Positions 1 to 64,000 of a stretch of DNA of 64,000 bases are shown here, piece by piece (position 1 is the stretch's first letter; every line of letters begins with the position of its first letter). Below the pieces are notes generated by a model. That model made no database searches, was not told the origin of the DNA, and worked only from the letters and a program-made list of their open reading frames with translations. The translations under genes and the position numbers were made by a program. This DNA comes from an uncultured Desulfobacter sp. (lineage in GTDB: Bacteria; Desulfobacterota; Desulfobacteria; Desulfobacterales; Desulfobacteraceae). Location of the stretch: positions 128,001 through 192,000 of the forward strand of contig OY762069.1 of NCBI GenBank assembly GCA_963665095.1, given 5' to 3'.

Positions 1-1389
1 ATAGAGGAAAAACATGCCAAGGCACAGCTTCGCTGGCTTCCGGCCGACGGCCTGGAGATCAATTTCCAGGGCGGTGTTGATCAGAGCCGCAACGGCGTCG
101 GCCCCATGGTTTCCTCGATGGATGAGGTGGTCTATCACGAGTACAGGAACCCCGATAACAAGAACGACGCCGATGCCTTTGATTCCGCGTTGAACATCAA
201 CTATTCTCTTGGGTTTGGCGAGTTCATATCCACAACGACCTACAGGAAAAAGAAATCTGATTTCAAAGAGTATTTAACGGACTTGAGTTCGGGACGGGTT
301 GCCGATCTGGAAAACCGGACCTTTACCCAGGAATTCCGACTGCAGTCTCCTGACAAGGCTTCCGGTCTGAAATGGACGCTCGGCTTGTATTATGCCGACG
401 AAAACGTCATGGCTAATGAATTCGGACGGACCATCAACATGAACAGCGTGCTGGGCTACTCATTAAGAAGGGACTGGCCCTACGATCAGGACGAAACCAC
501 CATGGCCGCTTTTGGACAGGCCACCATCCCCCTCTTTGCCAATGTCAACTTTCTGGCGGGCCTGCGATATGAAAAAGATAAAAAAGCCTTGAACTATACG
601 GGGGTGACGACCCGAATGGACACGAACCAGCGGGTGTCGCAGGCAGAATGGTACGATGAAGATGACTGGGATGCCCTGCTGCCCAAAGGCGTTCTCTCCT
701 GGAACGTCACCCCGGATGCCATGCTTTATGCCAGTGTGGCTAAGGGATATCTTGCCGGCGGATACAATAAAATGACAACCGGTACGGATATAGAGGACGC
801 CAAGTTTGACGAGGAGACTTCCATTAACTATGAACTTGGCGCCAAGACAACCAGGCTGGACAACAGGCTTTCCCTGAATGCCTGCCTTTTTTATGTCGAC
901 ATTGAGGATATGCATGTTTACAGCCAGCCGATGCCCGGCGTCATGATCGCGTCCAATGCGGCAAAGGCCCATAGCCAAGGAATTGAACTGGAAGCCAGGG
1001 CAAGGCCCTTTGAGGGGATGGACATTAACGCGTCATTTGCCTGGACCCAAGCGGAGTTTGACGAGTATGGCGCCTTTACCGGAAAGACCCCGACCAGTAC
1101 GCCTGATTATTCCTTTTCCATGAGCGCCCAATACCGCCATTCCACAGGGGTGTATATCCGCTGTGAGATGCGGGGCTTCGGCAAAATCTACTATGACGAG
1201 GCCAATACAATTGAAAGGGATCACCTGGAATTGTTCAACGCCAAAGTGGGGTATGAACGGGACAGCTTTGATTTTTATGTATACGTAAACAACTTGACGG
1301 ATGAAAAATATTTTTCAGGCATGTCACCCCAATGCATCATGGTTGGGGCACCGCGCACAATGGGGGTGATGACGTCCATACGTTTCTGA
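1..1389 (+). CDS. TonB-dependent receptor, C-terminal part (5'-partial)
   Basis: Frame is open from base 1 (IEEKHAKAQLRW...). Beta-barrel motifs QEFRLQS, GYLAGG, NYELGAK, VNNLTDEKY and a terminal Phe. Confidence 0.93.
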   Translation: MEEKHAKAQLRWLPADGLEINFQGGVDQSRNGVGPMVSSMDEVVYHEYRNPDNKNDADAFDSALNINYSLGFGEFISTTTYRKKKSDFKEYLTDLSSGRVADLENRTFTQEFRLQSPDKASGLKWTLGLYYADENVMANEFGRTINMNSVLGYSLRRDWPYDQDETTMAAFGQATIPLFANVNFLAGLRYEKDKKALNYTGVTTRMDTNQRVSQAEWYDEDDWDALLPKGVLSWNVTPDAMLYASVAKGYLAGGYNKMTTGTDIEDAKFDEETSINYELGAKTTRLDNRLSLNACLFYVDIEDMHVYSQPMPGVMIASNAAKAHSQGIELEARARPFEGMDINASFAWTQAEFDEYGAFTGKTPTSTPDYSFSMSAQYRHSTGVYIRCEMRGFGKIYYDEANTIERDHLELFNAKVGYERDSFDFYVYVNNLTDEKYFSGMSPQCIMVGAPRTMGVMTSIRF

Positions 1390-1606
1390 CCCCTGATGCT
1401 TTTGTTTTGACGCTGCCCAATGGGTGACCGCAAGGCCCTAAAGGCAGCCCCAAAACCATTTCCGGCAAAATTCACCGGCCAGGCCAGGGATACATCCAAT
1501 GCCCAGGCTACAAGAGGAGACGCCCCCTCCCGAAGGAAGTTATTATGACGGGTTTTAAGACGATGTTTATCCTGCCTGGCCCATCTCGCGGTTTTCGATG
1601 TACTCA

Positions 1607-1795
1607 TCATAGGACATGAGTCGGTCGACGATTCCGCCGGACGTTGAGCGTATTGGAAGGTACAACGTGGGTGAGTCGCACATGAAAACTTGGTGCGAGT
1701 GGATTGTTGAATACGATAGGATTGTCCAAAATTTGATGGGCAGCTCGCATCATCGCAACTCTATTGGCCGTAAGACTGGGGTTGTTCAGTTTCAT
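1607..1795 (-). pseudogene. N-terminal fragment of a leucine-carboxyl-methyltransferase-like SAM-dependent methyltransferase
   Basis: PSLTANRVAMMRAAHQILDNPIVFNNPLA matches the family N-terminus. Similarity stops after ~35 aa. Start overlaps the upstream stop (ATGA) and has a GGAGG RBS. Confidence 0.6.
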
Positions 1796-2658
1796 ACATC
1801 CTCCAAGGATTTGGGTTGTATACCAAACTTGTTGTCTGATTTCCCCGTTATTGACTCACTGAAGTCTGTGATAAAATGACCAAATTCAATGCCATAAATT
1901 TTCTTAAAAATTTTATCATGGTCACTGATAGTTGTGAGTTCTTTCATATATGATAAAAATTTTTCCTTTCCAAATTTTTCAATTAGATAATCAACTATGC
2001 ACGCAAACTCGGAATACATGAATGTAATTCTGTACTGAACATCAAGCTTGATCCGGTCCTCGTTCTTAGTCTTGAAATATTCAGGAGGCATAAAATTGCC
2101 TTTTTGAATATAATCATAGGTTTCCTTTTTTGAAGGATACCATGATGTTCCCATTTGATTGGCACTATAAACAGCGATCCCCTCAAGCAACCATTCCGGG
2201 TAATTATAAGCTCTTGAAATACCGGAATGCTGATGAAGCAAACAATGGGATAACTCATGTGTAAGATAAATTTCTAATGAAATTTCGCCATTTTCAGCTT
2301 CTTTTAATGCCCATGGAGAAATAATTAAATCTCCATTATAAAAAGCACAAAACCGCGCTTTTGATATTGAACGTTTATAGTAACTGTTTTTGTCCTTAAA
2401 AATGAATATTCTTGGTTTCTTTAAAAACTTCCATTCATGAAACTTTTCAACGTTAGGGATTAAAGAATCAATTATTTTTAAATCAGGGTATTCTGCACCT
2501 TTTTGAACATAAACAATTGTGTTTGTTAATTCCTTTTTAGAAAACCCGATTATGAGAGGGGAATAAGGGAATAGCTTACCAAATAGAAAACTATAGACAA
2601 CTAGTCCCAAGATAAGAATGAAGCCAATTGCGATTGAATATTTCAGTTTATTCTTCAT
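1792..2658 (-). CDS. Membrane-anchored gluzincin-type (peptidase MA-like) zinc metallopeptidase
   Basis: N-terminal TM helix, HELSH (HExxH) and downstream PEWLLEGIA. AT-rich; starts just after an attC-like site. Confidence 0.7.
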   Translation of the reverse strand: MKNKLKYSIAIGFILILGLVVYSFLFGKLFPYSPLIIGFSKKELTNTIVYVQKGAEYPDLKIIDSLIPNVEKFHEWKFLKKPRIFIFKDKNSYYKRSISKARFCAFYNGDLIISPWALKEAENGEISLEIYLTHELSHCLLHQHSGISRAYNYPEWLLEGIAVYSANQMGTSWYPSKKETYDYIQKGNFMPPEYFKTKNEDRIKLDVQYRITFMYSEFACIVDYLIEKFGKEKFLSYMKELTTISDHDKIFKKIYGIEFGHFITDFSESITGKSDNKFGIQPKSLEDV

Positions 2659-2684
2659 TTCAAAAACATCAGTTTTTTATTCTG

Positions 2685-2733
2685 GTATAACGCAAAAATA
2701 ACCGGCATCATCCGGTTCATTTTTTTGTTGAGT
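2685..2733 (-). other. attC-like recombination site (short, 49 bp)
   Basis: Minus strand ACTCAAC-AAAAAAATGAACCGG-ATGATG-CCGGTTATTTTTGC-GTTATAC: R'' ending AAC, paired L boxes with an extrahelical G, R' starting GTT. Confidence 0.75.
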
Positions 2734-2759
2734 TCCAATGTTGTATCACTCAGGAATAG

Positions 2760-3671
2760 TTATCCAAACAGTACATTTTCCAATTTGTGAGTTGCTTTGA
2801 GCCGTTTGCGCGGTGCCATCCTTTCCAAATTCAGCAGCTTCCACTGGATGGCAGGCAACATCTGCACATCGGGCAGTGGAAATTTTTCCCAATCCGCATT
2901 TCCCTGCTTGAGATCAAGCAAAAAGCGCCTGTCATCGTTATTCAGGGCTTTATGGATTTGAATAACCAGTTTTGGCAAGGTATTCTGCAACCGCTCAAGA
3001 TTTACTGGTTCATATGCCATACCCTCAAACTCTGTTCTGTACAACGGAGAAATATCCTGAGATTTGGGTGCCAAAAGTTCAGCCATAGGCCGGTTATGGC
3101 CCATGAGATAGACCATGAACGCGTTTTTTAAAGTCTGGGTAATCCCCTCATGCTGGAGAAGCCAGTAGGTATCATATAGGTCTCTGGGGTGCTGCCGATC
3201 TAAAGTTGCGCAGATTTTTCCGGCAAAAAGATCTTCAAAACTCATCAAAGTCATGCTGGCAAATCCAAAGGTATTCTCTGCATTTTCTGATATTCTGCAC
3301 GTCTGGGACGGGTAGACGCTGCCCCGCAGAACCGGTGTTACTTCAATTTTGACATGAGTTCCACCTTGTTGCACCAGCAGTTTATACCGCTTATCTGTAC
3401 CTTTCAATTTCACTGCCTTTACCTGAGCCCGTGGAATTCGTTTTTGAATATCCTCAATGATATTTCCTAGTGCTGTATCAATTCCCTCAAGGCTTTGGTC
3501 ACGCCCTTCTACCGGCAGATAGGCCAGATCAATATCCACAGATAAACGTGGCATATCTCTTACGAACAAATTTATGGCTGTGCCGCCTTTTAATGCGAAA
3601 CAGGTCTGCTTTTCCACAAAGGGTAAAAGATTCACGAGCAGGCGCACTTGATCAGAATAGGGAGTTTTCAT
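2760..3671 (-). CDS. abiEii: AbiEii/AbiGii nucleotidyltransferase toxin (type IV TA)
   Basis: LKGGTAINLF, RLSVDIDL and GKICATLDRQHPRDLYD motifs; overlaps the upstream antitoxin gene. Confidence 0.93.
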   Translation of the reverse strand: MKTPYSDQVRLLVNLLPFVEKQTCFALKGGTAINLFVRDMPRLSVDIDLAYLPVEGRDQSLEGIDTALGNIIEDIQKRIPRAQVKAVKLKGTDKRYKLLVQQGGTHVKIEVTPVLRGSVYPSQTCRISENAENTFGFASMTLMSFEDLFAGKICATLDRQHPRDLYDTYWLLQHEGITQTLKNAFMVYLMGHNRPMAELLAPKSQDISPLYRTEFEGMAYEPVNLERLQNTLPKLVIQIHKALNNDDRRFLLDLKQGNADWEKFPLPDVQMLPAIQWKLLNLERMAPRKRLKATHKLENVLFG

Positions 3672-4434
3672 TTTCTTTGACCATTTGTCTCGGAATCGTT
3701 ATCTGATAGGCAGCATCAAACACACCGCCCTTGACCAGCATGCGCTTGCCTCGGCCCAAATCAATACCTTTGGTTTCCAGCTCTTTGTGCCAGGAATGAT
3801 CATGGCGATCACTAAACCATAAAAACAGCCGTTTTGCTTTCACCTGTTTGCAGCGTGTCAACAACTCGCCAAGCAGTTTCGGCCTTAAATTAACGGCGCC
3901 TTCAAAAAACGTATCAGCTACTGAAAAATCAGCCGTTTCCCGTACATCTGCTAATAATTCTAGCAGGGCAAGTTCCGGGGTACTAAAGGGAATCGACCAA
4001 TCCCAGGGCCCATAGGGCCGGGTGGTTAAGCCAGGTTTGGGAAGTTCTTCAAACAGTCGTTTGATATGGATTTCAAATCTGAAAGAATCTGAGAAAATGT
4101 GGGTCCAATCCGGTATTTTCCCAGTGCTGTACAGGCCAATCCGTTGCGTATCACCCAACGGCAGATAGTGGGCCAAACCCTGCAATTCAAGGGCACTGCG
4201 GCCGCCTACGTGTACTGCATATCCCATTTCATTCAGGGAAAAGACCACATGCTCCCACTTAAGTGGGGGGCCTGGACGTCTATATATGCCATGACTTAAG
4301 GCCACGAGCTTACCAGCCCGTAAGGCGTAGTCCACCCTGGGCCTGTTAAACCCTCGTTCCTTTAACCAGGTACGATTCACTAATTGCCCATCCGGGAGGT
4401 GTTGCTCAAGTCTTTTTATATTTTTAGGTGGCAT
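3652..4434 (-). CDS. abiEi: AbiEi family antitoxin (type IV TA)
   Basis: N-terminal wHTH (GIYRRPG), VHVGGRSALELQGLAHY, STPELALLELL, KAKRLFLWF, LGRGKR motifs. Confidence 0.9.
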   Translation of the reverse strand: MPPKNIKRLEQHLPDGQLVNRTWLKERGFNRPRVDYALRAGKLVALSHGIYRRPGPPLKWEHVVFSLNEMGYAVHVGGRSALELQGLAHYLPLGDTQRIGLYSTGKIPDWTHIFSDSFRFEIHIKRLFEELPKPGLTTRPYGPWDWSIPFSTPELALLELLADVRETADFSVADTFFEGAVNLRPKLLGELLTRCKQVKAKRLFLWFSDRHDHSWHKELETKGIDLGRGKRMLVKGGVFDAAYQITIPRQMVKENENSLF

Positions 4435-4493
4435 GGTTTATAAATTCTCTTAAATGCATATTGTATACATGCATTTAAAGAAAATTTCAAACC
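4435..4493. promoter_or_regulatory. Long inverted-repeat operator upstream of abiEi (probable autorepression site)
   Basis: GGTTTATAAATTCTCTTAAATGCAT...ATGCATTTAAAGAAAATTTCAAACC abuts the abiEi ATG. AbiEi antitoxins are known to bind inverted repeats in their own promoters. Confidence 0.65.
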
Positions 4494-4630
4494 GCTTGTT
4501 TGAAATTTATATGAATTGCATAAATATGTAACGCAATTCATTTCTTTTATAAACTATGAATTGATTTCAATCGCGGTCCTGACCTGCATCAAGTTTAGTG
4601 TCACTATCATTTTATCTCATATCGTCATAT

Positions 4631-5176
4631 CGGGTCGGACCAAGCTATATCCTTTATTCATAGGCATCTTGCTGCCAAATCACGGTGTTATTAGGGGCTA
4701 TATTGCTGTTTTTGCCCCTTTTCGATAATTTTACGACCTTTTGCCCTCAAACCCAATTGAGACAGAATATCATTTATGAAATTGTTACTACCAACTGCCA
4801 GGCTTTCGGTTCATCTTTCCTTTCTCTTGATAATATCAGCTTTTAATGCACTATCAATCCAATTCTTGTGAGCTGTTTGAAAAGCATTAAAAGTATCAAA
4901 TATAATCAAGGACGACAAGGTGATATCTTTTCTTGGATTGATAAAGCCACTGCATCCATCGGTGTCGATCCTTAGCGAATTTGAATAGAAATTCCCTTTT
5001 ATGACAACAATGGGTTAAGTGCCAGATGTGTCCTGGAATATAATGTCTATTCGCTCTTGCCATTTTTATTCCTATATTGCTCTTTTTGGCCCCCAAAAAT
5101 CAATTATAGACCCGTTTTAGAGGGTATTTATTAAGTTATTTCCTTAATTGACAGCCTTTTTGCTCGGTCCGACCCG
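4631..5176 (-). mobile_element. Internally deleted RAYT/IS200-like (Y1 HUH transposase) element bounded by 15-bp inverted repeats
   Basis: CGGGTCGGACCAAGC (4631-4645) versus the reverse complement of 5162-5176, CGGGTCGGACCGAGC (14/15 match). Transposase remnants lie inside. Confidence 0.75.
4720..5063 (-). pseudogene. REP-associated tyrosine transposase (RAYT) remnant
   Basis: N-terminus MARANRHYIPGHIWHLTHCCHKREFL stops before the HUH motif. It is joined to a C-terminal piece AHKNWIDSAL...R*TESLAVGSNNFI...LGLRAKGRKI with an in-frame stop. Confidence 0.8.
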
Positions 5177-5261
5177 CTTCCGCTAGTTTAAATTTTCATT
5201 AACCAGACATCTTCGAAAAAGCCGCGCAGTAAGCCCGGTCGGGTTCATTGGTTTGTTTGCT
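5177..5261 (-). other. Truncated attC-like site (left arm only)
   Basis: Minus strand AGCAAAC-AAACCAATGAACCCGACC begins 12 bp after the stop of 5274-5756. The right arm breaks at GCGGGT, where the RAYT element end starts. Confidence 0.55.
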
Positions 5262-5273
5262 CATTGCTTATTG

Positions 5274-5756
5274 TTAACCAACTGGAATTCCGGTATTTTT
5301 ATCATAGAGCAAAATCATATTGACTATTTCATTTTCTCGATTCCATTGATGATAAAACCAATTATTACCTGATGACTCTATCAGCTCTCGTAGCTGATTT
5401 TGAATATTCAACTCCCCATCGTATCGTTCAAACAATGTTGGGAAATTATCCTGATTAGGATTTCTTGTGTGAATATAGATTGCATCTTGACTTGAATCAT
5501 CAATATCTATGATACAAAAAGTTTGAAAATCTTCTTTTCTATCTGATAATTTTCTTTTCAGAAACTCAAAGCGCCTCAATAGGGCTTTTAAGTGTGGCTC
5601 CCTTGCTTTCCATGATTTTTTCCCAAGACCATACCAATCTGGATGATCATGCCAGAAATCAAACCAAGAATTAAATGCAAGCCGGTCAAAATATTTTTCA
5701 AGATCACCATTCAACAGCGTGTTGAAGTATCTTCTTTGTCCTCGGATTTTTCTCAT
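5274..5756 (-). CDS. Hypothetical cassette protein
   Basis: 160-aa AT-rich ORF filling the space between two attC-like sites. Distinctive WFDFWHDHPDWYG segment; no function recognised. Confidence 0.75.
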   Translation of the reverse strand: MRKIRGQRRYFNTLLNGDLEKYFDRLAFNSWFDFWHDHPDWYGLGKKSWKAREPHLKALLRRFEFLKRKLSDRKEDFQTFCIIDIDDSSQDAIYIHTRNPNQDNFPTLFERYDGELNIQNQLRELIESSGNNWFYHQWNRENEIVNMILLYDKNTGIPVG

Positions 5757-5788
5757 ATCTTGTATAGTTCATTTCATTGTTTTTGTAC

Positions 5789-5877
5789 GCTAAACGTTGA
5801 GTTAAGCGGAAAAATTATAACCCAAAAACAACGTAAAACCCGGCGGGTACTTTTCCGTCTTCAACTCTTTGTTACAT
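5789..5877 (-). other. attC recombination site (89 bp)
   Basis: Minus strand ATGTAAC-AAAGAGTTGAAGACGGAAAA...TTTTCCGCTTAACTCAAC-GTTTAGC. Arms pair with two extrahelical bases (G, A). Confidence 0.85.
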
Positions 5878-7421
5878 TAACCGGGTCGAAGCCTCGCAGT
5901 TGATTTCTTGGGTAAAAGCAGGGGAATCCTTATTTTCAAACTTAGATTTAACAGCACAGATTCTAAAATTTGCCTGGTAAAATTGAGTGAGCATTAAGAT
6001 TCTTCCTTCTACTTTATCCGGTCAGGCTTGAAAAAGAGCCGAAAAACCTGGTACCGGAGCGGATTGCCGATACGAGTCCCTGACAGGGAACTGCCTATTT
6101 TGATATCGGTAATTGTTTCCAAAGTAAAGCTTTTTATGGTTCCCCTGATTTAGCCGGAATTTGCTTGGCCTTGGTTTTTGGTAAGTCGTCTTTCACCACG
6201 TTGCCATGACCGTCCAGCACCAGGATCGTTATCATGTTCCCTTTGCCGCAGGCCGGGCATTGAGGCGTCTGTTCTTTCAGGGGTTCAGGATCAGGGGTAT
6301 CCCGGTCATTCAATGCCTGGCGTATTTCCGATATATTTCGTCCTGCCTGCCCGTTGGCCAGAAACCCATAATATCTGATCCGATGAAAGTGTTTTGGAAG
6401 AACATGCAAAAGGAAACGATCAATGAAGCTCATTACCGGTAAAGAAGTTGTTTCCCACTTGGATTTATTCCGGGTGTTTTTAAACCAGAACTCCACAGTC
6501 TCGTTGTTAACGGATATAATCCTGTTGTTGCTGATGGCTGTTGAATGGGTGTATCTACCGATATATTTAACGACTTCGGCTGGACCTGAGAATGGTGGTT
6601 TGGAATATACCACCCAGTCTTTTGGAGCGGTATGGTACAGCCATTGCCTGAATGCGCAGGGTTTTGAAAGATGAGCCAGTTCATCCGGGATGTTTAATCG
6701 TCCTCGACCGTGGGCTGCAATAAGGCCGCTAAGGAACTTTGCCCTGAATACATTTGAAAGCGCTTTGACCGGAAACAGGAATGTTGAGCTGTACTTGGGC
6801 TCCACCCATTCCCCATAAGTGTTTATTCCGCCTGCAGTGACAATGAAATGGATGTGGGGATGCAGCCAGAGTTTGCCGCCCCAGGTGTGGAGGATACCGT
6901 AGAACCCGATCTTGGCTCCAAGACGCTTTGGATTCTCCCCGAATTCCAGCAGGGTCTGGGAGGCGCTTTCAAACAACAGGTCATACATTACCCGCCGGTT
7001 GAACCGGCACAAAGGGTTGAAGATATCCGGCAATGTGAAAACGCAGTGGTGATAGGACACCGGAAGCAGATCGTTGATCCTGGCCGTCACCCATCTGTGA
7101 CGGGCGATATTGTTTCAACCCGGACAATGGCGGTTCCGGCAGGAGTTGTATCCTTTTTCAAGGTGGCCGCATGTGTCGCATAGCTCCCAGTGGGTGCCAA
7201 ATTCTCCGCGTCGGCAGTGCTCGATATCGTACATAACCTTGTGTTGTCTGGGGTGCAGGCGGTGTGCTGATCTGAAGGGAGGACCGTATTTTCTAAATAT
7301 ATCTCCGACGCTTGGACCGGAAAAGTTTGCACCATAGATTATGAAGTCCTTATTTTATAGGCGTTTCGAGCTCTGTAGTTGGCTTCAAGATGTTGCATTC
7401 ACCGTCCAGGTTTAATGTAAT
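5871..7421 (-). mobile_element. IS91-family-like element occupying a cassette position between two attC sites
   Basis: Contains a Y2 transposase. Ends ATTACATTAAACCTGGACG (minus strand from 7421) and GTTACATTAACCGGGTCG (plus strand from 5871) are imperfect inverted repeats overlapping the attC R boxes. Confidence 0.7.
6134..7335 (-). pseudogene. IS91-family (Y2) rolling-circle transposase, disrupted
   Basis: Zn domain CDTCG...YNSCRNRHCPG*, HCVFTLP, LHTWG, HPHIH, YIGRY, HRIRYYGFLAN. In-frame TGA at 7117-7115. The RBS-linked ATG at 7335 is out of frame with the Zn domain. Confidence 0.88.
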
Positions 7422-7462
7422 GTGAAAATCACCGGTTTATCCGGTTCATTTTTTTGTTGGAA
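7415..7462 (-). other. attC-like site (short, 48 bp; R' GTT changed to ATT)
   Basis: Minus strand TTCCAAC-AAAAAAATGAACCGG-ATAAA-CCGGTGATTTTCAC-ATTACAT; near copy of the 2685-2733 site. Confidence 0.7.
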
Positions 7463-7474
7463 TTAAGCATCGTG

Positions 7475-7552
7475 CTCCCGGAATTTGCTGGCGAAAAGCA
7501 ATGTCCTGTCAATTACATATATTGTCCCCGGAACTCATAGCCCCCGGAACTC
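7475..7552 (+). repeat. Three short direct repeats with core CCCGGAAYT (REP-like)
   Basis: CTCCCGGAATT at 7475, TGTCCCCGGAACTC at 7523, CCCCCGGAACTC at 7541. Confidence 0.5.
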
Positions 7553-7793
7553 AAAATTTTTAAACCGTTGGTGCTGCCAAAAGACGATACTCAAGGTTCG
7601 CGCCTCCTTTACTAATCATCTTCTAACAATAGATCTTCATTTTGGTATTATATTATTCCTATAGATGCCCATAACTATAACCGCCATGGGATGATCTGGC
7701 CTTGCCAACATCCGGAATCACCCCTGATAAAATATAAAAGCAACTGAATAGCTTATTGAAATTTATATATAAAACCTGCCAAAGGAGAAACCA

Positions 7794-9494
7794 ATGGAAC
7801 GCTGTTTTAAACCTGGGATAATTGTATTGGCCTGGGTGTTGATTTTTATAGTTGCCGTTCTGGCACCGGGCTGCTCAGACAATTCCGGGCAAAATAATCA
7901 GCAGGGCTCCGGCACCTTAAATGATTCGTCCGGAAACTTTGTTGTCTATGCCGGTTCGGAAATGAGCGGTCTGGAGCCCATGATCAAAAAATGGGCCCGA
8001 AAACAGGGGGTGAACATTGAGATTCATTATCAGGGATCCATAGACATGATGCGCATGATGACAGACGGTACCGCCACTGTGGCTGATGCATTCTGGCCGG
8101 CCCATACCATCTGGTTTATCCTGGGCGACACCGGGCATGTGGTGAAAAATAAACGCAGCATCATGGTCTCCCCCATCGTGGCCGGCTTAAAGAAGCATGT
8201 GGTCAAGCAGCTGGGCTGGGACAAAACAAGCCCCACCATGGAGCAGTTCCTGGCTGCCGCAAAACAAGGCAGGTTTAAATACGGTAAAACCAGCTCGACC
8301 CAGTCCAACTCCGGTGCGCTCTTCCACCTGGCAGCCTGGTGGGCATTTGCCGGGAAACCCGAAACCTGGACCATGGATCTGGTGAAAAATCCTGACATCC
8401 AGGCCCGGGTCAAGGAGATGGAGTCCACAGTGGCGGCCACGTCTGGCAGCTCGGGATGGCTGAAATCAAAAATTGTGGAGAACGCCGGCAAACTGGACGG
8501 CATGATCAACTATGAAGCCATGGTCAGTGAAGCCAATATCGGCTGGACCACAATTGATAAACATACCGGAAAAGAAGTCCGCCACCCGGGCCTGATTAAA
8601 AAAGGGCTTGAGCCGTTGCATGTGGTCTACATCTGTGATGCCACCATGATGGCGGACCACCCTTTAGGCTATGTGGATAAAGGCGATGCTGCAAAGGAAA
8701 AGATATTCAATGACCTGCAGGCCTATCTGCTCTCAGCAGATGCCCAGAAAGAGATGATCACCAAGGGCAGGCGGAACAGACTGCTGGCCATGGACCCCTC
8801 CCTGGCAGATAAAAAGGCGTTTAATCCGGACCACGGGTTTGATGTAAAGAGGGTGATCGCCCCGATTCAGCCGCCCCGGGAAGATGTGCTTACTGCCATT
8901 CTGGACCTTTACCAGGAAGAGGTCAGAAAGCCGTCTGCCACGGTGTGGGTCATTGACGATTCAGGCTCCATGTATAACAACGGCGGCAAAAATGCGGTCC
9001 AGCAGGCCATGTCCATTCTGCTTACCCCGGACAAGGCAAAAGCGTATAAACTCCAGCCCACTGCCAAGGATATTCATGTGGTGCTCCCCTTTAGTGATGC
9101 CCCGGGAAGACCGCTCACCGCAGAAGGCAACGACCCGGCTGTTCTGGGCTCCCTGATGAATAAGGTTGCCCTCATGCACCTTGGATCAGGCACGGATATG
9201 TACGCAGGAGTTGTGGCAGCCCTGGAATATATCAAACAGAACGAGAATTTGATCAAGGACCATTTCCCGGCCATTGCCGTGCTCTCTGACGGGCAGTCCA
9301 AAGGCAGCCTTGACAGTGTCAGGCAGGCGGTTGCACGCCTAAACCTTGAAGATATCCCCATTTTTACACTCAGTTTCGGGGACAAGGCAGACGAACGCCA
9401 GCTCAAGGAGCTTGCAACCACCTTTGGCGGAAGATATTTTTCAGGACAACATAATGTCGCCAATGCATTCAGGAAAATGAAAGGCTATAATTAG
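7794..9494 (+). CDS. Lipoprotein with a solute-binding (PBP-II) domain and a C-terminal vWA domain
   Basis: Signal peptide with lipobox-like LAPGC. PBP motifs SPIV, TQSNSG, SSGWL, INYEA, ADHPL. vWA MIDAS DDSGSM...GTDMY...LSDG. Confidence 0.85.
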   Translation: MERCFKPGIIVLAWVLIFIVAVLAPGCSDNSGQNNQQGSGTLNDSSGNFVVYAGSEMSGLEPMIKKWARKQGVNIEIHYQGSIDMMRMMTDGTATVADAFWPAHTIWFILGDTGHVVKNKRSIMVSPIVAGLKKHVVKQLGWDKTSPTMEQFLAAAKQGRFKYGKTSSTQSNSGALFHLAAWWAFAGKPETWTMDLVKNPDIQARVKEMESTVAATSGSSGWLKSKIVENAGKLDGMINYEAMVSEANIGWTTIDKHTGKEVRHPGLIKKGLEPLHVVYICDATMMADHPLGYVDKGDAAKEKIFNDLQAYLLSADAQKEMITKGRRNRLLAMDPSLADKKAFNPDHGFDVKRVIAPIQPPREDVLTAILDLYQEEVRKPSATVWVIDDSGSMYNNGGKNAVQQAMSILLTPDKAKAYKLQPTAKDIHVVLPFSDAPGRPLTAEGNDPAVLGSLMNKVALMHLGSGTDMYAGVVAALEYIKQNENLIKDHFPAIAVLSDGQSKGSLDSVRQAVARLNLEDIPIFTLSFGDKADERQLKELATTFGGRYFSGQHNVANAFRKMKGYN

Positions 9495-9507
9495 GAGTGA
9501 CAACCTT

Positions 9508-10131
9508 ATGCAGGTAAACTGGAAGGTTAATATGGTGATCAGCGCCCTGGTGACGGTGGGCGCTTATTTTGCAGCAGATACGATTCTTGGTTTCAAATTG
9601 TGGGTGGATGTGGTCATCGCGCTTTTTTTCGGCGGCATTGTCAATCAGCTGATTTTAAGGGATAAAAAAGAGGATTCTGAAATTGAGGTGGTGCCCGGCC
9701 TTTCCCGGCAGGAGTTAAAGCAAACCCTGGTGCTTGGCCGGGACTGGACAAAAAAGCTGGAAAAGCTTGCCAAACAGCTGGAGCGGCCCCGCCCCGGTAT
9801 TTCAGAAGCGGTCCGGGACATTTCCGAAACCGTGGCCACGCTGTTTGCAAACTTTGAAAAAGACCCCAAAGATCTAACCACCAACAATGCCAGACGTCTG
9901 ATCAGTGACCACCTGCCCCGGGCCTATAAATTTTTGTCTGCCTATGCTGATCTTGCCACTGCCGGGCGGCTCACGGAGAATGAGACGGCAAAGTTAGCTG
10001 CCATGGAAAATAGAATCACCACCATTAAAGAGAGCTTCTCCCGGCATCTGGAAGCGTTTAGAAGCAACGATTTCACCCAGCTTCAGGTGGAGGGACAAAG
10101 CATGGAAACAATTTATAACCTGGATATATAA
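9508..10131 (+). CDS. XpaC-like (5-bromo-4-chloroindolyl phosphate hydrolysis family) membrane protein
   Basis: Two N-terminal TM helices followed by helical FEKDPKDL...ARRL...HLP...Y segment; operon context with TelA. Confidence 0.75.
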   Translation: MQVNWKVNMVISALVTVGAYFAADTILGFKLWVDVVIALFFGGIVNQLILRDKKEDSEIEVVPGLSRQELKQTLVLGRDWTKKLEKLAKQLERPRPGISEAVRDISETVATLFANFEKDPKDLTTNNARRLISDHLPRAYKFLSAYADLATAGRLTENETAKLAAMENRITTIKESFSRHLEAFRSNDFTQLQVEGQSMETIYNLDI

Positions 10132-10266
10132 CAACCGATACATATAACAGCCACGGGCTGACTTGACATATCTTCTGCCAGGCACAGCCCACAACAAAGA
10201 TAAAAAGTTTCTCAACGACTTAACGAGACTTTCTTATAAAACTTCTGATTTTGGAGATCACAGCCA

Positions 10267-11367
10267 ATGAATAAAAAAAGCATGCTCGGCATTGTCATCG
10301 CCCTTGTGGCCATCGGGGCCATTGCCGTATTTCAGTTTCTTGGGGACAGTGACATGCTCAAAGAGGTCAAGCAACCTGACGCCATCACCGTGAAAGGGTA
10401 TGTGGGTGGTGAGAAGATGGGCTTTCTGGCCAATGAAGAGGTCATAAAAATTCTGAATAAAAAATACCGCATCACCATTGACGCCCACAAAAAAGGTAGT
10501 GTCGAAATGGTCAAGGATCCGGTCTACCGCACCCCGGACACCGACTTTTTCTGGCCCTCCAACTTTGTCTGTGTGGAGTGGTTCAACCAGACCGGCGGAT
10601 CATCCAAGGGGGCGGACGTTATTTTTAACTCTCCCATTGTCCTGTACTGCCCGGCCAAGGTGGCGGAAGCCCTGATTAAAATCGGGGTGGTCAGTATCCA
10701 GGAGAATGTCCATTATATTGTTCATTTTCCAAAACTTGTGGACCTGGCCGTCACCGGCACAAAGTGGAAGGATATTGATCTGCCCATGATCCCGGGCAGC
10801 ATCAAGATTTTGTCCACAGACCCGTTTGAAAGCAACTCCGGAAATATTTTCTTTGGCCTTTTGGCCAATGTACTGTATGGGGATGTGGTCAGTGCCGGCA
10901 CCCTTAACACGATTCTGCCTAAAATCAAATCCTATTACGACCGCATGGGATTTCAGCAGAAGTCCTCCGGCGATATTTTTGATCTGTTTATCTCCAACCC
11001 CTATACCTACCCGATACTGGTGGGATATGAAAATCAGCTCATTGAATATGCCATTCAGAACAGCGATGACTACAGTATCGATTTTCTGAAAAAAAATATC
11101 AGAACCCTTTATCCCCAGCCCACGGTGTGGTCCTCCCATCCGCTGATTGCGGTGAACGATAAAGGACTGCGGCTCATGGAGGCGCTCAAGGATCCAAAGA
11201 TTCAAAAGATCGCCTGGGAAAAGCACGGGTTCAGGTCCTCGGTCAAAGGGGTGAGAAACGATCCCACCAAACACAAGGTCGCAGGTCTTCCCGAGGTGAT
11301 CACCTCCATTATCCAGATGCCGTCGGCAAAGACCATGGACATGATTTTAGATACGATTAAGCAATAA
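10267..11367 (+). CDS. Membrane-anchored solute-binding-fold protein (paralog of the vWA lipoprotein's N-domain)
   Basis: N-terminal TM; GGEK, FNSPIV, TDPFESNSG, SSG, GYENQL, YPQPTVWSSHPL, HGFR motifs. Confidence 0.8.
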   Translation: MNKKSMLGIVIALVAIGAIAVFQFLGDSDMLKEVKQPDAITVKGYVGGEKMGFLANEEVIKILNKKYRITIDAHKKGSVEMVKDPVYRTPDTDFFWPSNFVCVEWFNQTGGSSKGADVIFNSPIVLYCPAKVAEALIKIGVVSIQENVHYIVHFPKLVDLAVTGTKWKDIDLPMIPGSIKILSTDPFESNSGNIFFGLLANVLYGDVVSAGTLNTILPKIKSYYDRMGFQQKSSGDIFDLFISNPYTYPILVGYENQLIEYAIQNSDDYSIDFLKKNIRTLYPQPTVWSSHPLIAVNDKGLRLMEALKDPKIQKIAWEKHGFRSSVKGVRNDPTKHKVAGLPEVITSIIQMPSAKTMDMILDTIKQ

Positions 11368-11392
11368 AAAAATATTTTAAGGAGGACCACCC

Positions 11393-12631
11393 ATGTCAGA
11401 CAATGACTTCAACCTGCTTGACGAGATTAATGCCAGGAAAACCGCAACGGCCACACCCGAGCCGTCAAATGATCAAAAAGCATCCCACATCCCTGACCAG
11501 GCCTTGGCCAACCTGCCGGCCACGGTCTCGTTGTCCATGCTGGAACCCCAGCCCAGCGTTTTAACCTATGACCAGCTGGACGAAGCCCAGCAGGCCACAG
11601 CCCATGGATACGCAGGCAGCGTGGATTTTGTGGACCGCAACAGTATCCGGTTTTACGGGTATAATGAAGAGAAGGCCATGTCCGACTTTCTTGATGAACT
11701 CCTAGACGGCATCAAGGCCAAGGATTCGGATCTGGCAGGACACCTGCTCATCTCCTTGAACCGCAATATTGACGACCTTAAACTGCAAAAATTCCAGGAC
11801 ATCCTTGAAGGCAAAGAGGGCGGGGGATTTTTTGGCATGTTCACCAGCAAGGCCAAGGAACTTGGCAAGATGATCCAGTTTCTGGTGGACCGGCAGAAAG
11901 ATGTCCGTACCCAGTTCGACAAGATGCAGATGCAGGCCGAAGGCGAGCGCAATACCCTGATTGAGGACAACACCAAATACCAGCTGCTGTTGAACCGAAC
12001 CATTGACCAAATTTCCCTGGTCATGCCCATCATTGTGGGTGGGCAGATTGCCTTAAAACGCGGGCTCAACGAGTTTACCGAACTCAAAGAACAGGCCGTA
12101 CAACAACCGGCCAATACCCTGCTGGCCTCCCAGGTCCAGGATTTTGCCAACAGTCTGGAGGCGTTCAACCACCGTCTGGTCAACCTGCAGATCTCCTTTA
12201 CCAAGCGGGCTGCCACCACCATCCCCAAAATCCGTGCTATCCAGGATGCCGTCAACATTGAGATGGACAACCTGGTAGATAAGATCATCTTTGTGATCCC
12301 GGCCTTGAAAGAGGCGGTAATCGACATCGTCACAACCGCCCGTCTGCGTAAACTGCAGCTGGGCCGCAAGGATGAGGAAGCGATGATGAAGCGGGTGGAG
12401 GAACTCCGCAACCGCACCATGAAAGACGCTATCCTGGAAGCCAAACGTTCGGAAGGAGATTACGCCACCAAGATCGCCCTGCTGGTCTCCATGAAAGACA
12501 ACCTGGTGCAGATCTGCGATGAGGGCAAAAAGATCGTGGAAGAGAACCGCCAGAAACGGGTGGAAGTGATTGAAAGTCTTAAGTCCGTCAAACAGGAGAT
12601 GGAAACCGCACTGCGGGAGAGTGCGGGTTAA
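11393..12631 (+). CDS. Toxic anion resistance protein (TelA/KlaA/YaaN family)
   Basis: Coiled-coil rich; SIRFYG, GGFFG, RLVNL, IPKIRAIQ, IPAL motifs; XpaC neighbour. Confidence 0.75.
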   Translation: MSDNDFNLLDEINARKTATATPEPSNDQKASHIPDQALANLPATVSLSMLEPQPSVLTYDQLDEAQQATAHGYAGSVDFVDRNSIRFYGYNEEKAMSDFLDELLDGIKAKDSDLAGHLLISLNRNIDDLKLQKFQDILEGKEGGGFFGMFTSKAKELGKMIQFLVDRQKDVRTQFDKMQMQAEGERNTLIEDNTKYQLLLNRTIDQISLVMPIIVGGQIALKRGLNEFTELKEQAVQQPANTLLASQVQDFANSLEAFNHRLVNLQISFTKRAATTIPKIRAIQDAVNIEMDNLVDKIIFVIPALKEAVIDIVTTARLRKLQLGRKDEEAMMKRVEELRNRTMKDAILEAKRSEGDYATKIALLVSMKDNLVQICDEGKKIVEENRQKRVEVIESLKSVKQEMETALRESAG

Positions 12632-12710
12632 GTCCAGGTCCTGATCCTGATATTCTTATTTTATCCAAAAAATCACCCGATCCCCGGTCAGGGGATCAAT
12701 TAAAAAAAAA

Positions 12711-12837
12711 AGTGTTTGGGTGAAACGTTGCCCAAAGGCAAGGCAAAGAAAAATCTGAAACCGAGGCGTGCTAAAATACGTAAGGGTTTCAGATTTTTCT
12801 GTAACGCCGCAGATGGGTGCCTTTTAGCCCAAACACT
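12711..12837. repeat. Palindromic MITE/REP-like intergenic element
   Basis: Terminal IR AGTGTTTGGG/CCCAAACACT plus internal IR AGAAAAATCTGAAACC/GGTTTCAGATTTTTCT. No ORF; lies between convergent genes. Confidence 0.7.
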
Positions 12838-12842
12838 GAATA

Positions 12843-13235
12843 TTAGGCTACGACTGAATATTCCGCATCTATAATATCATCATCCTGGGACGCTTTACTG
12901 CCTGCGGTTCCACCGGGCCTGAAGCCCCGCCTGGGCCCTGCTTCCGGGCATATGCCGCCTGGCTCATGGTGCTTACAGCCTGGTTCAGGTGATCCGCCGC
13001 CGTGTTGAACCGGTTCACATTCTCTGACTTGACGGCCTCTTTCAATTCGTTGACCAGACCTTCCAGGCGGCTGCGGGTATCCGCATCCACAGCGATCTGT
13101 GATCCTGACATTACTTTCTCAGTCTGGTATATCAACTGGTCGGCCTGGTTCCTGGCAGTGATCAGCACCTTTTTGCACTTGTCCTCTTCGGCATGAAGTT
13201 CGGCATCTTTTACCAGGGCATCGATATCCTCTTCA
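12843..13235 (-). pseudogene. dnaK: C-terminal fragment of DnaK (Hsp70), frameshifted
   Basis: EEDIDALVKDAELHAEEDK...RNQADQLIYQTEK. The tail DDDIIDAEYSVVA* is in another frame. No ATPase domain. Confidence 0.85.
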
Positions 13236-13306
13236 CCTGCTTTGGGAGACACTTGATAGACATCCCTATCACTCTGCTATTCCTCAAAAATTCTAATTCT
13301 TCGAGA

Positions 13307-13390
13307 TTTTAACATTGAGTTAAGCGGCTGCCGAACAGCCAAAAAAATGCCTCCGACGGTTGATGCCCGTCTTCAACTCATTTGTTAAAT
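13307..13390 (-). other. attC recombination site (84 bp)
   Basis: Minus strand ATTTAAC-AAATGAGTTGAAGACGG...CCGCTTAACTCAAT-GTTAAAA; same family as 5789-5877. Confidence 0.82.
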
Positions 13391-13480
13391 TAGCCCATCA
13401 CCGTTTAAGCTTGGCACCTGGTTTGCATTATAGAAAAAGTAGATTCTACCTCCTCGTCCGCCCGAAGGGCTTAATTTAAC
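13384..13480 (-). mobile_element. 97-bp gene-less cassette / miniature element with terminal inverted repeats
   Basis: Ends GTTAAATTAGCCCATC (plus strand from 13384) and GTTAAATTAAGCCCTTC (minus strand from 13480). Bounded by two attC sites; no credible ORF. Confidence 0.6.
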
Positions 13481-13523
13481 GCAAACATCTGCGGCTTGTC
13501 CGTCAGCATGTTTGTTGTTAAAT
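13474..13523 (-). other. attC-like site (short, 50 bp)
   Basis: Minus strand ATTTAAC-AACAAACATGCTGACGG-ACAAG-CCGCAGATGTTTGC-GTTAAAT; extrahelical G and A; fully complementary R boxes. Confidence 0.82.
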
Positions 13524-13556
13524 TTTTTCACGATGGTTTGGATTTTTTGAATCTGA

Positions 13557-14006
13557 TTATATTTCTTTTGAAATAGCTTGAAATAGTTTAAGTTTTAGTA
13601 CTTCTGAATCCATCTCTTCGTTAAGAAATGCCGTTAAAATCTCATGTAATAAGTCTTTACCAATTTTTCCATCGGCCACATGATAACTGATGTTTTCCAT
13701 TTCCCGCAAAAATTTCTCAGCACAATAAAGATAACCGTTTAGCAACAAAAATTGGGTACACAATACGATCGCAATTCGTTTGTTTCCATCAAGAAAACAG
13801 TGAAATTTACAAGTGCTAAAAAACAAATGGGTTAATTTATCAACAAATGTTGGATAATAGAGATCATTTTGAATATTCCCTAAAACGCCCTCAAGTTTGC
13901 CAAGCTCAAGATGGCCGACAGCTCCACCTCCACTTTTTTCAACAGTTTTTTCATGAATCGTAATAGCCTGTTCAATCGTAATATATTGGATAGACATGCA
14001 GTTCAC
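13557..14006 (-). CDS. Fic/Doc (death-on-curing) family protein
   Basis: HCFLDGNKR Fic/Doc motif and YYPTFVDK; coupled to the upstream gene by a 4-bp overlap. Confidence 0.9.
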   Translation of the reverse strand: MNCMSIQYITIEQAITIHEKTVEKSGGGAVGHLELGKLEGVLGNIQNDLYYPTFVDKLTHLFFSTCKFHCFLDGNKRIAIVLCTQFLLLNGYLYCAEKFLREMENISYHVADGKIGKDLLHEILTAFLNEEMDSEVLKLKLFQAISKEI

Positions 14007-15049
14007 CTATCCTTAAGTCGTTTCAAAACATCTTTGGATTCTTCCAATCTTTCTTCTAATTCCTTACTCTTTTCTCCTAAAAATCGCTCAAACTCTTCTG
14101 CCTGGATTGGAGTGATATATTTCTCTAATTGCAGGTGCAATGCATCCCTGAAAGCAAGGTCTCTGCTTGCCATTTGATGGCGAGCTCTTTCAAGAAGAGG
14201 TTTCCATAGGGGAAGTGATTCAAATTTTTTAAATATTTTATCTACTTCAAATGAGGTAAGTTTTCTGCCGATTTTATTATACTCAGATTTTAATTCCTGG
14301 CTAAAACCATATTCATAAGAAGCTACAAGGTCAAGAATCTCAGAATAAAATGTATCCCGGAGTTTTTCTTTTGCATTCAATTTTAAGATTTTTCGATATT
14401 CTTTTGCTTTTTCTTTAAAAATGCTGACATAAATTTTATCCGTATAAAGTGGATACTTAAAATTACCCATGTTGACGTAATCTTTAAGGGCATCTGTAAA
14501 TCCTTTCCGGTAATTTTCTTCATGAAAATATGCCAGAATAAATTTTTCATCCCTTTGGTTGATATATTTTGTACCGCCACCCGTTTTTTGATTTATCGTA
14601 TCGATAACGATATCCAAAATTGTGCTACGCAACAATTGTGCTCTTTGGCTTTCAACCATTATCATGGCCAGATTTAAGAAGGCCCTGAACCCAAAAGCCC
14701 CTAATTGCGGGCTTTTGGCGATGTTCCCGAAATCTGTTTCGGGAACATCCAGTGCAGAAATAGATTCTTTCAATATTTTCAATCTATTACCCTTGATAAC
14801 CTCGTAACCACTTTGGCTCAATTCCGTTTCATGGCTTTTTAAATAATTTTCAATGGTTCGTGTCGTCACCTCGAAAAATGAAGCCACTTGTTCTTTGAGA
14901 ACAACCGTTTTTCCCTCAAAAGGAATTCCTTTGATATGAACAGCCTTTTCAATTTCCTTAATGGCATAGGGGTTGTTCAAAATATTCTGACGATCAACCG
15001 TTGAAACAGTTAGGTCTTTACTTTCAGAAGGTGATTTTTGTTCATTCAT
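14003..15049 (-). CDS. Putative DNA-binding protein paired with the Doc toxin
   Basis: 348-aa AT-rich ORF with an HTH-like segment (KEQVASFFEVTTRTIENYL), GGGTKYINQRD and a C-terminal coiled coil. Confidence 0.7.
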   Translation of the reverse strand: MNEQKSPSESKDLTVSTVDRQNILNNPYAIKEIEKAVHIKGIPFEGKTVVLKEQVASFFEVTTRTIENYLKSHETELSQSGYEVIKGNRLKILKESISALDVPETDFGNIAKSPQLGAFGFRAFLNLAMIMVESQRAQLLRSTILDIVIDTINQKTGGGTKYINQRDEKFILAYFHEENYRKGFTDALKDYVNMGNFKYPLYTDKIYVSIFKEKAKEYRKILKLNAKEKLRDTFYSEILDLVASYEYGFSQELKSEYNKIGRKLTSFEVDKIFKKFESLPLWKPLLERARHQMASRDLAFRDALHLQLEKYITPIQAEEFERFLGEKSKELEERLEESKDVLKRLKDR

Positions 15050-15170
15050 TTTAAACTCTCTTTAAAAATTTGACTGCCTCTAATTTTTAAACTGTAACAT
15101 TTTATCAGGTAATTGCCCACCGGTGACCGACTGAACGGTTCGCTGAAAGGTTTCGAAGCGCCAGCGATGG

Positions 15171-15650
15171 TTAAAAGTCATTCCCAAGGGATGCCCAGTT
15201 TTCTGAAAAATATGTCTCAATTCCTTTCCCAGGGTTATATCGGGGATAAATTTGTTCGAATTCAGACCTTGCATTTGCATAGGATTGGTCACTTATAGTT
15301 GATAAACCCTTTGCCATAAAAAGCAATGCCAGTAAAGGTGCTCTTGATTCTCCTTGGTTGCAATGAATAAGCAATTTCCTGCCAGCATCCCAGTGTTTGC
15401 CAGAAAAAACCATAAAGCTCGTAAAGAGTGGGGGCATGAATAGCGGAACTGGAGGATCTATCATGTTGAGATAAAGGTCAAATTCTTTTTCAAAGACTAA
15501 ATAATTGGGATGTGTTTTGGGCAAACTCCCTCTATAACCTACGATTCGTTGATGGCATGGACTTTTACACGCGTGAACGACCACTAATTCATCTGTCCCA
15601 TTGGTGCAAGATACCAACTGGACCGCAGTCTTTGCAGTTTTGCGCAGCAA
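15171..15650 (-). CDS. Dual-specificity/tyrosine phosphatase-like protein, N-terminus probably truncated
   Basis: HCNQGESR (HCxxGxxR) P-loop and VVHACK motif. The TTG start and first residues look unrelated to the family. Confidence 0.7.
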   Translation of the reverse strand: MLRKTAKTAVQLVSCTNGTDELVVVHACKSPCHQRIVGYRGSLPKTHPNYLVFEKEFDLYLNMIDPPVPLFMPPLFTSFMVFSGKHWDAGRKLLIHCNQGESRAPLLALLFMAKGLSTISDQSYANARSEFEQIYPRYNPGKGIETYFSENWASLGNDF

Positions 15651-15907
15651 ATTTAGAAGTTGTACAAACGGATTTCAGCGAACGACAGGCAGGTGGTCTG
15701 GAACGGGTTGAACCGCAGATTTGCATTCAACTTTATTGAAGATTAACCATATTTTTACATGCGATTGCCCTGGGGTAAACAAAAAAACGCTTTTGACAAA
15801 AAAAATGGACGTTTTTGATATCCGGGTCTGATCCTCAGGGCCTATAGTCATTGTAACATTTATTATTAGTCAGATATGACAAGACACTTGAGTGAAACTA
15901 TAATGCC

Positions 15908-16924
15908 ATGAAAAAAATACCTGAAATCCGCCATTCATGGGCACGGCTCTATTCGCTTCTGAGAATGGACCCGGCCGGGGATGTCCTGGTAACGGCTGTT
16001 AAACAAAAAATATTTGACCATCTTAGGGAACCTGAGCCTGCGGACCGGATTGCCCGGCTGTTGAACTCCCATCCCGGCAATACCAGTGTTTTTCTCAATG
16101 CACTGGCCGGTGTGGGGGTCATTCACAAAAAAAACGGGCAGTTTTCCAACACGCCTGAAAGTGATGCCTTTCTGGTCAGTACAAGCCCGTCGTACCTGGG
16201 GCCGTTTTTCTGCCGGGTCCGGAATTTTTTCACACGGTGCCGGTCCCCGGAACATATAGAATCGTTGCTCATGAACGGCCCGGCAAATAGCATGGCCACC
16301 AGGGATGATTCCGAGTGGGTGGCCTATACCCGGCAGGCCTCGGCCCACCAGTTTTGCGGCCCTGCACAGAGAACGGCAGAATTTCTGGCTTCCCTGCCTG
16401 AATTTCCGGGCATGAAGAAAATGCTTGATCTCGGGGGCGGGGCGGGGTTTTACACCATGTTAACGGTCATGGCCCATAAAACCATGACAGGTGTTGTTTT
16501 TGATCTTCCCCCGGTTGTTGCGGTCGCCCGTGAATTCATCAGGGAGTACGGGTTTTCAGACCGGGTATCCACCATGGGAGGCGATTACACAAAAGACCCC
16601 TTGGGCGATTCCTATGACCTGGTTTATGCCGGGGGCACGTTCAACTTTGCAAAGGCCCATATTGATACGGTCTTTCAAAAAATATATGCAGCCCTTAACC
16701 CTGGGGGTGTTTTTATATCCCAGCATGGCTCAGTTTCCAAAGACCGGAATGAGCCAGGCGATCAGACCCTGGATTTTTTGTTTGATGAACTTAGCGGGAT
16801 GGATATCTTTTTCCCCAAAGGCATGATTGCCAAAGCAATGACCCGGGCAGGTTTCAAGGCCGTCACCAGCACAGTCCAAAAAAGTGAGTTTGGTGGCGCG
16901 GAAATTGACATTGCAAGAAAATAG
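15908..16924 (+). CDS. SAM-dependent O-methyltransferase (dimerisation HTH plus methyltransferase)
   Basis: MLDLGGGAG, VVFDLPPV, GGDY, ALNPGG. Confidence 0.9.
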   Translation: MKKIPEIRHSWARLYSLLRMDPAGDVLVTAVKQKIFDHLREPEPADRIARLLNSHPGNTSVFLNALAGVGVIHKKNGQFSNTPESDAFLVSTSPSYLGPFFCRVRNFFTRCRSPEHIESLLMNGPANSMATRDDSEWVAYTRQASAHQFCGPAQRTAEFLASLPEFPGMKKMLDLGGGAGFYTMLTVMAHKTMTGVVFDLPPVVAVAREFIREYGFSDRVSTMGGDYTKDPLGDSYDLVYAGGTFNFAKAHIDTVFQKIYAALNPGGVFISQHGSVSKDRNEPGDQTLDFLFDELSGMDIFFPKGMIAKAMTRAGFKAVTSTVQKSEFGGAEIDIARK

Positions 16925-16934
16925 GACCAGAGAA

Positions 16935-18149
16935 ATGATGATGACTAAACTCTCCTGCCACAAACCACCCCTTGTTTTCCTGTTTGCACTGATTTTTATT
17001 CTTTTGGTTTCAAAAAGTGCCCTATGTTCCGACACCGATTTTACCACAATTAAAGACCATAGGGATAAATCCGTCAGGATTCCCAAAACCATAAACCGGG
17101 TGGCAACCATCAGTGACGGTATGATCGCCCAGGTGATGACCTGTTTCGGTATGGCCGGAAAAATTGTTGCCGCAGGTTCTGAATGCATCCCGCGGACATG
17201 GGCGCCCACCTATCCGGGAACCGGGGGAAAAACAGTTTCATACCATGGAGGCATGAATACGGTGACCTATCTGAATCCGCGGCTAATGGAGATTCCACTT
17301 ATTGCAAAATACGGCTCTGCCATCAACTATGAAAAACTGGCAACTCTTAAACCCGATCTTCTCATTGCGCGCATGGGGTCATGTACCCTTTCTTCAGGCC
17401 GGGATGTGGTTAGAAAAAGCCTTGATCTTGTGGCGTCCTTAGGAATACCGGTGGTGATGCTGTCCGGTCAGCAAGCCGCAAAGGTCCCCGACGTTTCAGG
17501 CATGTACCGTGAAATCAGCCTTTTGGGAAAGGTGTTCGGCAAAGAAGTGCAGGCCGGTCAATTAATTGATTTCCTGGAACAGACCCTTGGATTTATCAAG
17601 AACCGCACAGACCGTATCCCGAATGCTGATAAAAAAAGAGTCCTGTTGCTGGGGCTTTCCCCCAGAGCCAGAAGTGACGGTGCCGCAGGACATACAAAAG
17701 GTACCGGCACCCTTCAGGGCATTTTTTTAAGCCAGTTTGTCAATGCCGCCAATGCCTATGAAGGCCCGGGGGCGTGGGCTGTTTTAAATGCGGAACAGAT
17801 CCTTTCCATGGATCCTGATGTCATCATACTTATTACAGACTGGGGGTACCATCCCCCACAGGAACTTTACGATGCTTCTTATTACAAGAGTCTTAGACAT
17901 CTTAAGGCCGTGAAAAACCGTTGTGTGGCCTCACTTCCCTTCACCCCCTGCAATTGCGAAAAAAGACTTGAATTTCCTATCGACATCATGGTTATGGCCA
18001 AAACAGCCTATCCCCGGCTGTTTGAGGATATAGACCTTGGCGACTGGATTCTTAAATTTTATCAGGACCTTTACGGCGTTGACGCCCAAACTGCAAAGGA
18101 ACTTATGTGCTGCCAGTTTTTGGACTGGACCTTATCCAGTAAAAATTAA
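16935..18149 (+). CDS. Periplasmic metal-chelate (iron-siderophore/cobalamin type) ABC binding protein
   Basis: Signal peptide; DHRDKSVRIP...RVAT, INYEKLATLKPDL, EQILSMDPDVI, LKAVKN, AKTAYP. Confidence 0.85.
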   Translation: MMMTKLSCHKPPLVFLFALIFILLVSKSALCSDTDFTTIKDHRDKSVRIPKTINRVATISDGMIAQVMTCFGMAGKIVAAGSECIPRTWAPTYPGTGGKTVSYHGGMNTVTYLNPRLMEIPLIAKYGSAINYEKLATLKPDLLIARMGSCTLSSGRDVVRKSLDLVASLGIPVVMLSGQQAAKVPDVSGMYREISLLGKVFGKEVQAGQLIDFLEQTLGFIKNRTDRIPNADKKRVLLLGLSPRARSDGAAGHTKGTGTLQGIFLSQFVNAANAYEGPGAWAVLNAEQILSMDPDVIILITDWGYHPPQELYDASYYKSLRHLKAVKNRCVASLPFTPCNCEKRLEFPIDIMVMAKTAYPRLFEDIDLGDWILKFYQDLYGVDAQTAKELMCCQFLDWTLSSKN

Positions 18150-18200
18150 GGCTGGTTGTACTCAGGGGCTGTATTGCAGCTTAAGGAATTGAAATGCTTG

Positions 18201-18570
18201 TCATTTGGGCTCCTTGGTGCTTGGCCGTAAACCATATTGTTTTTTAAAGGCATCGGAGAAACGGCCCGGGTATGTAAACCCCACAGCCCATGAGACTTCC
18301 TTGATATTCATATGTCCCTCTTCCAGGAGCTGTTTTGCATGCGCCATCCGGGTCTGCCTTCCGGTTTGCACAAAATTCACTGATGCCCCTTGTTTTTGGC
18401 AGGCAGGAGATATAATGGGTGCAGTCCGTAATGGTCATTTTCAACCCCGGCCGCAACTCAATCTCCCGGGCCCATTGGGGCAGGGGATGGCGGTTTTCCT
18501 GATATGTCCCGGAATGCCTTATATTCTTTTTTCTTTCAGACGGGTTTACAATTGAGACTATTGGATTCAT
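18201..18570 (-). pseudogene. Internally deleted AraC-family regulator
   Basis: N-terminus ...ELRPGLKMTITD joined out of frame to an HTH tail RMAHAKQLLEEGHMNIKEVSWAVGFTYPGRFSDAFKKQYG. Confidence 0.75.
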
Positions 18571-18767
18571 AAGCGTATTATTTCTTCATTCTTTAATCTT
18601 TTGAGGTTAGGTTGCTTTGTCTTTGAACAAATAATTATATCGCTTACATTTATTTGTTGACAGGAATAATTTCTTGATCCTAACTTATGGGCAAAGTTTT
18701 ATACAGCCGAAGGACATTGGCTGAAAAATTAATGAAAGAAGGGTTTGCCTAAGGGGCATAAGCTTAA

Positions 18768-19745
18768 ATGAAAAACAGTACACATATTGAATTATGGGGC
18801 TCAGGCAAACAACATGAGGTTATCAAAGAAACGCCATGTGCCCATGAACTGGATACGCCCTTTGAATCCTGCTGGCCCATGGCAGACGGTTATCTGAAAA
18901 AAATTAATTTAAAGCCCGGGCTTGACCTTTATATCATGGACTGGGATCCCGGGACCGGATTTACCATGAACGCATCGGTCTGGCCTGCCGGATTTGGATT
19001 TAAGTTCTTTATTTCAGGGAAAATGAAATATCAGAACTGCGCCGTCAACGACGAAATGATCATGTCGGCAGGGCTTAACCGGTTTTCGTTTTTTCCTGTT
19101 TCCAAGGGTTCCGGCCAATGCATGTCACAGGACAGAGTAAAAGTTGTAATCATCTCCATGGTCCCATCCTTTTTTCTTTCCCTGTTTCAAGATACCCCTT
19201 CCGGGATACCGCCAACCCTGCCTGTTCCTGCATTGAACAAGGCGTTTTACCATATCAGCCCCAATTCCCCTTCCATGGAGACCGCTGCCCTGGATATCTT
19301 TAACTGTAGTTTTCATGGAAATTTGAAAAAAGTCTTTCTGGAGGGCAAAGCACTGGAGCTTGCCGCCTGCCAGCTCCACAGCCTTATCCCGTGCCAGAAG
19401 CCAGCCCGGCTTTCCGGGCAGGAACGTGACAAAATACGGGCAGCCAGGGAAATTCTTGTCCGCTATATTGATGCCCCGCCTGCTTTTGTAGACCTTGCCG
19501 GAATGGTGGGGATGCCCCACAACCGTCTTTCCATGGGGTTCCAGGCCATGTACGGCACCACTCCCTTTGCCCTGCTTCGGGATCTGAGACTGGAAAAATC
19601 CCGGACCCTTCTCAAATCACAAACCTTTAATGTAACCCAGGTGGCCATGGATGTGGGCTATGCATCCTTAAGCCACTTTGCCAAAGCCTTTAAAAAAAAG
19701 TACGGCATTTCACCAAAGCAATACCAGCTTAACGCCCTATCCTGA
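18768..19745 (+). CDS. AraC-family transcriptional regulator (PchR/YbtA-like)
   Basis: LKPGL N-domain, FLEGKALEL, C-terminal NVTQVAMDVGYASLSHFAKAFKKKYGISP. Confidence 0.92.
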   Translation: MKNSTHIELWGSGKQHEVIKETPCAHELDTPFESCWPMADGYLKKINLKPGLDLYIMDWDPGTGFTMNASVWPAGFGFKFFISGKMKYQNCAVNDEMIMSAGLNRFSFFPVSKGSGQCMSQDRVKVVIISMVPSFFLSLFQDTPSGIPPTLPVPALNKAFYHISPNSPSMETAALDIFNCSFHGNLKKVFLEGKALELAACQLHSLIPCQKPARLSGQERDKIRAAREILVRYIDAPPAFVDLAGMVGMPHNRLSMGFQAMYGTTPFALLRDLRLEKSRTLLKSQTFNVTQVAMDVGYASLSHFAKAFKKKYGISPKQYQLNALS

Positions 19746-19886
19746 ATTTTTCTTTCCAAGGCGCCTTTTTTTTCTTTTTATTACGGAATCATCCAAAAAA
19801 GGGATGGGTTCGTTAGAAATAATCGGCGGTTTTTTGTACATCTGTTCCGGACAGTTCATAAGCACAAGCTAACTTTTAGGACAAAG

Positions 19887-21137
19887 ATGGAAACATCCGT
19901 ACAAAAAAAACGTAAACCGTTAAGCACCTGGCTGCTTTTGGCCAGCCTCTATATGACCCAGTATCTGGGCCTGGGATTTTTCTGGATCGCTCTTGTAACC
20001 ATTATGCGGCAGCAGGGCATAGCCCTTGAAAAACTGGGGATCATCTATTCTCTTACACTGTTCTGGGTGGTTAAATTTTTATGGGCCCCCCTGGTTGACC
20101 GCTTCAGCATTAAACGGCTGGGTCATTACCGGACCTGGCTGCTGTTCACCCAGACCGGCATGGTGGCTTGCCTTGTTCTTATTGGTTTCTTTGACATTAC
20201 AACTCAGTTTTCGGCTGTTTTTGCAGGATGTGTGGGCCTGGCCTTTTTATCCGCCACCCAGGATATCGCCGTTGACGGACTTTCCTGCTGCCTGCTGTCT
20301 AAAAAGGAACGGGGCATGGGCAACGCAATCCAGGCCGCCGGCGGCATGGTGGGCAACATGCTGGGGGGCGGGGCTGTCATCATGGCTTATCCCTTTCTGG
20401 GCTGGTCAGGCTGCATGGGGATACTGGCCGCAGGCACATTGCTCTCCCTGGTCCAGGTGATCTGTTTTCGTGAGCCTTTCCATCCTGTGGAATCAACTGA
20501 TAACAAACCATTTCTTAACCGTTTCCACAGTTTCTGGCTGGTCCCCGGGCATAAACAATGGCTGATGGTCATTTTGATTTTTCCTGTGGGCAATGCATTA
20601 GGCTTTGCATTAATCACCCCCATACTGGTAGATGCCGGCTGGCCCATGGCGCGCATCGGCATGCTGGTCAATATGCTTGGCGCAACCTTGAGTGTGCTGG
20701 CCGCGCTTTTAACCGGAAGGCTTTTGCGGCACCAGACCCGGTTTGCCGTAACAACCGGCACGGCTGCAGCCCAGATTCTGGGGCTTTTTGCCCTGGCATG
20801 GCTGTTGACCGGCCCCTGCACAACCCTAAGGGTTTATGGTGCGGCAGGCCTGTATTTCCTCAGCCGGGGGGCCTTGTTTGCCCTGCTGAACACCCTGATG
20901 ATGGACCGGGCCTCATTAAAAAGTCCTGCCACGGATTTTACCCTTCAATACAGTGTTTCCTCCTTTGCCATGCTTCTGGCCGCCATATCCGGCGCAGCAC
21001 TGGCAGGCCGGACAAGTTACCTTGCAGTCATGTCGGGTGCCTGCGCCATCGCCTGTCTGGCCATGGCGGTTTCCATATATGCGGCCCCACCTGAATCAGG
21101 AAAGAATTTTTCCACAACCAGAAAGGAAGGTATATAA
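19887..21137 (+). CDS. MFS transporter, AmpG/RhtX/FptX siderophore-permease family
   Basis: KFLWAPLVDR, SATQDIAVDG, ATDFTLQ; about 12 TM helices. Confidence 0.88.
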   Translation: METSVQKKRKPLSTWLLLASLYMTQYLGLGFFWIALVTIMRQQGIALEKLGIIYSLTLFWVVKFLWAPLVDRFSIKRLGHYRTWLLFTQTGMVACLVLIGFFDITTQFSAVFAGCVGLAFLSATQDIAVDGLSCCLLSKKERGMGNAIQAAGGMVGNMLGGGAVIMAYPFLGWSGCMGILAAGTLLSLVQVICFREPFHPVESTDNKPFLNRFHSFWLVPGHKQWLMVILIFPVGNALGFALITPILVDAGWPMARIGMLVNMLGATLSVLAALLTGRLLRHQTRFAVTTGTAAAQILGLFALAWLLTGPCTTLRVYGAAGLYFLSRGALFALLNTLMMDRASLKSPATDFTLQYSVSSFAMLLAAISGAALAGRTSYLAVMSGACAIACLAMAVSIYAAPPESGKNFSTTRKEGI

Positions 21138-21138
21138 G

Positions 21139-22164
21139 ATGGATCCATCTGCCCCGAAATTCAAACCCTTTTACAACCAGTTGACCCTGGGATACCTGCC
21201 CGCCATTGTCAACGGTGCACTCCAGGCCGGGATTTTTGAGGCCCTGGAAAAAGAAAGTGCAAGTGCCGGCACCTTAGCTCAGAAACTTCATGCCGATCCC
21301 GGTGTTTTGGAGGCAGTTCTGGAAGTTCTTTCGGCCATAGATCTTCTGGCCCGGGGCAAGGATGGCCGATATCACTTAACCAGGGAGGCAATACACTTTC
21401 TTCTCAAGGCTTCGCCGGCCGCCCAGATCAGGGAGATTCAATCCTTTTGCATGCGCCCCGGTCCCTTTGACAACCTGTCCGGCCGCCTGAAAAACCAGGC
21501 CCCTGATTTTGACTCTGCCGCCTTTGGTGACAAGGAGATGCTCCTGGATCTTGAACAAAGGGCCCGGGGCGGACAGATTCAGGAAGTGGTGGAATTTATC
21601 TGCGCGATCCCAAAGTTCGCATCTTTCAGGCTTATGTGCGATTTTGCCGGAAGTTCCGGATACTACTCCCGGGAATTGTTGAATAAAAATCCAGGCCTTA
21701 AATCAAAGGTTTATGACACGCCCAGGGTCGCTGCGCTTGCCGAACAGATGGTGGGGGACCGGGGAACCTGCGGCCGCCTGGAATTTATCGGTATTGATGT
21801 GGAAACCTGCCCGGATTTCGGCTGTGGGTATGACCTGTTTTTTGTTTCCCATTTTCTGTACCACTGGGCAGCGGCAGGCCGCTTGCCCCGGTTTCTCAAA
21901 AGAGTCAACCAGGCCATGCGCCCGGGAGGCATCTTTGTATCCAACCATATCGGCAATGCCGTGGATGAAAAGGCCCGGATTACCCAGTCAATTTTTGAGC
22001 TTTTGGCCAGAACCCAAGGGTACCCCACCCTGACCCTTGATGAATCAATATTAAAAGACGCCCTTTTGGCCGCCGGGTTCTCTGAGTTCAGGACCCGGCC
22101 GGCCCAGGACGGCACCCATTTGAACAACACCCTGTTGTCAGCAAAAAAAATAGAGGAGATATAG
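21139..22164 (+). CDS. SAM-dependent O-methyltransferase
   Basis: ATG at 21139 after an AGGAAGG RBS; dimerisation HTH, MCDFAGSSG, YDLFFVSH, MRPGG. Confidence 0.85.
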   Translation: MDPSAPKFKPFYNQLTLGYLPAIVNGALQAGIFEALEKESASAGTLAQKLHADPGVLEAVLEVLSAIDLLARGKDGRYHLTREAIHFLLKASPAAQIREIQSFCMRPGPFDNLSGRLKNQAPDFDSAAFGDKEMLLDLEQRARGGQIQEVVEFICAIPKFASFRLMCDFAGSSGYYSRELLNKNPGLKSKVYDTPRVAALAEQMVGDRGTCGRLEFIGIDVETCPDFGCGYDLFFVSHFLYHWAAAGRLPRFLKRVNQAMRPGGIFVSNHIGNAVDEKARITQSIFELLARTQGYPTLTLDESILKDALLAAGFSEFRTRPAQDGTHLNNTLLSAKKIEEI

Positions 22165-22167
22165 ACC

Positions 22168-24279
22168 ATGAAAAAATTGAATTGCCCGGGGTTTCACTTT
22201 CTGATCTTTTTTCAGATCATTGCAGTGTTACTGCTCCTATTGTCAATGGCCCGGCCCGGACTTGCCCAAACCCGGACCGAAGATCCTGAAGTCATGGACG
22301 ACATAGTGGTTACCGCAGAAAAACGCAAACAATCCTTAAAAGAAGTTCCCGTGTCCATCACGGTGATCAACGATCTTGACATTCAGGACAGCAATGTCAG
22401 GGATGTGAAAGATATTTTCAATCTGGTGCCCAATCTGTCTGTCGGCGCCCAGAATCAGAATGTAACCTATGTGAACTGCCGGGGTGTCAGCCCCAGCATG
22501 ATAAACCGCCGTAACCCTTTTGTCATGTACGTGGACGGGGTCCCTTCCAGCAAAATCAGTGGATATAATGCCGATTTCACCAATGTTGAATCCGTTGAGG
22601 TCCTCAGGGGGCCCCAGGGCACCCTTTACGGTAAAAATGCCATGGGCGGTGTTATGAATATCACCACAAAAGCGCCGTCCAATGATTTGGAAAGCCGGGT
22701 GTCCATGGATATTTCAGAAAATGAGACCTATTTTTTTAACGCCGCCGTCAGCGGCCCCATTAAAAATGACACGCTGTTTTTTGGTCTCTGGGCCTCTGAA
22801 TATCAGACCCGGGGCTACATGGAAAACGATCATCCGGACCAGGACTACTACGATGACAGGGATATCTTCAACGTCAGGGGGCGGCTGCGCTGGGTGCCCA
22901 GTGAACAGTTGGAACTCAACCTGTTTTCAGGCAAAGAGATCCGGCAGGGCGGGGACGGCCCCATGATCGGGGATTCCCGGATCCGGTTTCATGAATACAA
23001 AAATCCGGATGATCATGTGGATGCGGACAATTTTGACAATGCCCTTCATGCCCGGTTCCATGCACAACATTTTGATATTGTGTCCACCACCACGTATAAG
23101 AAGGCAACCGAAGACTATGATGTGGATTATTCCTATGGCAGCCGTTCGGTGACCCACGGTATTCTGGATTATGAAGGCACCACCTTTTCCCAGGAACTTC
23201 GCCTTCAGTCCCCGGACGGCCGGGACGGCATCACCTGGATTGCCGGTACTTATTTTGAATATGACCAGGACAAGGACAAAGAGATGTCCATGCAATACCT
23301 TCCTTCAGCGATGATGAACTTTAACCGGAAAACCGACTGGCCCTGCACCACAACCGGGAAAACAGCCGCCCTGTTTGCTCAAGCCTTTGTCCCGTTTCTT
23401 AATGCCTTTAAATTCACCATCGGTGCCCGGTATGAAACTGTAAACAAGGAAATGGATTACCACAGGACCACCACCAATCTGGACACAGATACGGTGATCA
23501 GCACGGCAGACTATACCATTGAAGATGACTGGGACAGCTTTACACCGAAAGTTGCACTGGATTACCGGATCTCAGACAATATCATGACCTATGTCAGCGT
23601 GTCCCAGGGATATCTTGCCGGAGGATTCAACAACACCATTGATGATCCTTCTGCCACCACCTATGATCCCCAGACCTCGACCAGTTATGACTGGGGGGCT
23701 AAAACCTTTTGGCTCAACAACCGCCTGGCCTGCAACCTTTCTTTGTTTTATATGGACATAAAGGACATGCAGGTAACCGAGTATCCTTCAGCCTATGTCA
23801 TGGTGGCCTCCAATGCGGGCAGGGCCCACAGCTACGGCGGGGAACTGGAAGTTAAATACAGACCTTTGCAGGGGCTGCTGCTTTATACGGGTCTTGGGTT
23901 GATTCGGGGCGAATATGACGAATATATGGGATACGGCGGGGTAGATTACGCCGGAAACAAACTGAAAAACACCCCTGAATATTCCATGAATGCCGGCATT
24001 CAATACCGCCATTCTTCAGGCTTTTACACCGGCCTGGACATACAGGGGTATGGAAAAACCTATTTTAACGAATCCAACGAAAAGACCTCCGTACGGGATC
24101 CTTATCGTATTGTGAATGTAAAGCTGGGCGTGGAGCTTTCTAAATGGGATTTTTACGTTTACGTTAAAAATTTATTTGACGAGGAATATTACGCCAGTAT
24201 TTTTACCAGCAATATCAGAAATTCATATATGGTCGGCAGCCCCCGGACCATCGGCACTCAAATTGTTTTTCGGTTTTAA
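22168..24279 (+). CDS. TonB-dependent receptor
   Basis: TonB box DIVVTAEKR, plug VEVLRGPQGTLYGKNAMGG, terminal Phe. Confidence 0.95.
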   Translation: MKKLNCPGFHFLIFFQIIAVLLLLLSMARPGLAQTRTEDPEVMDDIVVTAEKRKQSLKEVPVSITVINDLDIQDSNVRDVKDIFNLVPNLSVGAQNQNVTYVNCRGVSPSMINRRNPFVMYVDGVPSSKISGYNADFTNVESVEVLRGPQGTLYGKNAMGGVMNITTKAPSNDLESRVSMDISENETYFFNAAVSGPIKNDTLFFGLWASEYQTRGYMENDHPDQDYYDDRDIFNVRGRLRWVPSEQLELNLFSGKEIRQGGDGPMIGDSRIRFHEYKNPDDHVDADNFDNALHARFHAQHFDIVSTTTYKKATEDYDVDYSYGSRSVTHGILDYEGTTFSQELRLQSPDGRDGITWIAGTYFEYDQDKDKEMSMQYLPSAMMNFNRKTDWPCTTTGKTAALFAQAFVPFLNAFKFTIGARYETVNKEMDYHRTTTNLDTDTVISTADYTIEDDWDSFTPKVALDYRISDNIMTYVSVSQGYLAGGFNNTIDDPSATTYDPQTSTSYDWGAKTFWLNNRLACNLSLFYMDIKDMQVTEYPSAYVMVASNAGRAHSYGGELEVKYRPLQGLLLYTGLGLIRGEYDEYMGYGGVDYAGNKLKNTPEYSMNAGIQYRHSSGFYTGLDIQGYGKTYFNESNEKTSVRDPYRIVNVKLGVELSKWDFYVYVKNLFDEEYYASIFTSNIRNSYMVGSPRTIGTQIVFRF

Positions 24280-24395
24280 CAGCAACTATTGCAGCATCTT
24301 TCACCCGTCACTACGGGTGAAAGATGCTTTTCAGGCAGGTCAGGCGGGGATAGTTGCGCTTCCATGAAAATCAGCCCCCATTTAGAATTTCATTT

Positions 24396-25958
24396 TCATG
24401 ACAGCAGTTTGTAAATGATGAGTTCTTCTTCTTTTCCCTTAACCCTGACCGGCGGCAATTGTTCGGTCTGATAAGAACCGGTCAACAGGTCCCGGGTGGT
24501 TTTGCTCAGAATAATATCCGTGCCGTAATCCTTTGACAGTCCTTCAATTCGTGAGGCCGTGTTTACCGTATCTCCGACCAGGGCATAGGACATGCGTTTC
24601 CGGCTGCCGATATTTCCGGCCAGGACCGCTCCTGAATGAAGCCCTATGCCGTGTTTGAGCTTAACAAGGTTTTTCCCGGCGAGTTCCCGGTTTAGCCGGG
24701 CAAGCCCTTGCCTCATGTCAAGGGCGGCTTTAACCGCCCTTTCCGGATGATCCTCAACCGGAACCGGTGCCCCGAATACCGCCTCAATCTCATCCCCTAT
24801 ATATTGCAGAATCAATCCCCCATGGGCTTCGATGATCCCGGCCATTTCATCGAAATACCGGTTGATGATCCTGACCACCTCCCTGGGATGATTTTTTTCT
24901 ACCAGGCCTGTGAAATTCCGCAGATCACAGAACAACAGGGTCACCCGTTTCATTTCTCCTTCCAAAGAGACCCTGCCGGCCATGATTTCATCTCGAATCT
25001 CCCTGCCCACATACCGCCCCAAAGAATCCCTGACCATCTCATTTTCCTTGAGACTGCAGATCATGGCATTGATTCCCTGGGCCATGTCTGCCAGCTCATC
25101 ATTGGACATGATTTCCACCCGGGTCGAAAGATCATTTTTTTTCACTGCTTTCACAGCCGCCTGGATGCTTGACAGAGGCGCCAGAATACTGTCGGACAAA
25201 AGATAGGCCAAAGCCAGGCAAACGATCAGGGAGACCAGGGAAATATACCCCAGTTCCCAGAGCAACGCTGTCGTCAGGGCCTGCCTCGCACCGTCTCCCA
25301 CGGTGGTAATGGCCTGGATACGGGTCATTATGGCTGCGGCACTCATGGGAAGCGGAATCAGGATGATGCTCAATAGGACCAGAGTAAACCGTTTGCGTAC
25401 GCTGATCCTGAACCCATAGGCAATCCGGTTGGAACCGTTGGAAAAAAATGCCGGAATGTGGCTGCGCCAGGCCTTTTCCAGGCAGAAAAACAGCAAGAGG
25501 CAGGTCTCTCCTCCTCCCAAAAGGGCAATACCCATAAGGTCTTTAACGGAGGAGAATAACGAAGGAGGCATAAGACCGAACAATTTTGCCCTGATCAGGG
25601 GGATAACAAGCCCGAAGAGGAAACCGGCAAGAATCCATATCCCGAAAGAAATCATTGTCATGGACATGGGCAGTTGAAGTGCTTGCCGCTGGAGATAATA
25701 GACCGTTTCCTGATCAAAATCGTGTATGGCGCTTTTATTGTCAGCCACTTTGGCCAGCAGTCGGATTGATTTTGTCATCAATAAAAAAAAACTTAAGGCC
25801 AGAAAGGCGGAACCACCCAGAAAAAAAATAAGGTTCCACTCCCAGGGAACGCAGTCAGGACCGGACTTTTCAACCGGCAGAATCCCCCCGAAATAGACAA
25901 AGGTTGAAACGGCGCCAGACAGGTTGAGCAATATCAGAATGATTCTAAGTTTAAACAT
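24396..25958 (-). CDS. Membrane class III adenylate/guanylate cyclase with HAMP domain
   Basis: Six TM segments, HAMP (SNDELADM), LFCDLRNFT, YIGD, VGDTVNTASRIE. Confidence 0.92.
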   Translation of the reverse strand: MFKLRIILILLNLSGAVSTFVYFGGILPVEKSGPDCVPWEWNLIFFLGGSAFLALSFFLLMTKSIRLLAKVADNKSAIHDFDQETVYYLQRQALQLPMSMTMISFGIWILAGFLFGLVIPLIRAKLFGLMPPSLFSSVKDLMGIALLGGGETCLLLFFCLEKAWRSHIPAFFSNGSNRIAYGFRISVRKRFTLVLLSIILIPLPMSAAAIMTRIQAITTVGDGARQALTTALLWELGYISLVSLIVCLALAYLLSDSILAPLSSIQAAVKAVKKNDLSTRVEIMSNDELADMAQGINAMICSLKENEMVRDSLGRYVGREIRDEIMAGRVSLEGEMKRVTLLFCDLRNFTGLVEKNHPREVVRIINRYFDEMAGIIEAHGGLILQYIGDEIEAVFGAPVPVEDHPERAVKAALDMRQGLARLNRELAGKNLVKLKHGIGLHSGAVLAGNIGSRKRMSYALVGDTVNTASRIEGLSKDYGTDIILSKTTRDLLTGSYQTEQLPPVRVKGKEEELIIYKLLS

Positions 25959-26170
25959 TGTCTCGCCTTGAATAACGTTATGTATCCGTACCTATATACC
26001 CAGGCTATTTCCCACGGATCGTAACATCGTGTTGATCCTTTTGGAAACAAGGGTTGTCTTCCTTTGATTATAGTGATGATAAGTGTATCATTAAAAAAAC
26101 ATCAATGAAATGGGATGAATCGACAAAAACAGGGGATGAAAGAGATAATTTTTATTTAAAACGATAATAG

Positions 26171-26720
26171 TTAATTACCGGTAAACCGGTTAAAAAACAA
26201 CGCATCCGCCAGGCCAGGGAAATAGAGATCCAGAAAAGCAAGCAGCCGCTCTGCCGGGCCGGCCAGTATGATGTCATTTTTACCGCCGGCAAGTTTTCGT
26301 AAAAAATTTTTTGCTACCATGTCGGGCGCGGCAAGTTTGATTCGGTTCTTTTTCCATATCTGTCCGCGCTCCCGGCGTTCCGTGTCCGTATTGACGCCTG
26401 ATGGTGAAAACAGGATAAATCGAATATCGGTTGCCCGGTATTCCCTTCTCAGCGATCTGAACAGATTGGCCACACAGGCACGGGACGCTGCGTCGATTGA
26501 AAAATAAGGCATTGAAAGCCGGCCTGCCATAAAGCCGTTGATGTTAACAAAAATGCCTTTCCAGTTTTCAAAAAGAGTTTCAATCACCTGCTGAATTAAA
26601 AAAACTGTTGCTTCAAAATTAACAGCCATTGTATTTCTGATTTCGGTTTCATTAATCTGGCTTTCCCATGCGGGCCTGCAACTGTATACCCTTTTTCAAG
26701 CAGCAGGGAGGCAATCACCG
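26171..26720 (-). pseudogene. Short-chain dehydrogenase/reductase (SDR) remnant
   Basis: MAVNF...GIFVNI...SLRRE...PSGVNT C-half. The catalytic YxxxK is degenerate. An upstream scrap IASLLLEKGYTV is present but there is no intact Rossmann motif. Confidence 0.6.
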
Positions 26721-26942
26721 TTTTCTGCATGGGAGGCATCTTGGGAAATTCAAGCCGGTAAAACCTTGCAAGGGCTGGCTGCGCCTTTTTTAGCCATTTT
26801 CATGGAAAGCATCAAGGTTCTTTCAACGTTGACACTGTTTGAATCACCTTAAAATATGTTTTCAACTGGGCAACGATCAGGGCGGGGAGATACTTGCCCT
26901 GAAATTTATCCCCGAACCTCTTAGCTGCCAACGGTTAAAATG

Positions 26943-27938
26943 TCAGGCTTGACCAGGACCTTGTTTTGCCTTTTTCAGGCACCCGGGATTGATGCTGAAC
27001 TGTTTTTTAAAGGCCCTGGAAAAGTGGCTGACATTAATGTACCCAACGGCATTGGCCGCCTGGGACACAGAATGATGTTCCTCCCTGATCAAAGCCCAGG
27101 CCTGTTCCATTCTCAGTTTCTGGACAAAGGTGAAAATGGTGGTGTTAAAGGTCCGTTTAAACTCTTTTTTCAAGGTGAATTCATTGAGGCCGCATCGTCT
27201 GGCCAGAACCGGGATGGTGGGCGGGTCCAGGAAATCTGCCGTTAAGATGGACTTTGCGTGGGCCAGCTGGTCCCGGATGTCAGGATTTAAGGCCGGGGTG
27301 CCTGGCCTGCCGGTATTCTGGCAGAGCAGCTCCACCTGACGTGACATCAAAAGCAGTGCCCGGCTCTGGTAAAACAGGTCAAGGGCAGGGCCTGAAAGCG
27401 GTGGCGGGTTCACGATCTCCAGGGCTGTTTTTCTTAATTCCGGGTCCAGGGGAAAAGATATATATTCATGCTTCCGGAACAGGCGAATCTGTTTTTCCCC
27501 TGACACATTGTAAATGAGATGGTCCGGAAGATAGCGGAGTAAAAGGCGGGGGTCAATGTGGAGTTCTACACAGGCGACCGGTAGCCCCGGGTCAATGAGC
27601 ATCTGCCCCCGGGCCCCTTTAAGGGAGCCGATGGTTGTGGTATTGGGGCCAATCTGCTGTTTTCTTTCCTTCCCGTCGTCAGCGCTTTTAAATGTACTGA
27701 AAAATTGGCCTGAAAGTGTCAGGCAGAAGGTGACAGGTGCGTTGCCAACCCTGAAGTCAATACGGGGATAGGCGGCAGCCGGCCCGGTCATTATGCTCAG
27801 GTAGAGCCCGGGGGCCACCGGGAAAATTTCAGGAAGGAACGCGGTGTCTTCCGCTCCTTTGATTTCAAAAATAAATTCCCCCGGCCGGCTTTCGGCCGGA
27901 TAGATAAAGTCGGATTCCATTTGAATAAAGGGGGTCAT
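26943..27938 (-). CDS. AraC-family transcriptional regulator (PchR-like)
   Basis: PPTIPVLARRCGLNEFTLKKEFK and SVSQAANAVGYINVSHFSRAFKKQF. Confidence 0.92.
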   Translation of the reverse strand: MTPFIQMESDFIYPAESRPGEFIFEIKGAEDTAFLPEIFPVAPGLYLSIMTGPAAAYPRIDFRVGNAPVTFCLTLSGQFFSTFKSADDGKERKQQIGPNTTTIGSLKGARGQMLIDPGLPVACVELHIDPRLLLRYLPDHLIYNVSGEKQIRLFRKHEYISFPLDPELRKTALEIVNPPPLSGPALDLFYQSRALLLMSRQVELLCQNTGRPGTPALNPDIRDQLAHAKSILTADFLDPPTIPVLARRCGLNEFTLKKEFKRTFNTTIFTFVQKLRMEQAWALIREEHHSVSQAANAVGYINVSHFSRAFKKQFSINPGCLKKAKQGPGQA

Positions 27939-28303
27939 GGGAGGAAATGCCTAAATTCACTGCAATTTTGGCATACATCAGAACCCACAAGAGGGGTGTT
28001 TAAGGCAAAAGTATGGGCGTTCAGGTTGTATGGCATAGACACCTGCTGTTTTTGTTAAATATCAGCAACTTTGTATATCTCAATAATAAGTTTGCTGCAA
28101 CTAAAAAATAGCGCTTGACATGGCGGGGCTCGTCGTCTAAATATTAGCTTAACATAACTTATTATGCCATAATTAATCAATGAATTTTTCTGAAGTGAAA
28201 CAATCAATCCAACGTAAAAAAAGTGGGTCATACGCAGATCCTCAGCGCAACAGCAGTGGAAATACAAAAAGTCTGCAGTAAAGACAATTGAAGGAGAAAA
28301 TAG

Positions 28304-28648
28304 ATGGAAAATAATTTCACCATGGAAACCTATGAGCAGGATAAAAAACTACATATCGATTTGAAAGGGACCTTTGACGGCGCATCTGCTTTTGCCTTGA
28401 TCCAGAAGATTGGAGAAGAAATTTGCGATAAAAACAACAGTGTGCATGTGGAGACCAAAGATATCTCAAAAGTCTATTCTTTTGGCCGGTCCATTCTGTC
28501 TTCAAATATCCCTAAAGCACAAAGAAAGAGTCTTTATTTCAGTGGTGCCATGGCGGATCAGATTGCCCCCGACGGGTGTGCTGTTGAAAAATGCAGTGGA
28601 GACTGCAAAAACTGTAAATGCAAAAAACTGTCAATGCAAAATAGATAA
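28304..28648 (+). CDS. STAS-like small protein with a Cys-rich tail
   Basis: LHIDLKGTFDGASA resembles the STAS strand-loop; tail CSGDCKNCKC; AAGGAG RBS. Confidence 0.7.
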   Translation: MENNFTMETYEQDKKLHIDLKGTFDGASAFALIQKIGEEICDKNNSVHVETKDISKVYSFGRSILSSNIPKAQRKSLYFSGAMADQIAPDGCAVEKCSGDCKNCKCKKLSMQNR

Positions 28649-28924
28649 ATAATCCCCCGTAAACCTTGTGCGCCGGGTTTGTCTGACCCGGCTGCAAGCC
28701 TTCTTTGACGCGTGACCGTTTCAGAGTGCAACCCTGAAACGGCCCGTCACACTGCTTCTTTGCTTATGCCGCAGACTTTACAATCCTTATATCTGTGTTA
28801 TTAATTTTAATGTGGCCGCAATCCTGATCCACCTGGGTCCACCAGGTTTTATCTTCAATTTATACCGGAGATTACCCCCATTAAAAAAATAATATACCAA
28901 CTCAGTGAATATGAGAAACAACAG

Positions 28925-29716
28925 GTGTCCGCCATTCGGGCATGGAAAACCGAAGAACCCGGTGTCATCAGTAAATCCCTGGGAACGGTTTTCGCACCGG
29001 TATCCTGGCTGGCCCAGAAGCTGATTCCGGAAAAAGCAATCCGGGGGGCCATCCATGCCGCGATGAAAACCGCGGATAAACTGACCGACAGTGGTGATAT
29101 AAAAAAATCGGGAAACGTTACGGAAATCAAAGAGCTGTTGAATAAGGACCTCTTATTTCTGGACAAACTTTCCGCCAAAGTCCACCACTGGGCCATCGGT
29201 CTTGCTACCACCGGCGGTGTTGCCTCAGGCCTGGGCGGTGCCATAACCCTTGCGGCAGATGTCCCGGCAACGGTTGCCCTGGCATTGAGAACAATCCATA
29301 AAATAGGCCTGTGTTATGGGTACCAGCCGGAAACAAATGATGACAGGCTGTTTATCCTTGCGGTTCTGGCCATTTCCAGCGCCAACTCCATTGGAGACAA
29401 AATGATTGCTTTGAATACGCTTCATGCGGCCGGTTCCGCATCAAAAAAGGCGTTGGTATCGTCATCCGGTGACACCCGTGAATCAACTGTTGAAATACCC
29501 ATCACCAAAAAAGATACGGATATTGGTATGGACCATCTTTCCAAGACCATCGGGCTGAACCTGACAAAAAGAAAAGTGCTCCAGCTCATTCCTGCTGTTG
29601 GGGCCGTTGTGGGCGGTTCAGTGAACGGGTGGTATTTAAAGGATGTCGGGTGGTCAGCCAAAAGAGCCTTTCAGGAGCGGTGGCTTGGGGATAATTATCC
29701 CGGGTTGGCGCTTTAA
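28925..29716 (+). CDS. EcsC family protein
   Basis: ADVPA...ALRTIHKIGLCYGY, QLIPAVGAVVG, FQERWL. The frame stays open upstream to an ATT at 28880 preceded by GGAG. Confidence 0.8.
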   Translation: MSAIRAWKTEEPGVISKSLGTVFAPVSWLAQKLIPEKAIRGAIHAAMKTADKLTDSGDIKKSGNVTEIKELLNKDLLFLDKLSAKVHHWAIGLATTGGVASGLGGAITLAADVPATVALALRTIHKIGLCYGYQPETNDDRLFILAVLAISSANSIGDKMIALNTLHAAGSASKKALVSSSGDTRESTVEIPITKKDTDIGMDHLSKTIGLNLTKRKVLQLIPAVGAVVGGSVNGWYLKDVGWSAKRAFQERWLGDNYPGLAL

Positions 29717-29764
29717 TTAAAAAAGGGCGTTTCTGTTAGGCAGTTTAAAACGAATGGGGATGAT

Positions 29765-30277
29765 ATGGCAAAAGATGAAACACGCAGTGCAGCGGATTGG
29801 TTTGATGACGGGTTGATTTGTTTTCATCAACCCGATGGTATCGGCGCTGTCCGGGCATTTGAAGCGGTGATCGAGATAGATCCTTTTTACCGTCATCATG
29901 ATGGTGACAACCCTTATTTTTATCTGGGCAAAATCTGTGAAATCGAGGGGCGTATCGATAAGGCCATTCAGTTTTATTCCAGTGCGCTGACTTTGGACAT
30001 CTACGACGAAGAAAGCCTTATCGGCCGGGGAAGCTGTTATACTGTCCAAAAGGATCACCCACGGGCTGTGGCTGATTTTAAAAAAGTATTAACTTTTCCA
30101 CTTGAAGCCAGGAATGCTCCGATGGGGCATCTTCTGTACGCCATTGCAGAAAATTACCGTCAGCAGAAAGATTATTCAAACGCACTTGCCTGGGGGAAAA
30201 AAGCCCTTTCCCAAGACCCGGATAATGACAGGCACAAGGCTCTGGTTGCTGAAATGGAAAAGCAGGCGCAACTATAG
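29765..30277 (+). CDS. Tetratricopeptide repeat protein
   Basis: Repeated TPR helix pairs (YFYLGK...KAIQFY; LIGRG...AVADF; YAIAENY...ALSQDP). Confidence 0.8.
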   Translation: MAKDETRSAADWFDDGLICFHQPDGIGAVRAFEAVIEIDPFYRHHDGDNPYFYLGKICEIEGRIDKAIQFYSSALTLDIYDEESLIGRGSCYTVQKDHPRAVADFKKVLTFPLEARNAPMGHLLYAIAENYRQQKDYSNALAWGKKALSQDPDNDRHKALVAEMEKQAQL

Positions 30278-30464
30278 TAGTGGGGTCCATTCTTGAAAAA
30301 CTGGGTGTGATGTCTTCGCTTTTTTCAAAACAAAAAGCTGTGACTCTATCACATCATTTACATTTAGCCTGCATTTCCCGCCTCAGTAGTGCTTAATCAC
30401 TATAAGGGGCTAAAACCAAATCAGAGATCCATGTCAATGATGAGGAAAAACGTGATCTTTTTTC

Positions 30465-31085
30465 CTATCGAATAAAGCTCATTTTTTCCCGGGGTTCAAG
30501 TTCAGGGTAGGGCACTTCGCCTTTGGCCTTGTCGATACAGGTTAACAGCCAGGCCATATTGCGACCCAGAATTCTCATGGTTTGAAGGCCTTCTTTGTCA
30601 AGCTGCGCCTCTTCCGCCTTTGTGCCATGGATGCCGTTCCAGTAGTGGGACGATACAATGGGCATCTGGGCAAAGGTAAAATATTTGTTCAGCCTGTCAA
30701 ATGTGGCACTGTTACCGCCTCTGCGGCTGGTGACCACGGCCGCCCCTGGCTTGAACGCATAGGCGTCCGCCTTTTGATAAAACATCCGGTCCAGAAAGCC
30801 GCACAAGGATGCATTGGGGCCGGCAAAATAGACCGGAGAACCTAAGACCAGGCCATCTGCTTTCTTTAGAAGGTCGATGCACTCATTTACCGGATCATCT
30901 TTATAGACACAATACCCGGTCTTTACGCAGCCCATGCAGGCTGAGCAGCCTTTGATCCCCTGTTTTCCAATGTGAAGGATCCGGCTTGAAACCCCGTTTC
31001 TGTCAAGTTCTTCAGCCACTTCATTCAGGGCTGTGTAGGTGCAGCCATTTTTATGGGGACTGCCGTTTATCATTAATACATTCAT
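30465..31085 (-). CDS. Iron-sulfur flavoprotein / flavodoxin-family FMN reductase
   Basis: INGSPH, CSACMGC...C, GSPVYF, RRGG. Confidence 0.9.
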   Translation of the reverse strand: MNVLMINGSPHKNGCTYTALNEVAEELDRNGVSSRILHIGKQGIKGCSACMGCVKTGYCVYKDDPVNECIDLLKKADGLVLGSPVYFAGPNASLCGFLDRMFYQKADAYAFKPGAAVVTSRRGGNSATFDRLNKYFTFAQMPIVSSHYWNGIHGTKAEEAQLDKEGLQTMRILGRNMAWLLTCIDKAKGEVPYPELEPREKMSFIR

Positions 31086-31439
31086 TTCTTAACTCCTCTG
31101 AAATTTGTATTGGGTTGTGTTCTGGCAGATATGGGAAAATCACTTCGATTTTTCACTGGCAAGCTGTCAAAAAGGACAAAATTATATTTAAAATGAGTCC
31201 TTTTGGGAAGAAAAATTTAATGGAATAAAATTAAATGCCATGCAAGGGCAAAATTTAAAGATATTGCCGTAACAGGGTATGACGCCCAGACTTGCCTGAC
31301 ACTTGCCAAATGCTGTGAATTTGTTTACGCTGAACTAGCTGAACTAAATGAAAAATAAGTGCCACACCAGCACATACCAGGCGTTTTGCCGACACCCGGT
31401 TAACCGGTGTCGCAGACATCAGACAATGGGACCTGCCAA

Positions 31440-34145
31440 ATGCGCATACTGCGTTTAATATTATTTATTATTGCAATACTTTTTGGGGCTTGCTGCCTGC
31501 CGTTTTCCGGTGCTTATGCGGATTTGATCAATAAAAAGATACTGGTTCTGCAGTCCTATGACAGTGAGTTGCCCTGGGTTAAATCAACCACCCTGGGCAT
31601 CCGGGATGCCGTAAAACAGGAGACGCGGGTCAATTTTTTATTAAACTTCGAATTTCTGGATCTGTCCAGGGAACACAAGACCTCCTACCGGAACCGGTTA
31701 AAGGAGTTGCTGGTGCTTAAGTATGCCCATGACCGGCCTGATCTTGTGGTGTGCATGGACTCCCTGGCAGCCATATTTGTCCTTGATTTCAGGTCAGAGA
31801 TCTTTTTTGATGTGCCAATGGTGTTTTCCATGGCAAGAGAAACATATAACCAACTGAATAGCGCGCTTCCTGCAGGCTGTGCCGTGGTTGTCCACGAGGT
31901 GGATCATGCAGGCTCACTTGCGCTGGCCCTTAAGCTGTTTCCTGACACCCGCAATGTTTACATGATTGCCGGTCAAACCAGAGCCGGCCGATTCTCCGAA
32001 GGCAAACTGCAGCAGGTCAGCCGTCAATATGAAGACCGGATTGAGTTTCACTCCCTGTCCGATCTGGCCTTTGACCGCGTATTGCAACGGGTTGAAGGGC
32101 TTCCTGAGAATTCAATTATTTTCCAGCTCATCTTTTTTACCGATATTAACGGCAATACATATATTCCCGTAAATGTAACCAAGGCTGTTTCGCAACATGC
32201 GAATTCGCCGATTTTCAGCCTGTATGAACCGCATATCGGCCATGGCGCATTCGGGGGGAAAATGATTACGGCAACATCCATTGGGCGCAATGTTGTGCGT
32301 CTGGGGGCAGGCCTGTTGGAAAATCCCCGGAAGACTGCTGGAAAAATTCTCTCCACATCCAGTGCCCCGATGTTTGACTGGCAACAGCTGCAAAGGTGGA
32401 AAATTAACGAGTCCCGGCTGCCAAAGGACAGCATTGTCCGGTTCAAAAAATACTCTTTTTGGGAAATGCACCGCAGCAAGGTCCTCCTTGTTGCGGGTAT
32501 TGTTTTATTCCAGGCTGTTTTGATTTTTTTTCTGATAATAAGCCTGGTCCAAAGAAAAAAAACCGAATCTTTTCTGCTTGAGTCCCGGGAAAACCTTAAA
32601 GAGAGTAGTGAGGATCTGTTATTAAGAGATTTTGTGATGGATAATGCGTCCATAGGTGTGTTCTGGTTTGATTCAAAGGGCGCCATTTTTTACGCCAATC
32701 AAAGGGCCGCTTTTTTACTTGGGTATTCCCAGGCACAATTATTGGGTAAACATATCTGGGACATCGATACCATTATAACCCGGCAGATGTATGCGGAACA
32801 ATGGCAGCAGATGGGGGATGGTCAGCCCATATATTGGGAATCCATGCAGATCAGAAAGGACGGCAGCCGTTTTCCCGTTGAGGTCCATTCTCGGCAAATC
32901 ATGCACAAAAACAAGCGCCTGGTTTGCGGATTTGTTCTTGATATTTCAAAACGTAAAGCGGCAGAAGAGCGTTTAGAAAAGATTCAAGCCGCTTTCCACC
33001 AGTCCCAGAAAATGGAAGCCATTGGCACGCTGGCCGGTGGTATCGCCCATGATTTCAACAATATTCTTGGTGCCATCATTGGTTATGCAGAACTTGTACG
33101 CATGCGTGATGCCGCAAATGTTCCAACGGTCCAGGCCATGGACCAGATTCTTCTTGCCGGCAAGCGGGCAAAAGAGCTGGTCATGCAGATTCTGTTGTTC
33201 AGCCGTAAAAGCCAAAAAGAAAATATACCCTTGAAAATAGAATCGTTGGTCAAGGAAGTGATCAAGCTATTAAGGGCCACCCTGCCTGCAAATATTGAAA
33301 TTCAAACCTCGTTTTCCGCCCCGTCCGGAGTGGTCATGGCAGATCCTGCCCAGATTCATCAGATTCTGATGAATTTATGTACCAATGCGTTTCACGCCAT
33401 GCAGGAGGATAGCGGCCTTTTATGTATCGGCCTGGAAGAAGTCTGCCTGGATGACGGTGCAATCCCCCTTTTGCCGGATTTGGAACCAGGGCCATATATC
33501 TGTTTAAAAGTCAGTGATACCGGCAGCGGCATCCCCGCAGATATTATGGATCAAATTTTTGATCCGTTCTTCACAACCAAGACGGAATCCAAAGGTACCG
33601 GGCTTGGGCTGGCTGTTGTTCACGGTATTGTAAAAAGTCACAACGGTGCGGTAAAAGTTTACAGTGAGCCCGGGAAGGGAACCACATTCAACGTATTTCT
33701 GCCGTCAGTTAACAGAGACGATGACACCATACCGGAGGTGCCGGAGCATGATCTGTTGCTTGGCAGGGAGACCATCCTTTTTGTGGATGATGAAACAGCA
33801 CTGGTGGATATTGGACAAGATATGCTTGGGCATCTTGGATATAAGGTGGTTGGCTTTTCAGAAAGCCTGGAAGCATGGCGTGCCTTTGAAGAGAATCCCG
33901 GCCGGTTCGACATCGTTATAACCGATAAAAACATGCCCCATCTGACCGGCCTTGAACTGGCAGAAAAAATCCGTCATATCAGGCCGGCCATCCCAATTAT
34001 CATGTGTACCGGGTTCCAGGATCCGTCTTCCATGGACAGGGCCGGGGCCTGCGGTATTAACAGCATCATCAGCAAGCCGCTTCTGGTTAACGAGTTGGCC
34101 GTGACGATCCGAAAGGTCCTTAAGGAATTCGGGAATCAAGGTTAA
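31440..34145 (+). CDS. Hybrid sensor histidine kinase (periplasmic ABC-binding-like sensor, PAS, HisKA, HATPase, receiver)
   Basis: GGIAHDFNN, MNLCTNA, DTGSG, GTGLGL, receiver FVDD...ITDKNMP. Confidence 0.92.
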   Translation: MRILRLILFIIAILFGACCLPFSGAYADLINKKILVLQSYDSELPWVKSTTLGIRDAVKQETRVNFLLNFEFLDLSREHKTSYRNRLKELLVLKYAHDRPDLVVCMDSLAAIFVLDFRSEIFFDVPMVFSMARETYNQLNSALPAGCAVVVHEVDHAGSLALALKLFPDTRNVYMIAGQTRAGRFSEGKLQQVSRQYEDRIEFHSLSDLAFDRVLQRVEGLPENSIIFQLIFFTDINGNTYIPVNVTKAVSQHANSPIFSLYEPHIGHGAFGGKMITATSIGRNVVRLGAGLLENPRKTAGKILSTSSAPMFDWQQLQRWKINESRLPKDSIVRFKKYSFWEMHRSKVLLVAGIVLFQAVLIFFLIISLVQRKKTESFLLESRENLKESSEDLLLRDFVMDNASIGVFWFDSKGAIFYANQRAAFLLGYSQAQLLGKHIWDIDTIITRQMYAEQWQQMGDGQPIYWESMQIRKDGSRFPVEVHSRQIMHKNKRLVCGFVLDISKRKAAEERLEKIQAAFHQSQKMEAIGTLAGGIAHDFNNILGAIIGYAELVRMRDAANVPTVQAMDQILLAGKRAKELVMQILLFSRKSQKENIPLKIESLVKEVIKLLRATLPANIEIQTSFSAPSGVVMADPAQIHQILMNLCTNAFHAMQEDSGLLCIGLEEVCLDDGAIPLLPDLEPGPYICLKVSDTGSGIPADIMDQIFDPFFTTKTESKGTGLGLAVVHGIVKSHNGAVKVYSEPGKGTTFNVFLPSVNRDDDTIPEVPEHDLLLGRETILFVDDETALVDIGQDMLGHLGYKVVGFSESLEAWRAFEENPGRFDIVITDKNMPHLTGLELAEKIRHIRPAIPIIMCTGFQDPSSMDRAGACGINSIISKPLLVNELAVTIRKVLKEFGNQG

Positions 34146-34163
34146 AAAATACGAATTGAAACG

Positions 34164-34787
34164 TCAGGCCTGCTGCCGGCTGGATTCTATATAGGGCAAC
34201 AACATCTCCCTAATAATGCCGCCCACCCGTCTCATATGGCTGCGGATCTCTTCGTCGTTGCGTCCCGGGTATTTTCTGAATGATATCAGGATGCCTGAGA
34301 GACAGGAAAAAAAGGCGTGGGATAGCATTCGAACATTGCCCTGGTAGTTCATTTTTTCAAAAATCCGATCAAATATATCCAGGATGCGCCTGGCCACATT
34401 GTTGAGCTGCTGTGAGGCGTCAGAACTGATATTGCCGTACAGGAAAAAATGGGTGATCATCCGCCAGTGGCTTTCATGGTCAATGTAGAAATCAAGATAG
34501 CTGTTCATCAGCGTTTCGATGTCAATGTGGTTTTCCTGTTCCACCATGGCGGCCAGTTCATCTAAAAGCTCGCTGGTTTCCCTTAAGATGGCCTGAACAA
34601 AAAGGGTCTCCTGGCTGTCAAAATAAGTATAGATGGAGGAAACAGCCATGCCGGCCTCTTTTGCGATTTCGCGCATGCTGGCCTTGTCATAGGTTTTGTT
34701 TCCAAACACTTTCTGGGCTGCATCAATAATCAGGTTGCGCCTAAGCTGTCTGTCTTCCTGTTTGAGCTTGCTCAAGGTACTGGCCAT
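34164..34787 (-). CDS. TetR/AcrR family regulator
   Basis: IIDAAQKVF...SMREIAKEAGMAVSSIYTYF. Confidence 0.9.
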   Translation of the reverse strand: MASTLSKLKQEDRQLRRNLIIDAAQKVFGNKTYDKASMREIAKEAGMAVSSIYTYFDSQETLFVQAILRETSELLDELAAMVEQENHIDIETLMNSYLDFYIDHESHWRMITHFFLYGNISSDASQQLNNVARRILDIFDRIFEKMNYQGNVRMLSHAFFSCLSGILISFRKYPGRNDEEIRSHMRRVGGIIREMLLPYIESSRQQA

Positions 34788-35097
34788 CTGCGTCTTTGGT
34801 CCTTTTAAATTAGTATTCCCCTGGAAACATACCACCCGGAATAGGTGAAATCAAGTCATGGCCGCCCCTTCCTGACAGGTGAGGGCTAAACTGAAATATT
34901 TGCTCTTACCGGCAAGCTATGAAATGTTGCCCAAACTCCGATTATCCTATTTATCTACAAAATTGTTTCTAATCTATCTACAAAATTGCATATAAATTGA
35001 GAGAACTCTCATTATTCCAAGTTTGTCACGAAGCTGTATATTTTTTTTATCAGTAATTTCAGTATATTTCATTATCCTTTTCGCTTTTTTGATTTAT

Positions 35098-35113
35098 TGG
35101 CATTTTGATTGCT
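35098..35113 (+). promoter_or_regulatory. Sigma-54 (-24/-12) promoter upstream of nifB
   Basis: TGGCATTTTGATTGCT (GG-N10-GC). A direct repeat TATCTACAAAATTG occurs at 34952 and 34975 upstream. Confidence 0.7.
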
Positions 35114-35369
35114 ACGGTTAAAATAACCAGTGAAATTTCAGGTAACAGATTTCATGGTGCTGTGAGGGTGACGGCAAAACCGTGGCCCGGAAGCAAAATG
35201 GCGAGGCAATGGGAATCAGTATTTCCCATAGGATACTGTTCTGGTGGGTTACAGACGGTTTTATGAGATCCTTTTTTGATTTCGATGTCCCGTACAACAC
35301 AAATATTACTTTCAGGCATAATTTTTGGCCTGTTGGTAATGCTTACATTTAAATACCCAGGAGTAAGAA

Positions 35370-36635
35370 ATGGATCTATCCAACCACCCATGTTTCAACG
35401 CCAAGGTGAAAGGCGTCTACGGCCGGGTTCACCTTCCTGTTGCACCACGATGCAATATTCAATGTAACTATTGTGATCGAAAATACGACTGTGTCAATGA
35501 AAGCCGGCCCGGTGTCACCAGTGCAGTCCTGAAACCAAGCCAGGCTATGATTTATCTCGATTATGTGTTTGAAAAAGTAAAAAATATTTCAGTGGTGGGG
35601 ATCGCGGGTCCGGGGGATCCGTTTGCCAATCCCGATGAAACCATGGAAACGCTTCACCTGGTGCAAAGGCAATACCCGGAGATGATTCTTTGTCTGGCCA
35701 CCAACGGTCTGGGTATCGGACCGTATATTGATGAACTGGCTCAGATGAATGTCCGCCATGTCACTGTTACGTTAAATGCGGTTGAGCCTGAAATTGGATC
35801 ACAGCTGTATTCCTTTGTTCGCCATGGCAAGCGAACTTTAGGCCCCAGACCCGGGTTTGAGGTTTTGCTGGAAAAACAGCTTGAGGCGATTGTCCACCTT
35901 AAAGAGAAAAATATCATAACAAAAGTCAATACCGTTATTATTCCGGGAATCAATGACGGTCATGTTGAAGCTGTGGCCAAGAAGATGGCCGAACTGAAAG
36001 TGGACATCCTCAACTGTATTCCTTTTTATCCGAATAAGGGGTCTAACTTTGGCCACCTGGAAGAACCCTCTAAATCACTGGTGGTGGATATCCGTAAAAA
36101 GGCGGCAAAACATATTGCCCAGATGTACCATTGCAAACGCTGCCGTGCTGATGCCGTAGGAATCCTGGGTGAGCGTAATGGGTGTGAAATCAATGATAAG
36201 CTGCAGGAATGTGCACAGATGCCTGAAGTGTACGGTGATGAGCGGCCTTATGTGGCGGTGGCCAGTCTTGATGGCCGACTGGTCAATCAAAAACTTGGAA
36301 AAGCGGAAGAATTATTAATCTATGGCCAGCAGGATAATGGAGAAATTTATTTGGTCGAAGCCCGAAAAACACCCCGCTCCGGCGGCGGCATGCAGCGTTG
36401 GGAAGACTTAAGCAATATGCTTAGTGACTGCAGGGCATTGATGGTTGCAGGACTCGGTGACAACCCGCGTCGTGTGCTCAGCCAGAAAAAAATAGATGTA
36501 CTAGAATTGGATGGAACGATCCAGGAGGCTGCAGAGGCTGTTTTCGAGGGTTACAGCAGGGATTTTATGGTTCAGCGGGATATAAGGGCATGCAACAAAA
36601 AGAGTCCCGTGGCTGGAATGGGGTGTGGATTTTAA
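35370..36635 (+). CDS. nifB: Nitrogenase cofactor biosynthesis radical SAM protein NifB with NifX-like C-domain
   Basis: HPC, HLPVAPRCNIQCNYC, NESRPG, AGPGDP, CKRCRADA; C-terminal NifX-like domain. Confidence 0.88.
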   Translation: MDLSNHPCFNAKVKGVYGRVHLPVAPRCNIQCNYCDRKYDCVNESRPGVTSAVLKPSQAMIYLDYVFEKVKNISVVGIAGPGDPFANPDETMETLHLVQRQYPEMILCLATNGLGIGPYIDELAQMNVRHVTVTLNAVEPEIGSQLYSFVRHGKRTLGPRPGFEVLLEKQLEAIVHLKEKNIITKVNTVIIPGINDGHVEAVAKKMAELKVDILNCIPFYPNKGSNFGHLEEPSKSLVVDIRKKAAKHIAQMYHCKRCRADAVGILGERNGCEINDKLQECAQMPEVYGDERPYVAVASLDGRLVNQKLGKAEELLIYGQQDNGEIYLVEARKTPRSGGGMQRWEDLSNMLSDCRALMVAGLGDNPRRVLSQKKIDVLELDGTIQEAAEAVFEGYSRDFMVQRDIRACNKKSPVAGMGCGF

Positions 36636-36693
36636 TCGTTCATGGGTTACCCGAAGCAAGCGTTTGCACAAATAAAAAGAGAGGAATCAGAAT

Positions 36694-37626
36694 ATGGAAG
36701 TGCTGAAAACAAAGTATGGCGCAGTTTCCGGTTATCAGGGGTTGGAAAAATACCCGTCCGGTAATCCCGTTTCCCTTATTTTTACTGAACGGGTTGAAAT
36801 TGAAACCCCGGTCGGGGGCATTGTACCACAGTATTCAGTAGATGATCATGGAAGAAGGGTATTAAGACCGGTTTGCTTTTATGACAATGGAAATATTAAA
36901 AAAGCGCCGCTTCAGGAACCTGCTCTCATTGAAACAAAGTACGGAAAAATATCTGCGGAACTCGTCACGTTTTATGATGATGAATTATTGAAAAAACTGT
37001 TTCCCCTTAATGGCAAGCTGAGCGGTTACTGGGGGGAGAAGGACGAGTACACCCTGGCCAAAGAACTTGAACTGTGCCTGCCCTGCGGGGAAATCCGGGC
37101 CAAGCTGATCAATGTCGTCTTCTATAAAAACGGTAATATTAAAAGTATCACCCTCTGGCCCCAGGAAACCGTGGAGGTAGAAACACCTGCAGGGAAAATG
37201 CGCGTTAAAGTGGGAATCTCTTTTTATGAAGACGGTTCTGTTAAGTCGGCTGAACCGGCGCAGCCGTATGCGGTTGAAACAAGAATAGGGGAGATATCGG
37301 CCTATGATAATGATCCCGAAGGCATTATGGGGGATATAAACTCTCTTAAGTTTGACAGGCACGGAGAAGTGACAGCACTCAGCACGATCAATAATGTCAT
37401 AATTGTAAAAAGCGTATCCGGTGAGCAGACCAGGTATGCCCCTTCTGAGAAAGAGAGCCTTTGTTCTGAAAAGACAACGATAACCCTCCCTCTTCAAATT
37501 GAATTTAAAGACGGGAAGGTCCGGTTTAATAGAAGCGTTTCTGATGAATACAATATATCGGAGCATTCATTCGAAGTGATTAGATATGAAAAAATAGCAG
37601 CAGGCCCCTTTTATGTGTGCAGATAG
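36694..37626 (+). CDS. Hypothetical beta-repeat (MORN-like) protein
   Basis: Repeats of the form IETxxGxI...FYxNGxIK; GAGGA RBS; directly downstream of nifB. Confidence 0.75.
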   Translation: MEVLKTKYGAVSGYQGLEKYPSGNPVSLIFTERVEIETPVGGIVPQYSVDDHGRRVLRPVCFYDNGNIKKAPLQEPALIETKYGKISAELVTFYDDELLKKLFPLNGKLSGYWGEKDEYTLAKELELCLPCGEIRAKLINVVFYKNGNIKSITLWPQETVEVETPAGKMRVKVGISFYEDGSVKSAEPAQPYAVETRIGEISAYDNDPEGIMGDINSLKFDRHGEVTALSTINNVIIVKSVSGEQTRYAPSEKESLCSEKTTITLPLQIEFKDGKVRFNRSVSDEYNISEHSFEVIRYEKIAAGPFYVCR

Positions 37627-37704
37627 GCCCATCGCTTATTATTGCCGAGGATGCGCCGTTTTAAGTTGTTCACCCTCCTTTTATGAAGAAAATAAAAAAA
37701 ACCA

Positions 37705-40700
37705 TCAGGGCCTGATCCTTAGCTTTTTCATTTTTGACCGTAACGTACTCGGATGCAGCCCTAATCGTTCAGCGGCATTCCCTTTACCTTTGATCTTCCA
37801 TTGGCACATGTTCAAAACATTAATGATATGAGCCTCCATGGCTGCATCCAAGCTCGTATCCGAAAGATGGGAAGGGGCAGCGGCCAAGCTGTTAAAGTTG
37901 TGATCCATACTTAAACGGGTGCCTTGGGAAAGAATCATGGCTCTTTCAATAAAGTTCTCAAGTTCCCTTATGTTTCCAGGCCAGTCATAGTCTGTTAAGG
38001 TTTTCATAACCTGACTTGAAACCTGTTTGATGTTTTTATTGAGTACTTTGTTTTTTTTCTCTATGAAATAGCTGACTAACAGAGGGATATCTTCTTTCCG
38101 GTCCTTTAACGCCGGTACCTTGATGGGAAAGATGCTGAGTCGATAATACAAATCTTTCCTGAAGAGACCCTTTAAGATGGATTGTTCAAGGTCTTTGTTG
38201 GTTGCCGCAACCACACGGACATCCACCTTTATGGTTGCATCGGAGCCAAGGGGCTCAAATGTTCCCTCCTGAAGCACCCGCAGCAATTTGGCTTGGACTT
38301 CCATGGGCATATCGCCAATTTCATCTAAGAAAAGGGTGCCACCGTCCGCCATGAGGAACCGGCCTTTTTTGGATTTTACAGCACCGGTAAAGGCGCCCTT
38401 TTCATATCCGAACAGCTCGCTTTCTATCAATGTGGCTGGCAGCGCTGCACAGTTTACTTTTACCATGGGGTGGTCTTTTCTGGAACTAAGATCGTGAATG
38501 CTTCTTGCAATCAGTTCTTTGCCGGTGCCTGACTCACCTAAAATCAGTGTTGTCGTGTCAAAAGAGATGACCTGTTTTACAAGGTATAAGGTCTTTTGCA
38601 GTTCTGGGCTGTTGCCTATAATATCTTTAAATCCGTGGGTGTTTCGAATCTCTTCTTTTAGGTACTGGTTTTCTTCATTCAGTGAATTTTTCAGCTCATT
38701 GAGTCTTTTGACCGTAACCTGAAGTTCCCGTTCTTTACTCTTTCTATTTTCAATTTCCTGGATCAATTCGCGATTCAGCCGGTTTCTTTCCATGGCTGCT
38801 GCAATCTGGTTGGATAAAAGCTGGATAATATGAAACCGCTTTTCGCTAAATGTGTTTTTAACCTGCTGATTCTCAAGATAAATAAAGGCAACTGTCCTGT
38901 TCTGATAGGAAATGGGCATGCAGAGAACGGATTTCAAGCCGGTTTTGCGTGCGTAAACCGTGTTTGAAAATTGGATATTCTGGGAGATATCGGAGGTCAG
39001 CACCTTTTTGTTTGTCCTGCAGACAAACCTTGCAATACTGTGGCTGATGGACTGGTATTCTTCGACGGGTGTCCCCGGCGGCAGGTGGTCTGCTTCCTCC
39101 TCAATGGACACATGGCATTCCACTATGATTTTTTCCTTCCAGCAGGATAACAGATACCCCCTTTCCGAACCCGAATTCTGAATGAGAATGCGCATCAGCT
39201 GCTGAAGCAGTTTGTTTCCATCCTCTGCGCTGACCAGGGTCACGATGGCCCTGTCGATGCTGCGCATATCCATTATGCTGTTGGCGTTATACAAAGGAGT
39301 TGATCTTTGCGTGCCTGGATTGATATGCTCCTCATTGAAAAGAGATGCGTGGGACTGTCGAATTTGCCTAAGCTTGGAGCTTGCACCCCATTTTTCATAA
39401 GTTGAAAAGGCTTCTTTCAAAGATATCTCCGACAATTTCTGGAGACCGAGTGCTTTGAAAAAATCAGCGGCCAGTTCCCATGCAAGGGCCTGATCCATGA
39501 TGAACCCTTTTTCTCCAGATAGAAGAATAGCCTTTTCATAGTGGATAAGCGCCTGATAGGTTTGTTTTTTAAGCCTGTATCTCTCAGCCAGAATCAAATG
39601 GTGCTTATGGGCATAATTGTCCCGGGAAAATTCTGAGCGGCGCTTGATCTGGTTATATAATTTTTCCAGAATTACTTCGTTTTCCGCCCCTGCCTTTCTT
39701 TGCAGTGCAAGGAAAGAATAAAAGGCTGTGGGGATCATGATGTAGTTGCTGCCATATTTTAAAAGCTCTTCCGCATCTTTTGCGGCCGCCTCTGTCCGCC
39801 TGAAAATAATATTTAAAAAAAGACGTATGTTTATGGGCAACTCCTTGGTGGTAACGCTTTTTTCAAGACTGAATCCCTCCATGTTATCTTTGGGTTCATG
39901 GGGAGAAGACAGCCCCTGCACGATATTGCTGATCATTTTCAGATTGGATTGCAGGGATTTGATACCTGGCAGGGAAAGGGAAATAATTTCATCGAACGTT
40001 GCTACCAATTGTCTGAGTTTGGACAGGTTTATGTTCCCGAAAAGGCCGGTCAGGCATGCGGCATGCGCACTTTCGATGGCTGTCATGATATTGCCGCTTT
40101 CTATGGACTGGTAGTACACCTGGGTCAACTGCTTGATGGTGACATCTATGGGGCATGTCAGGCAGGTGATCTCTTCATGAAAGTAGGTCTGGGCATCCAG
40201 GTTCCACTTTGTGCGCTTGCTTTTTTTTATGTATTCCAAACCGTACTCTGCCACCCGGCGGCCCAATGCGTATTCCTTGAGCAGATGACAAAAGGCCCCG
40301 CCCGTGGCCACCAGAGCGAATGCAGACTCATCTGTGAATCCGTGCTCCTGGGTGATTTTCAGCATTTTCCCCACAAAAATCCAATAGTATAGATAGTCAT
40401 GCCATCCGGTTGCTTTCACCCCATAGCCTAGAAGCCGCATCACAGTCTGGAATTTGGTATCTGTCAAGTGACTGACTTGGGAGCTGGGGATTTCAAGGAT
40501 TAACTGGGCTATTTCTTTTAGTTTTAAAGTCTCTTGGATGACCTCCTTGCGGGACTCAGGAGACGGCATTGAAATTCCTAATAGGGTCAGTGCGTGAAGC
40601 AAAACCCGGACTGCTTTGTCCGGATTGTCTAAAAAGATGGCGCACTCGATCTGGGCCTCATAGCCAAGGGTTTTGTCTATATCTGTACGGCCGTTTTGAA

Positions 40701-43080
40701 TTATCGCCTGGGACATATGTTTGGATTCTTCAAACAAACCACTGAGGTAAGCCAGGATGGATGCCTGGAAATAAAGCTCAAGGATTAGCGCGTAACTTTG
40801 TTCCCAGGCACTTTCACCCAGGATTCGGATGCCTGTGATAAAATACCTGTAGCTCTCACTGAAAGCGGCAACATCCTTGGCCTGTTTTCCGGCCGTTAGA
40901 TTAAGCCTGGCCAGTTGAATCTTTTCCTTATCTTTATCTATCAAGTGATGAGCAAAGTTCAAGTGGGTAATATGTTTGAAAATTTGGTTTTTGTCCTGGT
41001 TTGTATTTTGAGCAATGTATTTGCCCAATTGAAGGTGGATCTGTTCTTTTTCATGGTCTGGTATCATTTTATAAGCAGTTTCCTGCAGTCTGTCATGCTC
41101 AAATTGATACAGCCCTTTTCCTTGTGAAATCAATATGTTTTTCTTACATGCAACATCAAGCTGGGACCGTATCTCCTTTGTAGGCGTTTTCTTTTGACAA
41201 GCCAGGTCCTCTTCATGGAATGTGTTTCCAATGACCGCTGCCACTGAAATGGTATGGCCAATTTTTTCCCCCAGCCCGGTGAGCTTTTGTCTGGCAAGCG
41301 CATTCAGGTCTTGATTGATTTCCATGCGTTCTATCTCATGAATATGCCATGCCCACTCCATTCGGTCATTAAGGTAAATCAGTTTTTTGTTAACCAGTAA
41401 CTCAATGAATTCTTTTGTAATTATCGGATTTCCGCCTGTTTTTTCATAGACGGCTCTGGCAAGAGATTCGCATTCATGCACTTTCAGACTCAGGGCGTCT
41501 TTAAATATCTGCTCGATATTTTTCAGGGAAAGACCATCAAGGGGCAGTATATTGACTGGCACCCCGGCTTTTTCAATTTGTAAATATGTTTTTTTTAAAC
41601 CATGGGCGGCATCGACCTCGTTTCCTCTGAAGGCCCCGATTAAAAATAACCCTTTGCTGCCGGCAATACTTTTAATCAGTTCAAGGGAGGCTTGGTCAGC
41701 CCACTGCAAATCATCAAGAAAAATAACGATGAACATCTTGGGGGTGCATAATACGTCTATGATCGTTTTTATGCATTTGTGAAGCCTGCTTCTTGATTCG
41801 ATGACATTCACATCAGACACGAACGGGACTTTTCCCAAAATGGGTTCAAATTGTGGAATTAGATTGGTAATAACGCCAATGTTTCTTCCCAGACCGTTTA
41901 TCAATTGTTTTCGTATGGCCTGGTAGATATCGTCGGTTTCCATCAATATAAGCCTGGCAATGTGTTCAAGTGCCTTTAAAATGCCGCTGTAAGGTATGGT
42001 TGATGTTATGGGCTCATACTTGCCCATGGCAAAGTATCCCTTGTCCAGAGGAATGCTTTTTTCGAATGATTTGATCAGATATGTTTTCCCCACCCCTGAG
42101 CATCCGGAAACCATGGTTAATGAACTTGATCCGCCCATCACCCTGTCAAGGGAGGTAGAAAGACCCTCCAGTTCTATTTCCCTGCCATAAATTTTCGCCG
42201 GGTATTCAAAGAGATTGACATCAAAGAGTATGTCCAGCCGAAATCTGGGAACTGTTCTGTTTGCCTTGAGGGCATCCATGCATCTTTTCAAATCTACCAT
42301 AATGCTGGCAGGTTGCTGGTATCTGTCTTCTGCGGATTTTGACATCAGTTTCCGGACAATGTCTGAAAGAACCCGGGGGGTCTGGGGTGCTATTTTATTT
42401 AAATCGGGGACGCTTTTGGCAATATGGCTGTGAATGACTTCAAAAGCATCTTTTCCATCAAAGGGCGGGCGGCCTGCGATGATTGCAAAAAGAACCGCTC
42501 CCAGGGAATAAAAGTCCGTTCTTCTATCGACGTTGCTGTTTAAACGGCCGGCTTGTTCAGGAGATTTATACAGCCAGAAAAATTTGGTGTCGAATCCAGA
42601 CTGGTTTGGTGCTTTCTCTTCAGACGCTAAAATTCCGCAACCCATGAGTTTGACGGTTTGTATTTCAGAATCCACCCAAATCGTATCGGGATTAATTTCA
42701 TGATGGATAAAGCCTGCATTGTGTAACTTGAAAATGATATGTGAGAGTTGGAATCCAACCTGCAGGGCGAAGGCAACTCTGTTTTTGATCTTGCTGAGGC
42801 ACTTTGACAAGGGGAGCAAATCTGTGTCTGTATAGACCAGGCCCATAACTTTTGCGCTCTGAACAAGGGCGATGGGGTAAAGGATGCCTTTTAGGGCCTC
42901 CGTCTTTTCCGCTGCATCGAATTCGTCGAGAAGCAGGGTCTCCACATCAATATCCGATTTGCTCTTTTCGATTGTCTTTAGAAGAAACCGGTCCTTTCCG
43001 GCGTCCCTGCTGGCAATATGAAATGTTGTCTTGCCGGTTTGCAGCAGTGTTTTTTCTACCCGGTATCCTTCAATTTCCAT
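37705..43080 (-). CDS. Multidomain sigma-54 activator: kinase-like domain, STAND AAA ATPase, helical repeats, GAF, bEBP AAA+, HTH
   Basis: SPEQAGR...TDFYSLG; GCSGVGKT and LDDLQWAD; GAF SVLCMPI...IYLEN; GESGTGKE, GAFTGA, LFLDEIG, WPGNIRELEN; AAERLGL. ATG at 43080 has a GGAG RBS. Confidence 0.92.
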   Translation of the reverse strand: MEIEGYRVEKTLLQTGKTTFHIASRDAGKDRFLLKTIEKSKSDIDVETLLLDEFDAAEKTEALKGILYPIALVQSAKVMGLVYTDTDLLPLSKCLSKIKNRVAFALQVGFQLSHIIFKLHNAGFIHHEINPDTIWVDSEIQTVKLMGCGILASEEKAPNQSGFDTKFFWLYKSPEQAGRLNSNVDRRTDFYSLGAVLFAIIAGRPPFDGKDAFEVIHSHIAKSVPDLNKIAPQTPRVLSDIVRKLMSKSAEDRYQQPASIMVDLKRCMDALKANRTVPRFRLDILFDVNLFEYPAKIYGREIELEGLSTSLDRVMGGSSSLTMVSGCSGVGKTYLIKSFEKSIPLDKGYFAMGKYEPITSTIPYSGILKALEHIARLILMETDDIYQAIRKQLINGLGRNIGVITNLIPQFEPILGKVPFVSDVNVIESRSRLHKCIKTIIDVLCTPKMFIVIFLDDLQWADQASLELIKSIAGSKGLFLIGAFRGNEVDAAHGLKKTYLQIEKAGVPVNILPLDGLSLKNIEQIFKDALSLKVHECESLARAVYEKTGGNPIITKEFIELLVNKKLIYLNDRMEWAWHIHEIERMEINQDLNALARQKLTGLGEKIGHTISVAAVIGNTFHEEDLACQKKTPTKEIRSQLDVACKKNILISQGKGLYQFEHDRLQETAYKMIPDHEKEQIHLQLGKYIAQNTNQDKNQIFKHITHLNFAHHLIDKDKEKIQLARLNLTAGKQAKDVAAFSESYRYFITGIRILGESAWEQSYALILELYFQASILAYLSGLFEESKHMSQAIIQNGRTDIDKTLGYEAQIECAIFLDNPDKAVRVLLHALTLLGISMPSPESRKEVIQETLKLKEIAQLILEIPSSQVSHLTDTKFQTVMRLLGYGVKATGWHDYLYYWIFVGKMLKITQEHGFTDESAFALVATGGAFCHLLKEYALGRRVAEYGLEYIKKSKRTKWNLDAQTYFHEEITCLTCPIDVTIKQLTQVYYQSIESGNIMTAIESAHAACLTGLFGNINLSKLRQLVATFDEIISLSLPGIKSLQSNLKMISNIVQGLSSPHEPKDNMEGFSLEKSVTTKELPINIRLFLNIIFRRTEAAAKDAEELLKYGSNYIMIPTAFYSFLALQRKAGAENEVILEKLYNQIKRRSEFSRDNYAHKHHLILAERYRLKKQTYQALIHYEKAILLSGEKGFIMDQALAWELAADFFKALGLQKLSEISLKEAFSTYEKWGASSKLRQIRQSHASLFNEEHINPGTQRSTPLYNANSIMDMRSIDRAIVTLVSAEDGNKLLQQLMRILIQNSGSERGYLLSCWKEKIIVECHVSIEEEADHLPPGTPVEEYQSISHSIARFVCRTNKKVLTSDISQNIQFSNTVYARKTGLKSVLCMPISYQNRTVAFIYLENQQVKNTFSEKRFHIIQLLSNQIAAAMERNRLNRELIQEIENRKSKERELQVTVKRLNELKNSLNEENQYLKEEIRNTHGFKDIIGNSPELQKTLYLVKQVISFDTTTLILGESGTGKELIARSIHDLSSRKDHPMVKVNCAALPATLIESELFGYEKGAFTGAVKSKKGRFLMADGGTLFLDEIGDMPMEVQAKLLRVLQEGTFEPLGSDATIKVDVRVVAATNKDLEQSILKGLFRKDLYYRLSIFPIKVPALKDRKEDIPLLVSYFIEKKNKVLNKNIKQVSSQVMKTLTDYDWPGNIRELENFIERAMILSQGTRLSMDHNFNSLAAAPSHLSDTSLDAAMEAHIINVLNMCQWKIKGKGNAAERLGLHPSTLRSKMKKLRIRP

Positions 43081-43112
43081 GGCCCGCTCCACTTAAAAAT
43101 TAAACCAAGGAA

Positions 43113-43285
43113 CGATATATCGCCCTGTATTGTTGTATGGGGGCAATATATCACACCTGATTTATGATAACAATATTGTTTGAAATACCAGATGATATGG
43201 GCTTAAATGCACAATGGAAACCTATCCGGAGAAAGCCTTTAAATGATTTGGCAAATGCTGATACAAATTAGGGACGATATATCGT
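43113..43285. promoter_or_regulatory. Palindromic enhancer-like sites CGATATATCG
   Basis: CGATATATCG at 43113, degenerate CAATATATCA at 43144, ACGATATATCGT at 43274; in the divergent intergenic region. Confidence 0.65.
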
Positions 43286-43393
43286 TCTAAAATAGATCCA
43301 GGAATACATAATTATTTAGCCTTATGGTTCGTTTGTCTTCGATTTATCAAAAAAACTTTAAAATTAAGATTGTTATGTAATTGTTCGTGTGGG

Positions 43394-43408
43394 TGGCATT
43401 CTTTTTGT
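43394..43408 (+). promoter_or_regulatory. Probable sigma-54 promoter of the methyltransferase operon
   Basis: TGGCATTCTTTTTGT (GG-N10-GT, one mismatch at -12), about 110 bp downstream of the last palindrome. Confidence 0.55.
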
Positions 43409-43515
43409 TTAGTTGGTTTTCGTTGCAACACGGATGAATCGGCTGGCTGATGCATAACGCTGCTGTCGATTGGCGAAACTAATTTACTTTAATGCACAGA
43501 TGAATTGAGGTTAAA

Positions 43516-44988
43516 ATGAAAAAAAACACGACAAAACTGGCCTGGCCGCTTTCTGTTTCAGAAATTAAGCAGGTTCATCAAACTGCCCTTGATATTCTGG
43601 AAAAGATCGGTATGGGAAAGCCACCGGAAGAACTGGAGGCCTTGGCAGTGGAAAAAGGATGCACCATGTCCGAAGAAGGGCGCCTTTGCTTTCCTGGATC
43701 TTTAATTGAAGATATAATTTCCAGGTGCGTCCCGCGAAAGGTCCTTCCAAGCCGGGGCGGTGCTCCAGTGGAACTGGATGACGGCTTTGCCCATTTCGGC
43801 CACATCGGGGTTGCACCGTCTGTGGTGGATTTTGAAACCGGCGAGTACAGAGATTCCACTTTGGTTGATCTGTACGATTTAAACCGGCTTTTTGATGTAT
43901 TGCCCGGAATGTCTACAGGAGACGTTCCCGTCTCCGCAACCAATATAACGGATCCGGGCAGTATCGGTGTAAACACGCTTTACGCCATTCTTGCGGCAAC
44001 TAATAAACATGCCATTGTGGACATGGCGAATCAGGCCCAACTTGATCCTATGGTTCAGCTCCTGGAAATGATCATCGGAACAGATCAAAAAGGGGCTGAT
44101 TCTCCGGTGACCTTCATTTACTGCCCCACAACATCCCCCCTTAACTATGAAAAAAAATACATGTCAATGTGCCTGGAGATTGTCAAAAAAGGATATCCGG
44201 TCACCCCGCTTATCGCGCCGATGTCAGGTGCAGCAGCACCGGCCACTCTTGCCGGTGCCCTGGCAATGACGGTGGCCGAATCCCTAGGCGTTCTTGCCGC
44301 TGTTCAGTTGCTGTCTCCGGGCCATCCTACTCTGTTGGGGATCTGGCCTTTTGTGGCGGACCTTCGCACCGGGGGCTTTGCAGGAGGGGCGCCTGAAGGG
44401 TCTTTGCTGTCTGTTGCTGCAGCTCAGATGATCAAGTGGTACGGCATTGAGGGCACCGTGCCGTCAGGTATGACCGATTCCAAGCTGATCGATGTTCAAT
44501 CCGGATACGAAAAAGGGATTTCAGTTGCACTTGCAGGCTTGGGAGGCGGCACATTCGTTGGCGAGGCCGCCGGCATGCAGGGCAGTCTGATGGGGGCCTC
44601 CTTTGAAGCATTTGTGCTTGACCAGGATATGCTCTCTTATATTAGCCGCCTCCAGCGCGGCATTGTCGTGAATGAAGAAACGCTGGGATTTTCCATGATA
44701 GCGGATGTGGTCAAGCAGGGGTCCGGCAACTTCCTTTACCATCCCCTGACAATGAAATATATGCGGTCGGAATATGAATATCCCAGGTTTTCGGACAGGA
44801 CCTTGATCAGCCAGTGGAAAGGAAAAGGAAAGCCCGATATCAGGCAAAAAGCGAGAGCAAAAACCCAAAAACTCCTCTCGGAACATTATCCGGTTTATAT
44901 AGATCCCGATCTGGATGCCAATATTCGAAGGGTTTTTAACATTGAGCTCGCTGCCAAAGATATGCGGCCGGACTGTGGCCGCTGGTAA
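43516..44988 (+). CDS. Non-pyrrolysine MttB-superfamily methylamine:corrinoid methyltransferase
   Basis: TSPL, PMSGAAAPATLAG, DLRTG...GAPE, GMTDSK...QSGYEK; no in-frame TAG. Confidence 0.88.
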   Translation: MKKNTTKLAWPLSVSEIKQVHQTALDILEKIGMGKPPEELEALAVEKGCTMSEEGRLCFPGSLIEDIISRCVPRKVLPSRGGAPVELDDGFAHFGHIGVAPSVVDFETGEYRDSTLVDLYDLNRLFDVLPGMSTGDVPVSATNITDPGSIGVNTLYAILAATNKHAIVDMANQAQLDPMVQLLEMIIGTDQKGADSPVTFIYCPTTSPLNYEKKYMSMCLEIVKKGYPVTPLIAPMSGAAAPATLAGALAMTVAESLGVLAAVQLLSPGHPTLLGIWPFVADLRTGGFAGGAPEGSLLSVAAAQMIKWYGIEGTVPSGMTDSKLIDVQSGYEKGISVALAGLGGGTFVGEAAGMQGSLMGASFEAFVLDQDMLSYISRLQRGIVVNEETLGFSMIADVVKQGSGNFLYHPLTMKYMRSEYEYPRFSDRTLISQWKGKGKPDIRQKARAKTQKLLSEHYPVYIDPDLDANIRRVFNIELAAKDMRPDCGRW

Positions 44989-45077
44989 ATGAGCAGATCC
45001 ATGGCAACGCCACCTCTTTCATCGAAACTGATGGATGCCACGGTGGAAAGGGAAAATAATTTTTAATCTATCCGGGA

Positions 45078-46451
45078 GTGATCATGACTGAAAATAATAC
45101 ACAGAAACTAAAACGAAGTGCCACCTGGAAACTTGGTGTCACAATTATCCTGACGGGCATACTTGACTGGACCTATCTTAGCGGGCCTGCAGTGGAGAAG
45201 GTCGGTGTCTGGGCACCTCTTGCCTGGTTGAGTACGGTGTTGGCCATTGCTGCGATCTGCTATTCTTCACTGGAAATTCTGCTTATGTTTCCGGATAAGG
45301 CGGGGGGGCTTGCCACCTGTATCATTCAAGGCTTTAAAAAACGTCACCCGATTTTTGCCGTTATATCCCAGTGGGGATATGTGACGGGATGGGGACTTGC
45401 CGTAGGAGCCATTGTTGCATTTGCCAGCTATTTTATCCAATACTTCATTCCATTTCCCGATGCCTATATCAATTATGTGGCCATTGGTATTTTAACGGTG
45501 GTGTTTTTAATTAACCTGATCAGTATTGATCTCATTGAAAAAATACAAAGCTTGATATTTGTTCTGTTCGGGCTGACGGTATTGGTCATTGTCGGTGCAT
45601 ATATCAAGCTGCCGATTCTTTCTCCTGATTTTTCCGGTGTTCAGATCAACGGGCCAGATGCCAATCCGGTCAGCATATTCCTCAGCGCATGTTTTCTGGT
45701 CGGCTGGTCTGCCTGTGCCCTGGAAGCGGTGCTTGCGCTTATTGCTGAATATATAAAGCCAGAAAAAGACACCAAAAAGGCATTGTCTTCAAGTGCGCTG
45801 GTGATGCTGGTTATGACCCTGGCTATTTGTGCGTCAATGACCTGGCTTCTTCCCTTGGATGTGGTCTTAAATGATCCTTACACGCCCCTGCTTCCACTTG
45901 CTGATGCTGTATACGGGGCGTGGTATACCAAAGTCTTTGGCTTTTTTCTGATTGTCGGGCTGGTCATCGGTGCCAATGCCTGCTTCCTGCCGGCCTCCCG
46001 TGTGCTTTTTGAGGCCTCCAAAAGTGGATTGATGCCAAAATGCTTTGGCAGGCTTGGCAAAAACCAGGTTCCGGTCATCGCCATTGTTTCCATTTATGCA
46101 GTTAACCTGCTTTTCCTGCTGACAACAGGTGGGGAGCAACCGACCTTCATGGTGGTTGCCGGGGGGATTTCCTATTTTCTCATGGTGGTTTTTGCCGGCC
46201 TGGCCGTTCCGGTGATGAGAAAAGATTTTCCCGATTTTGAACGGGCCTATAAGACTCCTGATCTGATTTGCTGGATGAGTGTTGCCGCCTCCTTTTTCTT
46301 TTTGGCATTGCTTATTGTAGGGACGATTCCTTATGGGGCTAAGAACATTTTATATGGAATCGTCGCAACACTGGTGGCCATACCATTATACTGGTACAGA
46401 GTCCATATAGAAGATAAACGGACAGCATTGTCAGTTAAAAAGGCCGGATAA
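45078..46451 (+). CDS. APC family amino acid/polyamine permease
   Basis: About 12 TM helices; FPDKAGG, AEYIKPEKD, SRVLF, RAYKTP. Confidence 0.85.
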   Translation: MIMTENNTQKLKRSATWKLGVTIILTGILDWTYLSGPAVEKVGVWAPLAWLSTVLAIAAICYSSLEILLMFPDKAGGLATCIIQGFKKRHPIFAVISQWGYVTGWGLAVGAIVAFASYFIQYFIPFPDAYINYVAIGILTVVFLINLISIDLIEKIQSLIFVLFGLTVLVIVGAYIKLPILSPDFSGVQINGPDANPVSIFLSACFLVGWSACALEAVLALIAEYIKPEKDTKKALSSSALVMLVMTLAICASMTWLLPLDVVLNDPYTPLLPLADAVYGAWYTKVFGFFLIVGLVIGANACFLPASRVLFEASKSGLMPKCFGRLGKNQVPVIAIVSIYAVNLLFLLTTGGEQPTFMVVAGGISYFLMVVFAGLAVPVMRKDFPDFERAYKTPDLICWMSVAASFFFLALLIVGTIPYGAKNILYGIVATLVAIPLYWYRVHIEDKRTALSVKKAG

Positions 46452-46503
46452 ACTTATGAACAGAAACATACAATGGTTCTGATACCCGAAACAGGGGGGG
46501 GAC

Positions 46504-46755
46504 ATGGTGGAAAAGAGACAGACAGACGCCCAAGGCAAAGACCGGCGCAATTGTTCTTCAGCGGAGGAGACCAAAAGATATGATACCGGGGAATCGTATA
46601 AGGAGAGCCTGGAAAGGGAGATTCTCAGGCGGATTCATATCATTCAGTCTCCGGATTATACCCCTGTCCCCCGTTTCCCTCTCCCTGACATTGTATTTGT
46701 CTGGATTCTGGCCGGTATCATGCTGGCACTGATTCTATGGGGAGCAACTTTTTAA
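46504..46755 (+). CDS. Small membrane protein
   Basis: 83 aa with a single C-terminal TM; G-rich RBS; inside the operon. Confidence 0.6.
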   Translation: MVEKRQTDAQGKDRRNCSSAEETKRYDTGESYKESLEREILRRIHIIQSPDYTPVPRFPLPDIVFVWILAGIMLALILWGATF

Positions 46756-46793
46756 GGATGTACACCCGTATATGTCGTGGCAGGAAATAGATT

Positions 46794-48245
46794 ATGAAAA
46801 ATATTAATTCGGAAGCTTCAAAAGAGGCCTTTTACGGCACCATCCCGACCCTGAACATCCCAGGGGAACGTATTTACTCTTTCTGGGACATGGTGTGGTT
46901 GACCGGCGGATACGCCATCGCGAGCTGGTGCTATGTGCAGGGGGGGTGGCTGGCTTCCATGCTTAATTTTAAGCAACTGATTTTTTCCACCCTGTTTGTT
47001 TATATTCTGGGCGGGCTGTTCGCCTATACCTTAACCATTATTTCATGCCGCCATGGTATGGATGTTTTTTTCTTTATGAGGGCCATTTTCGGAGAAGCAG
47101 GCATGGTGATCATGACCCTTCTTATCTTTATTTCCGGATGGGGTTATTCTGCCATCAATGCCCAGTTGTACGCCAACTCCTTTATTAAGATTCTGGCTGC
47201 AGCAGGCCTTGAGATTAATCCGTTATGGACGCCCTGGCTTGGATCAACATGCGTGATGATCGGGACGGCTCTGGCCCTTAGAGGGCCAATCGTCGTGAAA
47301 TGGGCTACCCGCATTATGGTGCCGAGTCTCTTGGCCGTGGGGGGCGTCATGATCGTTTTGTTGTTGAACCACATGACTTGGAACGGGTTAAATAACCTTG
47401 TGCCTATTGATGCGGATTCTAATATTGCCCCGTACCATATTGCCGTTGAGTGGAACCTTGCCTATGTCCTCTCCTGGATATCCGTACTGGGGGTCATTCC
47501 CAGGTTTGCCAAGTCCGAAAGGATATCCTATTGGGGCCATGTTGTCGGATTCAGTGTCATTATGGGCGGGTTTGTCATTCTGGGGGGGATGACCGGCCTG
47601 GTCATGGCAGCGAAAACCGGCGTGGTCAGCCTGGATCCCACAGAATGGCTTATCAGTCTTGGAGGGGCCTATCTGGGCCTGATGTCTGTCTTTGTGGTGG
47701 CCATCGCCAATGTGACCACAACAGCCATTGATCTTTACAGCGTTACCGTCAGTTCAAAAATTCTTAAACCCACAGCGGATTTTAAGTGGGTTTGTTTCGC
47801 ATGGTCCTCCTTTGTTCTGGTCCTGCTTTTCTGGGGAGGGATATGGACGTATTACAATGCGTTTTTAGGGGTGGTGGGCGTCATTGTCGGCCCGATCCTG
47901 GCCTTGATCGTTACCGACTATTTTTTTGTCCGGCATCAAAAGATATCCATGAAAGATGCATACATGATCAAAGGCAACCGGAAATATCGTTATACCTACG
48001 GATTCAACCTGATATCATTGGCCTGTTTTGCTATCGGCGTAATTGCATACCTATCTTGCTATGACTCGGTAAATATCGTGCCTAAACAGAAGGTGTTTTA
48101 TATATGCACTGCCACGGGCTGGTCTGTCATCACCAGCGCAACCGCCTACTGTCTTGCCAGCAGGCTCCCGGTATTCAGGTCCTATATGTTGCCTGAAGAA
48201 ACTGACCTTGATGTTCAAACACAGTTGACAATAAACAATTCTTAA
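46794..48245 (+). CDS. NCS1 family (cytosine/purine/hydantoin) permease
   Basis: RHG...RAIFG, RFAKS, ANVTT, TDYFFVR, YRYTYGFN; about 12 TM helices. Confidence 0.82.
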   Translation: MKNINSEASKEAFYGTIPTLNIPGERIYSFWDMVWLTGGYAIASWCYVQGGWLASMLNFKQLIFSTLFVYILGGLFAYTLTIISCRHGMDVFFFMRAIFGEAGMVIMTLLIFISGWGYSAINAQLYANSFIKILAAAGLEINPLWTPWLGSTCVMIGTALALRGPIVVKWATRIMVPSLLAVGGVMIVLLLNHMTWNGLNNLVPIDADSNIAPYHIAVEWNLAYVLSWISVLGVIPRFAKSERISYWGHVVGFSVIMGGFVILGGMTGLVMAAKTGVVSLDPTEWLISLGGAYLGLMSVFVVAIANVTTTAIDLYSVTVSSKILKPTADFKWVCFAWSSFVLVLLFWGGIWTYYNAFLGVVGVIVGPILALIVTDYFFVRHQKISMKDAYMIKGNRKYRYTYGFNLISLACFAIGVIAYLSCYDSVNIVPKQKVFYICTATGWSVITSATAYCLASRLPVFRSYMLPEETDLDVQTQLTINNS

Positions 48246-48260
48246 GAGAAAGGAAAAAAA

Positions 48261-48893
48261 ATGACAGATTTTAGTGCGATGACTAATGCTTTGGTGTCCT
48301 GTGACGCAGAAAGACTGACAGAACTGGTAAACGCTGCCCTGTCGGCAGGCATATCCGCTAGTGATATCCTGAATAACGGCCTGATTGCAGGCATGGATGT
48401 TGTCGGTGAAAAAATGGAATCCGGTGATATGTTTATCCCGGAAGTCCTTATGGCTGCACAGGCCATGGGTTCCTGTGTGGCGATTTTAAAGCCCATGCTG
48501 GCAGACAGTGACGTCGCATCTGGAGGTTCAGTGATTATCGGTACTGTAAAAGGAGACCTCCACGACATCGGCAAAAATCTTGTGGCCATGATGATGGAAA
48601 GTGCCGGGCTTGAAGTCCACAACCTGGGCGTGGATATTGCCCCGGAAAATTTTGTTGCCGAGATTAGAGAGAAAAACGCCCAGATAGTCTGTCTATCGGC
48701 ACTGTTGACCACTACCATGCCGGCCATGAAACAGACCGTGGACGCCATTGTGGAATCGGGCCTGCGGGACCAGGTTAAAATTATGATCGGCGGGGCGCCT
48801 GTTACCCCGGCCTTTGCCAAAGAAATCGGTGCAGACGGGTTTGCTCCCGATGCCGGTTCAGCCTCAAAGATGGCTAAATCCTTCATTAACTGA
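48261..48893 (+). CDS. Corrinoid (B12-binding) protein
   Basis: GDLHDIGKNLV, LSALLTTTM, IGGAP; N-terminal cap FIPEVL. Confidence 0.95.
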   Translation: MTDFSAMTNALVSCDAERLTELVNAALSAGISASDILNNGLIAGMDVVGEKMESGDMFIPEVLMAAQAMGSCVAILKPMLADSDVASGGSVIIGTVKGDLHDIGKNLVAMMMESAGLEVHNLGVDIAPENFVAEIREKNAQIVCLSALLTTTMPAMKQTVDAIVESGLRDQVKIMIGGAPVTPAFAKEIGADGFAPDAGSASKMAKSFIN

Positions 48894-48913
48894 AAACAGG
48901 AGACGTCTTAAAT

Positions 48914-49714
48914 ATGTTTGAAATTATCGGAGAGCGTATCAACACCTCCAGGAAGCTTGTGCATGCGGCAGTTACGGAACGTAACGCAGATTACATCATT
49001 GATGATGTTAAAAAGCAACAGGCTGCCGGTGCCCATTTTATTGATGTGAATGCAGGTGCCCGTATCGGTCACGAAGAAGCGGATATGCGCTGGCTTCTGG
49101 AGACAATACAGGCAGTTTGTGACATACCTTTGGCCCTGGACAGTCCGGATCCGGCCATCCTTGAAATGGCTTTTGCCATCATGGAAAAAAAACCGATGAT
49201 CAACTCCATTTCTCTGGAAAAGGAGCGGTTTGACGCTATGATGCCCTTCTTGGACGGCAAAGATTGCAAGATCATTGCTTTGTGCATGGATGATGCCGGT
49301 ATGCCTCTCTCCAGTGATAACATCCTGGACCGGGCTCAAACCCTTGTCACGGAACTCAACGGTATCGGCATTCCCACTCATGACATTTATGTGGATCCCC
49401 TGGTCCAGCCCATCTCAACGGACTCTGACAAAGGAACTATGGTACTGGCTGCAGTTCGGGCGATTAAGGCCCGGTTTCCAGAGGTCCACATCACCGGCGG
49501 TCTCTCAAATATATCCTATGGTCTGCCCCAGCGTCACATCATCAACAGGACCTTTGTCTCTCTCATGATGGATGCCGGCATGGATTCAGCGATCATTGAC
49601 CCACTTGATAAAAAAATCATGGCCACCATCCACACCGCAGACATGCTTCTGGGTAAAGACCCGTTCTGCATGGAATACCTTAAAGGCGTTCGATCAGGTG
49701 CCATCGAAAGTTAA
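48914..49714 (+). CDS. Methyl-tetrahydrofolate:corrinoid methyltransferase (pterin-binding, AcsE-like)
   Basis: IIGERIN, IDVNAG, INSIS, DPLV, GLSNISYGLP. Confidence 0.92.
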   Translation: MFEIIGERINTSRKLVHAAVTERNADYIIDDVKKQQAAGAHFIDVNAGARIGHEEADMRWLLETIQAVCDIPLALDSPDPAILEMAFAIMEKKPMINSISLEKERFDAMMPFLDGKDCKIIALCMDDAGMPLSSDNILDRAQTLVTELNGIGIPTHDIYVDPLVQPISTDSDKGTMVLAAVRAIKARFPEVHITGGLSNISYGLPQRHIINRTFVSLMMDAGMDSAIIDPLDKKIMATIHTADMLLGKDPFCMEYLKGVRSGAIES

Positions 49715-49727
49715 TATTTTAACCAGG

Positions 49728-49772
49728 AAAAGAACCCTGCTTTTGATGCGTTAAAGCGGGGTTCTTTTTTTT
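49728..49772 (+). terminator. Rho-independent terminator
   Basis: AAAAGAACCCTGCTTT...AAAGCGGGGTTCTTTTTTTT hairpin with a U-tract. Confidence 0.8.
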
Positions 49773-49820
49773 GAAACAAATCATAATGATACTCAATATT
49801 GTGACGGGCATTCTTTTATC

Positions 49821-49859
49821 TTGACATTCCGAACGCCGTTCGCTAATGAGAACGAGTTC
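49821..49859 (+). promoter_or_regulatory. Sigma-70-type -35 box with tandem GAAC-GTTC palindromes (probable repressor operator)
   Basis: TTGACA at 49821; CGAACGCCGTTCG at 49830-49842; GAACGAGTTC at 49850-49859. Confidence 0.55.
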
Positions 49860-49967
49860 GCTGCGCCTGGCGTTTGAGCGAGGAATCGCCCGGATGGACA
49901 GTGCAGAAATATTTGCAGCCGCAGCAGGTGGGCAAGTTTACGTTCAACACAATTTCTTAAATTTCAG

Positions 49968-51689
49968 ATGGAGGCCAAGATGGAAGCATTAACCCAGTCC
50001 TATATCAGTTATGATCCTGCCTGGGGTATCCGCCCGACCCCGGAAGCCACCCCCATGACCACCTATGATATGTTCCGTAGAAATGCACTCAAGTTTCCGT
50101 CAAAGCCTGCCCTGATTTTTCTGGATAATGTGATTTCCTACAGCCAGCTGAACAACATGATTGAATCTTTTGCCGCAGGCCTTATTTCCCTGGGTGTCAA
50201 AAAGGGAGACCGGGTGGGTGCCGTGCTGCCTAACTGCCCCCAGCATGTGATTGTATTTCTGGCCGCCAACCGCATCGGGGCCATACATGTGCCGGCCAAT
50301 GTCATGTACGAGGGTGAGGAACTCAGACATATTTTTACCGATTCAGAACCCAAAGTCGTGATCACCCTGGACCTTTTTCTGGCCAATGTCCAGAATGTAA
50401 TGACAGGCACGGTTATTGAAAAAATCATCGTCACGGGAATCGACGATTTTTTAACCTTTCCCAAGGCCCAGCTCTACAGACTGAAAACCCGGCTTGAAGG
50501 CATCCGGGTCAAAACGGTGAATGAGGTACCCTGCCTGAAATTCAAGAATCTGCTTAAAACAGATGCAGGTTCCCTGCCTGCGGGCCCGGGCAAAGAAGCG
50601 TTTGACGATACCATGCTCATTCTCTACACCGCCGGCACCACAGGCAAAAGCAAAGGAGTGATGCTCACCCACAGAAACTTTGTATATAACGCAGGCAACC
50701 AGGCCGAGAATTTTGACATGACCGATAAAGACGTGAACCTGGTGCTTTTCCCCATGTTTCATATTTCCGGATATCTTCTGGCCACCATCTGCATGTTTTA
50801 CGGCGGGGGCACCACCATTCTTGAACCCCGCTTTGATGCGGCCCGGTACATCAAGATTCTTGATAAGTACAAAGTGTCGGTTTTTTTTGCGCCACCCACA
50901 GTGTATGTGGCCTTTTTCAGTCTGCCGGATTTTAACAGCTATAATCTGTCACACTTGCGGGTCGGCGGGGCGTCCGGCGCTCCGGTACCCCCTGCCATCC
51001 AGGAAAAATGGAATAAAATTACAGGCCTGCCCCTGCTCAATGGATACGGGCTCACCGAAACCACGGCAGGCGCCATTGTCTCCCTGCCCAACAAGGTCAA
51101 CCATGATGCCATTGGCGTGCCCATCGGCGGAGAGGTAAAGATTGTGGATGACCAGGGCAATATTGTGCCCTTAGGGGAAAAAGGCGAAATTCTGTTCAAG
51201 GGCCCCCAGGTGGCAAAGGGGTACTGGAGCCTGCCGGAAAAAACGGCTGAAACCTTTGAAAACGGCTGGCTGCACACCGGTGATATCGGCACCATGGATG
51301 AAGAGGGATTTATTTTTTTCGTGGACAGGGAAAAGGATCTGATCATTGCATCGGCCTATAACATAGCCCCGGCTGAAGTGGAGGCGGTGTTAATGAAACA
51401 CGAGGCCATCCAGGAGGTGGCCGTGATCGGTGTGCCTGACGAATACCGGGGAGAGACGGTCAAAGCCTTTGTCGTTCTGGAAGAAGCGGCCAAAGGCAAC
51501 ATAACGGAAAATGAAATCATCGCCTATGGTAAGGAAAATATGGCGGCCTATAAATATCCCAGAAAGGTGGAGTTCATTGATGCGCTTCCCAAATCTCCCA
51601 TTCAAAAGGTGCTGCGCAAGGAGCTACGGGATCTTGAGGCCCGGCGTAGAAAGGACCGGGAAGAATTTATGCGCAACAGTTCCAAGTGA
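49968..51689 (+). CDS. Long-chain-fatty-acid--CoA ligase (AMP-binding)
   Basis: YTAGTTGKSKG, GYGLTE, LHTGDIG, DREKDLI, LPKSPIQK. Confidence 0.92.
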   Translation: MEAKMEALTQSYISYDPAWGIRPTPEATPMTTYDMFRRNALKFPSKPALIFLDNVISYSQLNNMIESFAAGLISLGVKKGDRVGAVLPNCPQHVIVFLAANRIGAIHVPANVMYEGEELRHIFTDSEPKVVITLDLFLANVQNVMTGTVIEKIIVTGIDDFLTFPKAQLYRLKTRLEGIRVKTVNEVPCLKFKNLLKTDAGSLPAGPGKEAFDDTMLILYTAGTTGKSKGVMLTHRNFVYNAGNQAENFDMTDKDVNLVLFPMFHISGYLLATICMFYGGGTTILEPRFDAARYIKILDKYKVSVFFAPPTVYVAFFSLPDFNSYNLSHLRVGGASGAPVPPAIQEKWNKITGLPLLNGYGLTETTAGAIVSLPNKVNHDAIGVPIGGEVKIVDDQGNIVPLGEKGEILFKGPQVAKGYWSLPEKTAETFENGWLHTGDIGTMDEEGFIFFVDREKDLIIASAYNIAPAEVEAVLMKHEAIQEVAVIGVPDEYRGETVKAFVVLEEAAKGNITENEIIAYGKENMAAYKYPRKVEFIDALPKSPIQKVLRKELRDLEARRRKDREEFMRNSSK

Positions 51690-51727
51690 TGGTCTGATTT
51701 GTCAATATTGATGGAAAAGGATAATAA

Positions 51728-53272
51728 ATGGCTTTTGAAAATATGATGGAAGCGTGGGAGGGAAAGCGGGCTGCCGCTCTGATGATGGGCGGACCGGATA
51801 AGGTTGAAAAACAGCATGCCAAGGGCAGACTCACCGCCCGGGAGCGTATAGATAACCTGCTGGATGAGGGGTCCTTTTTTGAGTTCGGGATGCTGGCCAC
51901 CTCGGATCTGCCGGGCATGGAAGACCGGACCCCGGCAGACGGCCTGATCCTGGGATACGGCACCATGGCGGGCCGGGAAGTCGGGGTGATTGCCAATGAT
52001 TTTACCGTGCTTGCCTCCACCAATGCCCGGATTAATCTCAAAAAAATGCTCCAGTTCAAAGCCCAGATCAAAAAAAGCCGGATTCCACTGATCTGGCTTG
52101 GGGAGGCCGGCGGGGCCCGGATGCCGGACTGCCAGGGGGCCAAAAATATCTGTACTTTGGGCGGGGGCGGCACCCACTCCCTGTTTCCTGAATACACCCA
52201 TTTCAGGGAGATGCCCTTTGTCATGGCAGCCATGGGCGAATGCTACGGGGTGCCTGATTTCGAGGCCATGCTGGCGGACTGCGTGATTCAGGTCAAGGGC
52301 AGTGTACTCTCCATCTCCGGGCCGAGAGCGCTGAACCGTGCCATTGGCCAGGTCCATACCGGAGAAGAGATGGGCGGCTGGGAGGTCCATGATACCATCA
52401 CAGGTATCTGCGACCGGGTGGCCAAAGACGAGCCCCACTGCTTTGAGCTGATCAAAAAGTTTTTAAGCTATATGCCGGACTCCAACCGGAAACGGCCGGC
52501 CCGGCTGCCCGTGCCTGACAATTCAGGGCGGAATATGGATGACATCCTGTCGGTGCTGCCGGAAAAACGGACCAGGACCTATGACATGCGAAAGCTGATC
52601 CAGTATATGGTGGACGGGGAGGAGATCTTTGAACTCAAACCCAATTTCGGCAAAATGCTTGTCACATGTCTTGCCCGCATTGATGGTGAGGTTGTCGGGA
52701 TTATTGCCAATAACCCACTATATAATGTCGGCGCCATGGATACAGACGGCCTGGAAAAGCATACCAGTTTTCTGTGCCTGTGTGATTCCTTTAACATCCC
52801 CATTATTTTTCTGCATGACACACCCGGTCACATGGTGGGAAAAGAGGCCGAGCATAAACGGGTGGGAGCCAGGGTGGTGAACAATCTCCAGGCCCTGTGC
52901 CAGGTCACGGTTCCCAAGATTGCCATTGTGATCCGCAAATCCTATGGCCAGGCCGCCGTAAACATGTGCGGCCCCGGAATCGGCCCGGATTATTTTGTCT
53001 CCTGGCCCACCGGAGAGTTGGGCTTCATGGAGCCCACCATTGCCGTCGACGTGGTATTCGGCTCCCTTCCCGAGCAGGATAAAAAAATTTTTCTGGATCA
53101 GATGATTTCAGATCTATCCCCCTATCCGGCAGCCCGGGACTATTTTCTTCAGGATATCATTGACCCCAGACAAACCCGGAACTACCTGGCCCGGGTGCTG
53201 GCCGTGATCCGGGCCTCGGACAGCGGCGGGATAGGGGAACACCGGCTTGCCAACTGGCCCACCAAATTTTAA
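51728..53272 (+). CDS. Acyl-CoA carboxylase/decarboxylase carboxyltransferase subunit
   Basis: GRLTARERIDNLLDEGSF, DFTV, GGARM, DTPG, RKSYG, IIDPRQTR. Confidence 0.92.
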   Translation: MAFENMMEAWEGKRAAALMMGGPDKVEKQHAKGRLTARERIDNLLDEGSFFEFGMLATSDLPGMEDRTPADGLILGYGTMAGREVGVIANDFTVLASTNARINLKKMLQFKAQIKKSRIPLIWLGEAGGARMPDCQGAKNICTLGGGGTHSLFPEYTHFREMPFVMAAMGECYGVPDFEAMLADCVIQVKGSVLSISGPRALNRAIGQVHTGEEMGGWEVHDTITGICDRVAKDEPHCFELIKKFLSYMPDSNRKRPARLPVPDNSGRNMDDILSVLPEKRTRTYDMRKLIQYMVDGEEIFELKPNFGKMLVTCLARIDGEVVGIIANNPLYNVGAMDTDGLEKHTSFLCLCDSFNIPIIFLHDTPGHMVGKEAEHKRVGARVVNNLQALCQVTVPKIAIVIRKSYGQAAVNMCGPGIGPDYFVSWPTGELGFMEPTIAVDVVFGSLPEQDKKIFLDQMISDLSPYPAARDYFLQDIIDPRQTRNYLARVLAVIRASDSGGIGEHRLANWPTKF

Positions 53273-53559
53273 TCTGATCTGCAATTGCCATAATAAGGCC
53301 AATATAAGCGCCAGGTTCTAAAAAATCAATTAAATGGACTTGCAAGCCTGGCCATTTTTTTATTGACACGGTTTGGGGAATAAGGGAATAAAGTCCTATA
53401 TCCTTGAAGTGTCAAAAAGGATACTCGCGCTTCATGAAAGAAATATAAGCGCATCATTAAAGTTAATTACCAGATCAGATCCTGACCCGGGAAATACCAG
53501 GGCTCAGGCACGCTGAATGTTTGCCTTATACACAGTAAGTGTGATAAGAAAGTCGGATT

Positions 53560-54318
53560 ATGACTCAGATTATCAGTATTGCCAATCAGAAAGGCGGGGT
53601 GGGCAAAACCACTACAGCTGTTAATTTAGCTGCATCCCTTGCCAAATTGAAAAAAAAAGTGCTGCTTGTGGATTGTGATTCCCAGGCCAATGCCACAACG
53701 GCACTTGGCGTGGACAAGCCCGGCCTTGAAGCATCCCTGTACGACGGGCTGATTGGTGAAGCCGGTCTTGAAGATATGCTTTTGCCCACCATGCTGCCGG
53801 GGCTGACCCTGGTGCCTGCCAATGTCGATCTCATCGGGTTTGAGGTGGAGATGATGTCGGCCCCCAGACGCGAGGCCCGGTTAAAGGAGCTTCTCTTCCC
53901 TGTGGCCGACAAGTATGATTTCATTATTATTGACTGTCCGCCAGCGTTAAGCCTTCTGACGCTTAATGCGTTTTCCGCCAGCAATTCCATCGTTATTCCC
54001 CTGCAAAGTGAATTTTTTGCCCTTGAAGGACTGGGGCAGCTTTTAGATACAATCAAGCGAATCAAGAACGCATTTAACCCAAGCCTTATGATTAAGGGTA
54101 TTTTGCTGACCATGTTTGACCGGCGGACCAATCTGTCCCAGAACGTGGTGGATGATGCCAGGCAATATTTTAAAGACCTGGTATTCAAAACCAAGATTCC
54201 ACGTAATGTCAAGTTGGCGGAATCCCCCAGTTACGGTCTGCCGGTTGTTCTGTATGATAAGACATCACCAGGTGCTAAAAGTTATATCGCCTTTGCCAGG
54301 GAACTTTTGAAACGATGA
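53560..54318 (+). CDS. parA: Chromosome partitioning ATPase ParA/Soj
   Basis: NQKGGVGKTTT, IDCPP, IPRNVKLAESPSYG. Confidence 0.95.
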   Translation: MTQIISIANQKGGVGKTTTAVNLAASLAKLKKKVLLVDCDSQANATTALGVDKPGLEASLYDGLIGEAGLEDMLLPTMLPGLTLVPANVDLIGFEVEMMSAPRREARLKELLFPVADKYDFIIIDCPPALSLLTLNAFSASNSIVIPLQSEFFALEGLGQLLDTIKRIKNAFNPSLMIKGILLTMFDRRTNLSQNVVDDARQYFKDLVFKTKIPRNVKLAESPSYGLPVVLYDKTSPGAKSYIAFARELLKR

Positions 54319-55184
54319 TGAATAAGAAACGGAAAAACACCGGTCTGGGCCGGGGAATCTCAGCACTTATTCCCGACCTGGACAAACCTGAATCTGCCTC
54401 GGATTTCTTCTTTTGTGATTGCGATAAGTTAAGTCCCAACCGCTATCAGCCCAGAACCCGGTTCAGTGAGGAGGAACAGACGCGGCTCACCCAGTCCATT
54501 GCCCAGCAGGGGGTGCTTCAGCCCCTGTTAGCCAGAAAGATGGACGGGGCCTATGAACTGATTGCCGGAGAGCGGCGCCTTCGGGCGGCGAGAGCCGCAG
54601 GGCTTGCCCAGGTGCCGGTCATTATCCTGGACCTCACCGACGAGCAGGTACTTGAAGTCTCCATTATCGAAAATATCCAAAGGGAAAACCTCAATGTGCT
54701 GGAGGAGGCGGAAGCCTATTTCAGGCTCATTGACGAGTTTGGGTATACCCAGGAAAAGGTGGCGGAAAAAATCGGCAAAAACCGTTCCACCATTGCCAAT
54801 CTGCTGCGGCTGCGCTGTCTGCCCGAAGAGATCAAGGAGAGCCTGATTGCCGAAAAAATCAGCATGGGCCATGCAAGAGCCCTCCTTGGGGCAGGATCTG
54901 AAGAAAATCAAATTTATCTCTTCAAACAGGTGGTGGAGCGGCATCTCTCTGTCCGTGAAACCGAACGTCTTGTCAATCAGGCAAAAAAACAGCCCCATAA
55001 AATAGCCAGAAAAATTACGGCAGACGAAAAACAGTTTCTTGAAGAAGCGTCAACCCAGATCTCTTCCAGGATCAACTCGCCTGTCTCCATAAAGAAAAAC
55101 GGCGGCCGCGGAAAAATTGAAATTAAATTTTCCTCCGGTGCCGAGTTCAACCGTCTGCTTGAATTGTTAAGCCGGATTTCATGA
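54315..55184 (+). CDS. parB: Chromosome partitioning protein ParB/Spo0J
   Basis: [30 protein letters not shown]. Confidence 0.95.
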
Positions 55185-56896
55185 AAATTTCAATAGCCAG
55201 GACAGCCGGTTTCTGCATGGGGGTTCGCAGGGCTGTGGATATGGTTCTGGATGCCTCAAATAAGGCCCAAAAACCCATTTTTACCTATGGGCCTCTGATC
55301 CATAACCCCCAGGTCCTGGAGATGCTGGAAAGCAAACAAATCTTCAGGATGGATACCATCCCGGAATCCGGTAAAGGCATTGCGCTTATCCGTGCCCACG
55401 GGGTCCCGCCTGAAGATGAAAAGGCCCTGTCTGACGCCGGATTTACAGTGGTCAATGCCACCTGCCCCCGGGTGGTCCGGGTCCAGGTGATCATTGAAAA
55501 ATATGCTAAAAAAGGCTTTGATACTATTATCCTTGGAGAGGATAAGCATCCTGAGGTGATCGGTCTGCTTGGCTATGCCGGGGGGAAAGGTCACACCATT
55601 GCATCTATAGACGAGCTTGATGCACTTCCAAAGTTTGAAAAAGCCGTGGTGGTAGCCCAGACCACCCAGAACACCCGCCTGTTCGAGCAGGTCAAAGCCT
55701 GGTGTTACAGTCATGCTCCGCACTATGAAATCTTTGACACCATTTGCGACTCTACGGAAAAACGCCAGAACGAGGTTCGGGAGCTTGCAAAAAATCATGA
55801 TGCTGTGATTGTTGTCGGCGGAAAATTCAGCGGGAATACAAAGCGGCTGGCCCAGGTGGCAGCAGAAACCGGAAAAGTATCCATGCATATTGAAGAGGCT
55901 TCTGAAATTGATTATAAAAGCCTTTCCCATGCACGCGCCATTGCCATTACCGCAGGCGCCTCCACACCCAGCTGGATAATCAGTGATACCTGCCGCCAGG
56001 TGGAGCAGGCCTTTAGAAAAAAACGGCCAATGCTGGCAATGCTCATGGCTGTTACCGCAGTGTTGATGCGAACCAATCTTTTATTGGCAGTGGGGGCTGC
56101 GGCAATGACCTGGGGCACTGCCATGATGTCAGGTCTGCCCACTCCTTTAGTGCCATCTGTCATTGCCATGCTTTATATCCTGTCCATGCAGATCATGAAC
56201 AATATGATGACTATTCGGTCCGATACCTACAATAAGCCGGACCGGGCCGCCTTCTATAAAAATAACATGGTATGGCTGCTGCTGGTGGCGTTTCTGTCCG
56301 GTATGGCGGGGTTATACCTGGCCTGGACAAGAGGGGCGCTTTATTTCTGGGTGCTATTTATCATGAGCCTTTTGGGGATGTCCTACAACCGGAGGGTTTT
56401 TCCCTCTTTGCTGTCGGGCCTGTCCGGCCACCGTATCTCACGAATCAAGGACGTGCCTGCCTCAAAAACCGTTCTCATTGCTGCTGCCTGGGGTATTGTT
56501 ACAACGCTTTTGCCCGGCATTGCCTGTGGCTGCGCATGGGGGCTGACCCTGATCTCCTTTATTTTTGCCACAGGAATCGTGTTTTCACGGACCGCTTTTG
56601 TGGATATCCTGGCCATTCAGGGGGACCGGATTGCGGGCAAGGAGACCCTGCCCATTCTCATTGGAAGAAAAAAAAGCCTGGCTCTGATCCAGTATGCTCT
56701 TGGCGGAACCACGATTCTACCTCTGGTTCTTGGCTTTGTACGGCCGGTTTCAACTGCAGCTCTGGCGCTGATACCGGCTTTCATGTTTTTTTTGATAAGA
56801 CAGTTTAAAAAGCATAATGATATTTCAGCTGACCTTTATGAATTTTTGTTTGAGTTGTCCTTGCTGATGGCTGGAATCATTGCCGTTTTAAGTTAA
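55181..56896 (+). CDS. ispH: IspH (HMBPP reductase) fused to a UbiA-like prenyltransferase membrane domain
   Basis: AGFCMGV, IRAHG, ATCP, HPEV, QTT, ICDST, SGNT, AGASTP; C-terminal multi-TM domain with DILAIQGD...GKETLP. Confidence 0.92.
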   Translation: MKISIARTAGFCMGVRRAVDMVLDASNKAQKPIFTYGPLIHNPQVLEMLESKQIFRMDTIPESGKGIALIRAHGVPPEDEKALSDAGFTVVNATCPRVVRVQVIIEKYAKKGFDTIILGEDKHPEVIGLLGYAGGKGHTIASIDELDALPKFEKAVVVAQTTQNTRLFEQVKAWCYSHAPHYEIFDTICDSTEKRQNEVRELAKNHDAVIVVGGKFSGNTKRLAQVAAETGKVSMHIEEASEIDYKSLSHARAIAITAGASTPSWIISDTCRQVEQAFRKKRPMLAMLMAVTAVLMRTNLLLAVGAAAMTWGTAMMSGLPTPLVPSVIAMLYILSMQIMNNMMTIRSDTYNKPDRAAFYKNNMVWLLLVAFLSGMAGLYLAWTRGALYFWVLFIMSLLGMSYNRRVFPSLLSGLSGHRISRIKDVPASKTVLIAAAWGIVTTLLPGIACGCAWGLTLISFIFATGIVFSRTAFVDILAIQGDRIAGKETLPILIGRKKSLALIQYALGGTTILPLVLGFVRPVSTAALALIPAFMFFLIRQFKKHNDISADLYEFLFELSLLMAGIIAVLS

Positions 56897-56933
56897 TAAA
56901 AGTTCCGTTTTAAAAAGGGGCTTTGGAGAGATC

Positions 56934-59273
56934 ATGGCAAACGGTTCACACAAAAAACAGGCTGTTCCCTTAATCGGTATTCTGGCTGTTAAAAATCAGT
57001 TTATCAATCAGGAACAACTGAATCAGATTCTTGCCCAATGCAGGGGCAAGGGGGTTAAGGTTTCTGAAGATGATTTTAAAAAAAGACTTCTTTCCACCGG
57101 ATTGATTTCACAAAAAAATATTCACCGTCTCTCTGTAGCCGTCAGAGCCATTTTCATCCACCGGGAAGAGCACCGGTTCGGGGCCATCGCACTGGCTAAA
57201 GGGTTTGTCAACAAAAGTGTGCTGGATCTGGCGCTTGAGGACCAGAAAGTTTCTATCAAAAAAGGGAAAAAGCCCAGGCTTATAGGGGACATGATGGTGG
57301 AGGCCGGACTTTTAACCCCCAAGCAGCGAGACTATATTCTTAAGCTTCAAAAACGTTCTGCCAGGACAAATATGGGCGACCTGCCAAAAGTCAGCGCAGA
57401 ATCCCCAAATGCCAAAGAAGGATCAAAAAAATCTGCCCGGGAAAAAGATCCGCACAGCCACACTGAAAGCAAGCGGTCCTCCTCCGGCACCCGACAGGAT
57501 GACGCCAGCGGCGGAAGGCCGGACGTCCCGAAAAATCAGGAAGCTGTTCTGAACTCGGAAACCGCTACAAGTGCGGACAGGGTTCAGGACGTAGACACGG
57601 TTTCCTCTTTGACATCTGATAATCAGTCAAGGGCTCTTAGGGAACCGGAAACACCTGAGGAACCAGGTCCCGAGCAGGTACAGACAGAACCGGCCAAAGA
57701 GATTGGTGACGGTATCCAGCTTTTCGTGGCTGAAGATCACCTGTCTGCCTATTTATCCAAAACCCTGGAAGTTGACCCTGACATGTCGGCTGTGACGCTT
57801 CGTACTGCCCTGGCAGAGGAAAAGATTGTTTCCGGCCTGGTAGATGATGACCGGATTGTTGCCTTTATCCGTGCGCCTATCCTGGAGGCTGCCTTTTTCA
57901 AAATCGCCCAGGGGACAGCGCCCATCCATGGAAAAGAGAGTCGAACCGAATATTTTTTCAGCACCGAATATCTGAAAGCCGGGGGAATGGATGAGGACGG
58001 CAATATCGATTTCAAACAGCGGGGAATCACCCCCCTGGTGGAAAAAGGCACGGTCCTGGCTGAAAAGATTGCCGGCGCCCCGCCTAAGCCGGGTATGGAT
58101 ATCCACGGCAATACCATTCCCGGCCGAAGTCCCGCAGACAAACCTTTGAGTTTCGGTACAGGTGCTACCCTGTCCGAAGATGGCCGGAAGGTGCTCGCAA
58201 CGGTCCGGGGGTACCCTAAACTGACCCTTTCAGGCGTAATTGCCGTCCATGAGGCGTTCATCACAAAAGGGGATGTTGATTATGAAACCGGCCATGTTAA
58301 ATTTGACGGCAACATCCGTGTAAAGGGCCGCATTAAATCGGGATTTATGGTGCGTGGATCTGATATTACAGCGGCTGAACTGGACGGTGGCATTGTGGAG
58401 GCGGACGGGGATCTCACCGTTACCCATGGAATTAACGGGGCAAAGGTGTATGCCCGGGGCAATGTCTATGCCGAGTTTATTAATGATTCCAGGGTCGTTT
58501 GCATGGGAGATGTGTTTGTCAAAAAAGAGATTGTGGATGCAGAGATTGAATGTTCCGGGGCCTGTTCCGTTATTAATGGCCGGCTGATATCAAGCAAGGT
58601 GTCTGCCAAAATGGGGGTCATGGCCCAGAGCATTGGTACCCCCACCGCCATCCCGTCAACCATTACAGTGGGGCATGATGCTTTTCTGGTACTGGAATTG
58701 GAAAAAAACAGACTTGAAATCGAGAATGTGAAAAAAATCATTCATACCCAGAATAAAGTAGTGGAAACCGTCAAGAAGCAGATGGATGAACTGCAGCAGG
58801 AGATAACCCGTCTGGCCCATATCCAGGAACAGGCAGAGCAGGAACTCCAGAAAGTTGAAGCAGAGTTGTCGTCTGTTACCGGCAAAGCTGAAGAAAAAAG
58901 ACTGCGCAGCCACTTGGAAAAATTGAAAAAAAGTGTGGCTGCAACAGAACAAAAAATCCAGCTTTGTTTTGATCAAAGCGAAGATATGGAAGAGCAGATA
59001 GGAACAGCGGATCTCGATATTGCTCAGCTGGAGATCGAGGAATCAGTCCTGGATCAGGAGCGTAAAAATCTGATCAGCTGGTCTGAACAGAATCCGGGTA
59101 AGCCCCGGGTGATTGTCAATGCGGAAATGGTGCCGGGAACAGTGATTATCGGGAAACACAGCCAGATAACAACCGACACCCAGATACGCCATGCCAGGGT
59201 GACAGAGTTGCCTGTTACGCCCGTGAATGAGGGTGATCCGGTTGCCTATCAGATGAAGATTGGCAATTTTTAA
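56934..59273 (+). CDS. FapA/DUF342 family protein with N-terminal MshEN-like repeats
   Basis: GNIDFK, VEKGTVLAEK, GDVDYETGHVKFDG, beta-helix and coiled coil; N-terminal xxGxxxxxxGxxxxxxLxxxLxxQ-type repeats. Confidence 0.82.
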   Translation: MANGSHKKQAVPLIGILAVKNQFINQEQLNQILAQCRGKGVKVSEDDFKKRLLSTGLISQKNIHRLSVAVRAIFIHREEHRFGAIALAKGFVNKSVLDLALEDQKVSIKKGKKPRLIGDMMVEAGLLTPKQRDYILKLQKRSARTNMGDLPKVSAESPNAKEGSKKSAREKDPHSHTESKRSSSGTRQDDASGGRPDVPKNQEAVLNSETATSADRVQDVDTVSSLTSDNQSRALREPETPEEPGPEQVQTEPAKEIGDGIQLFVAEDHLSAYLSKTLEVDPDMSAVTLRTALAEEKIVSGLVDDDRIVAFIRAPILEAAFFKIAQGTAPIHGKESRTEYFFSTEYLKAGGMDEDGNIDFKQRGITPLVEKGTVLAEKIAGAPPKPGMDIHGNTIPGRSPADKPLSFGTGATLSEDGRKVLATVRGYPKLTLSGVIAVHEAFITKGDVDYETGHVKFDGNIRVKGRIKSGFMVRGSDITAAELDGGIVEADGDLTVTHGINGAKVYARGNVYAEFINDSRVVCMGDVFVKKEIVDAEIECSGACSVINGRLISSKVSAKMGVMAQSIGTPTAIPSTITVGHDAFLVLELEKNRLEIENVKKIIHTQNKVVETVKKQMDELQQEITRLAHIQEQAEQELQKVEAELSSVTGKAEEKRLRSHLEKLKKSVAATEQKIQLCFDQSEDMEEQIGTADLDIAQLEIEESVLDQERKNLISWSEQNPGKPRVIVNAEMVPGTVIIGKHSQITTDTQIRHARVTELPVTPVNEGDPVAYQMKIGNF

Positions 59274-59389
59274 CCAGCTGTAGACGCCGGTCCGGTCCCA
59301 ACCACCTTGGCCACTGCAAATTCGGTCTGATTTCGTCTGCCATCTAATTGGAAGGTGGTTTCTTAAAACGAATACCGTCAGCTAAGCGG

Positions 59390-61723
59390 TTACTGATTAA
59401 AGATTTCCTGTAATTTCAACGCAAGGGAATGCTCTGTAAAGGGTTTATTTAAAAAATTCAATCCCTTGTCCAAAATTCCATGGTGGGCGATGATATCGGC
59501 GGTGTATCCGGACATAAATAAAATTTTGATATCCGGATATATTTTTTGGATCCGGTCAGCCAGTTGTCTGCCGTTCATCTCCGGCATGATAACATCGGTT
59601 ATCAGTAAATGGATGGGTTGCCTGTTCTCAAGTGCCAGTTCAAGCGCTTCATGGGGGGTGTCAGCAGAAAGAACCCTGTAGCCCAGGTCAATAAGCATTT
59701 TTTGCCCCAGCTCCAGAATGGCTTTATCATCCTCCACAAGCAGCACCCTGTATCCTTTTGTGGATGACAGATCAATACCGTCTTTTGTTTTCTCTTTTAG
59801 AAGGCTGTCACCGGTTTTGGGCAGGTATACACTGATGGTTGTCCCTTTTCCGGGTTCACTGTAAGCGTTGATGACCCCGTTATTCTGCTTAATGATCCCG
59901 TAAACAGTTGCCAGCCCAAGGCCTGTTCCCTTGCCGGCCCCCTTTGTTGTAAAAAAAGGTTCAAACATATTACCCAGGGTTTCAGATGTCATCCCCTGTC
60001 CGTCGTCACTTACGGCCAGCATAACATATTCCCCGGGAGTAAATTCCGGATTCTGATCACAATACGCCTGGTCAAAAATGACATTTTTTGTTTCAATAGA
60101 GATCTTTCCCGTACTAATGATGGCATCTCTGGAATTAACGCATAAATTAGCAAGAATCTGATCTATCTGGGAGGGGTCCATTTTTACCGGCCACAGATTT
60201 TTTCCAGGCAACCATTCAAGCCGGATGGCTTCACCTATGAGCCGGCTAAGAATTTTTGACATATTGTCAACCGACTCATTCAAATCGATCACAATGGGTG
60301 CAACAGGCTGTTTCCGTGCAAATGCCAGCAACTGGCGTGTAAGTTCGGCTGCACGTGTTGCGGCCGTATGTACCTGTTTAAAATTGGCATAAAGGGGGTC
60401 GTCTTCGTCCAGAGACCCCATGGAGAGTTCAGCATACCCGATAATAATAGTTGAAATATTGTTGTAATCATGGGCAATGCCACCGGCAAGTCGGCCGATT
60501 GACTCCATTTTCTGGGCCTGAACCAGCCTTTGCTCCATTTGTTTAAGGGCCTTTTCAGCCTCTTTACGGTCCGTGACATTTTGAAAGATGCCTTTTGTGA
60601 TCAGGGGACTGTTGTTATCATAGACTGTTGTTGTGACGCCCTGGATCTGAACTTCTTCTCCTGTTTCAAAGATCAGGCAAAATTCCAGGTTTTTTTCCTG
60701 ATTTGCGGGCACAGGCCTTGAGATTTCCAGCGCTACCCGGTCCCGGTCCCGGGGATGCACCGCACCTATAAACCTGTCGTAGGACAATGCATTTTCACAG
60801 GCATCATACCCAAGCAGCCGGTAAAACCCCTTTGACCAGTAGTCTTCTCCTGTTTCACGGTTCCTTTCAAAATATCCAAGCCTGGCAATATCCTCAGCCT
60901 GCTCAAGCGCATCCACGGTCTTTTTTAACTGCCGTTCCTCCTGTTCAAGTTTGAGAACCAGCTCTTTTTCCCGGAAGAGAGTTGCCTTGAGCTCTTCGGT
61001 CCGATCCCTGACTTTTTGTTCAAGGTTGGAATTCAGATCCATGGCCGTATTTTCAGCCTGTTTCAGCAGGATGTTAAGCAGGAAATCGCGGCGGGACATC
61101 AGCTCCTGTGAATAGCAGACCATCATTCCCAAAAGATTAATGCCGAACATATAAAAAAAGCCCATGGATTGTATGTGAAACGCAATATCCGTAAACACGG
61201 CCACACACACCGTATAGAGCAGTACTATGGTATTACCTGCGGCACAGGCCCATAAAAATGTCAGCCGGATAAAGGTATAACAAAAAAACAGGCAGAAAAT
61301 GATGCCAACAAAATTATAGGGTAACGCCTGCTGGGGCCCAAAGCTGCTGACAAAGGCGAATCCGGAACCTGTTACCAATACGTAAAAGGCAAAAAGCTGC
61401 TGCCAGTATCCGGCATAGTACCGCAACGCAACATAGGATGATGCCAGGCCCACAAGGAAAATCACGGTTACCAGGCTGATAACCCCTATCCAGACAGTCA
61501 GTCGCGACGGATCAACAACAAACGCATCCCACAATCCAACCACGGAATAGAAAAAAATGGCAATCAGATGACAGGCACGTCCGATTTGCAGATTATTTTC
61601 AAAATAGGTTCGTTTAAACTCTGCTTCCAGGCTGCTGTCCTTAAAGCAGAGCGTCAACAGATCAATTGAGAAGTCATCTCCATTATCACATCGCTTAAAA
61701 AGCTGAAGCAAAATGCCTCCCAT
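59390..61723 (-). CDS. Hybrid sensor histidine kinase (6TM sensor, PAS, HisKA, HATPase, receiver)
   Basis: GGIAHDYNN, NLCVNSRDA, GTGLGL, LLVEDD...TDVIMP. Confidence 0.92.
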   Translation of the reverse strand: MGGILLQLFKRCDNGDDFSIDLLTLCFKDSSLEAEFKRTYFENNLQIGRACHLIAIFFYSVVGLWDAFVVDPSRLTVWIGVISLVTVIFLVGLASSYVALRYYAGYWQQLFAFYVLVTGSGFAFVSSFGPQQALPYNFVGIIFCLFFCYTFIRLTFLWACAAGNTIVLLYTVCVAVFTDIAFHIQSMGFFYMFGINLLGMMVCYSQELMSRRDFLLNILLKQAENTAMDLNSNLEQKVRDRTEELKATLFREKELVLKLEQEERQLKKTVDALEQAEDIARLGYFERNRETGEDYWSKGFYRLLGYDACENALSYDRFIGAVHPRDRDRVALEISRPVPANQEKNLEFCLIFETGEEVQIQGVTTTVYDNNSPLITKGIFQNVTDRKEAEKALKQMEQRLVQAQKMESIGRLAGGIAHDYNNISTIIIGYAELSMGSLDEDDPLYANFKQVHTAATRAAELTRQLLAFARKQPVAPIVIDLNESVDNMSKILSRLIGEAIRLEWLPGKNLWPVKMDPSQIDQILANLCVNSRDAIISTGKISIETKNVIFDQAYCDQNPEFTPGEYVMLAVSDDGQGMTSETLGNMFEPFFTTKGAGKGTGLGLATVYGIIKQNNGVINAYSEPGKGTTISVYLPKTGDSLLKEKTKDGIDLSSTKGYRVLLVEDDKAILELGQKMLIDLGYRVLSADTPHEALELALENRQPIHLLITDVIMPEMNGRQLADRIQKIYPDIKILFMSGYTADIIAHHGILDKGLNFLNKPFTEHSLALKLQEIFNQ

Positions 61724-61936
61724 TATGCTTTGTACTTAACTAAATATGACTTTAGTTCCTATTTCAATGTCAAATTGCTGCATAGTATCCGACAACCAAT
61801 AGAATTTCAAATTTTTATCCGCCATCTGTGGAAAAGCGATCACCTGCGGCATTTTACATGGGAAAATGGATAGTGATAAAAAATAAATGTGAGGTAATGG
61901 GGTATAGGTGCGGCTGTTTTTGCCTGGGGTTTGAAT

Positions 61937-62824
61937 CTAAGACATGAGCCGGGCCAGTTTTTCATCCTTTTCCATCCAGATCTGGTTCAGCCACTCGCAG
62001 AACTGCTGTTTGAACTCGTCATTGTTGAAATAATCCCCAATGAGGTGTTTCCCCACAGGGAATACATCTACATCCACGATGATTTGTCTGGTCTTTCCGG
62101 ATATATAGTCCCAGAAAGTGGGTACCCCGCCGGGATAGGCAATGCTGACATTGACGATATTGTGGAGATAGTCTCCCATGGAACCCAGGACAAAGGCAAT
62201 GCCGCCCGCTCTGGGCAGCAGCAGCCGTTGAAAGGGTGATTTCTGGCGGTCATGTTTTTTGGGGGTGAACCGGGTGCCTTCCACAAAGTTCATGACGGAG
62301 ACAGGGGTGTGCTTGAATTTTTCACAGGCCCGTTTAGTGCTTTCAAGATCTTTGCCCTTAAGATGGGGATTGTCTTTTAAAAACTGCCTGGAATACCGTT
62401 TCATAAACGGAAAGTCCAAAGCCCACCAGGCCACACCAAGAAAGGGTACCCAGATCAGCTCCTTTTTCAAAAAGAATTTCAGCATGGGGATTTTGCGGTT
62501 AAATATTTTTTGCAGCACCAGAATATCCACCCAGGACTGGTGATTGGAAATCACCAGATACCAGTCCTTTTGTTTCAGCTTATCCAACCCCTTTACCTGC
62601 CACTGGATTTTGTTGAACAGGGCGCTGTTCCAGCCGTTAATACTGATCCACAGGGTGGCAATGCTGATAAGCACCTTATCCAGAAAAACAATCACCGGTT
62701 TAAACGGCAAGAAGAATTTTAAAAAGGAGATAAGCATCAGGGGCGTCACCAGCAAAACAGTGTTCACTAGATAACCTAAAAATGAAAGCGCGCCTTTAAG
62801 GGAAGATGGAAGAAAATCGAGCAT
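61937..62824 (-). CDS. PlsC-family acyltransferase (YihG-like)
   Basis: NHQSWVD, KFFLKKEL, FPFMKR, NFVEGTRF. Confidence 0.9.
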   Translation of the reverse strand: MLDFLPSSLKGALSFLGYLVNTVLLVTPLMLISFLKFFLPFKPVIVFLDKVLISIATLWISINGWNSALFNKIQWQVKGLDKLKQKDWYLVISNHQSWVDILVLQKIFNRKIPMLKFFLKKELIWVPFLGVAWWALDFPFMKRYSRQFLKDNPHLKGKDLESTKRACEKFKHTPVSVMNFVEGTRFTPKKHDRQKSPFQRLLLPRAGGIAFVLGSMGDYLHNIVNVSIAYPGGVPTFWDYISGKTRQIIVDVDVFPVGKHLIGDYFNNDEFKQQFCEWLNQIWMEKDEKLARLMS

Positions 62825-63195
62825 GAATGAAGTCTCCTTTTGGGTTAAAGGTTTCCGGGTACCTGCCTGGCCGGTTTAACTCATGCCTGTTGTCAGGGCA
62901 ATAAACCGGTTTCAAATAATATATGTAAGCCATTCATAATGTGTTTTTATATTCCGGGTCAATATTTCTTTTTATTTAACAGGCAGCGGCTGTTACAGCC
63001 TTTCTGAGGCAATTTGGCCCAGAGCGAAACACGCAGGAATTCGGTTGGTTATAAATTGGTTTTATTATATATTAATCGCAGATTTTTCCATGGTGTAAAA
63101 AGAACTGACATATCTTGGGTTGTATTTTAAACAGCTTGGCTCATTTCTTCTTTTATTACAGTGTGTTGAAAATAGATTTCGCGGATCGTCTCGCC

Positions 63196-63211
63196 TGGTA
63201 TGGTCATTGCC
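63196..63211 (+). promoter_or_regulatory. Sigma-54 promoter
   Basis: TGGTATGGTCATTGCC (GG-N10-GC), about 130 bp upstream of the ATG at 63344. Confidence 0.6.
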
Positions 63212-63343
63212 TAAACAGGTCTTAGACCCCGGCCTGTATTGAATTTTGACACGGCCGGGTCAGATAACACTGATTATTTTGCACGTCCTGATTTAAATAT
63301 TCCGGGACCACAAAGGTTTCGGCAGACCATTAGGAGGAAACAG

Positions 63344-64000
63344 ATGGCAAAAGTCATTTTCGGGGTCTGGGACAATCTGGTAATCGATAACCGGGGCAAA
63401 AAAATTTTTGAGATTGAGGAGCATCCCGAATTCAAGGATTTTGATGAATTTAACCCGGGCAATCCCATCAAGGCCTTTCTTGGACCCCATGGTTTTTTTA
63501 TTTTTGAACCAGGGGTCAATCTTTTAGATGCTGTTCGCCAGTATATGGAGCGGGTGGCAAAGGAATCCTGCGGTAAATGCACACCCTGCCGGGTGGGCAC
63601 CCAGATTATCCGGTCCAAACTGGCAGACCTGGCCATGGGTAGGGGCGGACCTCAACTTCTGAATGAAATCGAAGCCGTGGCAGTGCATGTCAGGACCACT
63701 TCCATGTGCGGATTGGGCCGTACCGCCACCGTGGCCCTGGAGGAGATGATCCGGTATTTCAGGGAAGAGCTGAGTCCTGGCTGCTCAGCCAGTGAAATTC
63801 CGGACATCCAGCCCGGCATCACATATATTACAGCCCCCTGTATCGAGGCCTGCCCTTCCCGGGTGGATGTGCCGCGGTACATTGATTATGTCAAGGATGG
63901 CAAGTTCACCCACTCTCTGGGCATCATTCTGCAGAAATACCCCATGGCCGCCACCTGCGGCCGGGTCTGTGTCCGGTTCTGCGAAATGGCCTGTCAGAGA
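63344..64000 (+). CDS. SfrB/GltD-like Fe-S flavoprotein oxidoreductase (3'-partial; not in the ORF track)
   Basis: AGGAGG RBS, then MAKVIFGVWDNLVIDNRG...ESCGKCTPCRVG...CGLG...TAPCIEACP...CGRVCVRFCEMAC, open to the window end. Confidence 0.88.
   Translation, partial: MAKVIFGVWDNLVIDNRGKKIFEIEEHPEFKDFDEFNPGNPIKAFLGPHGFFIFEPGVNLLDAVRQYMERVAKESCGKCTPCRVGTQIIRSKLADLAMGRGGPQLLNEIEAVAVHVRTTSMCGLGRTATVALEEMIRYFREELSPGCSASEIPDIQPGITYITAPCIEACPSRVDVPRYIDYVKDGKFTHSLGIILQKYPMAATCGRVCVRFCEMACQR

Follow-up and report, generated by a model that had tools for sequence, protein, structure and literature searches.

We found that a recombinase-less lineage of IS91 elements is built as an integron gene cassette, and that this architecture is real and conserved. 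The example studied here lies on the minus strand of a 64,000-nucleotide stretch of an uncultured Desulfobacter sp. genome (the window). It has the anatomy of a cassette, with an attC of its own, cassette orientation and junctions at attC and attI crossover sites, and it occurs in multiple copies and belongs to a clade without recombinases. From sequence comparisons we propose that this lineage of a recombinase-carrying IS91 subgroup lost its recombinase and may now move as a cassette, with the integron integrase IntI integrating it and its own Y2 transposase supplying single strands, a reading that we hold at somewhat better than even.

A first-pass annotation of this DNA had placed the element at 5871..7421. 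Profile matches and an attC scan agreed with it that an IS91-family Y2 transposase lies between two attC-type hairpins, the end sequences it quoted are present (left 7421-7403, right ending at 5871, minus strand), and the unit contains no recombinase gene. The right limit was misplaced. The host genome holds four copies with >99% identity (A, the window copy, and B, C and D), all of which run through the same 89-bp attC and diverge directly after its G/TT, the slash marking the crossover point. The mobile unit is therefore 7420-5795 (minus strand), 1626 bp in the window and 1807 bp in the undeleted copy B. Copies A, B and C have the left end in common, while copy D is 5'-truncated. The features of the window element and its borders are as follows.

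7415..7462, minus strand: upstream (target) attC, 48 bp (attC scan score 7.0)
5795..7420, minus strand: whole mobile unit (cassette), its right G/TT common to four copies and its left to three
7403..7421, minus strand: left end, consisting of the R' box and outer motif (sequence and end comparison)
7317..7320, minus strand: deletion scar, with 181 bp lost between 4-nt repeats (as aligned with copies B and C)
6134..7345, minus strand: frame of the IS91-family Y2 (HUH) transposase, with its start deleted and one in-frame TGA (translation; PF14319, PF04986 and NF033538)
7115..7117, minus strand: in-frame TGA, in all four copies, at a Cys of the zinc-binding domain that is invariant in alignment A1
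7084..7103, minus strand: SECIS-shaped 7-bp stem with a G-containing loop, 11 nt past the TGA (geometry)
6848..6862, minus strand: HUH motif HPHIH, intact (alignment)
6551..6565, minus strand: Y-x-x-x-Y motif YIGRY, intact (alignment), which we take to be the catalytic tyrosine pair
5907..5917, minus strand: conserved ori-like motif, present in clade right ends and, as we judge it, resembling the oriIS of IS91/ISCR
5871..5888, minus strand: right inner end, with the outer CCGG-TT motif and R'' box (sequence and clade comparison)
5789..5877, minus strand: the element's own attC, 89 bp (scan score 13)
5274..5794, minus strand: next cassette, a 160-aa ORF with no Pfam match, outside the element and different among the four copies

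The element's own attC has its R'' box at 5877-5871, L'' at 5865-5858, L' at 5807-5801, two extrahelical bases (by eye) and its crossover after G 5795. Sites were detected with an anchored arm-pairing scan, which produced 0 background matches at a score of at least 10.5 in 60 kb of strand sequence and misses some sites, such as a truncated one near 5190-5280. Unconstrained folding of the top strand did not yield the attC structure, and an Rfam scan of window positions 1-16000 returned one sub-threshold match only, elsewhere than the element. The R' box of the target attC is completed by the element, with A in place of the usual G; the same site family recurs at 2691-2733 and elsewhere in the host genome with GTT.

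Beyond the G/TT junctions the four copies share no flank, and we saw no sign of the mobilisation of neighbouring cassettes that had been suggested. In the arrays of the host genome, 17 of 25 attC-adjacent segments were single-copy. The eight multi-copy segments comprised the window element (4), recombinase-carrying IS91 elements (3) and one 7-copy repeat, making seven of the eight IS91-type. In sequencing run X6 the element's attC is followed by a cassette different from that in the window, and in run X15 three contigs with different flanks leave the left junction. The recombinase-less element is present in multiple copies in genomes G000 (the host), G033 and G042.

Other mobile sequences were noted around the array. 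A decayed Y1 transposase remnant with palindromic ends and no Pfam match, presumably RAYT-like, occupies window 4600-5200 and truncates the attC near 5190-5280; an end sequence similar to that of the remnant interrupts the relative L280 directly after the Cys codon considered below. An AbiEi/AbiEii type IV toxin-antitoxin pair lies within the array at window 2760-4434, followed by the short attC at 2691-2733. Group II intron ends were seen at attC sites adjoining copies of the element (L031:9660-9800, near copy B, and run X6 at window position 5789).

The gene matches PF14319, PF04986 and, at 397 bits, NF033538, identifying it as an IS91-family Y2 transposase. Relative to copy B, the window copy lacks 181 bp at 7317-7320; copy C has 70 bp more than the window copy, and the longer form appears as loose ends in sequencing runs X4 and X6. 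The deletion took the true transposase ATG and a ~110-nt hairpin. The ATG previously taken as the start (7335, ~85 bp inside the left end) does not share the transposase reading frame, and with its start codon lost the window copy is probably a passenger. Across the clade the transposase is under purifying selection, with dN/dS of 0.09-0.14 in 11 pairs of relatives (downstream of the TGA position); many relatives are broken, and premature stops are common. A PDB sequence search with alignment A1 gave no match, and a promoter scan of copy B gave 2 matches against 2.4 expected, none on the sense strand.

The ~110-nt hairpin, upstream of the transposase and ~95 nt inside the left end, was seen in close relatives only (copy B, L031:9440-9560; also L203-L205), among which it is conserved, and is absent from some relatives. 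A hairpin preceding the recombinase gene in distantly related elements from this genus is 92% identical to it, and it was lost stepwise in copies C and A.

To place the element among its relatives, we kept at least 238 distinct transposase loci, after dropping matches shorter than 150 aa. The matches listed were mostly recombinase-carrying elements: among the 238 loci listed, 182 had an upstream recombinase, 40 had none and 16 had too little upstream DNA. A FastTree phylogeny, built from the 226 listed loci whose alignment covered at least 250 residues, put the window element in a clade of 39 tips (support 0.989; a few loci counted twice), of which 32 lacked a recombinase, none carried one and 7 were short, with <450 bp of upstream DNA. 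Among the matches listed, the range of the clade is described for this phylum. Its nearest relatives in the tree are recombinase-carrying IS91 elements, and two recombinase-less tips outside the clade show apparent recombinase remnants (by eye). As the tree was midpoint-rooted without a canonical IS91 outgroup, the proposed loss of the recombinase rests on shared ends.

These relatives have their ends at the crossover sites of integrons. Of 43 clade right ends, 39 contain an attC of 75-129 bp. The first-pass annotation had suggested testing whether homologous ends lie at attC sites; among 36 left junctions this held for 18, each preceded by an attC oriented as in a cassette (14 recognized by scan and 4 by eye), and a further 5 lie at attI beside intI, but the remaining 13 are simple sites. 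The attI junctions adjoin a divergent intI in L006, L012, L013 and L230, with L202 added by likeness to the upstream region of the host intI; one attI assignment was made by eye. The junction search demanded G or A as the first base, and under a looser left-end pattern that base was G in 28 of 31 cases and A in three (window 7421, L226 and L228). The 13 simple sites have no nearby intI, and several adjoin housekeeping genes. Six of the loci (L271, L274, L280, L283, L285 and L287) have simple ACTT/GTT sites with no intI within ~8 kb. Since the ACTT/GTT core also lies beside intI in L230, these six simple sites may be orphan attI.

An IntI above the cut-off was found in 27 of 34 carrier genomes and in 71 of 121 genomes of the class, a mild excess; some of the seven carrier genomes without one are fragmented, and two have broken genes. 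The host genome has an intact intI at C1:910169-911113, and none was found near the window's array. A second, interrupted host intI (C1:3348672-3354683) lies near the array holding copy C. Among single loci, L316:1501-1850 may be a non-autonomous derivative: in this short element the left end typical of the clade precedes repeated hairpins, and there is no transposase. In L002, 5 nt of R'' are duplicated, and in L003 iterated short repeats lie past the attC.

The host genome also carries five recombinase+Y2 elements of two lineages (C1:925600-928500, 3325500-3328300, 920300-923400, 3315300-3318600 and 3892500-3895450); in one of these a group II intron occupies the left end. A recombinase from such co-resident elements could integrate the window element in trans. 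Their outer end motifs are alike, the basal subclade has the same left end, and such recombinases are the closest homologues of IntI according to the accessible text of 10.1101/542381. However, three of the five sit backwards at intact attC R'' boxes and have end hairpins with a different spacer, whereas copies of the window clade face forwards, at R' or attI, and their spacers are of the cassette kind (5/5 or 5/6). We consider integration in trans quite unlikely.

We also compared the two ends of the element, which had been described as ~18 bp of inverted repeat, well beyond a 7-bp R'/R'' baseline. The symmetry itself was confirmed, as 9 nt without mismatch (10 were the first base G) or 15 of 19 positions with one gap, but its excess over the ordinary proved modest. 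Nineteen ordinary cassettes from similar arrays gave runs of 7-10 nt (mean 8.8), so that the window copy's run of 10 falls within their range and its gapped score (12) alone exceeds it. When G was assumed as the first base, perfect runs of 8-14 nt and a mean anchored score of 11.5 were obtained for 14 distinct end pairs from the main subclade, in a comparison where kin are not independent and control cassettes were required to match 7/7. Left and right ends co-vary across the clade. Given that homologous ends lie at crossover sites and that their symmetry is conserved, with both sides changing together, we saw neither the unrelated end positions nor the unconserved symmetry that the first-pass annotation had named as counting against its idea.

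The outer end motif is present also in the recombinase-carrying elements of the host genome, and the basal subclade retains their left end. The symmetry is thus real and modest, and was probably inherited. The ends, which had been called transposon-type terminal inverted repeats, are R boxes with this short outer motif. Terminal inverted repeats of the DDE type were rejected, as the enzyme is HUH and the symmetry is mostly R box. Nor was a lack of any oriIS-like end supported: the ori-like motif lies 35-45 nt inside the attC and is conserved in the clade, with a related motif in 72 of 135 recombinase-carrying loci. Both the ori-like and outer end motifs are kept over 45-100% protein identity, and ordinary cassettes lack them. 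The earlier proposal that the element targets or mimics attC was right in that its ends fall at integron crossover sites, but it is better described as a cassette with a complete attC of its own.

These features bear on whether the element is a true IS91-type transposon, in which Y2 alone carries out excision and strand transfer at integron sites, the attC serving as a recognition hairpin or mimic. The HUH and tyrosine motifs are intact, target duplication is absent, some junction bases are odd, and CTTG, given as an IS91 target in the accessible text of PMC13181058, is the sequence at 7 of 36 left junctions. That CTTG, however, stands at the 5' end of the sense strand, whereas with ori at the right the IS91 rules would call for the other end and the other strand. 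In addition, L''/L' pairing and the extrahelical bases are conserved against a freely variable attC loop, as IntI requires, and an IS91-type terIS was not identified in the element. Movement by Y2 alone appears very unlikely to us.

We hypothesize instead that two enzymes share the cycle. The host IntI would integrate the element through its folded bottom-strand attC. The Y2 transposase would nick near the right end and displace the bottom strand, the strand used by both IS91 and IntI. This displacement could release copy-out circles more often than for an ordinary cassette, and a circle joining both ends would have an R stem longer by a few pairs. That IntI integrates the element is suggested by its cassette geometry and orientation and by its presence at attI, while the conserved transposase and cis motifs, the multi-copy spread and the T-runs described below argue for an active role of Y2. 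The model combines insertion of IS91 from a bottom-strand circle (PMC13181058), binding of the bottom attC strand by IntI (PMC3458562) and efficient excision by IntI from ssDNA (PMC12614218), as stated in the accessible parts of these sources. That the result is a self-amplifying cassette, in which the rolling-circle enzyme provides the required single strand and the host integrase inserts it, joining two unrelated recombination systems in one cycle, has in our view a little under an even chance.

Several observations weigh against two enzymes. Neither a clean empty site nor a tandem copy was found among the loci compared and the contigs of four sequencing runs, nor was a circle junction in those runs, where the use of contigs only means that this is not evidence of absence. 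The seven carrier genomes without IntI above the cut-off also count against the model. Rolling from a nick at the ori-like motif would proceed in the direction opposite to the element's attC; the model therefore requires nicking at the edge of the attC or on the excised circle. If the TGA in all four copies is a stop, they spread without an enzyme of their own. Finally, IntI alone can duplicate cassettes, its recombination being replicative (PMC3458562 and PMC8024014, accessible text). This last property would also suit a passive cassette, whose transposase gene is plain cargo moved and duplicated by IntI alone, with the enzyme acting elsewhere or kept for other reasons. The spread of four copies despite the TGA, the many broken relatives and the overlap of end symmetry with the ordinary range are in keeping with passive movement, but a dN/dS of ~0.1, the conserved cis motifs, the T-run junctions and the multi-copy state in G000, G033 and G042, while the host's ordinary cassettes are single-copy, argue against it. 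We regard passive movement as unlikely.

The junctions themselves provided a further indication for the two-enzyme model. Past the element's attC, 11 of 25 right junctions have at least 4 T's (up to 13), compared to 1 of 80 other attCs; an earlier control count of T-runs after other attCs gave 0 of 74. That the T's are additional bases is evident in L006 and L201, where the following cassette has an R'' of its own. Ten of the 11 T-run junctions follow an AAC/GTT palindrome. Only four other attCs end in this way and all have the element inserted, so the palindrome alone may cause the extra T's. The extra T's suggest something beyond routine IntI exchange, and the footprint offers a readout of which enzyme acts at the junction.

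The in-frame TGA at 7117-7115, on which the first-pass annotation did not remark, stands at an otherwise invariant Cys; the corresponding codon is TGC or TGT in 225 of 232 parsed loci. If it encodes selenocysteine, undeleted copies would yield a full-length transposase and its output would depend on selenium, a possibility that we take seriously but place just short of probable. Bacterial selenoproteins are recognized by an in-frame TGA aligned to Cys in at least two sequences, Sec machinery and a SECIS after the UGA (PMC1976440, accessible text). We found a TGA aligned to Cys together with host Sec machinery in two genomes, G000 and G451. The host genome has selA and a TGA-containing selD, and the hairpin past the TGA (11-nt spacer, 7-bp stem, G-loop) matches those of 4 of the 6 host Sec genes compared, namely selD and 3 of 5 fdh-type genes; in a random background, 83 of 5000 TGAs pass the same hairpin test. 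G451, which belongs to another genus (85% identity, not sister), has selA, a TGA at the same codon and a 7/7 stem with a compensatory pair. The stem is mismatched in most close Cys relatives, and synonymous changes make up 6 of the 10 found downstream of the codon in TGA-bearing alleles (p ~0.02 against an assumed neutral share of 0.24).

Other results count against selenocysteine. A competing fold is 1.5 kcal/mol more stable than the SECIS-shaped hairpin (0.57 versus 0.42), the G451 copy is otherwise dead (a TAG and a deletion), and G274 has a 7/7 stem with TGC. A pattern search of 401 genomes of the class found no further transposase TGA (7 other matches, none a transposase). Allele linkage in run X6 comes from overlapping contigs, and recombination with Cys alleles is possible. 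In addition, a structural zinc ligand is an unusual site for selenocysteine.

The TGA would otherwise be a stop, arising by chance or at a damage hot spot where the codon context mimics the element's R'' end, and we think this marginally probable. Premature stops are frequent in the clade, the codon context with TGT resembles the R'' box, and 1 of ~14 breakpoints in broken relatives falls 2 nt past the codon (L280). However, by eye the codon region shows no L''/L' pairing, two stem-perfecting changes in the lineage alter amino acids, and there is the synonymous excess downstream of the TGA. A protein search for products ending at the TGA gave three candidates and was uninformative, and our literature search found no selenocysteine transposase. 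That the element is a self-amplifying cassette and also has a selenoprotein transposase in two lineages, both together, is doubtful.

With known systems, the cassette model fares as follows. Canonical IS91 elements have oriIS next to a tetranucleotide target, terIS with a subterminal palindrome and cleavage tetranucleotide, and orf121 (PMC13181058, accessible text). Like the IS91 family (IS91, IS801, IS1294 and IS1294b; ISCR), the element has a Y2 HUH transposase with a zinc-binding domain, no target duplication at the junctions compared and an ori-like motif downstream. Unlike them, it does not end at oriIS next to CTTG, GTTC or GTCC but extends ~110 nt past the ori-like motif into a complete attC; its ends are integron R boxes, its junction is the G/TT of attC or attI, and neither terIS nor orf121 was identified in it, although the ~110-nt hairpin near the left end of close relatives was noted in looking for a terIS. 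In the freely accessible main-text literature searched, we found one passing mention of an IS91-like element adjoining attC (ISShvi3, in the accessible text of PMC9229058), and IS lists in supplements or ISfinder/TnPedia may already hold members of the clade.

Compared with integron gene cassettes (attC, IntI; attG secondary sites), the likeness extends to one gene with an attC, G/TT junctions, orientation, and occurrence in arrays and at attI. The attC has R''-L''/L'-R' boxes and extrahelical bases, and its 89 bp fall within the natural range of 57-141 bp (PMC3458562, accessible text). In the four copies the boundaries are G/TT and the attC travels with the gene, and 23 of 36 junctions (the other 13 being simple sites) have cassette orientation at attC R' or attI. 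The differences lie in the cargo, a conserved rolling-circle transposase with cis motifs, in the multi-copy state and in the extra right-junction T's. Cassettes are viewed as passive cargo; one that drives its own copying, if this holds, would represent a new kind of integron parasite and a natural example of single strands being supplied to IntI by a HUH enzyme.

IS1111-attC elements and group IIC-attC introns interrupt the host attC using their own enzymes, whereas the attC of the window element arrives with it and the target attC stays intact. All are selfish and live at attC sites, as those two groups are presented in the accessible text of PMC9229058.

The closest comparison is with recombinase-carrying IS91 relatives, which share the outer end motifs, the ori-like motif, the left end of the basal subclade and the 5' hairpin at 92% identity. 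The upstream tyrosine recombinase that defines them was found in 0 of the 39 clade tips, counting the seven short ones, and the end hairpin of the window element has cassette attC geometry; it sits forwards at R' or attI, in contrast to the backward position at R'' seen for recombinase-carrying elements in the host genome. Because it departs from the canonical IS91 end rule and lacks its relatives' recombinase, we file it under neither and describe it as a cassette carrying an IS91 enzyme. Between the two systems, whose recombinases are close homologues (10.1101/542381, accessible text), a series runs from elements that carry a recombinase and a hairpin of their own to recombinase-less ones with a cassette-type attC, and it offers a testable route for the origin of attC cassettes.
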